A stretch of 64,000 nt of DNA, from the NCBI GenBank assembly GCA_963809595.1, contig CAWEKG010000002.1:724713-788712 (forward strand), given 5' to 3'. Under the pieces are notes generated by a model, which worked only from the letters and a program-made list of their open reading frames with translations, made no database searches and was not told the DNA's origin. Positions 1-64,000 of this stretch are shown here, in pieces (within the stretch, counting starts at the first letter, position 1; each line of letters starts with the position of its first letter). The position numbers and the translations under genes were made by a program. Origin of the DNA: an uncultured Chloroflexia bacterium (GTDB taxonomy: Bacteria; Chloroflexota; Limnocylindria; Limnocylindrales; CSP1-4).

Positions 1-553
1 CGGAGCTCCTCGGCGCGCTCGGTGCGCAGCGAGATCATCGCCGGGTCGGTGGTCCCGGTCAGGCCCAGGGCCATGGCGGCCAGGCTGGCCCGGTCGGCGC
101 CGGCCTCCGTGCTCGACCCCATCACCAGCTCCGGGTCGGTCGGATCGATCCTCGCGACGGGCTTCCGCGTACGGGCCCGGCGGACCGCGATCCGGATGGC
201 GATCCGGCCGAGCCACGCCCCGAACGGCCCCTCACCACGCCACCCGGCGAGCGAGCGGTAGGCGATCACGAACGCCTCCTGGGCCGCATCCTCGGCTTCG
301 TGGAGATCGCCCAGGACGCGGTGGCAGGCACGAACGACCGAGGTCGACTCGCGCTCGACGAGGTAGCGGAACGCGTCTCGGTCTCCGGCCAGCACGGCAT
401 CGACGGCCCGCCGCGCGTCGGGATCGTCGCGAGGCGGAGGGGCGGTCGAGGTCGACGGGTCTGGATGGATGATCCGGGCTCCGGATAGGTGGCCACGCCG
501 GTCGATCGCCGTGACCGCGATGCGGTCCGATGATGCAGGTCGAGCGTGGCCAT
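1..553 (-). CDS. ECF-type sigma-70 factor, partial (C-terminus runs off the window start)
   Basis: The minus-strand frame is open to position 1, so it is absent from the ORF track. It reads AVDAVLAGDRDAFRYLVERESTSVVRACHRVLGDLHEAEDAAQEAFVIAYRSLAGWRGEGPFGAWLGRIAIRIAVRRAR, which is sigma-70 region 2 of ECF sigmas. The only SD+ATG (aaagga-N8-ATG at 553) is in a different frame. The start is therefore unresolved, or there is a frame switch near ~515. Confidence 0.6.
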
Positions 554-637
554 CGTCAGGGTCCTTTGGTCACGACCCGGAACGGTACATCCCGGTCCGG
601 GTCGGTGGGTTCGACCGTCGATCGGTCGCAGGGATGG

Positions 638-1141
638 TCAGCCGTTCGACCCGCCGTCGGTGGCCTCGGGGGCCTCGGTCGGCTCGGGCGTCTCGGCCGG
701 CTCGGGCTTCTCGGTCGCCTCCGGCCGGTGGGTCGGCTTCGCGGTCGGGTGGTGGTCGCCGCCGGACTGGTGGTCACCGCCGGCATGCTCGCCCGACTCG
801 TCCTCGCCCTGGTCGTCTTCGGCCTCGGCGGTCTCGGTCGCTTCCGTCGTCTGGGCGGTCTCGGTCGTCTCCGTCGTGACGGTCGTCTCGGTCGTGGAGG
901 TCGTCTCGGAGGTGGTGGTCGTGTCCGACGTCTCGGTCGTCTCGGAGGTGGTCGTATCCGACGTCTCGGAGGTGGTGGTCGTCTCGCCTGACGTGAGCGT
1001 GCTCTCGGAGGTGGTCAGGATCACCGGCCTGCCGACCGAGGGGGCGTTCAGGACGGCGTCGGCTCCGAGCGCGATGCCGCCGACGAGGAAGACGGCGACG
1101 GCGCCGGCGCCGAGTGCCTTGATCGGTCGAGTCTTGTCCAC
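638..1141 (-). CDS. membrane-anchored Thr/Glu/Ser-rich low-complexity protein
   Basis: ATG ORF with an N-terminal hydrophobic helix (ALGAGAVAVFLVGGIALGA). This is followed by ~90 aa of TSETT/TTETT repeats and an acidic, His-containing tail. The overlapping + strand ORF 546..1526 is Arg/Ser/Val-rich junk. Function unknown. Confidence 0.5.
   Translation of the reverse strand: MDKTRPIKALGAGAVAVFLVGGIALGADAVLNAPSVGRPVILTTSESTLTSGETTTTSETSDTTTSETTETSDTTTTSETTSTTETTVTTETTETAQTTEATETAEAEDDQGEDESGEHAGGDHQSGGDHHPTAKPTHRPEATEKPEPAETPEPTEAPEATDGGSNG
860..995 (-). repeat. in-frame coding tandem repeat (about 27-30 nt units)
   Basis: Units such as cgtctcggaggtggtggtcgtgtccga, cgtctcggaggtggtcgtatccga and cgtctcggaggtggtggtcgtctcgcc follow one another. 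They encode the TSETT-type repeats of the 638..1141 protein. Confidence 0.6.
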
Positions 1142-1240
1142 GGTGGTTCCCTTCCCGGATGACGAGCGGTGCCGCTCATCTCCACCGAGACCACCGGGGA
1201 CCGGAAGGTTTCAGACGGGACGACTCGGGCCCGTGGTCGC

Positions 1241-2649
1241 TCAGCCGACCGGGGCGGCCGCCTCGTCGCGGACCACCTCGAGCTCGGCGTACCCGAGCGC
1301 GGCAAGACCGTCGAGACGGTCGCGGCGTCGCCGACCAGGACCGCCGAGGCGTCCTCCAGCCGGAGGTGCTTTCGGGCCGCCGCGAGGACGTCGCCCACGG
1401 TCACAGCCTCGATCCGGGCCCGGTAGGTGGCCAGCTCGTCGTCGGGCAGGTCGTGGACGACCATCCCGGAGAGGGCGCCCACCACGGGCCCGGGCGTCTC
1501 GAACCGGAGCGGGAAGACGCCGATGAGGAAGTCGCGGGCGGCCCGCAGCTCGGCCTCGGTCACCCGCTCGGTCCGGATCCGTTCGAGCTCGGCGAGGAGA
1601 TCGGCCAGCGCCGCGGCGGTGACCTCGGTGTTCACGGCGGCCCGGGCCGAGAACGGCCCGGCTGCCCGACGCAGGTCGAAGCCGGCGTGGGCGCCGTAGG
1701 TATAGCCCTTCTCCTCGCGGAGCTTCATGTTCAGGCGGGAGTTGAACAGCCCGCCCAGGATGGCGGCCATCACCGAGACCGCATGGAAGTCGGGGATCCG
1801 GCGGGGCGACCCGACATGACCCACCCGGATCTCGGTCTGCGGCGCGCCCGGCTTGTCGACGAGCAGGAGGCGACGGCCCGCGCCGGCGGGAGCTGCGGTG
1901 ATCGGGCCGGGTGCGAGCGCCCCGGCGGCGCGGCGCCAGGACCCCATCGCCCGGGCGATGAGACCGACCGGGTCGATGCCCTCGAGGTCGCCGGCGACCA
2001 CCACGGTCATCCGGGTCGGATCCAGTCCTCGCCACCAGGCCGCCTCGAGCCGGCCGCGGTCCAGCCCGGAGACCGTGCCCGTGACGCCACCGGCCGGCCG
2101 GTGGTAGGGCGAACCGTCGCTGTAGACCGTCGCCGAGAAGGCCTCGTCGACCCGGCGACGGGCGTCGGCCCGGGCCTGGAGGATGTCGTTGAGCCGCTCG
2201 TCGCGGATCCGCTCCACCTCGGCGGCCGGGAAGGTCGGATGCTCGGCGACCTCGGCGAGCAGCTCCACCGCCGCCGCCAGGCGCTCGGCCGGGACGTCGA
2301 CGCCGACGAAGTAGGCGTCCCAGCCCGCCTCGGCGTGGAGACTCGCGCCGAGTCGCTCGGTCGCCTCGACCAGGGCGACCGCGTCGTAGCGCTCGGTCCC
2401 TTCGGTCAGGGCCCGGGCCGAGAGGACGGTCGCCCCGGCCTCGCCGGCGGGCTCGTCCGCCGCTCCGTTGCGGAGGATGAGCTGGGTGCTGACCAGGGGT
2501 CGGCCTGGAAGGTGGACGGTCAGGACGGTCAGCCCGTTGGCCAGCGTCGCCCGGTCGAACGCGGGGAATTCGTAGGGGCGGGGCTGGCCCGGGGTGGGTC
2601 GGGTGGCGATCACCGTCGGGCCGGGGTCGCGGGTGGCCGGGCCGGTCAT
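1241..2649 (-). CDS. M16 (pitrilysin) family peptidase, non-catalytic beta-like subunit; apparent frameshift near the 3' end
   Basis: The M16 fold is readable (LANGLTVLTVHLPG..., GYTYGAHAGF..., FPLRFETPG), and there is no HxxEH motif. The ATG overlaps the upstream gene's stop (ATGA). After ...LVGDAATV (~1315) the conserved C-terminus LDGLAALGYAELEVVRDEAAAPVG* continues in another frame and stops at 1241. The uninterrupted ORF instead runs to 1048 with an Arg/Ser-rich tail that overlaps the next gene. Confidence 0.75.
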
Positions 2650-4000
2650 GCCGCCTCCTCCTCGTCACCCTCGTCGGTGCCCGGAGCCGCCTCGGCATCG
2701 ATCGGACCGGGCACCTCCTCGGCCGGCGGCAGCGCCGGCAGGTAGGTCAGGACCACCCGGTTCTCGACCCGGAAGACCTCGCCGGCCACGGCCCGGATCC
2801 GAGCCGGGGTCACCGACAGGTAGCGCCCGAGCATCCGGTTGATGAGGTCCGGATCGTCGAACAGGGTCGCGTACATCGACAGGCGATCCGCCCGCTCCTC
2901 GACCCGCTGGAGGGCGCCGAGCTCCTCGGTCTCGATCAGGGCATGTGCCCGGGCGAGCTCGTCGTCGCTGACCGGCTCATCGGCCAGGCGGGCCAGCTCC
3001 TCGAGATAGGCCGCCTCGACCCGTTCGATGGCGACGCCCGGCCGGACCGTGGCCCAGCCTTCGACGACGGAGGCCCCGCCGACGAACCCGAGCGCGTAGG
3101 CGACGACATCCTGGGCGATCCGCTCGTCCCGGACGAGCCGCCGGTGGAGCCGGCTGCCCTTGCCCCCGGCGAGCACCTGCATGGCGACCTCGAGGGCGTC
3201 GAGCCGCTCGTCGCCCAGCATCGGCGCCCGGAACCCGAAGTAGATCCGGGGCAGCGGAACCCGATCCTCGACCACCTCGCGACGCTCGCCGCCGAGCGAC
3301 AGGTCGACCGACAGGTCGCCCAGGGCGGGATCGACGGGTTGGCCGGGATCCCCTCGAAGTAGCGCTCGACCCAGCCTCGGGCCAGCGCCGGATCGACGTC
3401 GCCGACGATCGACAGGACGGCGTTGTTCGGGGCGTACCAGGTCCGGAAGAAGGCCGAGACATCCTCGATCGATGCGGCGTCGAGGTCGGCCATCGAACCG
3501 ATCGTCGGGTGGTGGTAGGGATGGTCGGGCGGGAAGAGATGGCCCTGGAGCTTCTCCGACCAGGTCCCGTAGGGCCGGTTGTCGTACGACCAGCGCTTCT
3601 CGTTCTTGACCACGTCACGCTGGTTGTCGAGGTTCTCCTGGGATAGCGCGTCGAGGAGGGTGCCCATCCGGTCCGCCTCCAGCCACAGGGCGATCTCGAG
3701 CTGGTGCGACGGCATCGTCTCGAAGTAGTTGGTCCGGTCCAACCAGGTGGTCCCGTTCATCGTCCCGCCGGCCGCCTGGACGAGGGCGATGTGCTCGGCC
3801 TTGCCGACATTGCGGCTGCCCTGGAACATGACGTGCTCGAACAGATGAGCGAAGCCGGTCTTGCCGGCGACCTCGTGCTTCGAACCGACGTCATACCAGA
3901 CGTTGACCGCCACGACCGGGGCGAGGTGGTCCTCCGCGATGATGAGCCGGAGGCCGTTGGCCAGCCGCTCATCGGTGAAGCGGACGACGGGGATCGACAT
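2646..4000 (-). CDS. M16 family zinc peptidase (HxxEH), frameshifted as assembled
   Basis: Zinc motif GFAHLFEHVMFQGS. The start is taken at ATG 4000, preceded by GGAG-N8. The N-terminal 2/3 lies in ORF 2936..4138 up to ...YFEGIPANPSIP. The C-terminal 1/3 (ALGDLSVDLSLGGERREVVEDRVPLPRIYFGF...) lies in the frame of ORF 2646..3275. The switch is at ~3325-3330, in gggcggga. Confidence 0.8.
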
Positions 4001-4098
4001 GCAGCGAGCTCCCTCGGCGAGGACCTTGGCGGCGGTCGGCGCGACCGCGGCGATTGTATGGGCGCCGGCCACGGAACGCACCCGTCCCGATGCCGGGC

Positions 4099-4126
4099 TT
4101 GACATAGGTTCGACCCGTGTTAGATT
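4099..4126 (+). promoter_or_regulatory. candidate sigma-A type promoter of the ArsR-like gene
   Basis: TTGACA (4099-4104), a 16-nt spacer, then TAGATT (4121-4126). It lies ~33 nt upstream of ATG 4159 in an AT-rich island of a GC-rich genome. Confidence 0.45.
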
Positions 4127-4146
4127 GATGTCTAACATCTGTTAGG
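4118..4146. promoter_or_regulatory. palindromic operator candidate TGTTAGA-N6-TCTAACA plus a third half-site
   Basis: Perfect 7-nt inverted arms at 4118-4124 and 4131-4137 with spacer ttgatg. The palindrome overlaps the -10 element. An extra half-site TGTTAGG is at 4140-4146. The site lies in the divergent region between the M16 peptidase gene and the ArsR-like gene. Confidence 0.5.
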
Positions 4147-4158
4147 AGACACGCACCT

Positions 4159-5277
4159 ATGGCCCGCAGCGCGGCGCGCATCCGCTCGAACGACCCGGTC
4201 CCCGCCCGGCCCCGGGCGATCGTCCGCGACTTCTCGCGTTCCGGCAACAGCGCGATCCCCGAGGTCGAGTTCGACGTCCGGACGGTCTACGACTTCGTGT
4301 TCAGCCTGTCCGAGGAGGCCGGCAGCGTGGACGAGCTCCCGGCGCCCGACCGGGCCTGGCTGGCCGAAGCACGGGCGGGGCTCCGCGAGGAGGTCGGCGA
4401 GGCGTTCGACGAGTACCGGATGGACCTCTGCGTGGTGATGGCCGGACTGGCGGTCGACCGGCCCGAGGTCCGCGACGCGGCCGGGTTCGTGGCCCTCGTC
4501 GCCGAACTGGATGACGACACGATCGTCCGGGCGGTCCTGGCCGACGACCTCCGCGACCCCGAGCGGCGGGCCGTGACCGAGCGGGCGTTCGCCGGTGACG
4601 ACGCGGCCATCAAGATCCTCGTCGCGGACGTCGCCGAGGGTCACGGCCCCGAGAAGCAGGCCCGCTTCGAGACGATGGTCCGCGATCCGTCGAGCGCCGT
4701 CGGTCCGGCCCGGTCGGTCATCGCCGCCTGGCTGCCCCGCTTCCGCCCGATCGAGGCGCGGGTCGGCGCGATGATCCGGCGCGACGCCGACAGCCGGGTC
4801 GGCGACCTCGTCACGCTGTCGGCGACGGACCTCATCGAGCGCACGACGGGCGGCATCCGCTGGCTCGCCGAGCCGGGGGTCCGTCGGGTCATCCTTGCCC
4901 CGTCGTACTTCGCCCGGCCGTACAACTACGCCCTCGGCGGGCTCGACTGGCGCCTCTTCGGATACCCGATCGGCGACGAAGCGGTGGTCGACGTCGACCC
5001 GCTGGCGCCACCGCCGGCGGTCGTCCGGCTGCACCGGGCCCTGGGCGACGAGACCCGCCTCCGGATCCTCCGCCTGCTCGCGACCCGGGATCACTACCTG
5101 ACCGAGATCGCCACCGCACTCGAGCTCTCGAAACCGACCATCAAGCACCACCTGGCCCTGATGCGGGCTGCCGGGCTGGTCACCCTGACCGAGGAGGGCG
5201 GCCTGTCCTACTACAGCCTCCGCCGCGGGGCGATCGAGGCGAGCGGGATGGGGCTCTCGGACTACCTCAGGAGCTGA
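4159..5277 (+). CDS. ArsR-family transcriptional regulator with a long N-terminal domain
   Basis: C-terminal winged HTH: ALGDETRLRILRLLATRDHYLTEIATALELSKPTIKHHLALMRAAGLVT. It follows a ~280-aa non-HTH domain. Confidence 0.8.
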   Translation: MARSAARIRSNDPVPARPRAIVRDFSRSGNSAIPEVEFDVRTVYDFVFSLSEEAGSVDELPAPDRAWLAEARAGLREEVGEAFDEYRMDLCVVMAGLAVDRPEVRDAAGFVALVAELDDDTIVRAVLADDLRDPERRAVTERAFAGDDAAIKILVADVAEGHGPEKQARFETMVRDPSSAVGPARSVIAAWLPRFRPIEARVGAMIRRDADSRVGDLVTLSATDLIERTTGGIRWLAEPGVRRVILAPSYFARPYNYALGGLDWRLFGYPIGDEAVVDVDPLAPPPAVVRLHRALGDETRLRILRLLATRDHYLTEIATALELSKPTIKHHLALMRAAGLVTLTEEGGLSYYSLRRGAIEASGMGLSDYLRS

Positions 5278-5329
5278 GCCCGCCGGACCCGGCCGCGACC
5301 GCGAGGTCGCGGCCACCATCGGGCCTTCA

Positions 5330-5349
5330 TGTTAGACCGATGACTTACA
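5330..5349. promoter_or_regulatory. second, degenerate copy of the TGTTAGA-N6 operator
   Basis: TGTTAGA ccgatg ACTTACA. The left arm is identical to the 4118 site, the spacer length and its GATG are the same, and the right arm matches 5 of 7 positions. It lies in the AT-rich stretch just after the ArsR-like gene. Confidence 0.35.
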
Positions 5350-5416
5350 GGTGAACGAGATGAATTGCACAGACGGCAGGACCCACGATCGATCTCGACG
5401 AGGAGGAGGAGCGGAC

Positions 5417-5629
5417 GTGCAGACCCAGGAGGACCTCTTGGTGATCCGGTCCCGGATCACGGTCGAACAGGATCACGCTCGAGTCGAGAACGCCCTCCGG
5501 GCGGCGCGCAGGCCCGGCCGGCCGTCGCCCGGCCGGGCCTGGCTGGGTCGGCGTCTCATCGCGCTGGGGACGTTCCTGGCCAGCGATCCCGGGGCGGCGC
5601 GCCGGCCGATCGCGGGTCGCCCCGGCTGA
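5417..5629 (+). CDS. small hypothetical protein (about 70 aa)
   Basis: GTG at 5417 is preceded by a strong SD (aggaggaggag, 5 nt spacing). The C-terminal part is partly hydrophobic (WLGRRLIALGTFLA). I recognise no family. Confidence 0.3.
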   Translation: MQTQEDLLVIRSRITVEQDHARVENALRAARRPGRPSPGRAWLGRRLIALGTFLASDPGAARRPIAGRPG

Positions 5630-5721
5630 TCCGGGCCGGTGCGACATGACCCGAACGTACTCCGCTCGCCCGGGTCCGTCGGGCGATGGGAAACCCCGCT
5701 CGCTCCTGACACAGTCGGGCG

Positions 5722-7221
5722 GTGCCCCACGATACCGCCCACCCGACCCGTTCCCTCCACGTCCGGCGCGGCCTCGTCCAGGCCGTCATCGGCCTGCTGG
5801 TCGCCGCGCTCCTCGTCCTGACCCTGCCGGCCGGTGAGGCCTCGGCCTGGTCGCCGCGCGCACCGCGCGGTGACTACAGCCCGCGTCACGTCTGGCAGCT
5901 CAAGGACAATTGCGTCTGGGCTGCCGGCCAGATGCTCGTCGACAAGTGGACCCACGGCCAGGTGCGCGTCTCGCAGGCCCGACTCCGGCGGGCGTCCGGC
6001 GACAAGAAGGGCGGCTCCAGCCTCTACGAGCTCTCACGGGGGATCGCCCGCCTGACCGGCATCCGGCTCCATTCGTCGCCGGGACTCGGCGACTCGATGA
6101 CCTGGTGGCAGCTGCTCGACCGTCTCGAGCACGGCGGCGGGGCGGTCCTCATCGGGGAGTACCGGCGCCTGCCCGCCGCGTTCACCCGCTGGGACCGCAG
6201 CTTCGCCCGGAAGCGCAAGTCGAGTCACGCCGTCTACGTCGAGCGCTACGACCGCGCGCACGGGCGGGTCTGGCTCATGGATCCGCTCGCCGTCGGCGAC
6301 TACCCGGGCGAGTGGATCGGGGTGGCCGCCCTCTACCATTACGCCTCCTTCAAGGGCGACAAGGTGATCGCCGCGGCGACCCCGGCCACCCATCGGGTCA
6401 CGACCGCGCCGCTCATCGATCCCGCCTACGCGGTCCGCGGTCCCGTGCTCGCTCGGACCGCCGTGGCCGGCTCCGCGCTCCGCGTCAGCGTCCCGCTCAA
6501 GATCCGTTTCGGCTTCCCCGCCCCGGCGGCCCAGCGCTTCGTCGGGACCTGGGAGCCGGTGGTCGACGCACCTGCGGCACGGACGAGCGCCGTGTCGCGG
6601 GCCGTGGTGGACACGACCGCGTCCGTCGGCGCCGACGCGGCCGAGCCGGTGACGGTGGCCACGGCCTCGGGTGTCGGCCGGCCGAGCCGGCACGGCTTCG
6701 GGGGCACGATCCCCGTCCCGGAGGTGCCGGGCCGCTACCGCCTGAGCCTGGGCCTGGCCCAGGGCGCGACGGGCCCGCTGAGCCGGCAGTTCGCCCCGGT
6801 CGAGATCGAGGTCATCGGGGCCTACGCCGCGAGCTGGTCCGTCCAGGCCCCCGCCCAGACGACCGTCGGCGATTCGATCGTGGTCAGGATCGCGGTGACG
6901 AACATCGGGACCGTCGACTGGCGCCCGCCCGAAGCGGGTCCGGACGCCCCGCGTCAGACTCCGACCCGGCCTCAGACGATGGTCGTCATCCGCTGGGTCG
7001 CTCCCGGCCGGGTCCTGCCGGCGGCGACGCTGCCGGCCGAGGTGGGCCCGGGTGCGTCCGCCCATCTCAAGCTCCATCTCACGGCACCCACGACGGCCGG
7101 CCCGTGGACCCTCGTCCTCGACCTCGTCAACGTCGAGCAGGGTTCGCTGGCCTCGACCGGCCTCGATGTGCCGGCCGTCCCTGTCCTGGTCGATCCGAAG
7201 GGCCTCGCCGGCGAGCCCTGA
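5722..7221 (+). CDS. secreted/anchored protein with a C39-like (papain-fold) cysteine peptidase domain and C-terminal Ig-like repeats
   Basis: N-terminal signal/anchor (LVQAVIGLLVAALLVLTLPAGEASA). Candidate catalytic Cys in DNCVWAAGQML and candidate His/Asp in SSHAVYVERYD...VWLMDP. The C-terminal half has CARDB/NBR1-like strands (GDSIVVRIAVTNIGTVDW). The domain call is from motif recognition only. Confidence 0.55.
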   Translation: MPHDTAHPTRSLHVRRGLVQAVIGLLVAALLVLTLPAGEASAWSPRAPRGDYSPRHVWQLKDNCVWAAGQMLVDKWTHGQVRVSQARLRRASGDKKGGSSLYELSRGIARLTGIRLHSSPGLGDSMTWWQLLDRLEHGGGAVLIGEYRRLPAAFTRWDRSFARKRKSSHAVYVERYDRAHGRVWLMDPLAVGDYPGEWIGVAALYHYASFKGDKVIAAATPATHRVTTAPLIDPAYAVRGPVLARTAVAGSALRVSVPLKIRFGFPAPAAQRFVGTWEPVVDAPAARTSAVSRAVVDTTASVGADAAEPVTVATASGVGRPSRHGFGGTIPVPEVPGRYRLSLGLAQGATGPLSRQFAPVEIEVIGAYAASWSVQAPAQTTVGDSIVVRIAVTNIGTVDWRPPEAGPDAPRQTPTRPQTMVVIRWVAPGRVLPAATLPAEVGPGASAHLKLHLTAPTTAGPWTLVLDLVNVEQGSLASTGLDVPAVPVLVDPKGLAGEP

Positions 7222-7299
7222 TCACCCTCGGCCGGGCGCCCTCATCCCCGGGATGTCGGGCCAGCCTTCTGCCGAGGATGCGGGGTAGACTCCCCCATC

Positions 7300-8925
7300 G
7301 TGAGCTGCCGCCCCGTCCCCCGGAGCCCGACCGCCGTCGGGCGAGCTGCGGCGGCGGCGGTCGCGAGCCTGCTCATCGCCCTCGCCGCGCCGGCGGTCGT
7401 GAGCGCCCACCAGCTGACCGGGCGGTTCGCGTCGCCGATCCCGCTCGGCGCCTATCTCGTAGGCGCGGTCGCCGCGGTGGCCGCGTCGTTCGCGATCGTC
7501 CTCGGGCGACCGGGTGCGCCGGTCCGCCCGTACCCGGAGCCGACGCCGTCCCGGACGGTCGGCGTCGCCCGCCCCGTCGCGATCTCCCTGGCCGCGATCG
7601 GGCTGCTCGGCTGGACCTGGATCGTGGTCCAGGCTGTCGTCCTGGGAGGTCACGCCGAGGGCGACGTCGCGTCCCTCTTCCTGTGGGTCTACGGGTGGGT
7701 CGGGCTGGCCATGGTCTGCGCCTTCATCGGCCCGGCCTGGGAGTACCTCGACCCGTTCGGCACGCTCCACCGGCTGCTCGCGGCCGGACTCCGAGCGGTC
7801 GGGCTCGCCGGTGGCGCCCCGGCGCCCTATCCGGCCCGCCTCGGACGATGGCCCGCCGCGATCGGCCTGGCGCTCTTCGTCTGGCTCGAGCTGGCCGTCC
7901 CGGCGGCCCGCAGCGGGCAGGCCCTCGGGCTCGTCATGCTCGGTTACACCGTCCTCACCCTCGTCGCGATGGCCCAGTACGGGCGGGCCGCCTGGCGGCG
8001 CAACGGCGAGGTCTTCTCGGTCTGGTTCGGCCTCGTCGGCCGCCTCGCGCCGCTGGCCCTGGCGGGCGATCCCGCCGCCGAGCGCCCGGGCCGGATCTCG
8101 GTCCGCCGGTTCGCCTCCGGGCTGCTCGACGCCGAGGGTGACCTCCCGAGCCTGATGATGGTCTCCTTCGCCGTCGCCGGGATCCTGTACGACGGCCTGT
8201 CCCAGACCCAGGCCTTCTTCGACGCGTTCGGCGCGCCGGCCGTCGGCGGACAGACGCTCCTGCTCGTCGCCTGGCTGGCGCTCATCGGGCTGGCCGCGTA
8301 CGCGGTCGGGCGGCGCGTCGGCATCCCGGCCCTGGTCGCCGGGCTCATCCCGATCGCCGTGGGCTACCTTGTCGCCCACTACCTGACCTACCTGCTCTTC
8401 GACGGCCAGCGGATCGCCTACGCCCTGACCGACCCGCTCGGACTGGGCTGGGACGTGCTCGGCCTGGCCGGCTTCGAGCCGGCGACGAGCTGGCTCCCGG
8501 GCGGCGTCGCCTGGAGCATCGCGCTCCTGGCCGTCGTCGGCGGCCACGTCCTCGGCGCCTGGGCCGGGCACTCGGTGGCCCTTCGCGAGGCCGCCCGGGG
8601 TCGGGGGCCGCTGGGCGGGCTGGACGCCCGAGCGCTCCGGGCCCGCCAGCTCCCGCTCGCCGCGATCATGGTGGGACTGACCGCCCTGACCCTCTGGTCG
8701 CTGGGTCAGGCGATCGTCGCGACCCCGGCCGAGCCGGCCGCGACCGGGCCCCGACCGGCCGGGACCCACTCGGCCAGCGAGCGGACCTCCGACAGCCGGT
8801 CGAGCACGGCCGGGTCGAGCGCCTCGGCGGCGGCCACGGCAGTCTCGATCGCGGTCAGGCAGAGGATCCCCTCGGCGGTGGCCGCCAGCCGGATCTCGGC
8901 CGCGTCGCGGACCGCCCCCGACTGA
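7300..8925 (+). CDS. polytopic membrane protein (10 or more predicted helices), function unknown; 3' end doubtful
   Basis: GTG ORF that is hydrophobic throughout (for example LFLWVYGWVGLAMVCAFIGPAW and LLLVAWLALIGLAAYAVG). The last ~70 codons overlap the carB 3' end antisense and turn Ser/Ala/Arg-rich. The true stop is probably missed. Confidence 0.6.
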   Translation: MSCRPVPRSPTAVGRAAAAAVASLLIALAAPAVVSAHQLTGRFASPIPLGAYLVGAVAAVAASFAIVLGRPGAPVRPYPEPTPSRTVGVARPVAISLAAIGLLGWTWIVVQAVVLGGHAEGDVASLFLWVYGWVGLAMVCAFIGPAWEYLDPFGTLHRLLAAGLRAVGLAGGAPAPYPARLGRWPAAIGLALFVWLELAVPAARSGQALGLVMLGYTVLTLVAMAQYGRAAWRRNGEVFSVWFGLVGRLAPLALAGDPAAERPGRISVRRFASGLLDAEGDLPSLMMVSFAVAGILYDGLSQTQAFFDAFGAPAVGGQTLLLVAWLALIGLAAYAVGRRVGIPALVAGLIPIAVGYLVAHYLTYLLFDGQRIAYALTDPLGLGWDVLGLAGFEPATSWLPGGVAWSIALLAVVGGHVLGAWAGHSVALREAARGRGPLGGLDARALRARQLPLAAIMVGLTALTLWSLGQAIVATPAEPAATGPRPAGTHSASERTSDSRSSTAGSSASAAATAVSIAVRQRIPSAVAASRISAASRTAPD

Positions 8926-11900
8926 GGCGTCGGCGTGTTCACCACCAGACGGACCTCACCGGCGGCGATGAGGTCGAGGATGGGCGTCGGTGGGGCCGGA
9001 ACGCCGGGTGCCGGCTCGGTCCCGTACTTCGCGACGAGCCGCGCGTCGTGGCCCAGGGCGGCCAGGGCCCGGGCGGTCCCCTCGGTCGCCGCGAACCGAT
9101 AGCCGGCCCGGGCCAGGCCGTCGGCGAGCCGCCCGAGGAGGGCCTTGTCGCGGTCGGCGATCGAGAGCAGGGCGAGGGCACCCTCCGGCCCGGGGCGGGG
9201 CGGGACGAGCGCGGCCCCCAGGAGCGCCTTGGCCAGCGCCACCCGGGGGTCCCGGTGGATCCCGATGACCTCGCCGGTCGACTGCATCCCGGGCCCCAAC
9301 GAGGGGTCCACCCCGCGCAGCTTCGCGGTCGAGAACGCCGGCGCCTTGACCGCGACGAGGTCCGGGTCGGGCAGCAGGCCGCCCGGCCAGCCCATCCCCG
9401 CCAGCGTCTCGCCGAGGGCGATCCGGACCGCCAGATCGACCATCGGGACGCCGGTGACCTTGCTCAAGAAGGGCACGGTCCGCGACGCGCGCGGGTTCAC
9501 CTCGATCAGGTAGACCCCGTCGTCTCGGACGATGAACTGGGCATTCACCAGGCCGCGCACGCCGAGAGCCAGGACGATCCGCTCCATCGTGGCGACGATG
9601 AGCTCGCGGTCCCCCGGCGAGACCGACTGGGGCGGGTAGAGCCCGACCGAGTCGCCGGAATGGACCCCTGCCCGCTCGACGTGCTCGAGGAGCCCGGGGA
9701 TCAGGACGTCCCGGCCGTCGGAGACGGCGTCGACGTCGACCTCGACCCCCTCGAGATAGCGGTCGATCCGGACCGGTCGGTCGGGGTCGACCACGGTCGC
9801 CGCCGCGAGCTGGCGGACGAGGTCGCTGGGCGAGTACGAGAAGTCGATGGCCAGTCCGCCGATGACGAACGAGGGGCGGACGATGACCGGGTAGCCGATC
9901 CGGTCGGCCAGGGTCAGGGCCTCCTCCACGCTGTGGGCCATACCCCCCTCGGGTTGGGGGATCCCGAGCCGGTCGAGGAGCGCGGCGAAGCGGGTCCGCT
10001 CCTCGCTCTGGTCGATCGCCTCGAGGTCCGCCCCGAGGAGCTCCACCCCGGCCGCCACGAGCGACGCGGCGAGGTTGAGCGGGGTCTGGCCCCCGAACTG
10101 GACGAAGGCCGGAAGGGGCGGCTCGCCGGCCGCCGTCTCGGCCTCGATGACGCTCATCACCGACTCCGGGTCGAGCGGCTCGAAGTAGAGCCGGGTGGAG
10201 GCGTCGAAGTCGGTCGAGACCGTCTCCGGGTTCGAGTTGATCATCACGGCCGACCAGCCCAGCCGCTGGAGGGCGGCCGCCGCGTGGACGGCGCAGTAGT
10301 CGAACTCGATCCCCTGGCCGATCCGGACCGGGCCGGAGCCGATGACGAGGGCCGCCGGACGGCTGACCGGCGGCGCCTCCGGGGGTGAGCCGGCCGCGGC
10401 GTAGGTCGCGTAGAAGTAGGGCGTCTCGGCGGCGAACTCTGCGGCGCAGGTGTCGACCATCGCGTACCCCGGCCGGAGCCCGAGCGCGAGACGGCTCGCC
10501 CGGAGTGTCGCCCGATCGATCCCGGCCAGGTCGGCCAGCTCGCGGTCGCCGAATCCGGCCCGCTTGGCGGTGACGAGAAGGCTCGCCGCCCCGTCCGGCG
10601 TCGGGTCGGCCAGACGGGGGCCCGCCACCGCGACGGCTCGCTCGAGCGCGACCGCCCGACCGAACTCGGCCAGGAACCACGGGTTGATCCCGGTCGCCTC
10701 GTGGATCGCGTCCTCTGGGACGGCCCGTCGGAGCAGGGCGAGGACCCGCCAGAGGCGGGTGTCCGACGGGGCGAGGAAGCGGCGCAGGACGATCGGGGCG
10801 GCCGCTCGTTCGGCGTGGCGGGTCGACTCGCAGGCGGCGCCGTCGGCGCCCAGCCAGCGGATCGGGACATCGGCCTCGTCGTCGTCGGTCCCGCCGTGGC
10901 CTGGCGGGGCCAGGACGGCGCCGAGGTAGGCCAGGGTCGAGGCCCACTCGGGATCCTCGGCGAGCGGTCCGACGCCCGCCTGCTCGAGCCCGCGGAGGGC
11001 CTTGTTGAGGGCCGACCCGAAGGTCCGGTCGATGGCCATCACCTCGCCGGTCGCCTTCATCTGGCTGCCCAGCGAGCGATCCGCGGTCGGGAACTTGTCG
11101 AACGGGAAGCGGGGCAGCTTGACGACCAGGTAGTCGAGGGCCGGCTCGAAGGCGGCGACGGTCGTCCCGGTGACGACGTTGGGGATCTCGGCCAACCGTC
11201 GGCCGGCGGCGATCTGGGCGGCCACCCGGGCGATGGGGTAGCCGGTCGCCTTGCTGGCCAGGGCCGACGAGCGGCTGACCCGGGGGTTGACCTCGATGAC
11301 CGCGTAATCCTCGTAGTCCGGGCTCAGGGCGAACTGGACGTTGCAGCCGCCCTCGACGCCGAGGGCGCGGATGATGGCCAGGGCCGCGCTGCGGAGCCGC
11401 TGGTGGACCGGGTCGGGAAGCGTCTGGACCGGGGCGACCACGATCGAATCCCCGGTGTGGACGCCGAGCGGATCGACATTCTCCATCGAGCAGACCGCGA
11501 TGCAGGTGTCGTCCGCGTCGCGCATCACCTCGTACTCGATCTCCTGCCAGCCGACCAGACAGCGCTCCACCATCACCTGGCCGATCGGGCTCGCCCGCAG
11601 CCCGGCCCGCACCCGCTCCCGGTAGGCCGGCTCCGTCTCGACGATCCCGCCACCGGTCCCACCCAGGGTGAAGGCCGGGCGGACGATCGCCGGGAGGCCG
11701 ATCTCGGCCAGGGCCGCGTCGGCCGAGGCCTCGCGTTCGGCCGCGTCGGCACCCACGACGATCGACGAGGGAGCGTACGGCTGGCCGATCCGGTCGAGGA
11801 GCCCCCGGAACAGCTCACGATCCTCGGCCATCTCGATCGCCTCGAGGGGCGTGCCGATCAGCCGGACGCCGTGGCGTTCGAGCACCCCGGCCCGCGCCAG

Positions 11901-12218
11901 GGCCACCGCCAGGTTGAGCGCCGTCTGGCCACCCAGCCCGGCCAGCAGCCCCTCGGGGCGCTCGCGGGCGATGACCGCCTCGACGGCCTCGACCGTCAGC
12001 GGCTCGAGGTAGACCGCGTCGGCGACCGAAGGGTCGGTCATGATCGTGGCCGGGTTCGAGTTCACCAGGATCGTCCGGACGCCCTCCGCCCGAAGCGCCC
12101 GGCAGGCCTGCGTCCCGGCGTAGTCGAACTCGGCCGCCTGCCCGATGACGACCGGCCCGGAGCCCAGGATGAGCACCGATGCCGGCGCTCCGGGACGCCG
12201 GACCGACCCGCCGGGCAT
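8706..12218 (-). CDS. carB: carbamoyl-phosphate synthase large subunit
   Basis: Two ATP-grasp halves are readable (VLILGSGPVVIGQAAEFDYAGTQA... and ALVIGSGPVRIGQGIEFDYCAVHA...), plus an MGS-like C-terminal domain. The start is taken at ATG 12218 (MPGGSV...) rather than the 62-codon upstream extension of the ORF. Confidence 0.95.
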   Translation of the reverse strand: MPGGSVRRPGAPASVLILGSGPVVIGQAAEFDYAGTQACRALRAEGVRTILVNSNPATIMTDPSVADAVYLEPLTVEAVEAVIARERPEGLLAGLGGQTALNLAVALARAGVLERHGVRLIGTPLEAIEMAEDRELFRGLLDRIGQPYAPSSIVVGADAAEREASADAALAEIGLPAIVRPAFTLGGTGGGIVETEPAYRERVRAGLRASPIGQVMVERCLVGWQEIEYEVMRDADDTCIAVCSMENVDPLGVHTGDSIVVAPVQTLPDPVHQRLRSAALAIIRALGVEGGCNVQFALSPDYEDYAVIEVNPRVSRSSALASKATGYPIARVAAQIAAGRRLAEIPNVVTGTTVAAFEPALDYLVVKLPRFPFDKFPTADRSLGSQMKATGEVMAIDRTFGSALNKALRGLEQAGVGPLAEDPEWASTLAYLGAVLAPPGHGGTDDDEADVPIRWLGADGAACESTRHAERAAAPIVLRRFLAPSDTRLWRVLALLRRAVPEDAIHEATGINPWFLAEFGRAVALERAVAVAGPRLADPTPDGAASLLVTAKRAGFGDRELADLAGIDRATLRASRLALGLRPGYAMVDTCAAEFAAETPYFYATYAAAGSPPEAPPVSRPAALVIGSGPVRIGQGIEFDYCAVHAAAALQRLGWSAVMINSNPETVSTDFDASTRLYFEPLDPESVMSVIEAETAAGEPPLPAFVQFGGQTPLNLAASLVAAGVELLGADLEAIDQSEERTRFAALLDRLGIPQPEGGMAHSVEEALTLADRIGYPVIVRPSFVIGGLAIDFSYSPSDLVRQLAAATVVDPDRPVRIDRYLEGVEVDVDAVSDGRDVLIPGLLEHVERAGVHSGDSVGLYPPQSVSPGDRELIVATMERIVLALGVRGLVNAQFIVRDDGVYLIEVNPRASRTVPFLSKVTGVPMVDLAVRIALGETLAGMGWPGGLLPDPDLVAVKAPAFSTAKLRGVDPSLGPGMQSTGEVIGIHRDPRVALAKALLGAALVPPRPGPEGALALLSIADRDKALLGRLADGLARAGYRFAATEGTARALAALGHDARLVAKYGTEPAPGVPAPPTPILDLIAAGEVRLVVNTPTPQSGAVRDAAEIRLAATAEGILCLTAIETAVAAAEALDPAVLDRLSEVRSLAEWVPAGRGPVAAGSAGVATIA

Positions 12219-12264
12219 CGTCACGGCCTCGTGGCCGCGGCTCCGGTCGCCCGGCCGGTCGGCG

Positions 12265-13413
12265 TCATGGTCGCCCCGCGCAGGCGGCCACGAACCGGTC
12301 GAAGACGGCGAGGGCGTCGAGCGGACCGGGCGCCCCCTCCGGGTGGTACTGGACCGTCTCGATCGGGAGCTCGCGGTGACGGAGCCCCTCGACCGAGCCG
12401 TCATTGAGGTTGACCTGGCTGACGTGGAACCCGCCGGCGGCCGGGAGGGTCTCGGCCACGACCTGGACCTCGTGGTTCTGGGCGGTCACCTGGACGAGCC
12501 CGGTGTCGACGTCGCGGACGGGATGGTTGGCGCCGTGGTGCCCGAAGCGGAGACGGCGCGTCTCGGCACCAGCGGCCCGGCCCACGATCTGGTGACCCAG
12601 GCAGATCCCCAGGACCGGCCGTCCGTCGGCGATCGCCGCGCGGGCCAGCGCGACCGGGCCGGCCAGGCGGGCCGGGTCGCCCGGACCCGGCGAGAGGACC
12701 AGCCCGTCGATCTCCGGGGCCAGCGCCTCCTCGACCGAGACCGTGTGGGGCAGGATCCGGACCCGGACGCCGCGGCGACGGAGCGAGTGGACGATGTTCG
12801 CCTTGAGCCCGAGGTCGACGATCCCGACCAGCGGGCCGCCCTCGGCCGGATCGCCCACCTCGCGGGGCGCCTCCGGCGAGACCAGGCCCACGAAGTCCTG
12901 GTCCTCCCAGGCCGGCAATGCGCGGGCCGCGGCCACGGCCGCCTGCGGATCGACCTGGCCCGGTGCCGTCACGATGCCCGGGATCGAGCCGTGGGTCCGG
13001 AGGTGCCGGGCGAGGGCTCGGGTGTCGACGCCGGCGATGGCCGGGATCGACTGGTCGCGGAGGAGGACCGCCAGCTGGGCCGCCTTCTCCGCCACGGCGG
13101 CCGTCGCGTTGGCCACGACGAGCGCCCGGAGCCAGGGCCGCTCGGACTGGTCGTCGGCGAAGAGGCGGCCGTAGTTGCCGATGAGCGGGTAGGTCATGAC
13201 CACGACCTGGCCCGCGTACGAGGGGTCCGTGCAGACCTCCTGGTAGCCGGTCTGGCTGGTGTTCACGACCAGGTCGCCACCGGCCGTCGTCGGCGAGCCG
13301 AAGGCGATGCCCGGGAAGACCGTCCCGTCCGCGAGGGCCAGGAGGGCCGGTCCATGGTCGCCGACCCGGGGGTCGACGATCGAGCTCGCCAGCGGGACCG
13401 GAATGGTCGTCAT
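12265..13413 (-). CDS. carA: carbamoyl-phosphate synthase small (glutaminase) subunit
   Basis: Class I amidotransferase motifs: PVLGICLGHQ and VQYHPEG. It lies immediately upstream of carB. Confidence 0.95.
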   Translation of the reverse strand: MTTIPVPLASSIVDPRVGDHGPALLALADGTVFPGIAFGSPTTAGGDLVVNTSQTGYQEVCTDPSYAGQVVVMTYPLIGNYGRLFADDQSERPWLRALVVANATAAVAEKAAQLAVLLRDQSIPAIAGVDTRALARHLRTHGSIPGIVTAPGQVDPQAAVAAARALPAWEDQDFVGLVSPEAPREVGDPAEGGPLVGIVDLGLKANIVHSLRRRGVRVRILPHTVSVEEALAPEIDGLVLSPGPGDPARLAGPVALARAAIADGRPVLGICLGHQIVGRAAGAETRRLRFGHHGANHPVRDVDTGLVQVTAQNHEVQVVAETLPAAGGFHVSQVNLNDGSVEGLRHRELPIETVQYHPEGAPGPLDALAVFDRFVAACAGRP

Positions 13414-13472
13414 CAGCGGGAGAGGACCGGGAACGGGGAGACTCGTTCGGTGCAGCGAGGGCGCGCGGACAC
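13413..13472 (-). promoter_or_regulatory. candidate 19-codon leader ORF coupled to carA
   Basis: On the minus strand, GGGGAGGAGG (13493-13484) is followed 11 nt later by a GTG at 13472. It encodes MSARPRCTERVSPFPVLSR. Its TGA overlaps the carA ATG (TGATG). carA itself has no SD (ggtcctctcccgctgATG). Confidence 0.3.
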
Positions 13473-13491
13473 GGACGATCGAGCCTCCTCC

Positions 13492-13531
13492 CCGGCCTCA
13501 CGGGACCGGTACGCCGGCCTCACGGGACCGG
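13492..13531 (-). promoter_or_regulatory. two identical 18-nt direct repeats upstream of carA (candidate operator)
   Basis: ccggcctcacgggaccgg occurs at 13492-13509 and again at 13514-13531, a 22-nt period. A minus-strand TTGACA (13538-13533) directly abuts the distal repeat. I could find no convincing -10 element. Confidence 0.35.
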
Positions 13532-13638
13532 CTGTCAAGGACGGCCCAAGGGTACCAGAGGCGACGGCAGTGGGCGGTGGTCGAGACGCGCGGAACGCCG
13601 ACGCCGGCGCGGGGAACGCCGCCAGCGGAGGCCGGGGG

Positions 13639-15381
13639 TCAGGGCGCGGGGGCGGTCGGAGCCTCGGTCGGCGTCGGGGCCTCGGCCGGTGTCGGGGCCT
13701 CGGTCGGGGCCTCGGTCGGGGCCTCGGTCGGCGCGGTCGTCGCCGAAGGCTTCGGCGTCGGCTTCCTGGTCGGCTTCGGGGTGGGCTTGGGGGTCGAGTG
13801 GACCACCGAGCAGTGCGGCGCCGCCTGGGCGGCACCCTTGGCCCGTGTCGTCGGTGCGGGGGCGAGGAGACTGGCGGCCGGCCGGGTCCCGGGTGTCGTG
13901 AAGAGCGACGCGCCGAGGGCGGCGATCCTCTTGAGGTCGGGCAGCTGGATCGAGCCCCGGGCGTCATAACCGGGCCGCACGTACGGATGCGCGACCACGA
14001 CCCGGTAGATGTCCTTCGGACCGACCTGCGTGGCGAGGGGCGCCAGCGTCCGGACGACGGCCGGTGGGACGTTCGTCTCGACCGTGTCGCCGAGCGCCCG
14101 GATGAGCCCGATCGGGTCGTCGATGAACCCGCCCCGGACGATCCGGTCCTTCAGGGCGACCACGACCTGCTGCTGGCGGGCGGCCCGGGTGAAGTCGCTC
14201 TCACCGGCCGACTTGCGGATCCGGGCGTAGGCCAGCGCCGCGTTCCCCCCAAGGTGATGGCGGCCCGCCCCGATCGAGTAGCCCTGGAAGCCGTACTCGT
14301 CGTAGCGGGCGTCACACAGGGCGTGGTCCACGTTGACGTCGACCCCGCCGACGGCGTTCACGACGTTGACCATCCCCTGGAGGTTGACCTGGGCGTAGTA
14401 ATCGACATGCACGCCGAGCATCTTGCCGATGGTGTAGGCGAGGACGGCCTGGCCGTTGCCCTTGTAGCCCGGGAAGGCGCCGGGATGCCAGCGGACATAC
14501 GAGACGAGGCCGTTGAGCTTGGCACTGAAGGTCCGGCCGCCGGGGATCGGGGTGTCGACCATGTCCCGTGGGATGGACGCCATCGAGACCGTGCCGGCGA
14601 CGGGATCCAGGCTGGCCACGATCATCGTGTCGGTCGCGTAGGTGTTCCGGCCGACCCCCTGGTCCACGCCCAGGAGGAGCACCGTCACCCGGGGGACCGT
14701 GGGCGTGCCGCTCGGCGAGGGTGAGGCCGACGGGTCGCCGGACGCCTCGATAATCGAGCCGTCGGACGGATCCGCCCCCGGCAGCTCCGTCGCGGCCGGA
14801 TCCTGGCTGGGGAAGGCGTTGTCCACCGACGGCTGGAAGATCTCGGCCGAGGCCAGCCGGGCGGTGTTGGTGACGTAGCCCAGCCCGACCTGCGGCAGCA
14901 CCACGATGGCCAGGACGACGAGGAGCGAGGCGACGTCGAGCGGCCGGAACCGACCGAAGGAGCGGTCGGTCATCGCCGACCCCACGGCGAGGAGACGCCA
15001 GACCAGGAACAGCCCCTGGGCCACGAGGACGACCGCGATGACCGTCGGGTCGACGAGCGTCGCGGCGACCTCGATCGCGCCCTGGGTCACCAGGTAGATC
15101 GCGACCAGTACGAGGCCGACAAGGAGCGGGGCGAAGAACAGGGCCGCCCGGCGCGGCCGGCCGATGATCAGGTGGCCCAGACCGGGCACGATCGCCGAGG
15201 CGAGACCGGCCCCGAAGCGAGCGACGCTACCGTGCCGGACGGGCGGCGTGGCCATGTCGCGGGCCGCGCGGGTACCGGGATACCGTCCGGATGTCAGGGT
15301 CGTGTCCTCCTCGGTGGCGAAGTCATCGCCGCCGGGCCTGCGACGTCCGGCCGGCGGGTGACGTGACGGTGACCGCACCAT
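13639..15381 (-). CDS. LytR-CpsA-Psr (LCP) family cell-envelope transferase with a Pro/Thr-rich tail
   Basis: N-terminal membrane helices. LCP core: VLLLGVDQGVGRNTYATDTMIVASLDP...SIPRD...YARIRK. C-terminal TPKPTPKP and EAPT repeats. An alternative start is ATG 15255 (MATPPVRHG). Confidence 0.85.
   Translation of the reverse strand: MVRSPSRHPPAGRRRPGGDDFATEEDTTLTSGRYPGTRAARDMATPPVRHGSVARFGAGLASAIVPGLGHLIIGRPRRAALFFAPLLVGLVLVAIYLVTQGAIEVAATLVDPTVIAVVLVAQGLFLVWRLLAVGSAMTDRSFGRFRPLDVASLLVVLAIVVLPQVGLGYVTNTARLASAEIFQPSVDNAFPSQDPAATELPGADPSDGSIIEASGDPSASPSPSGTPTVPRVTVLLLGVDQGVGRNTYATDTMIVASLDPVAGTVSMASIPRDMVDTPIPGGRTFSAKLNGLVSYVRWHPGAFPGYKGNGQAVLAYTIGKMLGVHVDYYAQVNLQGMVNVVNAVGGVDVNVDHALCDARYDEYGFQGYSIGAGRHHLGGNAALAYARIRKSAGESDFTRAARQQQVVVALKDRIVRGGFIDDPIGLIRALGDTVETNVPPAVVRTLAPLATQVGPKDIYRVVVAHPYVRPGYDARGSIQLPDLKRIAALGASLFTTPGTRPAASLLAPAPTTRAKGAAQAAPHCSVVHSTPKPTPKPTRKPTPKPSATTAPTEAPTEAPTEAPTPAEAPTPTEAPTAPAP
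13655..13735 (-). repeat. in-frame 12-nt coding tandem repeat
   Basis: ggggcctcggtc-type units are repeated about 5 times. They encode (T/P)EAPT repeats at the C-terminus of the LCP protein. Confidence 0.6.
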
Positions 15382-15571
15382 CGACCCCGAGTCGGAAGCT
15401 GACCTGCTGCGCCGCTCGTGAGTCTATCAGCGACGACGAGATCGGCCACAGGACCGGACGCTGGGTCGCGTCGTCGGGAGTCGAGTCGGCGGGCTGACGG
15501 CGACGTGTCACGATGACGATGACCCGGGGCGGCGCGGACGAACCTCCGCCACGGCTGGGAGGGCCTGCGCG

Positions 15572-17441
15572 ATCTGCGGCATCAATGGATTCTTCTCGGC
15601 CACCCCCCAGGTCGCCGGGGCCTGGTTCGCGGACGCCGTGCGGGTCGCCAGCCACCGTGGGCCGGACGGGACGGGCTACTGGCTGCCCGGACGCGCGTCG
15701 GGCCGGCCCGTCGCCGAGCTGGACGGCCACGACGCCGGACCCACCACGGTCGCGCTCGCCTTCAGTCGACTCGCCATCCTCGACCTCTCCCCCTCGGGCG
15801 CTCAGCCGATGGTCGTTCCCGGACGGGGTGCGATGACCTACAACGGCGAGATCTACAACTACCTCGAGGTCCGCGACGAGCTGGCCGCACTCGGTTGGAC
15901 GTTCACCTCCTCCGGTGACAGCGAGGTGCTCCTCAAGGCATACCTCGAGTGGGGCACGGACGCGCTTCCGCGGCTCGACGGCATGTGGGCGTTCGGGATC
16001 TACGACGAGGGGAGGGACGGCCTCCTTCTCGCCCGTGACCGTTTCGGCGAGAAGCCCCTGTTCTGGACGGCATGGGAAGGCGGCCTGGCCTTCGCGTCCG
16101 AGGTCAAGCAGCTCGCCCGCTATCCCGGAGTGACCCCCCGGCTGGACCCCCGGCGCGCCGCAGCCTTCCTGGTCACCGGTCGACCCTACGACGGTCCCTC
16201 GTCCTGGTACGAGGGGGTCAACCAGCTTGCTCCCGGGGCGTTCCTCTGGGTGGACCGGTCCGGCGTCCATGGCGGTTCCTACTTCGATCTCGAGAAGGAG
16301 GTCGCCGCGGTGACCCCGGAGCGCTCACCGGCCGACTGGACGGCCAGGTTCGCCGTGACTCATGTCCGCGTCGGTCCGTCGTCGTCTGCGGTCCGATGTG
16401 CCGGTCGGGACCTCCCTGTCGTCCGGAGTCGACAGCTCGCTCATCCTGGCCGAGGCGACGGCCCAGGGTCACGCTGCCTACCGGACGTTCACCGTGACGA
16501 GCGACGAGCCACGGATCGACGAGGGCCGCGCGGCCGGTCGGTTCGCTGCAAGCCAGGGATCCATCTGGCAGGGGGTCGTCGTGGACCCGACGGAGTTCCA
16601 CGCCATCTGGGACCGGATGTCGTGGCACCACGAGTGCCCCGTCTCCGGGACCAGCCTGTACGGGCAATGGAAGGTCTTCGAGGCGGCCCGCGCAGCTGGC
16701 GTGACGGTCATCCTGGACGGGCAGGGGGCGGACGAGATCCTCGGCGGCTACAACCGGTTCCTGGTGGCGATGATGCTCGAGGACGCACGCCGGCGCCCGC
16801 TCGCCCTGCCCGGGTCCGTCGCCGGCTTCGTCCGCCAGGTCGGGTCCATCCATAACCTGCGTACGGCGGGTTACCGGTACCTCGGTCGGGCCGGTTTCGC
16901 GCCACCCACGGATGCCCTGGTGCGACCCGGCTTGTTCGAGGGCGACCAGGCGCCCCGGGTCCGGGTCAGCAGCCTCGAGATCCGTCTCCAGGACATCCGC
17001 CGGTGGAGCCTGCCGAACCTGTTGGCGTACGCCGATCGGAATGCGATGGCGCACTCGATCGAGACCCGACTCCCCTATCTGGACGCCGCCGTGGTGGCGC
17101 TCTCGCTCGCGATGCCGGACGACGTCGTCCTCCGGGACGGCTGGACGAAATGGCCGCTTCGCGTCGCGCTCGCCGCGAGGGCCGGTCGGGTGCCGGCCTG
17201 GCGCCCGGGCAAGCTCTGGTTCTCGCTGCCCCAGGGGCGCTGGCTCCGGGGCGAGCTGCGACCGTCGGTCGACGCCTGGATCGCGGCGCCGCACCCCGCC
17301 TGGGAGTCGGTGGTCGAGCCGGACCGCCTGCGCGAGTTCCAGGCCGCCTGGCTGAGACGCACGCCCTCGACCGCCTGGGACGATCAGGTCTTCCAGATGG
17401 TCGCGCTCGAGCGCTACCTCCGGGTCTGGTTCCCGGACTGA
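15572..17441 (+). CDS. asparagine synthase (glutamine-hydrolysing) family amidotransferase; ATC at the start position and one frameshift
   Basis: N-terminal Ntn-glutaminase motifs: CGINGFF, HRGPDG, SRLAILD, NGEIYNY. Synthetase motif SDVPVGTSLSSGVDSS. The codon before the obligatory Cys1 is ATC (15572), preceded by GGGAGGG-N8. The frame switches between ORFs 15638..16855 and 16362..17441 at ~16340-16360. Confidence 0.8.
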
Positions 17442-17703
17442 CCGTCGGGCGCCTGACCGCGGCCGTCGACGGAATGCGGTGCTCGAGCGCACCGGACGCT
17501 GGCGGTCCGGGGTGGAGCATGGTACAAATGGCGCCTCCAGGGGGCTACGCGTTACCGAGCAAAGTTGCCCAGATCTGGCAAAGCCGCGCAGATCTAGCAG
17601 GGTCGTCGAGCCGGCTTCCGGTCCGAGTCTGGGCGACGCCGACGGACTTCTGAAGCAGAGCGTCGTAACGGGAGAGGCGATCTTGGCTTCCGCGAGGGGC
17701 ATC

Positions 17704-18918
17704 GTGGGTTCCCCGAAGGTGCCCAGGGTCCATTGGCTGGCTCAGAGCCAGCTGGGTCAGGACTCGTTCCAGTCGGTCCTGCTCTCCTTGATCCGCGGAC
17801 TTGCCGCGATCGAGGTCGCGGCGGCGCATCTTCGAGCCGCCGTCTTTCCCGGGCTTCGCCAGGCCAGCGACCCGGCGCTGTGGTACCAGGGCCTGGCCTT
17901 CTTCACCGGGTTCGCCCACCAGGCGGTGCTCGTATTCTTCCTGATCAGCGGCTGGCTGGTCGGTGGCAGCCTGCTCAACAAGATCGGCCGGCCCCAGGCG
18001 ATCCGGGGCTACACCATCGACCGGGTCACCCGCCTGTGGACGGTGCTGATCCCGACCTTCGTGCTGGTCACCCTGGCCGCCCTGGCGAGGAACATCGATC
18101 CGGCCACCTCGAACGAGTACTCCATCGGGACCTTCGTGGGCAACCTGTTCGGCCTGCAGACGATCGTGGTTCCCAACTTCGGCGGGAACCTCTCTCTGTG
18201 GAGCCTGGCCAACGAGACCTGGTACTACGTGCTGTTCCCGCTCGCCGTGCTGGCGGTCGTGTCGCGCCGGAACCTCCTGCGGGCCCTGTGCGCCATCGGG
18301 ATCGTCGGGATCGCGGTCTTCGTCCCGCGTGACATCTTCCTGTTCTTCTCGATCTGGCTGCTGGGCGTCGCGTTCTCCCGGATCAGGATCGAATCCGGCC
18401 CGCGGTTCAAGATCGGCTGGCTGGCGCTGGTGGTCGCGGTCGCGGTCTTCTACCGCCTGCAAGGGATCACCGACGACCTGAACGCGGCCTCGCTCGGGCC
18501 GGACCTCGTGTGCACGATCGTGTTCGGGGTCTTCCTCTCGAGCATGTTCATCATGACCGATCCGGCATCCCGACCGATCGCCCTGCTGGGCAGGATCAGC
18601 GTCTTCCTGGCCGCGTTCTCGTTCACCCTGTACGTGATCCACGTGCCGCTGATCGAGCTGCTGCGCTATGCGGGGCAGACCTGGTTCGGCCGGTCCGAAC
18701 TGGCGCCGTATGCCTGGTCGGACCTGGCCATCTACGGCGTCCTGCTGGCGATGATCCTCGTCGGTTCCTATGGGTTCTATCTGCTGTTCGAGTCGCACAC
18801 GTACCAGGTCCGGCGCTGGGCGCGGGGGATCTTCCTGCCTCATGCCCCCCAGACCAAGCCGGCGCCCGTCCCGGTCCCGGCGCCCGTCCCCGTCGGAGTC
18901 GAGCAGCGAGTCTTGTAG
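17704..18918 (+). CDS. acyltransferase family 3 (OafA-like) integral membrane protein
   Basis: SLIRGLAAIEVAAAHL...VLVFFLISGWLVG... with about 10 helices. The start is taken at GTG 17704 (GAGGGG upstream) rather than ORF start 17479. One hand-counted 60-nt line gave about 58% GC, versus about 78% in a carB line. Confidence 0.8.
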   Translation: MGSPKVPRVHWLAQSQLGQDSFQSVLLSLIRGLAAIEVAAAHLRAAVFPGLRQASDPALWYQGLAFFTGFAHQAVLVFFLISGWLVGGSLLNKIGRPQAIRGYTIDRVTRLWTVLIPTFVLVTLAALARNIDPATSNEYSIGTFVGNLFGLQTIVVPNFGGNLSLWSLANETWYYVLFPLAVLAVVSRRNLLRALCAIGIVGIAVFVPRDIFLFFSIWLLGVAFSRIRIESGPRFKIGWLALVVAVAVFYRLQGITDDLNAASLGPDLVCTIVFGVFLSSMFIMTDPASRPIALLGRISVFLAAFSFTLYVIHVPLIELLRYAGQTWFGRSELAPYAWSDLAIYGVLLAMILVGSYGFYLLFESHTYQVRRWARGIFLPHAPQTKPAPVPVPAPVPVGVEQRVL

Positions 18919-18988
18919 GGCAGACGGCACGAGACGGAATCGAAGACCCCCGGGGCGCCGTCCCCGGGTCTCGTCACGCGTCGTGGAG

Positions 18989-19063
18989 TGGTGAGCCGGG
19001 GGAGATTCGAACTCCCAACCGAGTGCTTAAGAGGCACTTGCTCTGCCGTTGAGCTACCGGCCC
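18989..19063 (-). tRNA. tRNA-Lys: tRNA-Lys (anticodon CTT), CCA encoded
   Basis: I folded it by hand: acceptor GGGCCGG/CCGGCTC (one G-U pair), D stem GCTC/GAGC, anticodon stem AGTGC/GCACT with loop CTCTTAA, T arm GGGAG-TTCGAAT-CTCCC, then A-CCA. Confidence 0.9.
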
Positions 19064-19094
19064 GGGCGAATGGTACCGCAAGCGGACGCTCCGG

Positions 19095-19688
19095 TCAGGA
19101 GGTCCCCACCGGCAGACCCAGATCGCGGCGCACCAGGGTCGAGGCGTCGGCCGCGGTCGAGGATGCCGCGATGTAGTCGCGGAGCTGGGCGTCGAGCGCC
19201 TCGAGCGTCTTCGCCTCGACGGCGCGATCCTCCAGGGCGATCAGCGCGGTCTCGGCCTCGAGCAGCTTCTTCACGTCGCTCTCCATCCCGGCCGGGAAGG
19301 CGATCGCCCTGACGGCGGTCACGAACTCTCGCTCGGCCACCGAGGCGGCCCGGAAGAAGGCCTGACCGCCGGCGACATCGCGGACGTTGAAGACCGGGTA
19401 CGTCCGGTACGCCAGGTCGACGGCGGCGTTCACCCGGTCGGCGGCCGCCGCGAAGTCGGCTCCCGCCGAGGCCGTCAGCGGATCGGAGGCCCACGGTCGA
19501 GGGGTCGCGCCGATCGTGGGGCTCGGCGCGGTCGTGGGACCCTCCGACGCGGGCAGCGGCGAGGCATCCGCCCCCGACGTGACGGTCGCCGCGGTCGGTG
19601 CTGAGGGCGCGGGCGTCCCGGTCGTCGCGGCGCAGCCCCAGGTAAGGGCGGCGAGGGCCAGCAGGGCGACGAGGCGGGTCGGGCGCAT
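19095..19688 (-). CDS. putative lipoprotein
   Basis: MRPTRLVALLALAALTWGC is a signal peptide with a lipobox. A Pro/Thr/Ala linker and an alpha-helical domain follow. The start is ATG 19688, inside the longer artefactual ORF 19095..20798. Confidence 0.7.
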   Translation of the reverse strand: MRPTRLVALLALAALTWGCAATTGTPAPSAPTAATVTSGADASPLPASEGPTTAPSPTIGATPRPWASDPLTASAGADFAAAADRVNAAVDLAYRTYPVFNVRDVAGGQAFFRAASVAEREFVTAVRAIAFPAGMESDVKKLLEAETALIALEDRAVEAKTLEALDAQLRDYIAASSTAADASTLVRRDLGLPVGTS

Positions 19689-19705
19689 CCTGACGATCGG
19701 GTCGA

Positions 19706-21238
19706 TCAGTCCGGCTGGTTGTCGATCTGGGCTCGCTGGAGCCGGCCGCTGAAGTCGATGTAGATCGCCTTCCATTCGGTGTACGTGTCGAGCGCGGCGT
19801 GGCCGGCCTCGCGATGGCCGTTGCCCGTCGCCTTCGTCCCGCCGAACGGGAGATGGGTCTCCGCGCCGATCGTGCCGGCGTTGACGTAGACGATCCCGGT
19901 CTCGAAGTCGCGCATCGCCCGGAAGGCCGTGTTCGCGTCGCGGGTGAAGATCGACGACGACAGCCCATAGCGGGTCTGGTTGAGGGCGGTGACCGCCGCC
20001 GGGTAATCCGGCACCGGGATGACCGAGAGGACCGGCCCGAAGATCTCGTCCTGGGCGATCGTGTCCATCGGCTTCACCCCGGCGAAGATCGTCGGCTCGA
20101 AGAAGTGGCCGTGCTCGAGACCGGGTCCGCCGGCCCGGGCGCCCCCAGCGACGAGCTCGCCCTCCCGGCGCCCGACATCGATGTAGCCGGCGACCTTGGC
20201 CAGGGCGGCCGCGTTGACCAGCGGCCCGACGTCGGTGGTCGGCTCGAGTCCCGATCCGAGCCGGAGCTTGCCGACCCGGGCCTCGAGGCGCTCCAGGAGG
20301 GGCTCCACGACCGCCTCCTGGACGATGACCCGCGAGCAGGCCGTGCAGCGCTGTCCGGTCGTCCCGAAGGCCGACCAGAGGATGCCGTCGGTGGCCAGGT
20401 CCAGGTCCGCATCGGCAAGGACGACGATCCCGTTCTTGCCGCCGAGCTCCAGGCTGACCCGCTTGAGCCGGCGTGCCGCATGTTCGGCGATCCGCCGTCC
20501 GGTGGCCGTGTTGCCGGTGAAGCTGATGACCGGGACGTCCGGGCTCTCGACGATCGCATCGCCGACCTCGGCCCCCGACCCGGTGACGAGGTTGACGGTC
20601 CCCGCCGGGAAGCCGGCCTCGGCCATCAGCTCGACGAGGAGCGTGGCGCAGTGGGGCGTGTCGCTCGACGGCTTGAGGACGACCGTGTTCCCGGTCACCA
20701 GGGCCGGCATCATCTTCCAGCAGGGGATGGCCATCGGGAAGTTCCAGGGGGTGATGATCCCGGCCACCCCGATCGGCTGGCGGATGCTCATCGCCCACTT
20801 GTCGGGCAGCTCCGAGGGGGTCGTGTCGCCGAACATCCGGCGGCCCTCGCCGGCCATCAGGAAGGCGATGTCGATCCCCTCCTGGACGTCGCCCCGGGCC
20901 TCGGCCAGGACCTTGCCCATCTCCCGGGTCATCGCCCGGGCGAGCCGCTCCTTGTGGTCGGCCATGAGATGTCCGAAGCGATAGAGGATCTCGCCGCGTT
21001 TCGGGGCCGGGGTCGCCCGCCAGCCGGGGAAGGCCAGCTCGGCGGCCCGGATCGCGCGGGCGGCGTCGGCCGCGTTGCCGGCCTGGAACCGCCCGACGAC
21101 GTCACGGGTGTCGGCCGGGTTCACGCTCTCGAACGTCCGGCCGGTGGCCGACTCGACCCACTCGCCGGCGATGAACAGCCGGAAGGTCGGGGTCTCGCCG
21201 CCCGGGGCGGCCGGCGTCGGGATCGCGGTCTCGGTCAT
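19706..21238 (-). CDS. NAD(P)-dependent aldehyde dehydrogenase
   Basis: FTGNTATGRRI, LELGGKN (catalytic Glu) and GQRCTACSR (catalytic Cys). The start is ATG 21238, 1 nt after the thiolase stop. Confidence 0.9.
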   Translation of the reverse strand: MTETAIPTPAAPGGETPTFRLFIAGEWVESATGRTFESVNPADTRDVVGRFQAGNAADAARAIRAAELAFPGWRATPAPKRGEILYRFGHLMADHKERLARAMTREMGKVLAEARGDVQEGIDIAFLMAGEGRRMFGDTTPSELPDKWAMSIRQPIGVAGIITPWNFPMAIPCWKMMPALVTGNTVVLKPSSDTPHCATLLVELMAEAGFPAGTVNLVTGSGAEVGDAIVESPDVPVISFTGNTATGRRIAEHAARRLKRVSLELGGKNGIVVLADADLDLATDGILWSAFGTTGQRCTACSRVIVQEAVVEPLLERLEARVGKLRLGSGLEPTTDVGPLVNAAALAKVAGYIDVGRREGELVAGGARAGGPGLEHGHFFEPTIFAGVKPMDTIAQDEIFGPVLSVIPVPDYPAAVTALNQTRYGLSSSIFTRDANTAFRAMRDFETGIVYVNAGTIGAETHLPFGGTKATGNGHREAGHAALDTYTEWKAIYIDFSGRLQRAQIDNQPD

Positions 21239-21239
21239 G

Positions 21240-22478
21240 TCACACCCTCTCGAAGGCCATGGCCACCGAGCCGCCGCCGCCCAGGCAGAGAGTCGCCAGG
21301 CCGTAGCGACCACCGCGGCGGCGGAGCTCGTGGAGGAGCGTCGCGACGACCCGGGCGCCACTCGCCCCGATCGGATGGCCGAGCGCGATCGCCCCGCCGT
21401 TGACGTTGACCTTCGACCAGTCGAAGTCGAGCTGGCGGCCGTCGGCCAGGACCTGGGCGGCGAAGGCCTCGTTGATCTCGACCAGGTCGAAGGCCTCGAT
21501 CGGCAGCTCGATCCGCTCGAGGAGCTTGCGGACGCCTTCGACCGGGGCCAGGAAGAGCCACTTCGGCTCGACCTCGGCCTGGGCGTAGCCGACGATCCGG
21601 GCGAGCGGCTCGAGGTCGAGCAATTCGACTGCCCGCTCGCTGGCGACGACGGTGGCGGCGGCGCCGTCGGTGATGCCGGGCGCATTCCCGGCGGTGACCG
21701 AGCGCTCGGGGAGGGGCTCGCCGCCCTCCGGCTCGGGCAGCGCGAAGGCCGGCCGGAGCTTGCCCAGCGCCTCGACGCTCGTGTCGCGACGCGGGCCCTC
21801 GTCCACCCGGACGACGGTCTCGCGGCCCTTGGCGTCCCGGACGGTCAGCGGGACGAGCTCGGCGTCGAACCGGCCGGCGTCGATCGCCTCGATCGCCCGA
21901 CGATGGCTCTCGTAGGCGAAGGTGTCCTGGTCGGCCCGGCTCACCCCGTCGTGGGCGGCCACCCGCTCGGCGTGGGTGCCCATGTGACAGTCCTCGGTGG
22001 CGCACCACAGCCCGTCGAGGACGGTGGCGTCCTTGACCACCCCGTCGCCCAGGCGATACCCGAACCGGGCATTCGGCAGGAGGTAGGGAGCCAGGTTCAT
22101 GCTCTCCATCCCGCCGGCCACCGCGATCTCGGCGTCGCCGGCCCGGATCTCTGCCGCGGCGAGCATGATCGCCTTGAGACCCGAGCCGCAGACCCGGTTG
22201 ATCGTGGTGGCGCTGGTGGTGACCGGGAGACCGGCCCGGAGGACCGCCTGGCGGGCCGGTGCCTGGCCGGCCCCGGCCTGGAGGACCTGGCCCATGAGGA
22301 CCTCGTCGATCGGCGTCCCCTCGGGCAGGCCGGCTCGCTCGACGGCCGCCCGGATCGCGGCCGCGCCCAGCTCGACCGCGGGCGTATCGGCGAACGCGCC
22401 CCCGAACTTGCCGATCGGCGTGCGGGCCGCGCTGACGATGAAGACGTGGCCGTCGCGGCCGGCGTGGAGGTCGGGCAT
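21240..22478 (-). CDS. acetyl-CoA C-acetyltransferase (thiolase II)
   Basis: VSAARTPIGKFGG, NRVCGSGLKA (active-site Cys), and C-terminal NGGAIALGHPIGASGAR and CLGGGG. Confidence 0.92.
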   Translation of the reverse strand: MPDLHAGRDGHVFIVSAARTPIGKFGGAFADTPAVELGAAAIRAAVERAGLPEGTPIDEVLMGQVLQAGAGQAPARQAVLRAGLPVTTSATTINRVCGSGLKAIMLAAAEIRAGDAEIAVAGGMESMNLAPYLLPNARFGYRLGDGVVKDATVLDGLWCATEDCHMGTHAERVAAHDGVSRADQDTFAYESHRRAIEAIDAGRFDAELVPLTVRDAKGRETVVRVDEGPRRDTSVEALGKLRPAFALPEPEGGEPLPERSVTAGNAPGITDGAAATVVASERAVELLDLEPLARIVGYAQAEVEPKWLFLAPVEGVRKLLERIELPIEAFDLVEINEAFAAQVLADGRQLDFDWSKVNVNGGAIALGHPIGASGARVVATLLHELRRRGGRYGLATLCLGGGGSVAMAFERV

Positions 22479-22479
22479 G

Positions 22480-22946
22480 ACCCGATGCTACAACGCCGGG
22501 GGGCTGGTGGCTGGAGACAGCAGGACCCGAGTCGGGCGGCCGGCGTGAGCCGGGCCAACGTCTCGAGGGTCGGGCGGCGGTCACCTGACCAGCGTCTCCC
22601 TCGACTCGGTGCGAGCCATCGGCGCGGCGCTCGACATCAGAGTCGACCTCGTCGCGCGGTGGCGTGGCGGCGAGCTCGACCGGCTCGTCAACGCGAGGCA
22701 CTCCGCGCTTCACGAGGCGGTCGCTCGCTCGTTCGTCGGTCTACCCGGGTGGTCGGTCGTGCCCGAGGCGTCGCTCTCGATCTTCGGGGAGCGCGGCGTC
22801 ATCGATCGGTCGGGGTGGTCGCCGCACTGTCGTTCCTGCCATACGCACACGACGGGGACCTTCGCCGGGGTCTCGCCGGCCCGCACCGGGTCAGGCGACG
22901 GTCGGCAGGCCCGATCGCGCCCGTCCCGCATGCCGATCGCCCATGA
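22480..22946 (+). pseudogene. remnant of an XRE-family HTH protein (frameshifted, internally deleted)
   Basis: Three frames together read AGVSRANVSRVGR / HLTSVSLDSVRAIGAALDIRVDLVARWRGGELDRLVNARHSALHEAVARSF...SIFGERGVID / VVAALSFLPYAHDGDLRRGLAGPHRVRR. From memory, this actinobacterial family has about 100 more residues after GERGxID, and they are missing here. Confidence 0.35.
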
Positions 22947-23114
22947 CCGGATCGAATGGCAGGGTCGCGGAACGGGGTCTGCGGCCTGGAGTCGGCGAGC
23001 GTTCACCCGCCGGTCGTATGTCAGGGATCGGGGGCATCATGGTCTGTCGACGCGGAACCCCGGCGCCCTCGCGTCGCCTGCGGAGGTACGCATCGCCGGG
23101 GCTCCAAGGGCGGC

Positions 23115-24311
23115 TCAGCCCGGGCCGGTCCGCTTGAGCAGCTCGTCGGCGACGATCAGCCGGTGGATCTGGTTCGTGCCCTCGTAGATCTGGGCGCCCT
23201 TGGCGTCGCGCATGAGCCGCTCGATCCCGGTCTCGCGCGAGTAGCCGCTCGCGCCGAAGAGCTGGACCGCGTCCGTGGTCACCCGCATCGCGGCGTCGGA
23301 GGCTGTCCACTTGGCCAGCGACGACGCCTCGGCGATCGGCTCGCCGCGATCCTTTGTCGCCGCCGCCTCGCGGGTGAGCGCCCGCGCGGCGGCCACGTCG
23401 CGAGCCATCTCGGCGAGCATGAACCGGAGACCCTGCTGATCGGTCAGCGGTCCCCCGAACGCCTGCCGCTGCCCTAGATAGGCCGCCGAGCGCTCCAGCG
23501 CCGCCTGGGCCAGCCCGACGCAGGCCGCCGCGATCGAGATCCGGCCCTCTCCGAGCGCGGACAGGGCGATCCGGTAGCCCTCCCCCTCCCCGCCGAGACG
23601 GTTCGCAGCCGGGACGGACGCGCCGTCGAAGACGAGCTCGGCGGCCGGACAGGACCGGATCCCCATCTTCTTCTCGTGGGCCCCGAAGCGGAACCCGGGC
23701 GTCCCCTTCTCGAGCAGGAACGCCGTGATGCCGGACCGGCCGCGCGACGGATCGAGCGTCGCGAAGACCAGGTAGCGCTCCGCCTCCGGAGCGTTCGAGA
23801 TCCAGATCTTCGTCCCGGTCAGACGGTACTCCTCGACCTCGTCGGCAGGGGCGGCCTCCGACAGCTCGGCGCCGGAGGGCCCGTGGCGGGTGCCCCGGGT
23901 GCGCAGGGCGGCCGCGTCGGAGCCGGCCGTCGGCTCGGTCAGGCCGAACCCGCCGAGGAGCTCGCCGGCCTGCATCGCCGGCAGCCACCGGGCACGCTGC
24001 TCGTCCGTGCCCCAGGTCACCACCGGGTACTGCGACAGGATGTGAACCGAGAGGCCGATCGCCGCGGCCATGTCCGCCCGGGCGATCTCCTCCATGACCA
24101 GGGTCCAGCCGAGGTAGCTGAACCCGGCCCCTCCCACCGACTCCGGGAACGGCGCCGCGGTCAGCCCGAGCTCGCCCATCCGGGTGAACAGCGAGCGGTC
24201 GAAGCGCTCGGTCTCGTCCCGCTCGGCAGCGCCCGGCGCCAGCTCGCGCTCGGCGAACTCGCGGGCCGTCGCCTGGAGAAGACGCTCCTCCTCCGTGAGC
24301 GGCCAGCTCAC
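23115..24311 (-). CDS. acyl-CoA dehydrogenase (short/branched-chain type)
   Basis: LGGFGLTEPTAGSDAA, KIWISNA and QLFGASGYSRETGIERLMRDAKGAQIYEGTNQI. The GTG start at 24311 overlaps the upstream stop (GTGA). Confidence 0.9.
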   Translation of the reverse strand: MSWPLTEEERLLQATAREFAERELAPGAAERDETERFDRSLFTRMGELGLTAAPFPESVGGAGFSYLGWTLVMEEIARADMAAAIGLSVHILSQYPVVTWGTDEQRARWLPAMQAGELLGGFGLTEPTAGSDAAALRTRGTRHGPSGAELSEAAPADEVEEYRLTGTKIWISNAPEAERYLVFATLDPSRGRSGITAFLLEKGTPGFRFGAHEKKMGIRSCPAAELVFDGASVPAANRLGGEGEGYRIALSALGEGRISIAAACVGLAQAALERSAAYLGQRQAFGGPLTDQQGLRFMLAEMARDVAAARALTREAAATKDRGEPIAEASSLAKWTASDAAMRVTTDAVQLFGASGYSRETGIERLMRDAKGAQIYEGTNQIHRLIVADELLKRTGPG

Positions 24312-25180
24312 GGAACCGGATCCCTCGGGTAGAGGTGGAACCCCTGTCCCGTCTTCTGGCCGAGGTGGCCGGCAGCCACGAGCGACTCGAGGATGGCCGG
24401 CGGCCGGAACTGCTCTCCGCCAAGGCCCTCGTGGAGGACCCGCATGATCCCGAGGCACACATCGAGGCCGATGAAGTCGGCCAGCTCGAGCGGACCCATC
24501 GGGTGGTTGAGGCCGACCTTCGCCCCGGTGTCGATGTCCTCGGCGGTCCCCGTCCCCTCCTCGAACGTCCGCATCGCCTCGGCCAGGAAGGGCATGAGAA
24601 TCCGGTTCACCAGGAAGCCCGGCCGATCCGCGCTGACGATGACCCGCTTGCCCAGGTCGGCGGCGAGGGTCCGGATCGCCGCCTCGGTCGCGTCGTCGGT
24701 CGCCGCGCCACGGATGAGCTCGACGAGGGGCATCACGGGGACCGGGCTGAAGAAGTGCATCCCGACGAATCGAGGGCGCCGGGCCGGGGCCAACGCCGCG
24801 GCCAGGCGATCGATCGAGATCGAGCTCGTGTTCGTGGCGAAGATGGAGGCCGGGCCGGCCTCCTCGTCGAGCAGGTTCCACAGCGCCGTCTTCACGTCGA
24901 GGTCCTCGAAGACCGCCTCGACGACAAGATCGGCATCGGCCGCCGCGGCCAGGTCGTCGGTCGCCCGGATCCGGGCGAGGGTGGCGTCGCGCTCCGGGCC
25001 CTCGAGCCGGCCCTTGGCGACGGATCGCTCGAGGTTCGCCGCGATCCGCTCCCGCCCTGCGGTCGCCCGGACGAGCTGGGGCTCGTAGAGGCTGACTGTC
25101 TTGCCGATCGCCGCGTGGACCTGGGCGATCCCGTGGCCCATCAGTCCCGCCCCGGCAACGAAGACCCGCTCGATCGTCAT
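24308..25180 (-). CDS. 3-hydroxybutyryl-CoA dehydrogenase
   Basis: Rossmann motif VFVAGAGLMGHGIAQV. Also FFSPVPVMPLVEL and NRILMPFLAEA. It has an ATGA overlap with meaB. Confidence 0.9.
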   Translation of the reverse strand: MTIERVFVAGAGLMGHGIAQVHAAIGKTVSLYEPQLVRATAGRERIAANLERSVAKGRLEGPERDATLARIRATDDLAAAADADLVVEAVFEDLDVKTALWNLLDEEAGPASIFATNTSSISIDRLAAALAPARRPRFVGMHFFSPVPVMPLVELIRGAATDDATEAAIRTLAADLGKRVIVSADRPGFLVNRILMPFLAEAMRTFEEGTGTAEDIDTGAKVGLNHPMGPLELADFIGLDVCLGIMRVLHEGLGGEQFRPPAILESLVAAGHLGQKTGQGFHLYPRDPVP

Positions 25181-26199
25181 CGCGTCTCCTCCCGGCCGAT
25201 GGCCGTCAGCAGCCGGTCGGCCGCGGCGAAGGGATCCAGCTCGTGATCGGCCACCGCCCGCAGGGTCGCCGCCGCCTCGGTCGAGAGACCCGGCCCGCGG
25301 AGCCGGTCGGCCACCCGCTCGGCGAGGATCGCCCGGACCTGGGCATCGGCCCGGACCAGCCGGGCCGACGAGCCGCGCGACCCGCCGTCCTCCCCGCGGA
25401 TCGTCGAGCGGTGCCGGTCGAGCGCGGCCAGGAGCTCGGGCACGCCCTCACCGGTCGCCGCGGTCGTGACGAGGACCTCGGGCCGCTTCGGACGAGGCCG
25501 CTCGACCGGAACCCCGGGATCCGCCCGACCCACCGCCGCGACCGGGACGGCGACGAGCATGGCCCGGAGCTGGGCCGCGGTCCGCTGGGCGCCCGGACGG
25601 TCGCCCTTGTTGACGACCACGAGGTCGGCCACCTCGAGGAGCCCGGCCTTGATCGCCTGGATCTCGTCGCCCATCTCGGGCGCCTCCAGGACGACGGTGG
25701 TGTCGGCCGACGAGGCGACCTCGACCTCGCTCTGGCCGGTGCCGACGGTCTCGACCAGGATGAGGTCGAAGCCGACCGCGTCGAGGACGGCGCAGGCAGC
25801 CCCGGTCGTCGAGGCCAGCCCGCCGGCATGGCCGCGCGCCGCCATCGAGCGGATGAACACGTCGCGGTCCCCGGCGTACGCCTGCATCCGGACCCGGTCG
25901 CCGAGGATCGCCCCACCGGTGATCGGGCTGGACGGATCGACCGCGACCACGGCGACCGGCCGGCCCGCCCTGCGGACCTCGGCGATGAGGGCCGCGACCA
26001 GGGTGGACTTGCCCGCGCCGGGTGGCCCGGTGATACCCACGAGATGGGCCCGGCCGGCCGTCGGGTAGAGGGTCCGGAGCGCGGCTTCGGCGACCGGGGT
26101 CCGGTTCTCGATCGCGGTCAGCAGCCGGGCCAGCGCCCGACGGTCACCGCCCAGCGCGGCGTCGGCCAGCTCGGTCGCACGGGCCGCCGCAGCCTCCAC
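25177..26199 (-). CDS. meaB: methylmalonyl-CoA-mutase-associated G3E GTPase (MeaB/ArgK family)
   Basis: P-loop GITGPPGAGKSTL, then GGAILGDRVRM and VVVNKGD. The start is taken at GTG 26199, 1 nt after the upstream TAG. The ORF-track start 26226 would overlap the upstream gene by 26 nt. Confidence 0.85.
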   Translation of the reverse strand: MEAAAARATELADAALGGDRRALARLLTAIENRTPVAEAALRTLYPTAGRAHLVGITGPPGAGKSTLVAALIAEVRRAGRPVAVVAVDPSSPITGGAILGDRVRMQAYAGDRDVFIRSMAARGHAGGLASTTGAACAVLDAVGFDLILVETVGTGQSEVEVASSADTTVVLEAPEMGDEIQAIKAGLLEVADLVVVNKGDRPGAQRTAAQLRAMLVAVPVAAVGRADPGVPVERPRPKRPEVLVTTAATGEGVPELLAALDRHRSTIRGEDGGSRGSSARLVRADAQVRAILAERVADRLRGPGLSTEAAATLRAVADHELDPFAAADRLLTAIGREETR

Positions 26200-26200
26200 G

Positions 26201-26605
26201 CTAGTCGCGCGGACGGGCGTTCGCACGCAGGAACGTCGCGACCTCGCCGATCGTCGTGCCCGGACCGAAGACCGCCGCCACGCCGGCCGCCTTGAGGGCC
26301 GGGACGTCGTCGTCGGGGATGATCCCGCCGGCGGTGACCAGGGTGTCGTCCAGCCCCTCCGCGCGGAGCAGCTCGCAGATCCGCGGCAGCAGGGTCATGT
26401 GGGCGCCCGACAGGATCGACAGGCCGACGACGTCGACGTCCTCCTGGAGGGCGGCAGTGGCGATCATCTCGGGTGTCTGACGGAGGCCGGTGTAGACGAC
26501 CTCGAAGCCCTCGTCGCGGAGACCCCGGGCCAGGACCTTCGCCCCCCGGTCGTGCCCGTCGAGCCCGGGCTTGGCGATGAGGACCTTGATCGGTCGATCG
26601 GTCAT
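26201..26605 (-). CDS. acyl-CoA mutase small subunit (cobalamin-binding domain)
   Basis: B12-binding signature [13 protein letters not shown] (DxHxxG), then SILSGAH and GGIIP. The start is ATG 26605 (MTDRPIKVL). Confidence 0.9.
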
Positions 26606-26758
26606 GGCCCCATGGTAGCGCCGCCGCATGGCGCGGTGACAGCGCGAAGACGCGCCGAGCGGCCCACCTGGGGGATGGGCCGCTCGGACGCGTGTCGGAT
26701 GCGAGGACCAGGTCGGCGGCCGGACCGGTCGCCCGGCCGCCGACCTCGCGCGCTCGGA

Positions 26759-27903
26759 TCAGTGGCTGATCTTGAGGACCTGGCCGCCGCCGACCGAGAC
26801 GCTCTTGTTCGTGACGTAGATCGCCCCGTCACGGGCGACCGCCACGTCGCCGGGCAGGGTCAGCCGACCCGGCACGAGCTCGGTCTTGGCGCCGTGCTTG
26901 ACCTTCCACAGCGCGCCGACGGTGTCGGTCCCGGTGAACCAGTTGAAGACACCGCTCTTGACCATCTCGACCACGTAGAGGCTGCCGTCGCGACCGAAGG
27001 CCATCCCCGTGATCGAGGTGAAACCGTCCATGAACAGGGTGCACGGACCGCTCGTCGCGGTCGGGTCGCAGGTGACGTTGCGCGCCCACGGCGCGATCCG
27101 CCAGATCCGCGAGGTGCCCGGCGTGAACGGGAAGCCCTTGAGCTCGCCGACGTACCAGAAGCCGTCGGGTCCCACCGCGACCGTCGTCGGCACGGCCTCG
27201 GCCGGGACGGCGTCCGGGAGGGCGTTGAACGGCGGGACCGGGGGCAGGGCGGCCGTGCTGATGACCTCGTTGGGGAAGCGGGCGATCGTCGCGATCCGGC
27301 GGTTGCCCTTGACCAGGAGGAGGTCGTTCCCGCCGGCATCGGTGACCAGCAGCCGCCCGTCACCGAGCGCGGCGATCCCGTACGGGTTCGAGTCGGTCGG
27401 GTTCGGGGGCTGGTCGAGGTCGGTGAGGTCGGGGTCGGTCACCTGATACGCCGCGATGTTGGCGTAGACCCGACCCGGATGCGGCCGAAGACGCATGACC
27501 GTCCCGAACCGCTTGTTGACGTCCTGCGGTCCGCCGCCGATCAAGGCGAAGGCGTTGCCCGCGCCGGTGAGCGCGACGTTGACCGGTCCGGTGACCTCGC
27601 CTTCGTCGCTGATCATCGAGGGCAGACCGCGGACCAGCGTCCGCGCGTGGCCGAAGCGGATCTCGACGATCTTGCCGCTGGTGCCGTAGCCGTCCGGACC
27701 CGAGCCGCCCTTGCCGGCGACCGCCACGAGGACCCGGCCGTCCCGTCCGACGGTGATCCCGCGCGGGTTGTCGAGCCCGCGGGCCACGACCCGGACGTGC
27801 AGTCCGGAGGGACTGTGCGCAGCTGCCGGAGCGACCAGGCTCGCCGAGGCGAGGATGACCGCGGCGCCGGCGATGAGGATCGGCCTGGTGGAGCGATGGG
27901 GCA
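26759..27903 (-). CDS. secreted beta-propeller protein (ScyD/ScyE-like)
   Basis: Signal peptide MPHRSTRPILIAGAAVILASASLVAPAAA. Repeated blade motifs (LDNPRGITVGRDGRVLVA, NPYGIAALGDGRLLVTD, GMAFGRDGSLYVVE). The start is ATG 27903, inside the longer ORF 26759..28459. Confidence 0.65.
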
Positions 27904-28110
27904 TCGGTAGCCCTCCAGTGCGCGACGGGCCGACGGGAACTTCGTGTGACGCGCCCGGCGGCCCGGTCTCCGGCGCGTCCTGGTCCCGGAAGAGGACAGC
28001 GTGGCACTCCGGTGGGGTCGGAGGCAACCCGAACCTCCGCGCGCCGGTGCGTCCACGCAACACCGAATGCCGTTCCGCGAGTCCCGCCGACGACGCCGGC
28101 CTGGACCGGC

Positions 28111-28788
28111 TCAGGCGCCGGGCGCCCTCCGCTCGAGGTGAGCCAGGAACTCCGCCCGGGTCTTGTCGCGCGAGCGGAAGAGGCCGAGCACGGCGCTCGT
28201 CGTCATGACCGTCCCCGGCTTGCGGACGCCCCGCATCGAGGCGCACAGGTGGGTCGCCTCGAGGACCACGCCGACGCCCTGCGGCTCGAGGTTGTCCTGA
28301 AGGAAGTCGGCGATCTGCTGAGTCAGCCGCTCCTGGACCTGGAGCCGTCGGGCGTACATCTCCACGACCCGGGGGATCTTGGAGAGACCCAGGACCCGGC
28401 CTTTCGGGATGTAGGCCACGGCGGCGGCCCCGAAGAAGGGCAGGAGATGGTGCTCGCACAGGGAATAGAACGGGATGTCCTTGACGACGACCATCTCCGA
28501 GTAGTCCTCGTCGAAGATCGCTCCGTTGACCAGTCGGGCCGGATCGACGTGGTAGCCCGCGGTCAACTCGATGTACATCCGGTGGACCCGGGCCGGGGTG
28601 CCGACCAGCCCTTCCCGGTCGGGGTCCTCGCCGATCTCGGCCAGGATCTCGCGGACCGCGGCTTCCACCCGTCCGTTGCCGCCCGGCTCGCGGAGCGAGG
28701 CGCCCTCGATCGCGGTCGTCGGCTCCTCGCCGATCTCGGTCTCGATCTCGGCGACGATCCGCTGGACGTGCTCGGGCAGGTCGGTCAT
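28111..28788 (-). CDS. folE: GTP cyclohydrolase I
   Basis: [35 protein letters not shown] and [10 protein letters not shown]. Confidence 0.93.
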
Positions 28789-28840
28789 GGGTCTCCTTCG
28801 TGGGGGCGATGGTAGCGCGAGCCGGCCCGGGACCCCGCCC

Positions 28841-29974
28841 TCAGCCCCGGGCGCCGCCGGGACCCCAGCCGGTCGCCGGCACGAGGTCGAGCGATCGGCC
28901 CTCGGCTCCGCGAAGCCAGGTACGGGCGTTCTCGCCGAGGGCCGGCCGGTAGTAGCCGCCCTCCTGGAGGATCACCAGGCGCCGGCCGAGCGCGGCCACC
29001 CGGCGCCCGACCTCGTGGTAGACCGAGGTCGTCAGGGCGAAGTCGCAGATCGGGTCCTGGCCGTAGGTGTCGAACCCGAGCGAGACGACCACGACCGAGC
29101 CCTTCGTCCCGGCGATCGCCTCCACCGCCCGGTCGAGGACGGCCAGGTAGCGGAGGTCGTCGACCCCCGCCTCGAGCGGCAGGTTGAGGTTCGCGCCCGC
29201 CCCGGGGCCCTCCCCGGTCTCGTCGGCATGGCCCAGGAAGTACGGGTACTGGCGATCCGGGTCGGCGTGGATCGAGACGTACAGGACATCGCCCCGGCGC
29301 CAGAAGATCTGCTGGGTCCCGTTGCCGTGGTGGTAGTCGAGATCGAGGACCGCCACCGGCTCCCCGGTCCGGCGGACGATCGCCTGGACCGCGATCGCGG
29401 CGTTGTTGAAGAAGCAGTAGCCCCCGTACATCGCCCGGGCGGCGTGATGACCCGGGGGTCGGCACAGGCCGTAGGCGGCCGTCTGCCCACCCTCGAGGAC
29501 GAGGTCGACGGCGCTGAGCGCCACGTCGACCGCCCCGCGCGCGGCGAGGTACGTCCCGGGGACGATCGGGGTCGAGGTGTCGAGCGCCCAGCGGGCGGCC
29601 CGGCCACCGGCGGCCTGCGGCTCCCGGACCGGTCGGCCGGGCCCCTCCGTCCGACCGTCCCCGGAGCCGATCCCCTCGAACAGGGCGGTGACCGCGAACA
29701 TCTCGGGGATGAGCGCCCCGTGCTTCCCGCCGTCCCGTCGATAGGCCGGCCAGGCCTCCTCCAGGAAGCGGACGAGCCCGGGATCGTGGACCGCCAGGAT
29801 CGGGTCGAGACCGTGCTCGGTCGGCGCCACCAGCTCGAAGCCGCCGTCGGCCGCCAGGGCCGCCCGGATGATCTCGGCCCGCTCGGCCACCTCGTTGGCC
29901 GGGACGGGCACCCCGAGGATGGTCTCGCTGACGATGTCGTGACCGAGGTGGGCGGGCGTGTAGACGGCGCGCAT
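28841..29974 (-). CDS. histone deacetylase-family amidohydrolase (acetylpolyamine/acetoin-utilisation type)
   Basis: [36 protein letters not shown] and EGGY. Confidence 0.85.
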
Positions 29975-30018
29975 GCGATCCTCCGGGCGTCGCGGGTCGT
30001 GACCGCGTCTGGAGGATG

Positions 30019-30936
30019 CTACTCGTCGGCCAGGCCGAGGATGAGCGCGGCCAGCTCCGCCGGTCGGTAACGGGGCAGGTTGTGGCCGTCGGCCGGGAAC
30101 CGGACGACCTCGATCGGCCGGAGCCCGCCGGTCCGCCGGACGGCGTCGAGCTCGGCCAGGGCGGCCGTCTTCGCCCGGTCCTCGTCCTCGACCGCGACGA
30201 CCACCACGACCGGCAGGTCCAGGCGCCCCAGGGTCGACGCCGGTCGGTAGGCGAACATCGCCTCGATCGAGCGCTCCAGGGCGTGCGGACGGACCGCCGG
30301 GAGGAGGTGCCCGGCCGGGACCTCGACCACGGTGGCCCGGGCGGCCCGCTCCTCGTCCGGGCCCCAGCTGGCAGGGTCCCAGGCGCGGCGGTCGGCCAGG
30401 AAGGCGTCCATCGAGCCGAGGACCTCGGGCGGCTCGGCGAGGTCCCGGGTGAATTCGCCCGGAGTCAGGCCGGTCTCCATCGCGACGTCCTGCCAGCCGC
30501 CGTCCACGAGGATGAGCCCGGCACAGCGCGGTCCGAGCTCGGCGGCCGCCCAGGCCGCGACGATCCCGCCGAAGCCATGACCGGCCAGCACGATCCGCCG
30601 AGCCGGCAGGGCCGGGTCGTCGTCGCCGGCCGCCAGGAGCCCCGATCCCTCGGCCACCGCCGCGACGTCGCCGGCCAGCGAGGCAGGCTCGTAGGCGCCC
30701 GTCGGCGCATCCGAGAGACCGTGCCCGCGCAGGTCGAGCGCGACGGTCGGGCGCGAGCGGCGGAGACGACGGGCCACCGCCGTCCAGCTCCAGGCCGTCG
30801 ACGAGAGCCCGTGGACGAGGAGGACCCCGTCGCCGTCGCCCGATCCGCCCCAGTCCAGGAAGTGGATCCGCTCCCCCGGCGCCACCTCCACCACGTACCC
30901 GGCGGGCTCGGCGGCGTCGTCGGGCTGCGGGTCCAT
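30019..30936 (-). CDS. alpha/beta hydrolase
   Basis: LLVHGLSSTAWSW, nucleophile elbow LAGHGFGG, and C-terminal ...GHNLP. Confidence 0.75.
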   Translation of the reverse strand: MDPQPDDAAEPAGYVVEVAPGERIHFLDWGGSGDGDGVLLVHGLSSTAWSWTAVARRLRRSRPTVALDLRGHGLSDAPTGAYEPASLAGDVAAVAEGSGLLAAGDDDPALPARRIVLAGHGFGGIVAAWAAAELGPRCAGLILVDGGWQDVAMETGLTPGEFTRDLAEPPEVLGSMDAFLADRRAWDPASWGPDEERAARATVVEVPAGHLLPAVRPHALERSIEAMFAYRPASTLGRLDLPVVVVVAVEDEDRAKTAALAELDAVRRTGGLRPIEVVRFPADGHNLPRYRPAELAALILGLADE

Positions 30937-30956
30937 CGGCCTAGGATACGTTCGCC

Positions 30957-31379
30957 ATGGTCAAACGCCGCCGCGGGTCCCGCGCCGCCTATCGCCGGGT
31001 CGCCGTCGGCCGGGACCGCTTCGAGCGCCTCGTGGAACGAGCCCTCGACGGCATCCCGGCGCCGTTCCGGGCCGCCCTCGCCGAGGTCGCCATCGTCATC
31101 GAGGACGAGGCCACGCCCGACCAGCTCGAGGTCGCGGACGTCGACGCGGCCGACCCCGAGGACGCGCTCTACGGGCTCTACGAGGGGACGCCGCGGACGG
31201 AGTGGGGTGCCGATGCCGTCCCCTTCCCGAACCGGATCAGCCTCTTCCGGATCCCCCTCGAGGAGGACTTCCCGGATCCCGACGACCTGGCCGAGGAGGT
31301 CCGGATCACGGTCATCCACGAGCTCGCCCATCACCTCGGGATCGACGACGACCGTCTCGAGGAGCTCGGCCTCGACTGA
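30957..31379 (+). CDS. small zincin-like metallopeptidase family protein
   Basis: ITVIHELAHHLGIDDDRLEELG at the C-terminus, and LYGLYEG. Confidence 0.75.
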   Translation: MVKRRRGSRAAYRRVAVGRDRFERLVERALDGIPAPFRAALAEVAIVIEDEATPDQLEVADVDAADPEDALYGLYEGTPRTEWGADAVPFPNRISLFRIPLEEDFPDPDDLAEEVRITVIHELAHHLGIDDDRLEELGLD

Positions 31380-31388
31380 CCGGCCGGG

Positions 31389-32429
31389 TCAGTGGACGGC
31401 GCTGCCGATCGCGACCAGGGAGAGGATCGCGCCGGCGATCGCGCCGGCGACCATGACCCGGCCGACCGGGACGGGCCGGGCCGGACGAGGCCCGTCGGCC
31501 GCGCTGTCGCGGGCCCGGTCGAGCCCGCCCGAGTAACCGGTCAAGCCGAGGAACGACACGATCTGGGGGGCGGCGGTCAGGGCCAGGATCGTGAAACTCA
31601 GGGTCCAGTAGGCGAACACGGCGACGAGGACGCCGGCCCCGGCGACGACGAGGCCGCCGAGAGTGCTCGGGTCGAGCCGTTCGAGCTGCCCCCGGAGGGG
31701 CTCGAGCAGGCGGACCGCGAGGTCGAGCCCGGTGAGGGCCGCGATGATCAGGACGTACTGGGTCACGACCGCGAAGATCGAGCACATCAGGGCGAGCCGG
31801 AAGCGCGCCCTGGCCAGACGAACGGACCGTCGGATCGCCTCGCCGGCGCCCACATCCCCGAGGACGACGCCGACGGGGACGTAGACCAGCGGGGCCACGA
31901 TCACCCCGGTCAGCAGGTTCGCGCTGACCGAGCTGGCATCGCCGACCGGGCCGAACACCAGGAGCGTCGCCAGCGAGATCAGCGACGACACGATGCCCGT
32001 CACGAAGCCGACCCCGACGATCGCCCAGAAGGCCCGCCAGAAGATCGAGCGCGAGCGACGCAGCGCCTCCCAGAGCGAGAGCGGTCGACCCACCCGGGCG
32101 CCGCCGAGGATCGAGATCGCCACGATCTGGGCCTCGATCCCGACGGCCACCGCGCCGACCAGGCCGATCCCCCAGGCGAGGACGAGCGCTCCCGACGGGC
32201 CTGGGCCGGTGAGCCGGCCGGATCCCGAGACCGTGAGCCGGGGGATCTCGGCGATGGTGGCGATGGCCGCCGGGCCCATGACCAGGAGGCCGAGGGTGCC
32301 GATGTACAGGGCGCCGTCGCGGATCCTCAGCCGGGCCTGGGTCAACAGGTCGAAGGCGCCGGACAGGACCGCGCCGACCCGCGGCCAGGCCGGCGCCGGA
32401 CGGGCGGCGAGCGGGGTCGCCGGGTCCAT
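31389..32429 (-). CDS. polytopic membrane protein, function unknown
   Basis: The start ATG 32429 shares one nt with the upstream stop (TGATG). There are six or more hydrophobic helices. Confidence 0.6.
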   Translation of the reverse strand: MDPATPLAARPAPAWPRVGAVLSGAFDLLTQARLRIRDGALYIGTLGLLVMGPAAIATIAEIPRLTVSGSGRLTGPGPSGALVLAWGIGLVGAVAVGIEAQIVAISILGGARVGRPLSLWEALRRSRSIFWRAFWAIVGVGFVTGIVSSLISLATLLVFGPVGDASSVSANLLTGVIVAPLVYVPVGVVLGDVGAGEAIRRSVRLARARFRLALMCSIFAVVTQYVLIIAALTGLDLAVRLLEPLRGQLERLDPSTLGGLVVAGAGVLVAVFAYWTLSFTILALTAAPQIVSFLGLTGYSGGLDRARDSAADGPRPARPVPVGRVMVAGAIAGAILSLVAIGSAVH

Positions 32430-33458
32430 CAGCCGGCCGGTGCGGCCAGTGGCGCCGCCATCTCGAGCAGCTCGCCGAGCCGGTCGACGGCGACGTTCCC
32501 GCCCGAGCCGATGACGCAGACCCGCTCGCCGTCGCGGATCGGGACCCGGCCGAGGAGGACCGCCGCGAGGGCGGCCGCACCGGCCGGCTCGAGGACCTGC
32601 TTCATCCGCTCCAGGCCGAAGCGGACCCCGGCCAGGATCGACGGATCGTCGAGCAGGATCATCCCGTCGACGTAGCGCCGGCACATGGCCAGCGTCCACT
32701 CGCCGGCGAACGGCGCACCCAGGCCGTCGGCCACGCTCGTCGGGGTGATCGTCACCGGATGTCCCGCGGCGAGGGCCCGGGTCATCGCATCCGAACCCTC
32801 GGGCTCGACGCCGTAGACCCGGACCGAGGGCCGGCGCTCCTTGAGGGCCGCGGCCAACCCTGAGATCATCCCGCCGCCGCCCACCCCGGCCACCACGACA
32901 TCGACGTCGGGCAGGTCGTCGAGGACCTCCAGACCCAGGCTGCCGTGCCCGGCGATCACCTCGGGATCGTCGAACGGGTGGCAGAAGACGAGGCCACGCT
33001 CACGCTCGATCTGGTGCAGCCGCTCGAGGGTCTCGCCGACGTGGGCGCCGAAGAGGATCACCTCGGCACCGTAGCCCAGGCAGGCCTCGACCTTCGTCCG
33101 AACGGCGGCAGCCGGCATGACGACCGTGGTCCGGACCCCGAGCCGCCCGCCCGCCCAGGCGTAGGCCTGGGCGGCGTTCCCGGCCGACAGGGTGATGATC
33201 CCCCGTTCGTGGGCGGCGGCATCGAGCGAGCCGACCTTCCAGGTCATGCCCCGGACCTTGTACGAGCCGGTCGGCTGGAGATGCTCCGCCTTGAGGTGGA
33301 GCCGGCCGTCCCCGAGACGGATCCCAGTGGCGGCCTCGACGATCCGGGCCGCGGTCGAGGAGCCGAGCATCGGCGTCGGACGCAGACGCGTCGCGACCAG
33401 CTCGCGGGCTTCGACGATCCGGGCGAGCGGCACGAAGTGGTCGGTCACCGCGGCAGTA
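32429..33458 (-). CDS. PLP-dependent threonine/serine dehydratase (threonine ammonia-lyase family, short form)
   Basis: PLP-lysine motif HLQPTGSYKVRG, then SAGNAAQA and glycine loop GVGGGGMISG. The start is taken at GTG 33458 (VTDHFVPL). Confidence 0.85.
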
Positions 33459-33505
33459 TCGCAGGTCGTCGACGCGGCTCGGGGTCCTCCGGCCAAGGAC
33501 TTGCG

Positions 33506-33519
33506 TGGTTGCGCAACCA
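33506..33519. promoter_or_regulatory. perfect 14-nt palindrome, candidate ArsR/SmtB operator
   Basis: TGGTTGCGCAACCA lies 17 nt upstream of the ArsR-family gene start, in the divergent intergenic region. Confidence 0.45.
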
Positions 33520-33535
33520 GTGATACGTTAGGGGC

Positions 33536-33835
33536 ATGTTGGAGACCGCGGCCGCCTCGAGCGACACGGACCGACTGCGGTTCGCCGCCGTCGGCCGCGC
33601 CCTCGCCGACCCCAAGCGACTGTGCGTCCTCGAGTCGCTCGCCGCCGGCGAGCTCTCGGTGGGCGACCTCTCGACCCGGGTCGGCTGCCAGGTCCCCAAC
33701 ATGAGCCAGCATCTCGCGGTGCTCCGCTCAGCCGGGTTGGTGACGACCCGACGGGAGGGCAGCACCGTCTACTATCGCCTCACCGACCCACGGGTCCTCG
33801 AGGCGTACCGACTCATCCAGACGATCGCCCGGTAG
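33536..33835 (+). CDS. ArsR/SmtB family transcriptional regulator
   Basis: LADPKRLCVLESLAAGELSVGDLSTRVGCQVPNMSQHLAVLRSAGLV. Confidence 0.88.
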   Translation: MLETAAASSDTDRLRFAAVGRALADPKRLCVLESLAAGELSVGDLSTRVGCQVPNMSQHLAVLRSAGLVTTRREGSTVYYRLTDPRVLEAYRLIQTIAR

Positions 33836-33908
33836 GGCGAGACGAACGGCGGCCGATCCGCCGGGCGTTCGTGGTCCCGCACGACGCGGGAGAAAGGATC
33901 CGGGCCCG

Positions 33909-34265
33909 ATGGCCGAGATCAAGGCAGTGACCGACGCCACCTTCGAGGAGGCCGTCCTCAAGAACGAGCGCCCGGTCGTCGTGGACTTCTGGGCGACCTG
34001 GTGCGGCCCGTGCAAGATGGTCGCGCCGGAGATGGAGAAGATCGCCGCGAAGTACGACGGCAAGGTCGACGTCGTCAAGGTGGACGTGGACGCCAATCCC
34101 GGCCTGTCGCGGGCGTTCAACATCATGAGCATCCCGACGATCGCCTTCTTCAAGCCGGGTGCCCAGCCCCAGGGCGTCGTCGGCTTCCGACCGATGGAGC
34201 AGCTCGAGGCGCAGTTCGGCCTGGCCGAGTTCGCCGCGGCGCCGGTCGCCGAACCGCAGGCCTGA
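33909..34265 (+). CDS. trxA: thioredoxin
   Basis: VVVDFWATWCGPCKMVAP; 118 aa. Confidence 0.95.
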   Translation: MAEIKAVTDATFEEAVLKNERPVVVDFWATWCGPCKMVAPEMEKIAAKYDGKVDVVKVDVDANPGLSRAFNIMSIPTIAFFKPGAQPQGVVGFRPMEQLEAQFGLAEFAAAPVAEPQA

Positions 34266-34305
34266 TCGCCCGGCGGGCCCTGCCCGCTTCGCCGATATCG
34301 GACCG

Positions 34306-34328
34306 AGACCCCGGCGCTCCCGGGGTCT
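34306..34328. terminator. GC-rich hairpin between convergent genes
   Basis: AGACCCCGG-cgctc-CCGGGGTCT: 9 bp stem, 5-nt loop, followed by tc on the + strand. It lies 40 nt after the trxA stop and 30 nt after the convergent gene's stop. Confidence 0.5.
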
Positions 34329-34357
34329 TCGCTCGTCCGGGAGGTCCCGGCGCGGTC

Positions 34358-34681
34358 TCAGGCCTCGACGCCGCCGGCGCCGCGCCAGGCGCTGACCAGC
34401 CAGGCCGTCGCCCGGTCGATGGCGTGACCGTCGACGATCGCCGGGCCGAGGGTCACCCAGCCCCTGCCCCGCAGCGACCGACCGGTGTCCGGGGTCCGGA
34501 GGGCCGCCTCGGCGACCGGCGGCGAGAGCCGGAACGAGGCCGCCCCGCCACCGGCCTCCACGACCGCGAAGACGACGTCGCGGTGGCGGTACTCGACGGC
34601 GCCGTCGGTCGTCTCGAGCAGGACGATCCCGCTCAGGTCGCCGGCGGCCGCGGCGAGCGCCTCGGCCAGGGTCAGGCTCAC
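34358..34681 (-). CDS. hypothetical protein (107 aa)
   Basis: The ORF has an ATGA overlap with the upstream DinB-like gene and non-junk composition. I recognise no family. Confidence 0.5.
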   Translation of the reverse strand: MSLTLAEALAAAAGDLSGIVLLETTDGAVEYRHRDVVFAVVEAGGGAASFRLSPPVAEAALRTPDTGRSLRGRGWVTLGPAIVDGHAIDRATAWLVSAWRGAGGVEA

Positions 34682-35160
34682 CCCCGGCCGGCCGCCGCCA
34701 GGACCGCCGCGAGGTCGGCGAGGTGGGCCTCGTAGTGGTCGATCGTCTCGGTCAGGAAGAACTCCTCGTACTCGGCGTTCTTCAACCAGCGCGTCTCGGG
34801 GACCACGGTCAGATAGCCACGCAGCTCGCCGGGCACGGTCCGGTAGCGGCGCCGGACCTCGTCCATCGGGAGGGCCAGCCAGGTCAGCCGGATCTCCTCG
34901 TTGAGGTCGTCGCCGCGGGCGTCCCAGTCGGCGTCGGAGGCCACCTTGGCCGGGCTCGTCTCGCCCACGGCGAGCTCCCGGGCGACCTCGAGGCCCACCT
35001 CCAGCCAGGCCGCGAGGTGGGCCATCAGGTCGCGACCGGACCAGCCGTGGGCGGCCGCCAGCGGCGTCGAGAGCTCGGCATCGGTCAGCTCGGCGAGGAC
35101 CTCGTAGGGTCGCCAGCCGTCGCGCTCGTCCTCGAGGAACGAGAGGGCATCAAGGTACAT
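34678..35160 (-). CDS. DinB/mycothiol-dependent-enzyme-like four-helix-bundle protein
   Basis: The start is ATG 35160 (MYLDALSF). His-containing helices (DLMAHLAAWLE and ETIDHYEAHLADL) are typical of DinB_2-like proteins. The family call is tentative. Confidence 0.55.
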   Translation of the reverse strand: MYLDALSFLEDERDGWRPYEVLAELTDAELSTPLAAAHGWSGRDLMAHLAAWLEVGLEVARELAVGETSPAKVASDADWDARGDDLNEEIRLTWLALPMDEVRRRYRTVPGELRGYLTVVPETRWLKNAEYEEFFLTETIDHYEAHLADLAAVLAAAGRG

Positions 35161-35225
35161 CGGGGCTCCTCTGGGCTCGGAAGGGCGATGGTACCGCGCG
35201 CGATCGCGTCCGGCGCCGTCCGGGC

Positions 35226-36983
<1,758 letters not shown>

Positions 36984-37023
36984 GGCCGCGACGATAGCAC
37001 GGGGTCCCGCGCCGACGGAGCCC

Positions 37024-37608
37024 TCAGCGGAAGGCGTCCAGGGCGGCCTGGATCTCGGCGTCGGTCAAGTCGGCGGCGAGGGCCACCCGGACCTGGCCCT
37101 TGCCGGGGCCCGGCCAGACGAGGATCCGCTGGAACGACTCGCCGTTGAGGAAGTCGAGGCGATAACCGGTCAGGTCGCCGACCCGGAGGTCCTTTTGGAC
37201 GATGTCGTGGACGTGGGCGGTATCCGCCCGGGCACCGGCCAGGTACGAATCGAACATCGTCTTCGCCGTCAGGCCATCGGCCTCGAAGGTCACCAGGCTG
37301 ACTGCCTTGCCGCTCCCGCGGTCCCACGTCCCGGCGCCGAAGCGGGCCTCGCCGATACCGCTCTCCGCCAGGGCGCCGAGCGAGGCCTTCGAGCAGTAGC
37401 GACCCGATTCGAGGACGCTCGGCGGGAGACCCGAGATCGTGGTCGGGACCGTCATCTCGAGCTCGGGGAAGGCGCCCGCCATGCGCTGCTCGTCGACGCC
37501 GCCGCACGGCGCCGTGGGGTCGAACGAGGGGGGCGACGCCCCGCCGACGCAGGCCGCGGCGGTCAGCAGGACGGCCGCGACAAGGGCGACCAGACGACGA
37601 GGGATCAT
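37024..37608 (-). CDS. putative lipoprotein
   Basis: [20 protein letters not shown] is a signal peptide with a lipobox. Confidence 0.7.
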
Positions 37609-37993
37609 CGTCGGGGAATCTACCCCGGGCCGGCGGTCCGCGCCCCAGGGACCGCCTGCCCGGTGTCCGGGTGCACCTGGTACCCGCGTCCCGGAGTGGT
37701 GCGCCGACGCGCCCGACCATCGCCGCCCGCCCCGGGAACGAGTCGGCTATTCCCCATCGCCCCGTCGTCGGGTACCTTCAGGGCACGCCGTCGAGCGAGC
37801 CACGGGAACGTACCTGGGGCGTCGGTCACGGACCGGGGAAGCGCAGGACCTGAACGTCCAGGACCATCCAGGGCGAATGCCAGGGGCGGTCACCAAGGGC
37901 CCGGCGAACCCCGATCACGAGCCGAGCAACCATGAGTCATCGGCCGGCAGGCCCGAGTCTCGGAGCGACGGCAGGCCTCATCAGCCTTCATAC

Positions 37994-38074
37994 GGCGGGC
38001 GGCCCGGACATCGGGCCGCCGCCTCCATCACGATCTTCCGAACGATCGCCCCCGAGGGCACCGGGGGCGATCGT
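37994..38074 (-). terminator. two tandem strong hairpins downstream of the J-domain gene
   Basis: At 38042-38074: ACGATCGCCCCC-N9-GGGGGCGATCGT, a perfect 12-bp stem. At 37994-38023: GGCGGGCGGCCCG-loop-CGGGCCGCCGCC, with one bulge. There is no U-tract. Confidence 0.35.
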
Positions 38075-38136
38075 CATGTCCGGGTCCGCGTCCAGGCGGC
38101 CGACCCCTTAGCGGGGCCGCTCCGACGCGGGCCGGA

Positions 38137-38843
38137 TCAGTCGTGCGGCGGCCCCGGCGGGACCCGCGAGGGCCGGGACCGCCGCACGATCCCCCGGGCG
38201 TCCAGGTCCTCGCGGACGACCCGGGCGGCGGCGACCAGGTCCGGCTCGCGGAGCACGGTGGTCGCCAGCCAGTCGATGTACGACGGTTCGAAGGCCGCGA
38301 CTTCGCCCAGGGTATGGCCGTGGAACTTGCCGAAGCCCAGCATCGTCGCGTTGGCCGCCTCGAGCGACGGGGCGACCGGCGGCCGGAAGCGACGGACCCG
38401 CGACCGGACGAGCGGGCCGTTCGGGTCGGACGCCCGACGCGGGCCGGTGTCGCCGACGCGGGCTCGGATCGGCGGCTGTCCGGGCAGCGGATGAGCCTGC
38501 CCGTTCTCGCGTCGACTGGTGGTGGCGTTCCGCGGCCGGAGCACGTCGGTCGTGTCGAGACGGGCGGTCACCGGGCGGGTCGGCCGCGCCGCGGGTGGTC
38601 CGCCTCGCCGCCGATCAGTGGCCCCGGAGGAGGCGCCCTGGGCCTGTCCATTGCGCGAGACGAGCGTCTCGTAGGCGGTATTGATCTCGGCCATCCGACG
38701 GGTCGCCGCGCGGGCCGCGACGGCGTCCCCCCGGTGAGGTCCGGGTGGTGCTCCCGGGCCAGTCGTCGCCAGGCGGCCTTGACCCGGGCGGTCGACGAGC
38801 CGGGCTCCACGCCGAGGACGAGATACGGGTCGCGTCGCGTCAC
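38137..38843 (-). CDS. J-domain (DnaJ-like) protein, frameshifted in a homopolymer
   Basis: J domain DPYLVLGVEPGSSTARVKAAWRRLAREHHPDLTGG, then a frame switch to DAVAARAATRRMAEINTAYETL. The switch is at the C6 run 38727-38732 (G6 on the coding strand; G7 would restore the frame). The C-terminus has FGKFHGHTLGEVAAFEPSYIDWL. Confidence 0.7.
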
Positions 38844-38901
38844 GATCCGAGTCTAGCGGGGGTCGCTTGACAGGGCGGTCCGGCTGTCGTCCCCTTGGCT
38901 C

Positions 38902-39962
38902 ATGTCCACCATCCGACGGACGGGGATCGTCATCGGGCTCGCGGCGACCTCGGCGGCCGCGGCCGTCCGCTTCGCCCACGTCTACCGGGAGCGGGCCGGC
39001 TTCCCCCGCCGGCGGCCGCCCCGGTTCACCCCGGCCGTTTTCGGCCTGCCCTTCGAGGAGACGGTCGTGGCCTCGGCCGGGGGCGAGCTGCCGGCCTGGT
39101 TCATCCCGGCCGAGGGGGGCGCGTCAGGACCCGGGGTGCTCCTGGTGCACGGCTGGGACTCGGCCCGCGACCGGACCCTGCCCAACGCCGTCTTCCTCCA
39201 CGCCGCCGGGTTCCACTGCCTGACCTTCGATGTGCGTGGCAACGGGGCGAACCCGGCCGAGGAGCTGCCGCTCAGCGCCGGCGAGTTCGGGGCCGATGCG
39301 GCGGCCGGTTTCGATGCCCTGCTCGCCCGGCCCGAGGTGACGATCGGAGGCATCCTGGGTCACTCGATCGGCGGGGTCGGGGCGATCCTGGCCGCCGCCG
39401 CCGATCCGCGGGTCGCGGCCGTGGTCAGCGTGTCGGCCCCGGCCGATCCGCGGGCCATGGTCCGCCAGACCTTCCGGCTCGCCAGGCTGCCCATCCCCGG
39501 CCCGGTCGCCCAGCCGCTCGCCTGGCTGACGACCCGGGTCTATCTCCGGCCCCGCGGCCACCTCCTCCGGGAGATCAGCGCCCGGCACGCGGTGGTCCGT
39601 TACGAGGGTCCCCTCCTGGTCGCCCACGGCCGGGCGGATCCGGTCATGCCCGTCGCCCACGCCCGGCGGATCGCCGGCGCGGCCCTCGACGCCCGCCGGT
39701 CGACCGGGCGACCCGCCCCCGTGGAGCTCCTCATCGGCGACGAGGGCGGGCACAGCTGGCTGTACGAGGATCCCGACTTCCGCCGACGGTGGCCGCCTTC
39801 CTCGCCCGCGCCCTCGGCGGACCGCTCACCCCGGAGGCGGCCGGCGATGCCGCGGCGGCGGCCGATGCCCGACGGTTGCCCGAGCCGGAGGCGCCGCTGG
39901 TCGGCGACCGGGCGTCCTCGCCGGCCCTCGCCATGGTCGGCCGGTCGTCGCGCGAACCGTGA
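38902..39962 (+). CDS. alpha/beta hydrolase (membrane-anchored), frameshifted near the 3' end
   Basis: LLVHGWDSARD, nucleophile elbow ILGHSIGG, and HGRADPVMP...GGHSW. After ...YEDPDFR the frame switches (~39781-39788) to TVAAFLARALGGPLTPEAAG..., with the stop at 39962. Confidence 0.7.
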
Positions 39963-40481
39963 CGGCGTGGGACGCCGTCCGGTCGAGACGGGCGATCCGG
40001 ACGTTCGCGCCACGGCCGCTGGCGGAGACCGAGATCGAGCGGATCCTCGATGCCGGCCGCCATGCGGGCAGCTCGAAGAACCTCCAGCGTTGGGACTTCA
40101 TCGTGGTCCGCGACCGGGAGCGACTCGAGCAGCTCGCCGGAGTCGGCCCGTGGGCCGGTCACCTCGCCGGCGCCGCGGTCGGGATCGCCCTGATCACCCC
40201 GGATCCGCGAGGCTGCCGACGCTCCGCTCTCGGTCATGTTCGACCTGGGCCAGGTGGCCGCCAACATGCTGCTCGTCGCCTGGGAGCTCGGGATCGGCAG
40301 CGTGCCGGCGACCGTCTACGAGGCGGACCGCTGCCGGGCCATCCTGGGCTATCCGACGGACCGCCACTGCGAGTACATCCTGTCCTTCGGCTACCCGGCC
40401 GACCCCTCGAAGCTCAGCGCCCCGCCTCGCCCGGGGGGCCGCCGGCCGCTCGCCGGGATGGTCCGCGAGGAGCGCTGGTAG
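39959..40481 (+). CDS. nitroreductase family protein, frameshifted
   Basis: The GTG start overlaps the upstream stop (GTGA). The protein reads RRAIRTFAPRPL...ILDAGRHAGSSKNLQRWDFIVV. The frame switches at ~40208-40213 to AADAPLSVMFDLGQVAANMLLVAWELGIGS...SFGYPA. Confidence 0.7.
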
Positions 40482-40500
40482 CCGGGTCCCAGGGTCGGGC

Positions 40501-41591
40501 TACTGCCACTGGAACCGGCGCGCCGCGAAGCCGAAGCAGACTACGGTCCAGACCGGCCAGGACCGCGACGCAGACCCACAGCGGGGCATAGGCGACGCCG
40601 CCGACCATGACCTGGCGGAGGGCGTCCGAGAGGTAGGTCAGGGGCAGGAACCGGGCGACCGTCTGGAGCGCCTCGGGCATGACGGCGATCGGGAAGAACG
40701 TGCCCGACAGGAACATCATCGGGAACTGGACGGCACTGGTCATCCCGTTCGCCGCGTCCTCGGTCTTGGCCAAGCGTGGCGATCACGTAGCCCAGGGCCG
40801 TGAAGGCCAGCGAGCCGAGGATCGCCAGGGCGGCCATCCCCAGCAGGCTCCCGACGATCTGGACGTTGAAGGCCAGGACCCCGACGCCGACGATGAGCAC
40901 GAACTGGACGAGCGCGATGAGCATCCGCATGATCACGTTCGAGCCGATCAGCTGCCAGCGCCGGAGGGGCGTCGCGGCCAGCCGCTTGAGGATGAGCTTC
41001 TGGCGGTCGGCCACGATCGGGATGGCGGCGAAGATCCCGGTCTGCATGAGGGCCATCCCGAGGATGCTCGGGACCAGGTAGGAGACCGCGTTCAGGCGCT
41101 CGGTCTGGATCGGCCGGGGAGCGCTCGACGATCGCCACCGGGCGCCCACCGAGATTGACCTGGGCGATGACCCCGTTGACGTACGAGACCATCGTCCCGG
41201 CCGTCGTCTGCTGACTGGGGTCGATGTAGTAGGTGATCGTCGTCTGCCGGGTCGGGTCCAGGCCCGCGGTCGCGACGACCGCCGCGTAGCCCTTGGGGAC
41301 GACGATCACCCCCGAGTTCTCGCCCGTCTTCATCGCCTCGAGCCCGGCCTCCTGGGTCGTGTCGACGAGCTTGACATTGGGCGCCGAGGCGAACGCCGCC
41401 CGGAGCTGGGCGGACGCCGGCGAGGCGTCCTGGTCGACCCAGGCCACGGTGATCGTGCTGTCGCCCCCCGAGAAGATCGCACCGAACAGGACGACGAAGA
41501 TCAGCGGGAAGGCGAGGGTCCAGAAGAGCGCCTGGCGGTCGCGCAGGTAGCCCCGGATGTTGGCGAGGGTCAGGGCTCGAAGGGCCTTCAT
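40501..41591 (-). pseudogene. ABC-2 type transporter permease, three frame switches as assembled
   Basis: The segments are MKALRALTLANIRGYLRDRQALFWTLAFPLIFV... / ...IQTERLNAVSYLVPSILGMALMQTGIF...LAFTALGYVIAT / LAKTEDAANGMTSAVQFPMMFLSGTFFPI...APLWVCVAVLA / WTVVCFGFAARRFQWQ*. The switches are at ~41117, ~40775 and ~40555. Confidence 0.7.
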
Positions 41592-41601
41592 CGCGTTCCC
41601 C

Positions 41602-42537
41602 TCAGTCCCGCAGCGCCCGGCCGGTCAGCTCGAGGAAGACGTCCTCGAGGGTCGCCCGGCGAACGTCCAGGTTGCCCGGATCCACGCCCGCCTCGTCGGT
41701 CAGGGCGAGCAGCGCGCCGACCGTCGCCGGGACGTCCTTGGTGTACAGGAACGTCGTACCGTCGTCGGTCTTCACCGTCTCGACGGCAGCCAGCCCGAGC
41801 AGTCGCTCGACCGGCAGCTCGGGCAGGCTGTCGAAGCGGACCGCCCGCTCGTGGAACCGTCGGTCGATGAGCTCTCGCGGCGAGCCGTGCTCGAGGATCC
41901 GGCCGTGGTCCATGATCGCGAGCCGGTCGCACAGGTGGTCGGCCTCCTCCATGTAGTGGGTGGTCAGGAGGATCGTCTTGCCCTGATCGCGGAGCCTCTC
42001 GACCAGGTCCCAGAGAGACCGCCGGGCGGCCGGGTCCAGGCCGGTGGTCGGCTCGTCGAGGAAGACGACCTCCGGATCGTTGACCAGGGCGAGGGCGACC
42101 GCCAGGCGCTGGCGCTGGCCGCCGGACAGCTCCCGGGTGAGAGCACGGCGCCGCTCGCCGAGGTCGAGGAAGTCGATGAGCTCGTCGGTCGGGACGGTCC
42201 GGGCGTAGAAGCTCCGGAACAGATCCAGGACCTCGGTCACGGTGAGCTTCGGGTAGAGCTCGGCGGTCTGGAGGGTGACCCCGATCCGCTCCTTCAGCGA
42301 ATCCGGATCGGCGACCGCGTCGATCCCGAGGATCTCCAACCGGCCGGAGTCGGGCTTGCGCAGGCCCTCGAGCATCTCGATGGTGGTCGTCTTGCCGGCG
42401 CCGTTCGGCCCGAGCAGTCCGAAGACCTCGCCGCGCCGGACCTCGAAGCTGAGGCCGTCGACCGCCCGCACCTCACCGTACGTCTTGTGGACGTCCAGGA
42501 CGCGGATGATCGGATCGCCTGGGAACGAAGTCGTCAT
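41602..42537 (-). CDS. ABC transporter ATP-binding protein (ABC-2/DrrA-like)
   Basis: Walker A GPNGAGKTT, signature LSGGQRQR and Walker B VVFLDEPT. The start is ATG 42537. The gene is intact. Confidence 0.9.
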   Translation of the reverse strand: MTTSFPGDPIIRVLDVHKTYGEVRAVDGLSFEVRRGEVFGLLGPNGAGKTTTIEMLEGLRKPDSGRLEILGIDAVADPDSLKERIGVTLQTAELYPKLTVTEVLDLFRSFYARTVPTDELIDFLDLGERRRALTRELSGGQRQRLAVALALVNDPEVVFLDEPTTGLDPAARRSLWDLVERLRDQGKTILLTTHYMEEADHLCDRLAIMDHGRILEHGSPRELIDRRFHERAVRFDSLPELPVERLLGLAAVETVKTDDGTTFLYTKDVPATVGALLALTDEAGVDPGNLDVRRATLEDVFLELTGRALRD

Positions 42538-42637
42538 GTCGCCTCTCGTGGCCGGGACCCAGCCGTCGTGCCCTGGATTGTGCCAGCAGCGCTCGACGTC
42601 CGTCGCGAGCGGACATGCCGCCCCGAGCCGGCCCGGC

Positions 42638-43903
42638 TCAGAGCTCGAGATCGTTGCCCGGTTCGAGGGCCGCGACCGCCCCGGCCGACTCGGGCGCCGG
42701 AGCCCCACTCGCGAGATACGAGCTGAGCGCCGTCTCGAACCCGACGTCCCGCCCTGCGCGCTCCGAGAGGAGCCACTTGTGCTCGAGCACGTCGCAGTAC
42801 GTCTGGATCGGGTCGCGATCGGGTTCGACCGCCGCGGCCAACCGGACGATCGCCGGTTCGTAGAGCTCCTCGCGCCAGCGTCGGGCACCCTCGAGGCGGT
42901 CGACCGGCCGACCCTCGGACCAGGCCAACCAGGTCCGGTACTCCCGAAGGTCGTTCATCAGCAGGCGGGCCTGGCCCTCGAGGGCGACGATGCCGGTCCG
43001 CTCCTCGAGCTCGCGGGCATGGAACCGCCGGGTGGTGACCGCGACGCGGAGCCGGAGGCGACCGGTCCGATCGCCCGGCTCGAGCTCGATCTCGTCGATC
43101 GAGAAGCCGAGGTCGTTGAGCCGGCGGATCCGAGCCTCGATCGCGTGCCGGTCGCCGGCCCGCAGGTCGTGCTCGGCGTGGAGCTCGTCCCAGAGGGCCC
43201 GATAGCGGATCCGGACACCCTCGGCCGCGGAGATGGCGTCCTCGAAGTCGTCGTCGCGGCCCTGGAGCGCGGCGAGGTCGGCCAGCCCGAAGGCGACGTT
43301 CTCGACGAGGACCTCGAGGTCGTAGGCCCGCTGGCCGTCGGAGAGCGAGGGATGAACCTCGCTCGTCTCGGCATCGACCAGGAAGGCCTGGATCTTGTCC
43401 CCGTCCCGGCGGAAGAGCGTGTTCGCCAGCGAGCAGTCGCCCCAGTACACACCGGCCCGGTGAAGGTCCACCAGCAGCGAGGCCATGGCGTCGAGGAGCC
43501 GGTCGCGGTAGGCCACCGAGCCCGACGGCAGACGCATGAGCAGCCGCCGGTACTGAAGGGAATGGGCCAGGTAGGCGGTGACCAGGATCGCCTCGGACCC
43601 GTCGGCCGATTCGGCCAGCCCGACCGGTTCGACCGCCGGGAGCTCGATCGAGCCGAGGTGGCGAAGGACCTCGTACTCGCGTCGGGCGACCCCCAGCGGC
43701 TCCTCCTTGAGGGCGTACAGCCGGCCATCGTCGACGAGGAACCGGACGAGATGACGCGAAGGGCCGACCGGCAGCTCACGCAGGTCGTGGTCGGCCGCCG
43801 ACCACTCGGCGAGGGGCGTCTCCCAGGGCAGACCGATCAGACCCGGGGACGTCGTCCGTAGTCGGAGGTGAGGAAAGGGCGCCGGGGCCGCGAGGTCGCT
43901 CAG
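42638..43903 (-). CDS. DUF4032-type protein with Kdo/WaaP-like kinase fold; start codon unresolved
   Basis: LIGLPWETPLAEW...LYALKEE...VYWGDCSLANTLF...FLVDAETSE, and C-terminal CDVLEHKWLLSERAGRDVG. There is no in-frame ATG, GTG or TTG between the GNAT stop and the conserved N-terminus. A CTG at 43903 is the first candidate. Confidence 0.7.
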   Translation of the reverse strand: MSDLAAPAPFPHLRLRTTSPGLIGLPWETPLAEWSAADHDLRELPVGPSRHLVRFLVDDGRLYALKEEPLGVARREYEVLRHLGSIELPAVEPVGLAESADGSEAILVTAYLAHSLQYRRLLMRLPSGSVAYRDRLLDAMASLLVDLHRAGVYWGDCSLANTLFRRDGDKIQAFLVDAETSEVHPSLSDGQRAYDLEVLVENVAFGLADLAALQGRDDDFEDAISAAEGVRIRYRALWDELHAEHDLRAGDRHAIEARIRRLNDLGFSIDEIELEPGDRTGRLRLRVAVTTRRFHARELEERTGIVALEGQARLLMNDLREYRTWLAWSEGRPVDRLEGARRWREELYEPAIVRLAAAVEPDRDPIQTYCDVLEHKWLLSERAGRDVGFETALSSYLASGAPAPESAGAVAALEPGNDLEL

Positions 43904-44340
43904 AGCCGCTTCCGGAGGTAGGCGGTGACCGTCGCGTCGTAGCCCAGCGACTCGTAGAGGTGGCGCGCCTCGGCTCGATGATGGGCGGCGGTGACCTCGA
44001 TGAACGCCGCGCCGGCGTCGCGGGCGATCGCATCGGCCGCGGTCATCAGGTCGTGGCCCACCCCGCGCCCGCGAGCGCCGGCGTCGACGACGAGGGCGAG
44101 CACCCGGGCGATCGTGTCGTCGTGCTCGAAGCGGGGCATCAGGTGGACCGCCACGAAACCGAGGATCTCCCCCGCGTCCTCGGCCACCAGGACCGTTCCG
44201 GACCCCGCCGTGAAGCGCTCGATCCGGCCCACGATCGTCGACGCGGCGGCGGGATACCCCTCGTCGGTGAAGAGCGCGGCGATCCGCTCGGCATCGGCCG
44301 TGGTGGCGGCCCGGAGGACGACAGGCTGCGGGGCGATCAT
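43900..44340 (-). CDS. GNAT family N-acetyltransferase
   Basis: LALVVDAGARGRGVGHDLM (acetyl-CoA loop). It has an ATGA overlap with the upstream gene. Confidence 0.85.
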   Translation of the reverse strand: MIAPQPVVLRAATTADAERIAALFTDEGYPAAASTIVGRIERFTAGSGTVLVAEDAGEILGFVAVHLMPRFEHDDTIARVLALVVDAGARGRGVGHDLMTAADAIARDAGAAFIEVTAAHHRAEARHLYESLGYDATVTAYLRKRL

Positions 44341-44912
44341 GGCCCCGATGGTACCCCGTCGCCGTCATCGACGACCACCACGAGCACGGGCCGCGACCCC
44401 CTGCCGACCGCTTTGCCCTCCGACGGCGCCCGGGGATCCACGACGAGCACCGCCGCCCCGAACGGACCGGACCCGCGCCGGAGGGTGAGACCGGCCGCGG
44501 CGAGCCGCTCCAGGATCAGGCCGGCTTCCCCGGGATGGGACCCGATCGGATGGAGGACCGTGGCGTAGAGCACCGCCCAGCCCTCACCCCGTCGGGCGAG
44601 CGTCGCCGCCAGCCGACCCTCGGTCGAGGGTTCCAGGAGGACGACCGGCGGGACGGTCGCCCCGCTCACCGGTGGTCGGGTGAGGCCGATCCTGGCGGTC
44701 GCCCCGAGGAGACGGTCGAACGGCGCGTCGGAGAAGGGTCCAAGGTCGCGCAGCTCCCGAGTCGCCCGGTCGAGGTCGACAGTGGCCCAGCCGACCGCCA
44801 CGGGCCGGAGCGAGACGCCGTCCAGGTCGAGCGCGTCCTCGGGCAGGAGGACAAGCCCGATCGCGGCCGCCAGCTCACGCCCGACCGCCGACGGGTCCCG
44901 GCTGGCGTCCAC
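44337..44912 (-). CDS. hypothetical protein, possibly VOC/glyoxalase-like
   Basis: GTG ORF containing VGWATVDLDRA...VVLLEPSTEGRLAATLARRGEG. The family call is tentative. Confidence 0.5.
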   Translation of the reverse strand: MDASRDPSAVGRELAAAIGLVLLPEDALDLDGVSLRPVAVGWATVDLDRATRELRDLGPFSDAPFDRLLGATARIGLTRPPVSGATVPPVVLLEPSTEGRLAATLARRGEGWAVLYATVLHPIGSHPGEAGLILERLAAAGLTLRRGSGPFGAAVLVVDPRAPSEGKAVGRGSRPVLVVVVDDGDGVPSGP

Positions 44913-44930
44913 GACCCTCCTCGCGGCCGG

Positions 44931-45944
44931 TCAGGCCGGTCCGTCGACGACGAAGAGGGTCGCCCCGGACGGCAGGTCGATGACCGTCGGATCAGGCAGG
45001 CCGGCGGCTGCGTAGAGCGCTTCGTACCCGGCGTGATCCCACATCCGGGTCCCCTGGAAGACCTCGTCGAGCTGGATCCCCCAGAGCATGGCCCCGTCGA
45101 GCGCGCGCGACTCCTCGAGGCTGTCCGGCAGGCACCAGTCGAGGACCAGCAGCCGGCCGCCGGGTCGGACGACCGCCCGGGCCGACCGGAGGGCGCCGAC
45201 CGGGTCGACCAGCTCGTGGAGCGCATCCTGGATGTAGACGAGGTCGAACGCCGGACCGTACGGCAGGTCCGTCGGATCCCGGCTCTCGATGACGACACGC
45301 CCGCCCAGGCCGGCCTCGGCGACGTGACGCATAGCCCGGGCGACGTTGTCCGGCTCGAAGTCGACCCCGACCCCCGAGACGCCGGGGAACCGCCGGGCGA
45401 TGGCGACGAGCCAGCGCCCCCCACCGCACGCGACGTCGAGGACCCGGCCGCCGCCGGCGAGAGCGGCGGCGAGATCGGGCAGCGCGGCCAGGGCCTCCTG
45501 GAAGAAGACCGCGATGTCCTGGGCGGTGACCGCCTCGATGGCCCGGTGGAACCGGGGTGGACGCTCCGCGATGGGGCGACCGGTCCGGAAGAACTCGGTC
45601 ATCCGCTCCCAGTCGAGCGCACTCACGACGGTCGAGCTGAACTGACCGCCGAGGTACTCGGGCCGATCGTCGTCGAGGAGGATCCTGGCCACCTCGGGGA
45701 TGACCCGAGCCCGCTCTCCGTCGAAGTCGATGACGTCGACCGAGTGAGCCAGGCGGATCCAGACCGCGACCGGTCCGGGCTGGCAATCGACCTCCGTGGC
45801 GAGCGCCTCGGGGGTGAGTCCCGCTTCGGCGGCCGCCCGGAGGCGGGCGACGAGCCCGAGCTCGAGCCCGAGGTGGACGGCCCAGGTCCGGTAGAACCCG
45901 GCGAGGCTCCCCGCCAGCTCGTCGAAGCGGTCGTCGATCGACAT
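44931..45944 (-). CDS. class I SAM-dependent methyltransferase with N-terminal dimerisation/wHTH-like domain
   Basis: SAM motif I RVLDVACGGGRW, then DLVYIQDALHE and GGRLLVLDW. Confidence 0.8.
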   Translation of the reverse strand: MSIDDRFDELAGSLAGFYRTWAVHLGLELGLVARLRAAAEAGLTPEALATEVDCQPGPVAVWIRLAHSVDVIDFDGERARVIPEVARILLDDDRPEYLGGQFSSTVVSALDWERMTEFFRTGRPIAERPPRFHRAIEAVTAQDIAVFFQEALAALPDLAAALAGGGRVLDVACGGGRWLVAIARRFPGVSGVGVDFEPDNVARAMRHVAEAGLGGRVVIESRDPTDLPYGPAFDLVYIQDALHELVDPVGALRSARAVVRPGGRLLVLDWCLPDSLEESRALDGAMLWGIQLDEVFQGTRMWDHAGYEALYAAAGLPDPTVIDLPSGATLFVVDGPA

Positions 45945-46021
45945 CGTCCCGGGATTGTCGCATGTCGGCTCCTCTCGGCCGAGCGGGCTTCGGCCGTCCA
46001 GGGGTCCGGGCGGCCGGGGGA

Positions 46022-46048
46022 TGCAACCGCGTGGACCGCCGCCGTGTT
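46022..46048 (+). promoter_or_regulatory. weak ECF-type promoter candidate
   Basis: TGCAACC-N15-CGTGTT lies just upstream of the ECF sigma ATG. The spacer is 1-2 nt shorter than the usual GGAAC-N16/17-CGTT. Confidence 0.2.
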
Positions 46049-46059
46049 ATGAACCGGTG

Positions 46060-46764
46060 ATGGATGAGCCAGAGCTCCTCGAAGCCCTCGCCGCCGACCT
46101 CGATGGATCGTTCGAAACCCTCGTCCGCGCCCAGCAGGACCGGGTCTTCTCGATCGCCCTCCGTCTCCTGGGCGACCGGGCCGAAGCCGAGGACGCCACC
46201 CAGGACGCGCTCGTCCGGGCGTATCGGGCGCTCGGGACCTGGGACGGCGACCGGATCCGGACCGTCCGCCTGGGGGCGTGGCTGGCCACGATCACGGTCA
46301 ACGTCGTGCGCAATCGTCGACGCCGCCCCGCCGGATCGGGCGCCGCCGAGCCGCTCGAGTTCCTCGACGAGCTGGAGCACCCGGTCGCCGGCTCGCCCGG
46401 GACGCCGCACGACCGCGCCCTCCAGCGGGAGGCCGTTGAGGCCTGGGCCATCCGCCTCCTGGCCCTGCCCGAGCGCTATCGCGCACCTGTGGTCCTGCGC
46501 CACGTGGACGGGCTCGGCTATGACGAGATCGCCCTCGCCCTCGACCGGCCGGCAGGGACCGTCAAGGCCCAGGTCCACCGCGGGCTGGCCCTGCTTCGGG
46601 CGGCCATCGAGGCCGAATCCAGGGCACCGACCCAGGTCGGGACGGACGTCCCTCGACCCGGTGGCTCGATCGCCCGGCCGATGGCCAGGGGTCCGACCGG
46701 TCCCGTCGAACGCCCCGCCGATCCTCTCCCCGTCCCGAACCGCCTCCCGGAGGTGCCCCGATGA
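46060..46764 (+). CDS. ECF sigma-70 family RNA polymerase sigma factor
   Basis: Region 2: VFSIALRLLGDRAEAEDATQDALVRAYRAL...WLATITVNVVRN. Region 4: LPERYRAPVVLRHVDGLGYDEIALALDRPAGTVKAQVHRGL. A ~45-aa Pro/Arg-rich tail follows. The start is taken at ATG 46060. Confidence 0.88.
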   Translation: MDEPELLEALAADLDGSFETLVRAQQDRVFSIALRLLGDRAEAEDATQDALVRAYRALGTWDGDRIRTVRLGAWLATITVNVVRNRRRRPAGSGAAEPLEFLDELEHPVAGSPGTPHDRALQREAVEAWAIRLLALPERYRAPVVLRHVDGLGYDEIALALDRPAGTVKAQVHRGLALLRAAIEAESRAPTQVGTDVPRPGGSIARPMARGPTGPVERPADPLPVPNRLPEVPR

Positions 46765-47570
46765 CCCCGCTCGCTCCCCCGTCGCCCGACGACGCCACCC
46801 TTGCCGCCGACCTCGCCGAGCTCCGTATCGTCGCGCCGGCCGCGGTCCTGCCCCGGACCCTCGTCGAGCTGGGGCTGGCCGACGCCTACGGCTCGATCCC
46901 GTCGCCGATCGGCACGCTCTGGGTCGCCTTCAACGGTCTCGGCGTGGTGACCGTCGAGGAGGCGTCCGACCGAGCGTCCTTCGAGGCGCGCCATGCCGCA
47001 CGGTTCGGTCGGCCGGCCCACGCCGTCGCCGCCCTGCCGGCCCGCCTGGCCGGCTCGATCGATCGTCGCCTTGGTGGCGACCGACGGGTCCGCATCCCGC
47101 TCGATCTGCGCGGCCGGACGGAGTTCGAGCGCGACGTCTGGATGAAGGCCCTCGAGATCCCCCGGGGCGAGGTCCGGCCGTACGGCTGGATCGCCGCCGA
47201 GATCGGCCGGCCGCGGGCGGTCCGTGCCGTCGGGACGGCGCTCGGTCACAACCCGGTCCCGCTCATCGTGCCCTGTCACCGGGTGGTCCGGAGCGACGGG
47301 ATGATCGGGAACTACTCGCTCGGTGGGCCCGGCAACAAGCGGACGATCCTCAGCGCTGAGGGGCTCGACCCGGACGAGCTGGAGCGGCTGGCCCGGGCGG
47401 GGATCCGCTACATCGGGTCCGACACCACGCGGATCTACTGCCTGCCGAGCTGCCATCACGCCCGGCGGATCGACGAGCGCCATCGGGTCCCGTTCCGGTC
47501 CGCTACCGAGGGCGCCCGGAACGGATACCGCCCCTGCCGGGTCTGCCGCCCGACGGCGATCGCCGCCTGA
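46761..47570 (+). CDS. O6-alkylguanine-DNA alkyltransferase domain fused to a C-terminal Ada-type Cys4 zinc domain
   Basis: ATGA overlap with the sigma gene. MGMT motifs: TEFERDVWMKALEIPRGEVRPYGWIA and GHNPVPLIVPCHRVV. C-terminal module: RIYCLPSCHHARRIDERHRVPFRSATEGARNGYRPCRVCRP, with four Cys spaced as in N-Ada. Confidence 0.85.
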   Translation: MTPLAPPSPDDATLAADLAELRIVAPAAVLPRTLVELGLADAYGSIPSPIGTLWVAFNGLGVVTVEEASDRASFEARHAARFGRPAHAVAALPARLAGSIDRRLGGDRRVRIPLDLRGRTEFERDVWMKALEIPRGEVRPYGWIAAEIGRPRAVRAVGTALGHNPVPLIVPCHRVVRSDGMIGNYSLGGPGNKRTILSAEGLDPDELERLARAGIRYIGSDTTRIYCLPSCHHARRIDERHRVPFRSATEGARNGYRPCRVCRPTAIAA

Positions 47571-47668
47571 GACCTGGGCCGGCAGGTCCGCCGGCCACTG
47601 ACGGGCTGACAGATCACCGGCCACTCCTGGGACAGCACGTGCGGGGAGCGTGAGCCGCCTATCATCAC

Positions 47669-49012
47669 GTGATGGCTCGACGAGCCGACGTGCGGTACGC
47701 CTGGAACGGCGACGTGGCGCTGGCCTACCAGGTCTTCGGCGCTGGGCCGGTGGACCTCGTCTACCTGCAGGGGTACGCGTCCCACATCGACCTCAACTGG
47801 GACAGCCCGTACCTGGCGAGGTTCCTGCGCGGACTCGGCGAGCGGGCGCGGGTCATCCACACGGACCGGCGTGGCTGGGGCTGCTCCGACCGCTTCTCGC
47901 CGGGGGACGTCGCTCCGCTCGAGGTCCAGGTCGACGACCTGGTCGCAGTGATGGACGCGGCGGGCTCCGAGCGTGCGGTGATCTTCTTGTCGGACGACAC
48001 CTGTCCCACCGGTGTGCTGTTCGCGGCGACGTATCCCGAGCGGACAGCCGGCCTCGTCCTAGTCGACCCGATCTTCGCCTGGTACGACACCGAGGATGCG
48101 CGACGGGAGTGGGCGGACATCAACGCCCGAGTGCGCCGCGAGTGGGGGACGCCCGCCTATTTCGGCGAACACTGGCATGACGAACGCGAGCAGCATGACT
48201 GGTATGCGCCGTGGTGCCGGGCGAGCATCGCCCCGGGAGCGCTCGCCGCCGAGTCGGATGCATTCGGCGGGGTCGATGTCCGGGACGTCCTCTCCTCGAT
48301 CCACGCGCCGACGCTCCTCGTAGGCAGCTCCGAGGGGAGTGAGAGCATCGGCGATCCGGTTGCAACCAACGCGCGCGCTTTTCAGGCCGGGATCCCGGGC
48401 TCGCGACTGATCGAGCCGACGAGAGAGGGCGGCGCCTCGTGGCATCACTGGTACGCCCGTGGCTCTTCGATCCTCGCGGCCGTCGGCGACCTGATCGCCT
48501 CCATCCGGGAGGAGGAGACGTCCTTCGACCGGGTGCTCGCCACGGTCCTGTTCACCGACATCGTCGACTCCACCGCCACGGCCACGGTGCTGGGCGACGC
48601 GAGCTGGCGCAAGCTGATCGACGAGCACGACCGCGCGGCCAAAGCCCTGGTGGCGAGGTACCGGGGCGAGTACATACACTCCACCGGCGACGGCCTCCTC
48701 GCCACGTTCGACGGCCCGGCCAGAGCCGTCCGCTGCGCCCAGGCGATCATCGAGGCGGCGAGGCCCCTGGGGGTCGAGATCCGGGCCGGCCTCCACACCG
48801 GCGAGGTCGAGCGTGCCGACCACGGGGTCGCCGGGGTGGGTGTCCACATCGGGGCCAGAGTCGGCGCCATGGCCGGTGCCGGCGAGGTCTGGGTCAGCTC
48901 CACCGTCAAGGACCTCACCGCGGGCTCCGGTCTGGCCTTCGAGGATTGCGGCGAGCACGAGCTCAAGGGCGTCCCGGACCGCTGGCACCTGTACCGAGTC
49001 CCGCGATCCTGA
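47669..49012 (+). CDS. alpha/beta-hydrolase-like domain fused to a class III adenylate/guanylate cyclase domain
   Basis: Cyclase core: LATVLFTDIVDSTATATVLGD...YIHSTGDGLLATFDGPARAVRCA...IRAGLHTGEVE...GVHIGARV. In the N-terminal hydrolase fold, the nucleophile elbow reads FLSDDTC rather than GxSxG. ATG 47672 is an alternative start. Confidence 0.85.
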   Translation: MMARRADVRYAWNGDVALAYQVFGAGPVDLVYLQGYASHIDLNWDSPYLARFLRGLGERARVIHTDRRGWGCSDRFSPGDVAPLEVQVDDLVAVMDAAGSERAVIFLSDDTCPTGVLFAATYPERTAGLVLVDPIFAWYDTEDARREWADINARVRREWGTPAYFGEHWHDEREQHDWYAPWCRASIAPGALAAESDAFGGVDVRDVLSSIHAPTLLVGSSEGSESIGDPVATNARAFQAGIPGSRLIEPTREGGASWHHWYARGSSILAAVGDLIASIREEETSFDRVLATVLFTDIVDSTATATVLGDASWRKLIDEHDRAAKALVARYRGEYIHSTGDGLLATFDGPARAVRCAQAIIEAARPLGVEIRAGLHTGEVERADHGVAGVGVHIGARVGAMAGAGEVWVSSTVKDLTAGSGLAFEDCGEHELKGVPDRWHLYRVPRS

Positions 49013-49093
49013 TCGCGGACACCGGACGAGGCGTCGCCGCCACGAGTAGGGGGCTGCCCGACCCGCCTTCGAGGTACCACTCCAGGACGCTGC

Positions 49094-50230
49094 GTGGGTA
49101 TCGGTCGTTCGAGTCCGCCCGCGCCGCCCGCGCCGGCCTCTTCCGCAGGCGGCGACCTGGGCGATGCGCCCGGGACCGGGACCGGGTATGCTCCGGACTT
49201 GGACCAGTCGACTGAGCCAAGCGTCTCCACGGGGCGGCTCCACGCCGCCAGCCCGGTCGCGATCTGGGCCGGCCTCTTCACCCTCTACTTCGTGTGGGGC
49301 TCGACGTACATCGGGATCAAGGTCAGCGTCGAGACGATCCCGCCGTTCCTGATGGCCTCGATCCGCTTCCTCATCGCCGGGGCGATCCTGCTCACCTGGG
49401 AGATCGTCGCCACCCGTCGGCTCAGGGGCGACCCGGACGTGCCGCCGGAGGAGCGCCCGGCGATGCCCAGTCGGCGCGAGTGGCGGGACTCGACCATCGT
49501 CGGCGGAGCCCTCCTGCTCGGCGGCATGGGCATGGTCGCGCTCGGCGAGAAGACCGTCTCGGCCGGGATCGCGGCGATCCTCGTCGCGATGCTGCCGGTC
49601 TGGGTGGCCGTCTTCGGCCGGGTCTTCTTCGGGGAGCGACTCCCGGTCGCGGCCGTCGTCGGGATCATCGTCGGCCTGGCGGGCGTGATCATCCTGGTCG
49701 GTCCGTTCGCGTCCGGCGGCGAGGCGCGGCTCGACCCGTTCGGGATCCTGTGCCTGATCATCTCGCCGATGTGCTGGGGGGCCGGGTCGCTCTACTCGTC
49801 CCACCTGGCCACCCTGCCCCGACGACCGCTCACCGCGACCGGTCTCCAGATGCTCTGCGGCGGCCTGCTCCTCGGTTTCGGGGCGTTGGTCACCGGTGAG
49901 GTCGCCACGTTCGACCCGGCCGCCGTCTCGACCCGGTCGCTCGTCGCGCTGGTCTATCTCACGACGATCGGGAGCCTGGTCGGCTTCACCACCTACGTCT
50001 GGCTCCTGCGGGTGGCGCCGCTGCCCAGGATCGCGACCTACGCTTACGTGAACCCGGTCGTGGCGTTCATCCTGGCCGGCATCCTGCTCGGCGAGGCGAT
50101 CGAGCCACGCACGGTGATCGCCGGGGCCATCATCATCTTCGCCGTGGCCCTGATCGTCACCGCCCGGAGCCGGACCGACGGCCGGTCCGCGACCCAGCCC
50201 GGCGTAGCGACAGCCGCCTACCCGGACTGA
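49094..50230 (+). CDS. EamA/DMT family transporter; start uncertain
   Basis: Ten helices with two EamA repeats (LYFVWGSTYIGIKV... and LVYLTTIGSLVGFTTYVWLL). The first ~55 codons are low-complexity. TTG ~49199 is a possible shorter start. Confidence 0.8.
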   Translation: MGIGRSSPPAPPAPASSAGGDLGDAPGTGTGYAPDLDQSTEPSVSTGRLHAASPVAIWAGLFTLYFVWGSTYIGIKVSVETIPPFLMASIRFLIAGAILLTWEIVATRRLRGDPDVPPEERPAMPSRREWRDSTIVGGALLLGGMGMVALGEKTVSAGIAAILVAMLPVWVAVFGRVFFGERLPVAAVVGIIVGLAGVIILVGPFASGGEARLDPFGILCLIISPMCWGAGSLYSSHLATLPRRPLTATGLQMLCGGLLLGFGALVTGEVATFDPAAVSTRSLVALVYLTTIGSLVGFTTYVWLLRVAPLPRIATYAYVNPVVAFILAGILLGEAIEPRTVIAGAIIIFAVALIVTARSRTDGRSATQPGVATAAYPD

Positions 50231-50264
50231 CCCGGGGTCCGGCGAAGGTCGCTCGACCGGCCGT

Positions 50265-52334
50265 TCAGCCCTCGGCCAGGACCGTCCTGGCGACCCGCCG
50301 GGCCAGGGCCATCACGGTCAGCATCGGGTTTACCCCGATCGCGGTCGGGAAGAGCGAGGCGTCGGCGACATAGAGCCCCGGGATCGTCGAGATCGACCCG
50401 CCTCGCCCTGCCCGGCGGACGCGACCGTCGGGATCGCATGGGTGGCCAGCCGGATCCGCGCCCATCCGGACCGTGCCCATCTGATGGGCGCTGAAGATCG
50501 TCCCGCGGTTCGGACCGAAGTCGAAGCGCTGCAGTCGATCGAGGAAGGCAGCGAAGGCTCGCTCCTCGCCACCGGCTGCGAACCCGGTCGGGCCGTGCCA
50601 GTGCGGCGGGGTGCCGACCGCGACGAGCTCGCGGGCGCCGGCCGCCCGAGCCAGCCGGGCCATCGACCCCAGGGCGTGCCGGAGCGTCGCGACCCCGGTC
50701 GTGTCGAGGTCGTAGTCGACCCGGGCCCCGCCGCTCGCGGTGGCCCGCACCCGACCCGAGCCGCCGTCCTCGCTGACCGCGATCAGCGGCCCGCACCAGC
50801 GGATCCGGTCCATGATCCCGGCGTGGCGGTCGGTGCCCTCCCAGGGCAGGGCCAGGGCGAGCAGGCCCGGATGACCCGGCGCGCTCTCGACGACATACCC
50901 GTTGCGACCGGGCTCCGGCTCCAGAAAGGCCATCGAGCGGGCGCCCTGGAGCGGCCCCCGCCACATCTCGATCGGCTCGGGGTACCAGCCCGCCAGCACC
51001 GAGACCGGGTGGAGCCGCAGGTTGCGGCCGAGCTGGGGATGACCGATGCCCGACCGCTCCAGGACGACCGGGGTCCGCAGCGAGCCGGCCGCGACCACGA
51101 CCTGCCGGGCGCGCACCCGCAGCCGACGGGAGGGAGGTCGAGACCCGCTTGCTGCGGTCGCCCCGGACGGCGACTCCCAGCCGACCGTGCCCTCCACTCC
51201 GACCGCCCGCCCGCCCTCGATGAGCACCCGCTCGACCCGGGCGTCCGGCACGATCCGGGCACCGGCCCGGAAGGCGTCGGCGAGGTGGGCCCGCAGACCG
51301 GACCGCTTCGAGCCCGCCCGGCAGCCGAACGGGCACGAGCCGCAGGCCGTGCAGGTCGCGGCGTTGCGGGTCATCGGCGCCGCCTCCAGCCCGAGCTGCG
51401 CCGCCCCGCGCAGGATGATCGCGTCCTTGGCTGGCGGCTCGGCGACCGGGGCCACCTCCAGCTCGGCCGAGACGGCGGCGTAGTCGGCGTCCCCCTCGGC
51501 CCCGTCGAAGCCGGCGATCCCGTGGGTCGCCGCCCAGGTCGCCCGGACCCGATCCGGGGCGGCGATGCAGGTCATCCAGTTGATCGTGGTCCCACCGCCC
51601 ACCCCGGCGCCGGCCAGGATCGAGACCGAGCCGTCCCAGGTGGCCGTCAGGCCGTGTCCGAGGTAGAGCCGATCGAACGCGTCGAGCTCGTCGCGGGGCA
51701 TCTCCGGCTCGGGGACGAACGGCCCGGCCTCAAGCACCAGCACCGATCGCCCGGCCTCGGCCAGGGTCCCGGCGACCACTCCGGCCCCGGCGCCGGACCC
51801 GACGATGACGACGTCGGCTTCGAGGGTCAGCAGCCCGCCGGAAGCGTCGCCGACCGGGAGGGCGAAGGGTCGGATCGGGGTCGGGTCCTCGGTCAGTCCG
51901 GGGTCGTCCTGGACATAACCGATCGCGGTCAGGTACGGGTTGGCCGCCCCGCCCTCGCCGGGATCCGCGTAGGCCAGGAACGATAGCAGCCGCCGGAACG
52001 CCTGGAACGCGGAGCGACGGAGGGCCAGCCTCGACCCGCCCCAGGCCAGGAGGTAGCGCTCGCGGGCCGCCGGGTCGAGATCGCCGAACCGCGACGGCAG
52101 GCCGGTCAGGACCAGGTTGGCGACCCTGGACTCCGCCAGCCGGAGGGCGAGTCGGAGCTGACGGACCTGGGCCGGATCCACCGCCAGGTCGAGCGCCTCT
52201 GCGGCGAGCCGGGCCCGGCGCGTGGCCCCGCCTCGGACGAAGGTCTCGGCGAGAGCGGCCAGCGTGGCGAGCTCGGCCGGGGACCAGGAGGACCCCTCGG
52301 CGGGGCCCGGCGGGTCGGCGAGTCGTGGGTCCAA
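50265..52334 (-). CDS. GMC family FAD-dependent oxidoreductase (long-chain alcohol-oxidase-like)
   Basis: FAD motif DVVIVGSGAGAGVVA. C-terminal motifs: SAHQMGTVRMG and GLYVADASLFPTAIGVNPMLT. The ORF starts at a TTG. Confidence 0.85.
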   Translation of the reverse strand: MDPRLADPPGPAEGSSWSPAELATLAALAETFVRGGATRRARLAAEALDLAVDPAQVRQLRLALRLAESRVANLVLTGLPSRFGDLDPAARERYLLAWGGSRLALRRSAFQAFRRLLSFLAYADPGEGGAANPYLTAIGYVQDDPGLTEDPTPIRPFALPVGDASGGLLTLEADVVIVGSGAGAGVVAGTLAEAGRSVLVLEAGPFVPEPEMPRDELDAFDRLYLGHGLTATWDGSVSILAGAGVGGGTTINWMTCIAAPDRVRATWAATHGIAGFDGAEGDADYAAVSAELEVAPVAEPPAKDAIILRGAAQLGLEAAPMTRNAATCTACGSCPFGCRAGSKRSGLRAHLADAFRAGARIVPDARVERVLIEGGRAVGVEGTVGWESPSGATAASGSRPPSRRLRVRARQVVVAAGSLRTPVVLERSGIGHPQLGRNLRLHPVSVLAGWYPEPIEMWRGPLQGARSMAFLEPEPGRNGYVVESAPGHPGLLALALPWEGTDRHAGIMDRIRWCGPLIAVSEDGGSGRVRATASGGARVDYDLDTTGVATLRHALGSMARLARAAGARELVAVGTPPHWHGPTGFAAGGEERAFAAFLDRLQRFDFGPNRGTIFSAHQMGTVRMGADPAGHPCDPDGRVRRAGRGGSISTIPGLYVADASLFPTAIGVNPMLTVMALARRVARTVLAEG

Positions 52335-52432
52335 GCGCTCGGTCCCTCGGCTGCTGGCGGGCTACGATGACCGCCGAACGCGAATCATCCCACCCCGGCA
52401 TCGTCCCGTGCCGGCCCAAGGAGATCCCTCCG

Positions 52433-53896
52433 ATGATCGATGCCACGGCCCCCGGGACGGCTGAGCCGGTGATCGAACCGGTGGACGAACCCGGCCCTGC
52501 CGTCGACCCGCTCGCCGACGCGTCGCCCGGGGTCCGGGCCGCCTTCGAACGGGGCAGCCTCGCCGCGGCGGCCGCGACGGAGCGCCGATCGGAGATGCGC
52601 CGGATGCGCTTCGACACGATCGCCGTCCACGGGATCTACGGGATGCGCGAGGCGCTCGCGAACCAGGGCAGCATCATCGAGCCGGCCTACCTCAGCCCGG
52701 CCCAGCATTACCAGGACTCCGACGCCCTCGAGGCGGCCGTCGCCTACGGTGCACCGGCCTGGGGCTACACCCGGGTCGCCAACCCGACCCTGCACTACCT
52801 CGAGGAGACCCTCGCCCTCCTCGAGACGTACGGGACCGAGCTGACCGCGAGCGCCTGCGTGGCCGGGTCGGGGATGGCCGCCGTCCACCTCGCCACGAGC
52901 CCCTTCCTCAGCACCGCGGCGGACGCCCCGGCCGGCCGGCCGAACGTCGTCATCTCGGCCAAGTGCTACGGCGGCACGTTCATGCTCTTCGGCCGCTATG
53001 CCGCCGAGCGCGGCCTCGACGTCCGCTGGGTGAAGGACGAGCTCGACCTCGAGAGCTGGGCTTCACGGATCGATGCCGGGACCCGCTTCGTCTTCGGCGA
53101 GATGCCCTCGAACCCCGGGCTCGGCGTCTTCGACATCCCGGCCGTGGCGGGGCTCGCCCACGCGGCGGGGCTCCCGCTCATCGTCGACTCCACGGTGGCC
53201 ACCCCGGCCCTGCTCCGACCCCTGGCCCTGGGCGCCGACGTCGTCGTCCACTCGCTGTCCAAGGCGATCGCCGGATCCGGGATGTCGATCGGCGGCGCGG
53301 TGATCGCCCGGCACGGGATCCCGAGCAGGGTCGGCGACGACGACCTGCGGGCGGACTACGGGCTCTACCTCAAGCTGGGACCGGGCCGCGACCAGGGACC
53401 GGCCTTCTCGCCGTTCAACGCCCTGATGACCCTCAACGACCTGCGCACGCTCCGCTCCCGGATGGACCTGTGGAGCCGCTCGACGGAGACGGTGGCCCGG
53501 TTCCTGGCGGCCCATCCCGCCGTCGACGAGGTCGGCTATCCGGGGCTCGAGACCCACCCCGGTCACGCCGTCGCCCGGCGCGACCTGCGCCTCGTCGACG
53601 CGGAGCCGCGCGACGAGCCGGCCGGCCGTTACGGCTCGCTGATGTCGTTCGTGGTGCGGGGCGGCGCCCCGGCGGCCCGGGTCGCGTTCGACCGGCTCCG
53701 GCTCGTCTGGCGGGCGACCGACCTCGGCCGGGTCAAGAGCATCGCGACGATCCCCGAGATCAGCACCCACCAGCAGCAGGGCGATGCGGGGCGCGAGCTC
53801 GCCTCGCTCCGGCCCGGGCTCATCCGCCTGTCGATCGGCGGCGAGCATCCGGACGACCTTATGGCCGACCTCGACCAGGCGCTGTCCGGGCGCTGA
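52433..53896 (+). CDS. Cys/Met-metabolism PLP-dependent enzyme (O-acetylhomoserine sulfhydrylase-like)
   Basis: AAGGAG lies 9 nt upstream of ATG 52433. Motifs: FDTIAVHG, YTRVANPT, and PLP-lysine region VVHSLSKAIAGSG. There is a ~60-aa N-terminal extension. Confidence 0.8.
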   Translation: MIDATAPGTAEPVIEPVDEPGPAVDPLADASPGVRAAFERGSLAAAAATERRSEMRRMRFDTIAVHGIYGMREALANQGSIIEPAYLSPAQHYQDSDALEAAVAYGAPAWGYTRVANPTLHYLEETLALLETYGTELTASACVAGSGMAAVHLATSPFLSTAADAPAGRPNVVISAKCYGGTFMLFGRYAAERGLDVRWVKDELDLESWASRIDAGTRFVFGEMPSNPGLGVFDIPAVAGLAHAAGLPLIVDSTVATPALLRPLALGADVVVHSLSKAIAGSGMSIGGAVIARHGIPSRVGDDDLRADYGLYLKLGPGRDQGPAFSPFNALMTLNDLRTLRSRMDLWSRSTETVARFLAAHPAVDEVGYPGLETHPGHAVARRDLRLVDAEPRDEPAGRYGSLMSFVVRGGAPAARVAFDRLRLVWRATDLGRVKSIATIPEISTHQQQGDAGRELASLRPGLIRLSIGGEHPDDLMADLDQALSGR

Positions 53897-53963
53897 TCCG
53901 GACCACGACCCCCGCGGAGTGCGTCGTCCCGCGCCCCCGCCCGACCGAGATGGAGACGCCTCG

Positions 53964-55389
<1,426 letters not shown>

Positions 55390-55391
55390 AC

Positions 55392-56153
55392 ATGTCGGGC
55401 GAGCGCACTGCCATGGACCGCTGGAAATTCTTCGCGATCACCCACGCAGACCATGTCGTGTGCAACCCGATGAGCGTCGACGCGCTCGAGGAGCTCGTCG
55501 ACCTGCTCGAGCTTCCGCCCCGAGCCCGGGTCCTCGATATCGCCTGCGGCAAGGGTGAGCTGCTGGTCCGCCTCGTCGAACAGTATCGCGTACGGGCGGT
55601 CGGGGTCGACCTCTCGCCGTCGTTCATCCGAGACCTCCGAGAGAAGGCGGTCGGGCGTGTCCCGGACGCCGACCTCGAGGTGCTCGAGATGGACGGTGCC
55701 GACTACCGGGGCGAGCTGGGCAGCTTTGACCTGGCCTGCTGTCTCGGGGCGAGCTGGACCTTCGACGGACACGCGGGGACCCTGCGGGCCCTGTCGGGGT
55801 TCGTCCGACCGGGTGGTCTGGTCCTCGTTGGCGAACCGTTCTGGCGCCGGTCGCCGGGGCAGGCGTACCTCGCATCGAGCGGACTACGGGCCGACCAGTT
55901 CGGGACGAACGTGGAGAACGTCGAAGCGGGTAAGCGGGCCGGGCTGACGCCCGTCTACGCCATGCCTCGACCGGTCGAGGACTTCGATCGCTACGAGGCT
56001 CTCAAGTGGCGAGCCGTGGATCGCTGGGCGCGGGCGAACCCGGACGATCCGGACCTGCCAGCGCTGCGCGAGCGCGTGGCCCACGAGCGCCACGAGTACC
56101 TCACCTGGGGACGGGACACGCTCGGCTGGGGCATCTACCTGTTCCGACGCTGA
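55392..56153 (+). CDS. class I SAM-dependent methyltransferase
   Basis: The ATG is 2 nt after the upstream stop. Motif I is RVLDIACGKGEL. Also GGLVLVGEPFW. Confidence 0.8.
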   Translation: MSGERTAMDRWKFFAITHADHVVCNPMSVDALEELVDLLELPPRARVLDIACGKGELLVRLVEQYRVRAVGVDLSPSFIRDLREKAVGRVPDADLEVLEMDGADYRGELGSFDLACCLGASWTFDGHAGTLRALSGFVRPGGLVLVGEPFWRRSPGQAYLASSGLRADQFGTNVENVEAGKRAGLTPVYAMPRPVEDFDRYEALKWRAVDRWARANPDDPDLPALRERVAHERHEYLTWGRDTLGWGIYLFRR

Positions 56154-56160
56154 GCGAGGA

Positions 56161-56499
56161 TCAGAGGGAGCCCGAAGGCCCGTGCCGGGACGTCCACCGG
56201 AGGGCCCCGACCAGCAGGGCGAGGGCCGCGAAGGAGACGGTCGACAGGGCGACCCCGAACATCGCCGCGCGTGGGTTCCCATGCCAGGTCCCACCCACGA
56301 TGTGGATGAGCCCGAACAGGCCGGCCCCCAGCAGGACGAGGCCGCCGATGCCGGCCCCGACCTGCGTGGCACCCGCGTGCCCGGCCCAGCCCAGCGTCCG
56401 AGCGAGACGGGTGCGTCGCGACGACCCCCGCTCGGAGGCCCTAGACGCCTCGCCGGGACCGACGCCGGTCGCCGACCGACCCGTGAGCCGTTCCGTCAT
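56161..56499 (-). CDS. small membrane protein (two helices)
   Basis: ATGA overlap with the upstream acyl-CoA dehydrogenase gene. Hydrophobic helices: GAGIGGLVLLGAGLFGLIHIV and FGVALSTVSFAALALLVGAL. Confidence 0.5.
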   Translation of the reverse strand: MTERLTGRSATGVGPGEASRASERGSSRRTRLARTLGWAGHAGATQVGAGIGGLVLLGAGLFGLIHIVGGTWHGNPRAAMFGVALSTVSFAALALLVGALRWTSRHGPSGSL

Positions 56500-57720
56500 C
56501 CGTCAACCGGACGCGCGACCCCGCGCTCCCAACCCTGGGCCGGCCACGGCTCGCAGCGGAGCGGACGATCCTCGCGATAGCCCAGGGCGTAGTCGGCCTG
56601 GATGAGGGTGTGGAGCTGGCTGGTGCCCTCGTAGATGACGGCGGCCTTCGAGTTGCGCAGGTAGCGCTCGACCGGGAACTCGTTGCTGTAGCCGTTCGCG
56701 CCGTGGATCTGGATCGCGTCGAGGGCGGCCTGGACCGAGTGATCGGTGGCGTGCCACTTCGCCAGGCTCGTCTCGCGGGTGTTGCGGAGGCCCTGGTTCT
56801 TCAGCCAGCCCGCCCGCCAGACCAGGAGCCGGCCGATCTCGGTCCCCTTGGCCATGTTCGCGATCATCTGCTTGACCAGCTGGTGCCGGCCGATCTCCTG
56901 GCCGAAGGTCTGTCGCTCGTGGGCGTATTTCAGGCTCGCGTCGAGACAGGCCTGGGCAAGTCCCACCGCCCCGGCCGCCACGGTGAAGCGACCCTGGTCG
57001 ATGGCGCTCATGGCGATGAGGAAGCCCTCGCCCTCCTCGCCGACCCGGTTCTCGACCGGGACCTCGCAGTCGTCGAAGTTGAGCAGCCCGGTGTTGCCGG
57101 CCCGGATCCCGAGCTTGCCGTGGAGGGTCCCGGTACTGAAGCCCTGGAAGCCCCGCTCGACGATGAAGGCGGTGACGCCCTTGTGCTTCTTCGCCCGGTC
57201 GACCGTCGCGAAGACCAGGAAGTGGTCGGCGATGTCGGCCAGGCTGATCCAGATCTTGGCCCCGTTGAGGAGGTAGCGGTCGCCCTCCCGGCGGGCCGTC
57301 GTCTGGAGCGCGCCGGCGTCCGTCCCGACCCCGGGCTCGGTCAGGCCGAAGGTCGCCAGCTTCTCGCCGCGCGCCTGGGGGACGAGGTACTTCCGGCGCT
57401 GCTCCTCGGTCCCCCACTGGAGAAGGGTCAGCGAGTTGAGCCCCACGTGGACGCTCTGGACCACCCGGAAGGCGGTGTCGGCGCGCTCCAGCTCCTCGCA
57501 CAGGATGGCGAAGCTGATGTAGTCCATCCCCGCTCCGCCGTAGGTCTCGGGGATCGGCGCGCCGAGGAATCCCAGCTCGCCCATCTTGTCGAAGATCTCG
57601 CGATGGACCTCGCCCTTCTCGTCCCACTCGCGGATGTACGGCAGGATCTCGGCCTCCACGAAGCCACGGGCGGCCTCGCGGACCAGGCGGTGCTCATCGG
57701 TGGGCGAGAAGTCGATCACG
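56496..57720 (-). CDS. acyl-CoA dehydrogenase
   Basis: FGLTEPGVGTDAG, KIWISLA and IHGANGYSNEFPVERYLRNSKAAVIYEGTSQLH. The start is taken at GTG 57720 (VIDFSPTDEH). Confidence 0.9.
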
Positions 57721-57989
57721 GTAGCGCTCCTCGTGGCGGCGCGGGCGCGCACCGGGGGCGGAAGGCGGGCGGAAGCAGGCTCATTCTAGGCCGTCCGGCA
57801 CCACGGGCCCCCGGGCCAGCGCCGGGCGGGCGCCGATCCGGTCCGCCGCCGCGGCCCGCCGGATGGACCCCGGACGCCCGGCCGTCCGGCAGGGGTCGGC
57901 TCGGCCTCGCCCTCCTATACTCGGTCGGCCGAGCGCCGGCCGGGCGCGCCCGTGCCCCACCACGCCTGCAGCCCGCCAAGGACCACCAG

Positions 57990-59298
57990 ATGGACGATCT
58001 GCAGATCCTGGAGGCGGCCGCTCCGTCGCACGACTCGCCGTTCCTCAGCCCGGTCCTCGGCCGGTACTTCGAGTGCAGCTGGAGCCACGGCGAGGGGCAC
58101 CGCCTGTACGACACGGCCGGGCGGGGCTACCTCGACTTCGCCAACGGGATCGCGGTCACCAGCCTCGGTCACCACCATCCGGCGGTCACCGCGGCTATCC
58201 ACGCCCAGGTCGACCGGCTGATCGGTCCGACCGGCGCGATCGGCTTCTCGGAGCCGGTCAAGCTCCTGGCCGGGATGCTGGCCGGGACGCTGCCCGACCC
58301 GATCGACACGATCTTCTTCCTGAACTCGGGCTCGGAGGCCATCGAGGCCTCGCTCAAGCTCGCCCGCCGGGTGACCGGGCGGCCGGCGATCATCGCCTTC
58401 CAGGGCGCCTTCCACGGTCGGACCCTGGGGGCGACCTCGGTGACGAGCTCGAGCCTCAACTACCGGGCCGGCTACGAGCCGCTCCTGCCGTCCGTCTACC
58501 TGACCCCGTTCCCGGCGGTCTACCGCGACTTCGGCGGCGACGAGGAGCTGGCGACGCGGACCTGCATGGACGCGCTCCACCGGCTGACCTCGTTCATCGT
58601 CCCGGCCACGAGCGTCGCCGCCATCCTCATCGAGCCGGTCCAGGGCGAGGGTGGCTACCAGCCGGCCCCGCTCGCCTTCATGCGCCAGCTGCGCGCGTTC
58701 TGCGACGAGCACGGGATCCTGCTCATCGCCGACGAGGTCCAGTCCGGCTACGCGCGGACCGGCCGGATGTGGGCGTTCGAGCACGCCGGGATCGTCCCCG
58801 ACGTCGTCTGCATCGCCAAGGCGATCGCCAACGGCCTGCCGCTGTCGGCCATCGCGACCCGTCGCGAGCTCCAGGAACGCTGGGGCAAGAGCGCCCACGG
58901 GTCGACGTACGGCGGCAACCCGGTCGCCTGCGCCGCCGGCATCGCCGTCCTCGAGACGATCGCGCGACCGAGGGCCTCGTCGCCAACGCGGCGGCCCGCG
59001 GCGCAGCAGCTGACCGGGCCGGTCTGGAGCGCTTCCAGGCCGAGGACGACCGGATCGGCGACGTCCGCGGGCCCGGGCTGATGATCGGCGTCGAGTTCGT
59101 CCGCGACCGGGCGACTCGTCAGCCCGACGGGGAGACCGTGGACGCCGTCGTCGCGACGGTGCGCCGACGACGGGCTGCTCGTCCTGTCGCTGCGGACCGG
59201 CCCACCAGGTCATCCGCTGGATCCCGCCGCTCGACGCGTCGTCGGCCGAGATCGACGAGGCGCTGGCGATCTTCTGGGGCGCCCTCGGCAAGGTCTGA
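57990..59298 (+). pseudogene. class III (GabT-like) aminotransferase with three frame switches in the last 350 nt
   Basis: The gene is intact to ...GGNPVACAAGIAVLETIA and contains LNSGSEAIEASLKLAR, LIADEVQSGYARTGRMWA and the PLP-lysine region VVCIAKAIANG. The frames then change at ~58962 (ATEGLVANAAARG...IGDVRGPGLMIGVEF), ~59158 (CADDGLLVLS) and ~59188 (CGPAHQVIRWIPPLDASSAEIDEALAIFWGALGKV*). Confidence 0.75.
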
Positions 59299-59388
59299 GC
59301 CGGACAGCAGCGAGCGCCTGCGTCGGTGCAGGCGCTCAGGGACGCGAAGGCGGGCGGGACGCGACGCCGAGGCGCGGCGGACCGGGGT

Positions 59389-59583
59389 CTAGCGGTTGCG
59401 GGCGAGGAAGTTCATCACGTCCTCGTAGCGGAAGCGGCGGTCGCCGCGCTTGCAGACGCGATAGAACGGGAGCTCGCCGCGGTCGCCGAGCCGCTTCACG
59501 GTGTTCACGTGAAGGTGGAGCATGTCGGCCACCTCGCTCGCGGTGAGCATCGGTCCGATTTCGTTGACGGCCATGGATGCCAT
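59389..59583 (-). CDS. small excisionase-family / BldC-like HTH DNA-binding protein (64 aa)
   Basis: MLTASEVADMLHLHVNTVKRLGDRGELPFYRVCKRGDRRFRYEDV. The start is taken at ATG 59583. Confidence 0.7.
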   Translation of the reverse strand: MASMAVNEIGPMLTASEVADMLHLHVNTVKRLGDRGELPFYRVCKRGDRRFRYEDVMNFLARNR

Positions 59584-59752
59584 TGGTCGGTCAGCCTCGT
59601 CTGTGCGTCTTCGGGCCGGGTCCGGGTCCGTATGGGGACGACGGGTGGAGTCCGGCCTGCTGCTGAGGGGAGCGTAGAGGTGGCCGGGACCGACCGCCAA
59701 GCCGTACGTTGGTCCCACCGGGGGTACCAGACCCACCGCCTCCGCCCCGGAC

Positions 59753-59806
59753 GTGACGACGCCCCCGGTCGCGACCGGTCCCGAAGGACCGCGACGGGGG
59801 CGTCAC
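59753..59806 (-). terminator. long imperfect GC hairpin downstream of the Flp pilin gene
   Basis: GTGACG(ac)GCCCCCG(g)TCGCG ... CGCGACGGGGGCGTCAC, with an inner GGTCC-cgaa-GGACC hairpin. It lies 30 nt after the pilin stop. There is no U-tract. Confidence 0.4.
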
Positions 59807-59835
59807 CTAGGTGGCCGCCGGGATGACCTGCTCGA

Positions 59836-60018
59836 TCAGACCGAGTTTCCGACGCCGCTGAGCATCGTGGATAGCGTGCCGCCGAGATAGATCAGGGAGA
59901 GGATGGCGACGATGGCGATGAGAACGAGGATGAGTGCGTATTCCGCGAGACCCTGACCCTGCTCGCTCGGTCGCTGTCGGGCACGTCCCAGGACGGCCCG
60001 CGCCATGACCGCGTGCAT
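59836..60018 (-). CDS. flp: Flp family type IVb pilin
   Basis: Prepilin motif G/QGLAEY followed by the hydrophobic helix ALILVLIAIVAILSLIYL; 60 aa. Confidence 0.85.
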   Translation of the reverse strand: MHAVMARAVLGRARQRPSEQGQGLAEYALILVLIAIVAILSLIYLGGTLSTMLSGVGNSV

Positions 60019-60202
60019 GAGCGTTACTGCACCTCCTTCCGGTCGAAGTCCTCCCCTTGAGAGGCTGTACGAAGCGCACCAACCGCCTGCGCACGACGGG
60101 CCGGACGCAACCCGCCGGTCGAGTCATCGTGGTCGCCGCCCTTGGGGGGTGTCAAGACGCCGAAAGGGGTACTCGGTGCGGGCGTGCCCTCACCCGAGAG
60201 TC

Positions 60203-60676
60203 CTATTCCGTGGGGTCTCCCGGCCGGATGGAGACGCCGCCGAAGATCGAGCGGGCCACGATCGCGAGCATCGGCCCATCCTCATCGGCGGTGCCCGGGT
60301 CGGTCTGGTCGGACGCGCCGCCGAAGATCCCGCGGGAGTCGAGGACGATCCGCCACGACCTGGGGACGACGACGTCCAGGCCGCCGAAGATCGACTGGAT
60401 CCGGAGCCGACCGCCGGCCGGGTCGAGGGTGGCGCCACGCAGATCCAGCGAGCCGCCGCCGTACCAGCAGACCAAGTCGCCCCCCCGGAAGGCCGCGGCC
60501 GTGCTGGCGCCGTCGAGCCCGTCGAAGATGACCGCCAGGTCGAGGACGTCGGCAGACGGGTCGAACACGTCCTGGCCGAGGCCGATCCGTCGGGTCTTCT
60601 CGCGGTAGGCGAGCAGGGTCGGAACCGAGAAGCCGACGAGGGTCAGCAGACCGAGCAACCAGGCCAGACGTCGCAT
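60203..60676 (-). CDS. membrane-anchored LiaF-like (DUF2154-type) domain protein
   Basis: N-terminal helix. The body reads GGGSLDLRGATLDP...IQSIFGGLDVVVP...GIFGGASD...SIFGGVSIRP, showing the repeated xIFGG strands typical of LiaF C-terminal domains. Confidence 0.6.
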   Translation of the reverse strand: MRRLAWLLGLLTLVGFSVPTLLAYREKTRRIGLGQDVFDPSADVLDLAVIFDGLDGASTAAAFRGGDLVCWYGGGSLDLRGATLDPAGGRLRIQSIFGGLDVVVPRSWRIVLDSRGIFGGASDQTDPGTADEDGPMLAIVARSIFGGVSIRPGDPTE

Positions 60677-60796
60677 CGTCTCCCTCCATCCATGAGCCGA
60701 CCGGATCCGCGGTCGAGGCGGTCACTGTGGCACGGAATGGCCGGAGCCGCCCGGGTGGCGGCCGACCGTGGTCGCCCACGGGGAACCGACGCGCGG

Positions 60797-61897
60797 TCAG
60801 TCGTCCTCGAGGTCGGCGTCGGAGCTGGGACCGGAGCCTCCGGGCTCCCCTGCCCCGCGCACCTGGATCGTCCCCACGAAGGCGCCACTGTCGTCGAGGC
60901 CGACCCGCATCGAGAGGGCCAGGACGCGACCATCCGGCAACGAGCAGGTGCCCCCGAGACGACCCTGCCGGGCGCTCGTGATGTCGCCCTGGCAGGTCGC
61001 CCCGGATGGATCGACCGTGAGGGTCAGCGGGGCGGTCTGCGCGTCGCCGGCCAGCGGGATCTTCGCCTGGAACCGACCGGCCACACCACCGCTCATCTTC
61101 GCGTCGATGACCAGCGTGCCGCCGTTCGCGTCGGTCTGGTTGGCCGTCCCCTTGAGTGTGGCCTGGAACGGCAGCTCGATCCGCTCCGGGGTCGCTGTGG
61201 GCGCGGGCCGGGCGACGGCGACGGCGGCCGGCGCCGGAGTAGCGGCGCCACCCGCTGCCGCGGCCCAGCCCGGGGCGAGCGGCCCGGTCCCGGCCCAGGC
61301 ACCGATCGCGAGGACGGAGACGGCCGCGCCGACGAGAAGCGCCGGCCGGAGACGACCCACCGCGCCGGTCGGCCACAGGCGCCAGGCCAGGAGCGACCCG
61401 ACGAGGATCGCGCCGCCCACGTAGATCGCGATCGCCCACGGCGTCCGGGCGTCGCTGCCGGTCCCCAGACCGTGGATCGTCGCGAAGACGTAGACCACGA
61501 AGGCGAGGGTGTGGAACCGTCGCCACCAGTCGTAGCCGATCCGGGCCCGGACCCGCTCGCTCAGGTAGATGGCCAGGAGGAGGTCGCCGGCGACGATGCC
61601 GAAGGCCATCCAGACCGGTCGGTAGTGGCTGGCGAACGGGATGACGAGCTCGGGCAGGCTCAGCTTGATGAATGGGTCGACCGCCACCGCGATCCCGTGG
61701 ACGATCGTGAAGACGAGGGCCAGCAGGGTGACGAAGCGGTGGAGCTCGTTGGTCACGAAACGCGGGTAGCGGACCGACTTCCAGCGCAGGCTCAGGACCA
61801 GGCCGATGACCACCGAGGCGAGCATCAGGCCGTAGGCGGTGAACCCGCCGATCCGGGCGATGTCCCAGGTCAGGCCCTGGATCTCCGTCGGGCTCAT
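60797..61897 (-). CDS. ferric-reductase-like (MsrQ/YedZ-type) transmembrane haem-binding domain protein with an extra C-terminal domain
   Basis: Six helices with His pairs (ELHRFVTLLALVFTIVHG and RFHTLAFVVYVFATIHG). The last ~130 aa are a soluble Thr/Gly-rich beta-type domain. There is an ATGA overlap with apbE. Confidence 0.75.
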   Translation of the reverse strand: MSPTEIQGLTWDIARIGGFTAYGLMLASVVIGLVLSLRWKSVRYPRFVTNELHRFVTLLALVFTIVHGIAVAVDPFIKLSLPELVIPFASHYRPVWMAFGIVAGDLLLAIYLSERVRARIGYDWWRRFHTLAFVVYVFATIHGLGTGSDARTPWAIAIYVGGAILVGSLLAWRLWPTGAVGRLRPALLVGAAVSVLAIGAWAGTGPLAPGWAAAAGGAATPAPAAVAVARPAPTATPERIELPFQATLKGTANQTDANGGTLVIDAKMSGGVAGRFQAKIPLAGDAQTAPLTLTVDPSGATCQGDITSARQGRLGGTCSLPDGRVLALSMRVGLDDSGAFVGTIQVRGAGEPGGSGPSSDADLEDD

Positions 61898-62922
61898 GCG
61901 TACGCTCCGTCGGCCGGGGCGCCTTCGTCGGTCCGCCAGCGGCCCACCGGCAGCGCCGAACCGGCGTCCGAGATCAGGACCCCGCTCAGACCGTGCTCGG
62001 CGAGGAACACCTCGCCGACCTCGCGACCGAGGAGGAGGGCGACCTTGGCGGCCACCTCGGCGACCCGACAGCTCGGGGCCACGACGGTGACAGAGCGCAG
62101 ACCGGTGGCGGCGGGCAGACCGGTCCGCGGATCGAGCAGGTGGTGACGCTCATCGCCCGAGACGCGCCAGCGCCGGCGCGTGGTGGACGACGTGGCGAGG
62201 GCCCCGTGCGCGATCCGGACCGCGGGAACGCCCTCGGCTTCGACGAGGGCGATCGGCCAGGCGTCCAGCGATGGCGGCGTGCCCCGGACGGCGAGGTCTC
62301 CGCCGGCGTCGACGGCCGCCGGCTCGATCCCCCGAGCGACCAGCAGGTCGAGGGCGGCATCGACCGCCATCCCCTTGGCGATGCCCCCGAAGTCGAGGCT
62401 CGTCCCGCTCGGGACCCGGACCGATCGGGCGGCCGGGTCGATCTCGATCGAGCGCCAGGCGCCGGCGTTCCACGGCGCCAGCACCCGACCGGCCGCCGAG
62501 TCCGCCGGCAGCTCCGCGAAGGTCCGGTCGTAGCCGAGGGCGATCATCCGGGCGCCGACCGTCGGGTCGAACAGGCCGCCCGTGGCATGGGCCGCCGCGA
62601 CGGCCGCCCGGATGACGTCGATGAAGACCTCGCTCACGGCGACCGTTCGGCCGGCCGAGGCGTTGACCCGGGAGAGCTCACTGTCGGCCCGGAACCGGCT
62701 GAGGCGACGATCCCAGTCGTCGAACAGGTCCCTCACGAGCGGGCCGGCCTCCGGGGCGGCGACCGGCGCCACCACCTCGAGGGTCGTGCCCATGACCCGG
62801 TAGCTCCAGCGACGCATCCCGGCCGGGGTCACCCCCGCGGAAGGGACGTCAGCGGCCGGCCCGATCGGGACCGGGCGATCGTCCGACGGAACGGTCGCCT
62901 GGTGGATGGCTGATGCCGTCAT
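61894..62922 (-). CDS. apbE: FAD:protein FMN transferase (ApbE family)
   Basis: VMGTTLEV, SELSRVN, GLFDPTVG, LDFGGIAKGMAVD and HHLLDPRTG. Confidence 0.88.
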   Translation of the reverse strand: MTASAIHQATVPSDDRPVPIGPAADVPSAGVTPAGMRRWSYRVMGTTLEVVAPVAAPEAGPLVRDLFDDWDRRLSRFRADSELSRVNASAGRTVAVSEVFIDVIRAAVAAAHATGGLFDPTVGARMIALGYDRTFAELPADSAAGRVLAPWNAGAWRSIEIDPAARSVRVPSGTSLDFGGIAKGMAVDAALDLLVARGIEPAAVDAGGDLAVRGTPPSLDAWPIALVEAEGVPAVRIAHGALATSSTTRRRWRVSGDERHHLLDPRTGLPAATGLRSVTVVAPSCRVAEVAAKVALLLGREVGEVFLAEHGLSGVLISDAGSALPVGRWRTDEGAPADGAYA

Positions 62923-62925
62923 CCG

Positions 62926-63360
62926 TCAGGAGCCGCCCGACTGGAAGGCCGGGCCACTGCCGCCCCCGCCCCCGCCCCCGCCCCCGCCGAACCCGCCGCT
63001 CGGTCCGAAGGCCGGAGCCGCCTGGTTGCCGCCGCTCCCGGGGTTCGGGTCGAAGAACGGGTCGACCGTCGTGACGCCCGGGTTCGTGTGAGTGCCGGTC
63101 GATCCCCCGCCGGCGGCCGGCTGGGTCGCAGACGACGCCGCCGTGCCGATCGGGTGGTTGACGACGAGCCCCGCGAACGCGCCGACGGTCACGGCGGTCG
63201 CCACGATCGCGACGCCCTTCAGGCGTCGGACGGTCACCAGGTGGTCGGCACGAGCGGGTCCAGGAGCGGGCGGGCGGGCGACGGGACGGGCCGAGGGGCG
63301 GCGGAGCGTCCCGACGGGCACGCCGGGTCGCGCGGCGAAGCGCGGATCGGATGAGTCCAT
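62926..63360 (-). CDS. single-pass membrane protein with Gly-rich extracytoplasmic tail
   Basis: ATG ORF ending 3 nt before apbE. TM helix GVAIVATAVTVGAFAGLVV. The tail reads ...GGFGGGGGGGGGGSGPAFQSGGS. The antisense poly-Pro ORF 62906..63091 is rejected. Confidence 0.5.
   Translation of the reverse strand: MDSSDPRFAARPGVPVGTLRRPSARPVARPPAPGPARADHLVTVRRLKGVAIVATAVTVGAFAGLVVNHPIGTAASSATQPAAGGGSTGTHTNPGVTTVDPFFDPNPGSGGNQAAPAFGPSGGFGGGGGGGGGGSGPAFQSGGS
62959..62988 (-). repeat. hexanucleotide microsatellite (CGCCCC) x about 4.5
   Basis: cgcccc cgcccc cgcccc cgcccc cgcc on the + strand. It encodes the poly-Gly run. The unit length preserves the reading frame. Confidence 0.7.
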
Positions 63361-63618
63361 GCCCCGCAGACTACCGACCGTTCCTTTGATGGTTCTGAGA
63401 GCGGCTCACCTCCCCTTGGAAGAAAGCCCGATCGCCGCTTGTTGCTCCCGAGCGTGAGAGGCACACCCTGCTCTGCTCACGAGATCCGGGGGGTGTAGGT
63501 TGCTGTCGACCTGACCTCGGGGAGTCGGTTCGGGCAGGGGGCTTGGCGTACGATCCTCGTCGGGTTCGGGGTGGCAGTGGGGCGCCTATGCGTGCCGGAT
63601 CGTGGTTGGAGGCGAGCA

Positions 63619-63834
63619 ATGACTGAACCCAAGCGACCGAGGCGGGACGTGGTCGTCACCATGACTCCCTACTCACCCGAGGAGATAGCGGCGATGCAGG
63701 GTAGTTGGGTCATCGGTCCGGTCATCAGGCCCGGGGCGAACTCGACCGACTCTTCCGAACAGCCCCGGACGCTTACGCCGCCCTCCGAGCCGTCTGCGGA
63801 AGCCACGGACGGCGACTCGGAGGCGACCTCGTAG
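63619..63834 (+). CDS. small hypothetical protein (71 aa)
   Basis: GGAGG lies 6 nt upstream of ATG 63619. The protein has a basic N-terminus and an acidic Ser/Pro/Glu-rich tail. I recognise no family. Confidence 0.4.
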   Translation: MTEPKRPRRDVVVTMTPYSPEEIAAMQGSWVIGPVIRPGANSTDSSEQPRTLTPPSEPSAEATDGDSEATS

Positions 63835-63909
63835 CGCCGTCCTTCAGAAGGCTCATCGAGGACGCTCGAGGAGACCCATTCCTCGGAGTGGAGCCGTCTA
63901 CCCCAGGTT

Positions 63910-63985
63910 TGGCGTCCCCGGAAGGGTTCGAACCTTCGACCTACCGCTTAGAAGGCGGTTGCTCTGTCCGCTGAGCTACGGGGAC
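63910..63985 (-). tRNA. tRNA-Arg: tRNA-Arg (anticodon TCT), CCA encoded
   Basis: I folded it by hand: acceptor GTCCCCG/CGGGGAC, D stem GCTC/GAGC, anticodon stem ACCGC/GCGGT with loop CTTCTAA, T arm GAAGG-TTCGAAC-CCTTC, then G-CCA. Confidence 0.9.
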
Positions 63986-64000
63986 GAGGCCTCGCGCTCA

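What the first reader, a model, noticed from the sequence alone, without database searches (positions are those of the whole stretch)
46022..47570. ECF sigma factor coupled to an alkyltransferase / Ada-zinc fusion in place of an anti-sigma factor
The ECF sigma gene (46060-46764) ends in an ATGA that overlaps the start of a 269-aa protein. That protein shows no recognisable anti-sigma domain and no transmembrane helix.

It carries an O6-alkylguanine-DNA alkyltransferase domain with the acceptor motif PCHRV. A C-terminal module follows whose four cysteines are spaced as in the E. coli N-Ada methylphosphotriester-sensing zinc site (YCLPSC...PCRVC here, FCRPSC...PCKRC in N-Ada). So both alkyl-acceptor modules of Ada are present, in reversed order and without Ada's AraC-type HTH.

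In Ada, methylation of a zinc-ligand Cys switches transcription on. Placing such a protein in the anti-sigma slot suggests that alkylation state controls an ECF sigma. That would be an adaptive response to alkylation wired through a sigma factor.

I know of no experimental description of this arrangement, and I cannot search to confirm that.
Basis: partly seen in the sequence, partly recalled or inferred. Interest (0 to 1): 0.75.

Follow-up and report, generated by a model that had tools for sequence, protein, structure and literature searches.

The report
Alkyl-repair enzyme doubling as anti-sigma factor
A stress sigma factor gene is paired with a DNA alkylation-repair protein that carries the remnant of an anti-sigma domain; the pair recurs in about 265 genomes from at least seven phyla, which suggests an untested alkylation response run through a sigma factor.

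Summary
An ECF sigma gene (46060-46764) overlaps by ATGA a 269-aa protein (46761-47570). That protein is a full two-domain O6-alkylguanine alkyltransferase (PCHR, Cys172) followed by an N-Ada-type Cys4 zinc module.

New findings:
- Residues 1-41 are not junk. They align with helices 3-4 of a zinc anti-sigma domain. Relatives 40-50% identical carry the whole domain (Pfam zf-HC2, HxxxCxxC) in that position.
- A sigma gene lies directly upstream in 268 of 270 loci with the extension (Chloroflexota, Actinomycetota including Thermobifida fusca, Gemmatimonadota, Acidobacteriota and others). It is absent in 0 of 6 relatives that lack the extension.
- A conserved ECF-type promoter, (G/C)(C/G)AAC-N18-GTT, precedes the sigma gene (46022-46049). 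It is the only copy in the 64-kb window.
- Cys172 and all four zinc cysteines are invariant in 120 diverse members.

Best reading: a cytoplasmic anti-sigma factor whose sensor is a suicide alkyl-acceptor, in a self-inducing operon. Binding and the alkylation trigger are inferred, not shown.

The pairing is already catalogued as group ECF122 ("unknown mechanism") in a 2022 review. I found no experimental work.

The parts
46022..46049 (+). ECF-type promoter of the operon: -35 TGCAAC(C), an 18-nt interval from GCAAC to GTT, and -10 (C)GTGTT(A). The ATG lies 11 nt after the -10, so the mRNA is probably leaderless or nearly so (inference).
   Evidence: GCAAC-N18-GTT occurs at a fixed distance from the start codon in 75 of 76 related upstream regions. 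It is the only match in the 64-kb window, with 0.17 expected. The same motif is found in 42 of 43 further Chloroflexota, Dormibacterota and Actinomycetota loci and in 61 of 79 actinomycete loci. ZAS-type loci have (C)GAAC-N18-GTT in 29 of 31.
46060..46764 (+). ECF sigma factor, 234 aa. Regions sigma-2 and sigma-4 span residues about 17-185. The last 45 or so residues form a Pro/Gly/Arg-rich tail that is poorly conserved.
   Evidence: Pfam Sigma70_r2 and Sigma70_r4_2. NCBIfam sigma70-ECF. The nearest solved structures are AlgU, SigW, SigE and SigH. Start codons of orthologues were confirmed by exact matches to database gene calls named 'RNA polymerase sigma-70 factor (ECF subfamily)'.
46761..46883 (+). 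N-terminal extension of the partner protein (residues 1-41). It forms two helices (11-20 and 29-36) with the motif L..L(R)..AP..L..R.L. It is homologous to helices 3-4 of the zinc anti-sigma domain and is the proposed sigma-binding element.
   Evidence: It aligns with the stretch after CxxC in zf-HC2-bearing relatives. zf-HC2 scores above the Pfam cut-off in P0145, P0150, P0164 and L089. The helices are seen in the AF2 model. The extension goes with sigma adjacency in 268 of 270 loci, against 0 of 6 without it.
46884..47369 (+). Two-domain O6-alkylguanine-DNA alkyltransferase (residues 42-203). The acceptor Cys172 lies in PCHRV (codon 47274-47276).
   Evidence: PF01035 1.5e-29. M. tuberculosis OGT 4bhb 1.3e-23 over residues 43-200. 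Foldseek 1sfe and 4wx9 at TM 0.77-0.78. C172, H173, R174, N164 and R139 are invariant in 120 members that are 36-94% identical.
47409..47552 (+). N-Ada-type Cys4 zinc module (residues 217-264), with C227, C231, C259 and C262. C227 aligns with Ada Cys38, the methylphosphotriester acceptor.
   Evidence: PF02805 2.2e-9. N-Ada 1adn residues 31-75, 3.9e-4. Foldseek 1u8b_A E 8e-3. All four Cys are invariant in 120 members.
44931..45944 (-). Divergently transcribed SAM-dependent methyltransferase. This is class-specific context and is not shown to belong to the system.
   Evidence: Pfam class I methyltransferase families. Present in 66 of 80 Limnocylindria-type loci. Not present in the actinomycete locus L201.
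49094..50230 (+). EamA-family transporter. It is the gene directly downstream of the pair in related Limnocylindria loci. In this window it is separated from the pair by an inserted gene (47669-49012).
   Evidence: Pfam EamA 5.9e-35. Present in 76 loci directly after the MGMT-Ada gene, while the 47669-49012 gene is found in 0 loci. The downstream gene is not conserved in other phyla.

Best explanation
The 269-aa protein is the cognate cytoplasmic anti-sigma factor of the ECF sigma encoded just upstream. It is built as [remnant anti-sigma domain]-[MGMT]-[N-Ada-type zinc module].

Proposed working:
1. The operon is transcribed from its own sigma-dependent promoter (46022-49).
2. In unstressed cells the partner protein holds the sigma factor through its N-terminal helices.
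3. An alkyl group is transferred irreversibly from damaged DNA to Cys172 (from O6-alkylguanine), to zinc-bound Cys227 (from a methylphosphotriester), or to both.
4. This changes or destabilises the protein, as is known for Ada and for alkylated MGMTs, and the sigma factor is released.
5. Free sigma re-induces the operon and so replaces the consumed suicide enzyme, together with any other regulon members.

What is shown: the anatomy, the homology to anti-sigma domains, the conservation of the pair and of the promoter, and the invariance of both acceptor sites.

What is inferred: sigma binding by this truncated domain, alkylation as the trigger, and autoregulation.
For: 1. Relatives 40-50% identical over MGMT+Ada_Zn carry a complete zf-HC2 (HxxxCxxC) anti-sigma domain at the N-terminus. 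It scores above the Pfam cut-off in P0145, P0150, P0164 and L089. The window's extension aligns with the part after CxxC.
2. An ECF sigma gene lies immediately upstream, often overlapping, in 76/76, 75/76, 38/39 and 79/79 testable loci. These come from Chloroflexota, Actinomycetota, Gemmatimonadota, Acidobacteriota, Latescibacterota, Zixibacteria and Dormibacterota.
3. Six MGMT+Ada_Zn relatives that lack the extension have no adjacent sigma gene.
4. An ECF-type promoter with identical geometry is conserved upstream of the sigma gene in both clades. A positively autoregulated sigma factor needs a post-translational brake, and no other candidate lies nearby.
5. Cys172/His/Arg and the four zinc cysteines are invariant in 120 diverse members and present in 120 of 120 close homologues.
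6. A natural in-frame sigma::MGMT-Ada fusion exists (P0390). Its AF2 model has pLDDT 87.2 and pTM 0.70. Its sigma half best matches SigW as bound to the anti-sigma RsiW (TM 0.74-0.75), against about 0.4 for holoenzyme-bound sigmas.
7. From established knowledge: methylation of Ada Cys38 switches Ada on, and alkylated MGMTs are destabilised. ChrR-type anti-sigma factors combine an N-terminal anti-sigma domain with a C-terminal sensor domain.
Against: - No direct evidence of binding. AlphaFold may favour the compact sigma conformation anyway.
- In the model of the window protein alone, the extension helices are already very confident (pLDDT 93-97, pTM 0.88). This means they pack on the enzyme body, so an 'ordered only with sigma' argument fails.
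- The window protein lacks anti-sigma helices 1-2 and the zinc motif, and Pfam sees no anti-sigma family in it.
- The published classification lists the group among ECFs without an anti-sigma factor.
- No second promoter copy occurs in 64 kb, and no downstream gene is conserved across phyla, so the regulon is unknown.
- Invariant acceptor cysteines are expected for any working repair enzyme. They do not prove that alkylation is the signal.
- P0390 is a single fusion and could be a sequencing frameshift.
Confidence: 0.5

Rival explanations
1. The protein is the anti-sigma factor, but the signal is not DNA alkylation. The Cys4 zinc site could act as a thiol switch for oxidants or electrophiles, as in RsrA-type zinc anti-sigma factors. 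Alternatively, DNA binding as such could control release. In either case MGMT activity would be a separate job of the same protein.
For: Many relatives have a true zinc anti-sigma motif in addition. Zinc thiolates are general sensors of electrophiles and oxidants (established knowledge of RsrA and RshA). The promoter geometry, xAAC-N18-GTT, resembles the SigR/SigH type GGAAT-N18-GTT (my knowledge; motif). The window protein lost its own zinc anti-sigma motif but kept the Ada zinc site.
Against: The zinc module is specifically of the N-Ada family by sequence and fold, not a generic zinc finger. It always comes with an intact MGMT active site. Some Latescibacterota relatives have lost the His/Cys of the anti-sigma motif while keeping MGMT and Cys4. 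That pattern points to the C-terminal modules as the constant sensor.
Confidence: 0.2
2. The protein is only a repair enzyme that is co-transcribed as the main target of the sigma factor. The sigma factor would be controlled in some other way, such as transcriptionally, through its C-terminal tail, or by an unlinked factor. The N-terminal extension would be a structural addition to the enzyme.
For: Pfam finds no anti-sigma domain in the window protein. The extension packs confidently on the enzyme in the monomer model. The literature files the group under 'no cognate anti-sigma factor'. MGMT+Ada_Zn also exists as a stand-alone repair protein, for example next to a Y-family polymerase gene.
Against: Relatives have bona fide zf-HC2 anti-sigma domains in the same position. 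The extension tracks sigma linkage perfectly, 268 of 270 against 0 of 6. The genes overlap at stop/start. The sigma tail is not conserved. In L089 an anti-sigma-type copy is followed by a second copy without the extension, which fits a split into regulator and enzyme.
Confidence: 0.15
3. The adjacency is a chance or lineage-specific gene order with no functional coupling.
For: None beyond the absence of experiments.
Against: The pair occurs in about 265 distinct loci in at least seven phyla, while flanking genes differ. The promoter is conserved.
Confidence: 0.02

Closest known systems
ECF group ECF122 (Casas-Pastor et al. 2021 classification, as cited in PMC8999054)
   Same: An ECF sigma factor whose conserved neighbour is a 6-O-methylguanine DNA methyltransferase. 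It is listed under 'unknown mechanism', with a representative from the actinomycete Cellulomonas sp. Root930. Cultured actinomycetes carry exactly the pair seen here.
   Different: I could not classify the window's sigma factor against the ECF122 model, and no Cellulomonas locus was retrieved. The review treats the group as lacking an anti-sigma factor. The texts I could read do not mention the remnant or full anti-sigma domain, the Ada zinc module or the promoter. The paper's supplement is not held.
E. coli Ada (adaptive response to alkylation)
   Same: Both alkyl-acceptor modules are present: an N-Ada Cys4 zinc site (PF02805; 1adn, 1u8b) and a C-Ada/MGMT domain with PCHR (1sfe). The proposed logic is the same: irreversible self-alkylation turns on the protein's own synthesis.
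   Different: The module order is reversed. There is no AraC-type HTH. The Ada module covers only profile positions 18-64 of 65. The output would run through release of a sigma factor, not through direct promoter binding.
Zinc anti-sigma (ZAS, class I anti-sigma domain) factors with a C-terminal sensor domain, e.g. ChrR-sigmaE, RsiW-SigW, RsrA-SigR
   Same: Relatives have the HxxxCxxC zf-HC2 domain at the N-terminus followed by a sensor-type domain. The operon order is sigma then anti-sigma with overlapping genes. The promoter is ECF-type and looks autoregulated. The modelled sigma conformation resembles SigW bound to RsiW.
   Different: The window protein keeps only the last two helices and no zinc motif. 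The sensor would be a suicide DNA-repair enzyme, which has no described precedent among anti-sigma factors (literature).
Stand-alone Ogt/MGMT (e.g. M. tuberculosis OGT, 4bhb)
   Same: Full two-domain fold and active site.
   Different: It has an extra 41-residue N-terminal extension and a C-terminal Ada zinc module, and it is obligatorily linked to a sigma gene. MGMT+Ada_Zn forms without the extension exist and are not sigma-linked.

Membership tests
ECF sigma factor (group 4 sigma-70) | Only regions sigma-2 and sigma-4, with no regions 1.1 or 3 | tested here: met
   Pfam Sigma70_r2 plus Sigma70_r4_2 only, in a 234-aa protein. NCBIfam sigma70-ECF is above its cut-off.
ECF sigma factor (group 4 sigma-70) | ECF-type promoter (AAC in the -35, G/C-GTT-like -10) upstream of its own gene | tested here: met
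   TGCAAC-N-GTGTT at 46022-46049, conserved in position in 75 of 76 loci. Transcription from it was not tested.
ECF122 (ECF Hub group) | A 6-O-methylguanine DNA methyltransferase conserved next to the sigma gene | tested here: met
ECF122 (ECF Hub group) | The sigma sequence scores in the group's own HMM or phylogenetic clade | not testable with these tools
   No ECF Hub models or representative sequence are available. The window sigma is about 40% identical to actinomycete partners, and both have the GCAAC-N18-GTT promoter.
Zinc anti-sigma factor (zf-HC2 / class I anti-sigma domain) | HxxxCxxC zinc motif | tested here: not met
   Absent from the window protein, which has only five Cys, none in residues 1-41, and gives no Pfam hit. 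Present in relatives P0145, P0150, P0164 and L089, above the Pfam cut-off.
Zinc anti-sigma factor (zf-HC2 / class I anti-sigma domain) | Four-helix anti-sigma domain | tested here: not met
   Only two helices (11-20, 29-36) precede the MGMT domain. They align with the segment after CxxC in the full domains.
Zinc anti-sigma factor (zf-HC2 / class I anti-sigma domain) | Binds and inhibits its cognate sigma factor | not testable with these tools
The fusion model gives only indirect hints.
MGMT / Ogt alkyltransferase | Two-domain fold with the PCHR acceptor cysteine, the Asn hinge and the Arg finger | tested here: met
   PF01035. 4bhb alignment over residues 43-200. Foldseek TM 0.77-0.78. C172, H173, R174, N164 and R139 invariant. 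Activity was not tested.
Ada (bifunctional regulator) | N-Ada Cys4 zinc site with the Cys38-equivalent acceptor | tested here: met
   PF02805 2.2e-9. 1adn residues 31-75. 1u8b fold hit. Four Cys invariant. Zinc binding and methyl acceptance were not tested.
Ada (bifunctional regulator) | AraC/XylS-type HTH between the two acceptor domains, with N-Ada at the N-terminus | tested here: not met
   No HTH_18/AraC hit. The order is MGMT then the Ada zinc module. NCBIfam Ada equivalog scores 99 bits against a cut-off of 345.

The most novel reading that the evidence does not exclude
A sigma-factor version of the adaptive response to alkylation. A suicide repair enzyme (MGMT plus an N-Ada zinc module) is itself the anti-sigma factor. 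Each irreversible alkyl transfer would then consume one inhibitor and free one sigma factor, which re-induces the operon. This would be a stoichiometric, consumption-coupled feedback loop conserved in at least seven bacterial phyla, including cultured actinomycetes.
Probability: 0.45. Interest if true: 0.8.

Novelty: new variant of a known kind. Interest (0 to 1): 0.66.

Why it matters
- Ada is the textbook case of a protein that senses DNA damage by being chemically modified by it. Its regulatory logic is known only for AraC-type activators in Proteobacteria and Firmicutes.
- If this reading holds, large parts of Actinomycetota, Chloroflexota, Gemmatimonadota and Acidobacteriota run an analogous response through an ECF sigma factor. 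The repair enzyme itself would be the anti-sigma factor.
- That would add a new sensor class to anti-sigma factors, namely irreversible covalent capture of a DNA lesion.
- It would explain an ECF group currently listed as 'unknown mechanism'.
- It would give a compact, orthogonal, damage-inducible sigma/anti-sigma pair with a defined promoter for synthetic biology.
- It can be tested now in cultured carriers (Thermobifida fusca, Nonomuraea, Actinomadura, Streptosporangium, Thermogemmatispora).

Tried and rejected
- Complex modelling.
- Block alignments. Alignments of sigma-only and MGMT-only rows were mis-built by MAFFT several times. A usable one (A6) was obtained after sigma orthologues were registered through exact cluster look-ups.
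- Contacts in the fusion model. Only pLDDT, pTM and secondary structure are returned, and no coordinates are available. Contacts between the extension and the sigma half could therefore not be measured.
- 'Extension ordered only with sigma' test. It failed, because the extension is already confident in the monomer.
- Search for other regulon members. There is no further promoter copy in the 64-kb window even with relaxed patterns. There are none in the 4-kb flanks of 80 loci, apart from a coding-sequence look-alike inside the sigma gene in 13 loci.
- Downstream genes. They are not conserved across phyla.
- Other signals around the operon. No sigma-70-type promoter, intrinsic terminator or Rfam family was found.
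- Metagenome scan for extension-less relatives. It returned only extension-bearing or plain Ogt loci. The question was settled by exact-protein look-ups instead.
- ECF122. No Cellulomonas representative could be retrieved, and the supplement of the classification paper is not held.
- Other fusion proteins. P0373, P0391, P0155, P0233 and P0258 are frameshifted translations and were not used as evidence.
- PDB sequence search with a zinc anti-sigma N-terminus. It gave only a non-significant RslA hit.
Full report
**1. What is in the window**

On the + strand, an ORF ending at 46764 contains an ECF sigma factor. Its start at ATG 46060 matches orthologues. The stop overlaps, in the sequence ATGA, the start of a 269-aa ORF running 46761-47570.

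The sigma factor:
- Pfam finds only Sigma70_r2 and Sigma70_r4_2.
- It passes the NCBIfam sigma70-ECF model.
- Its nearest solved relatives are AlgU, SigW, SigE and SigH.

The partner protein:
- Pfam PF01035 (MGMT DNA-binding domain), residues 121-201, 1.5e-29, and PF02805 (Ada_Zn_binding), residues 217-264, 2.2e-9.
- Residues 43-200 align with the whole two-domain M. tuberculosis OGT. Residues 220-265 align with E. coli N-Ada residues 31-75.
- It has five cysteines in all: C172 in PCHRV, and C227, C231, C259 and C262.
- It has no transmembrane segment, no AraC-type HTH and no Pfam anti-sigma family.
- An AlphaFold2 model built on 120 homologues is very confident (pLDDT 95.8, pTM 0.88).
- The model superposes on C-Ada and OGT structures (TM 0.77-0.78). 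Its C-terminal module hits the N-Ada/DNA complex 1u8b.

**2. Source organism and neighbours**

The closest loci are MAGs of Candidatus Limnocylindria, phylum Chloroflexota. In these loci:
- A SAM-dependent methyltransferase is usually transcribed divergently upstream (66 loci).
- An EamA transporter follows the pair directly (76 loci).
- The window's alpha/beta-hydrolase plus cyclase gene (47669-49012) is found in none of them, so it is a local insertion.

**3. The pair is widely conserved**

An ECF sigma gene lies directly upstream of the MGMT-Ada gene in almost every testable locus.

| Locus set | Sigma directly upstream |
|---|---|
| Limnocylindria-type loci | 76 of 76 |
| Second set: Gemmatimonadota, Acidobacteriota (Thermoanaerobaculia), Latescibacterota, Zixibacteria, Dormibacterota, Ktedonobacteria (including cultured Thermogemmatispora), Anaerolineae, Acidimicrobiia | 75 of 76 (Pfam-verified) |
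| Acidimicrobiia-centred loci | 38 of 39 |
| Actinomycete loci, most from cultured strains: Streptosporangium, Nonomuraea, Spirillospora, Actinomadura, Actinoallomurus, Thermobifida fusca, Pseudonocardia, Actinomycetospora, Actinokineospora | 79 of 79 |

- In Streptosporangium sp. NPDC000396 the database gene calls show a 204-aa sigma gene overlapping a 251-aa MGMT+Ada_Zn gene.
- After removing a few contigs that were fetched twice, this comes to about 265 distinct loci.
- Flanking genes differ between phyla. What is conserved is the pair.

**4. The N-terminal extension is a remnant anti-sigma domain**

- A search of 1.84 billion cluster representatives found 236 relatives at E<1e-30.
- Those 40-50% identical to the window protein are often about 30 residues longer at the N-terminus and carry H-x3-C-x2-C.
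- Pfam zf-HC2, the zinc anti-sigma motif, scores above its gathering cut-off in P0145, P0150, P0164 and the L089 protein. All four have the architecture zf-HC2 + MGMT + Ada_Zn.
- Other relatives have an equally long extension without the zinc ligands.
- In a joint alignment, the window's residues about 11-41 (...LAADLAELRIVAPAAVLPRTLVELGLAD) line up with the stretch after CxxC in the zinc-type proteins. They share the motif L..L(R)..AP..L..(R)V. By my knowledge of class I anti-sigma domains, this stretch corresponds to helices 3 and 4.
- The AF2 model shows exactly two helices there, at residues 11-20 and 29-36.
- So the window protein has a truncated anti-sigma domain. Helices 1-2 and the zinc site are missing.

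**5. The extension tracks the sigma gene**

MGMT+Ada_Zn proteins without any N-terminal extension also exist. I looked up six of them on their contigs, and none has a sigma neighbour. Their upstream genes are:
- a Y-family DNA polymerase;
- DeoC;
- proline racemase (two cases);
- a hydrolase;
- an amino-acid oxidase.

With the extension, 268 of 270 loci have a sigma gene. Without it, 0 of 6 do. This is the strongest evidence here that the extension is the module that couples the enzyme to the sigma factor.

In L089 a zinc-type copy is followed directly by a second copy without the extension. That looks like a split into a regulator and an enzyme.

**6. A conserved sigma-type promoter**

- Immediately upstream of the sigma start, 75 of 76 Limnocylindria-type loci and the window have GCAAC, then 18 nt, then GTT. 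The usual form is TGCAAC(C/G)...(C/G)GTGTT. The ATG follows 11-14 nt after the -10.
- In the window this is 46022-46049. It is the only match in 64 kb, with 0.17 expected, even with relaxed patterns.
- The same motif precedes the sigma gene in 42 of 43 further loci of the short-extension type and in 61 of 79 actinomycete loci.
- Zinc-type loci have (C)GAAC-N18-GTT in 29 of 31, against a background of 0.03 per 320 nt.
- The geometry is that of ECF promoters. I infer that the operon is transcribed by its own sigma factor, as is common for ECF sigma/anti-sigma operons.
- Such positive feedback needs a post-translational brake. The only conserved candidate is the partner protein.

**7. Both acceptor sites are under strict selection**

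- In 120 family members that are 36-94% identical to the window protein, the invariant columns include R139, W143, N164, C172, H173, R174 and all four zinc cysteines.
- All 120 close homologues have PCHR and the Cys4 pattern.

**8. Structure-based attempts**

- Multimer modelling was not possible.
- A natural in-frame fusion of sigma and partner, P0390 (463 aa, on a 157-kb contig), was found.
- It was modelled with a block alignment about 34 sequences deep on the sigma half and 11 on the other half.
- The model has pLDDT 87.2 and pTM 0.70. The extension helices score 83-88.
- The sigma half superposes over both domains on SigW as seen bound to its anti-sigma factor RsiW (TM 0.74-0.75). It matches holoenzyme-bound sigmas at only about 0.4.
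- This agrees with an inhibited, compact sigma factor but is weak evidence. No coordinates could be inspected, AlphaFold may prefer this state regardless, and P0390 could be a frameshift artefact.
- In the monomer model the extension is already well ordered. The models therefore do not show that it needs the sigma factor.

**9. Mechanism**

Most likely (about 0.5), the protein is the cognate anti-sigma factor, and alkyl transfer to Cys172, to zinc-bound Cys227, or to both, relieves inhibition.
- This is by analogy with Ada, where Cys38 methylation switches the protein on, and with the known destabilisation of alkylated MGMTs. Both are established knowledge, not tested here.
- Because MGMT is consumed by its own reaction, such a circuit would replace exactly what damage uses up.

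Alternatives:
- An anti-sigma factor that responds to another signal, such as a thiol or redox switch at the zinc site (0.2).
- A mere co-transcribed repair enzyme (0.15).
- Chance adjacency, which is excluded.

**10. Relation to what is known**

- A full-text search found one relevant statement. A 2022 review of non-canonical ECFs lists '6-O-methylguanine DNA methyltransferases (ECF122)' among conserved neighbours that might regulate ECF groups lacking an anti-sigma factor.
- In the review's table ECF122 appears under 'Unknown mechanism', with a representative from Cellulomonas sp. Root930. The review cites the 2021 reclassification.
- The main text of the 2021 paper does not discuss the group, and its supplement is not held.
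- No paper combining ECF or anti-sigma factors with alkyltransferases experimentally was found.
- Database names for the two genes are plain: 'methylated-DNA--[protein]-cysteine S-methyltransferase' and 'sigma-70 family RNA polymerase sigma factor'.
- So the pairing is catalogued but unexplained.
- The following appear to go beyond what I could find: the anti-sigma-domain ancestry of the partner, the constant Ada zinc module, the promoter, the contrast with extension-less relatives, and the breadth outside Actinomycetota.
- I could not test whether the window's sigma factor falls into ECF122 proper.

**11. Verdict**

This is a real, strongly conserved and experimentally untouched sigma/anti-sigma-type module with an unprecedented sensor domain. 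It is a new variant of the anti-sigma-domain-plus-sensor design and of the Ada logic. The gene pairing had already been flagged in the ECF classification. Interest is 0.66.

Noticed in passing
window 47669-49012 (+): A 447-aa fusion of an alpha/beta-hydrolase domain and an adenylate/guanylate cyclase domain sits between the MGMT-Ada gene and the EamA transporter. None of 80 related loci has it there, so it is a lineage-specific insertion.
   Followed up: partly
window 45951-45962, and the same position in about 45 related loci: The element GATTGTCGCATG is conserved just upstream of the divergent methyltransferase gene (start 45944, minus strand). On that strand it reads CATGCGACAATC and may be an extended -10 promoter for a leaderless mRNA. 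A second recurrent element, GGTACCGT(A/T), appears in a subset of loci.
   Followed up: no
window 46630-46761 (sigma residues about 190-234): The sigma factor ends in a Pro/Gly/Arg-rich tail of about 45 residues. Its length and sequence vary among orthologues, and its role is unknown.
   Followed up: no
L025, L028, L039, L043, L047, L049, L051, L057, L060, L062, L069, L071, L076, about 300 nt into the sigma gene: A second GCAAC-N18-GTT match lies inside the sigma coding sequence (codons R-N-R ... V-P) in one subclade. It is probably a coding coincidence, but an internal promoter is not excluded.
   Followed up: no
L089 4001-4900 and 4923-5681: One Chloroflexia MAG has a zf-HC2+MGMT+Ada_Zn gene followed 23 nt later by a second MGMT+Ada_Zn paralogue without the extension.
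   Followed up: partly
P0390 (ENA, 157-kb contig): A single in-frame translational fusion of the sigma factor and the MGMT-Ada protein (463 aa). It may be a true fusion or a one-base assembly error at the overlap. Other apparent fusions (P0373, P0391, P0155, P0233, P0258) are frameshifted.
   Followed up: partly
L288-L290, 1864-3681: An extension-less MGMT+Ada_Zn gene lies directly after a Y-family (IMS/DinB-like) DNA polymerase gene. This suggests a separate damage-tolerance operon for the stand-alone form.
   Followed up: no
L092-L105, L154 (Latescibacterota and Gemmatimonadota MAGs): Several zinc-type relatives have replaced the His or Cys ligands of the anti-sigma motif (e.g. EQLEASADCREE, EQLAASADSPEE) while keeping MGMT and the Ada Cys4 site. 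The anti-sigma zinc site therefore appears dispensable in this family.
   Followed up: no
window 42638-44368 (-): The long ORF with DUF4032 and a Kdo/WaaP-like kinase domain overlaps the GNAT acetyltransferase ORF (43900-44340, -) in another frame. The 576-aa ORF is probably over-extended at its 5' end.
   Followed up: no
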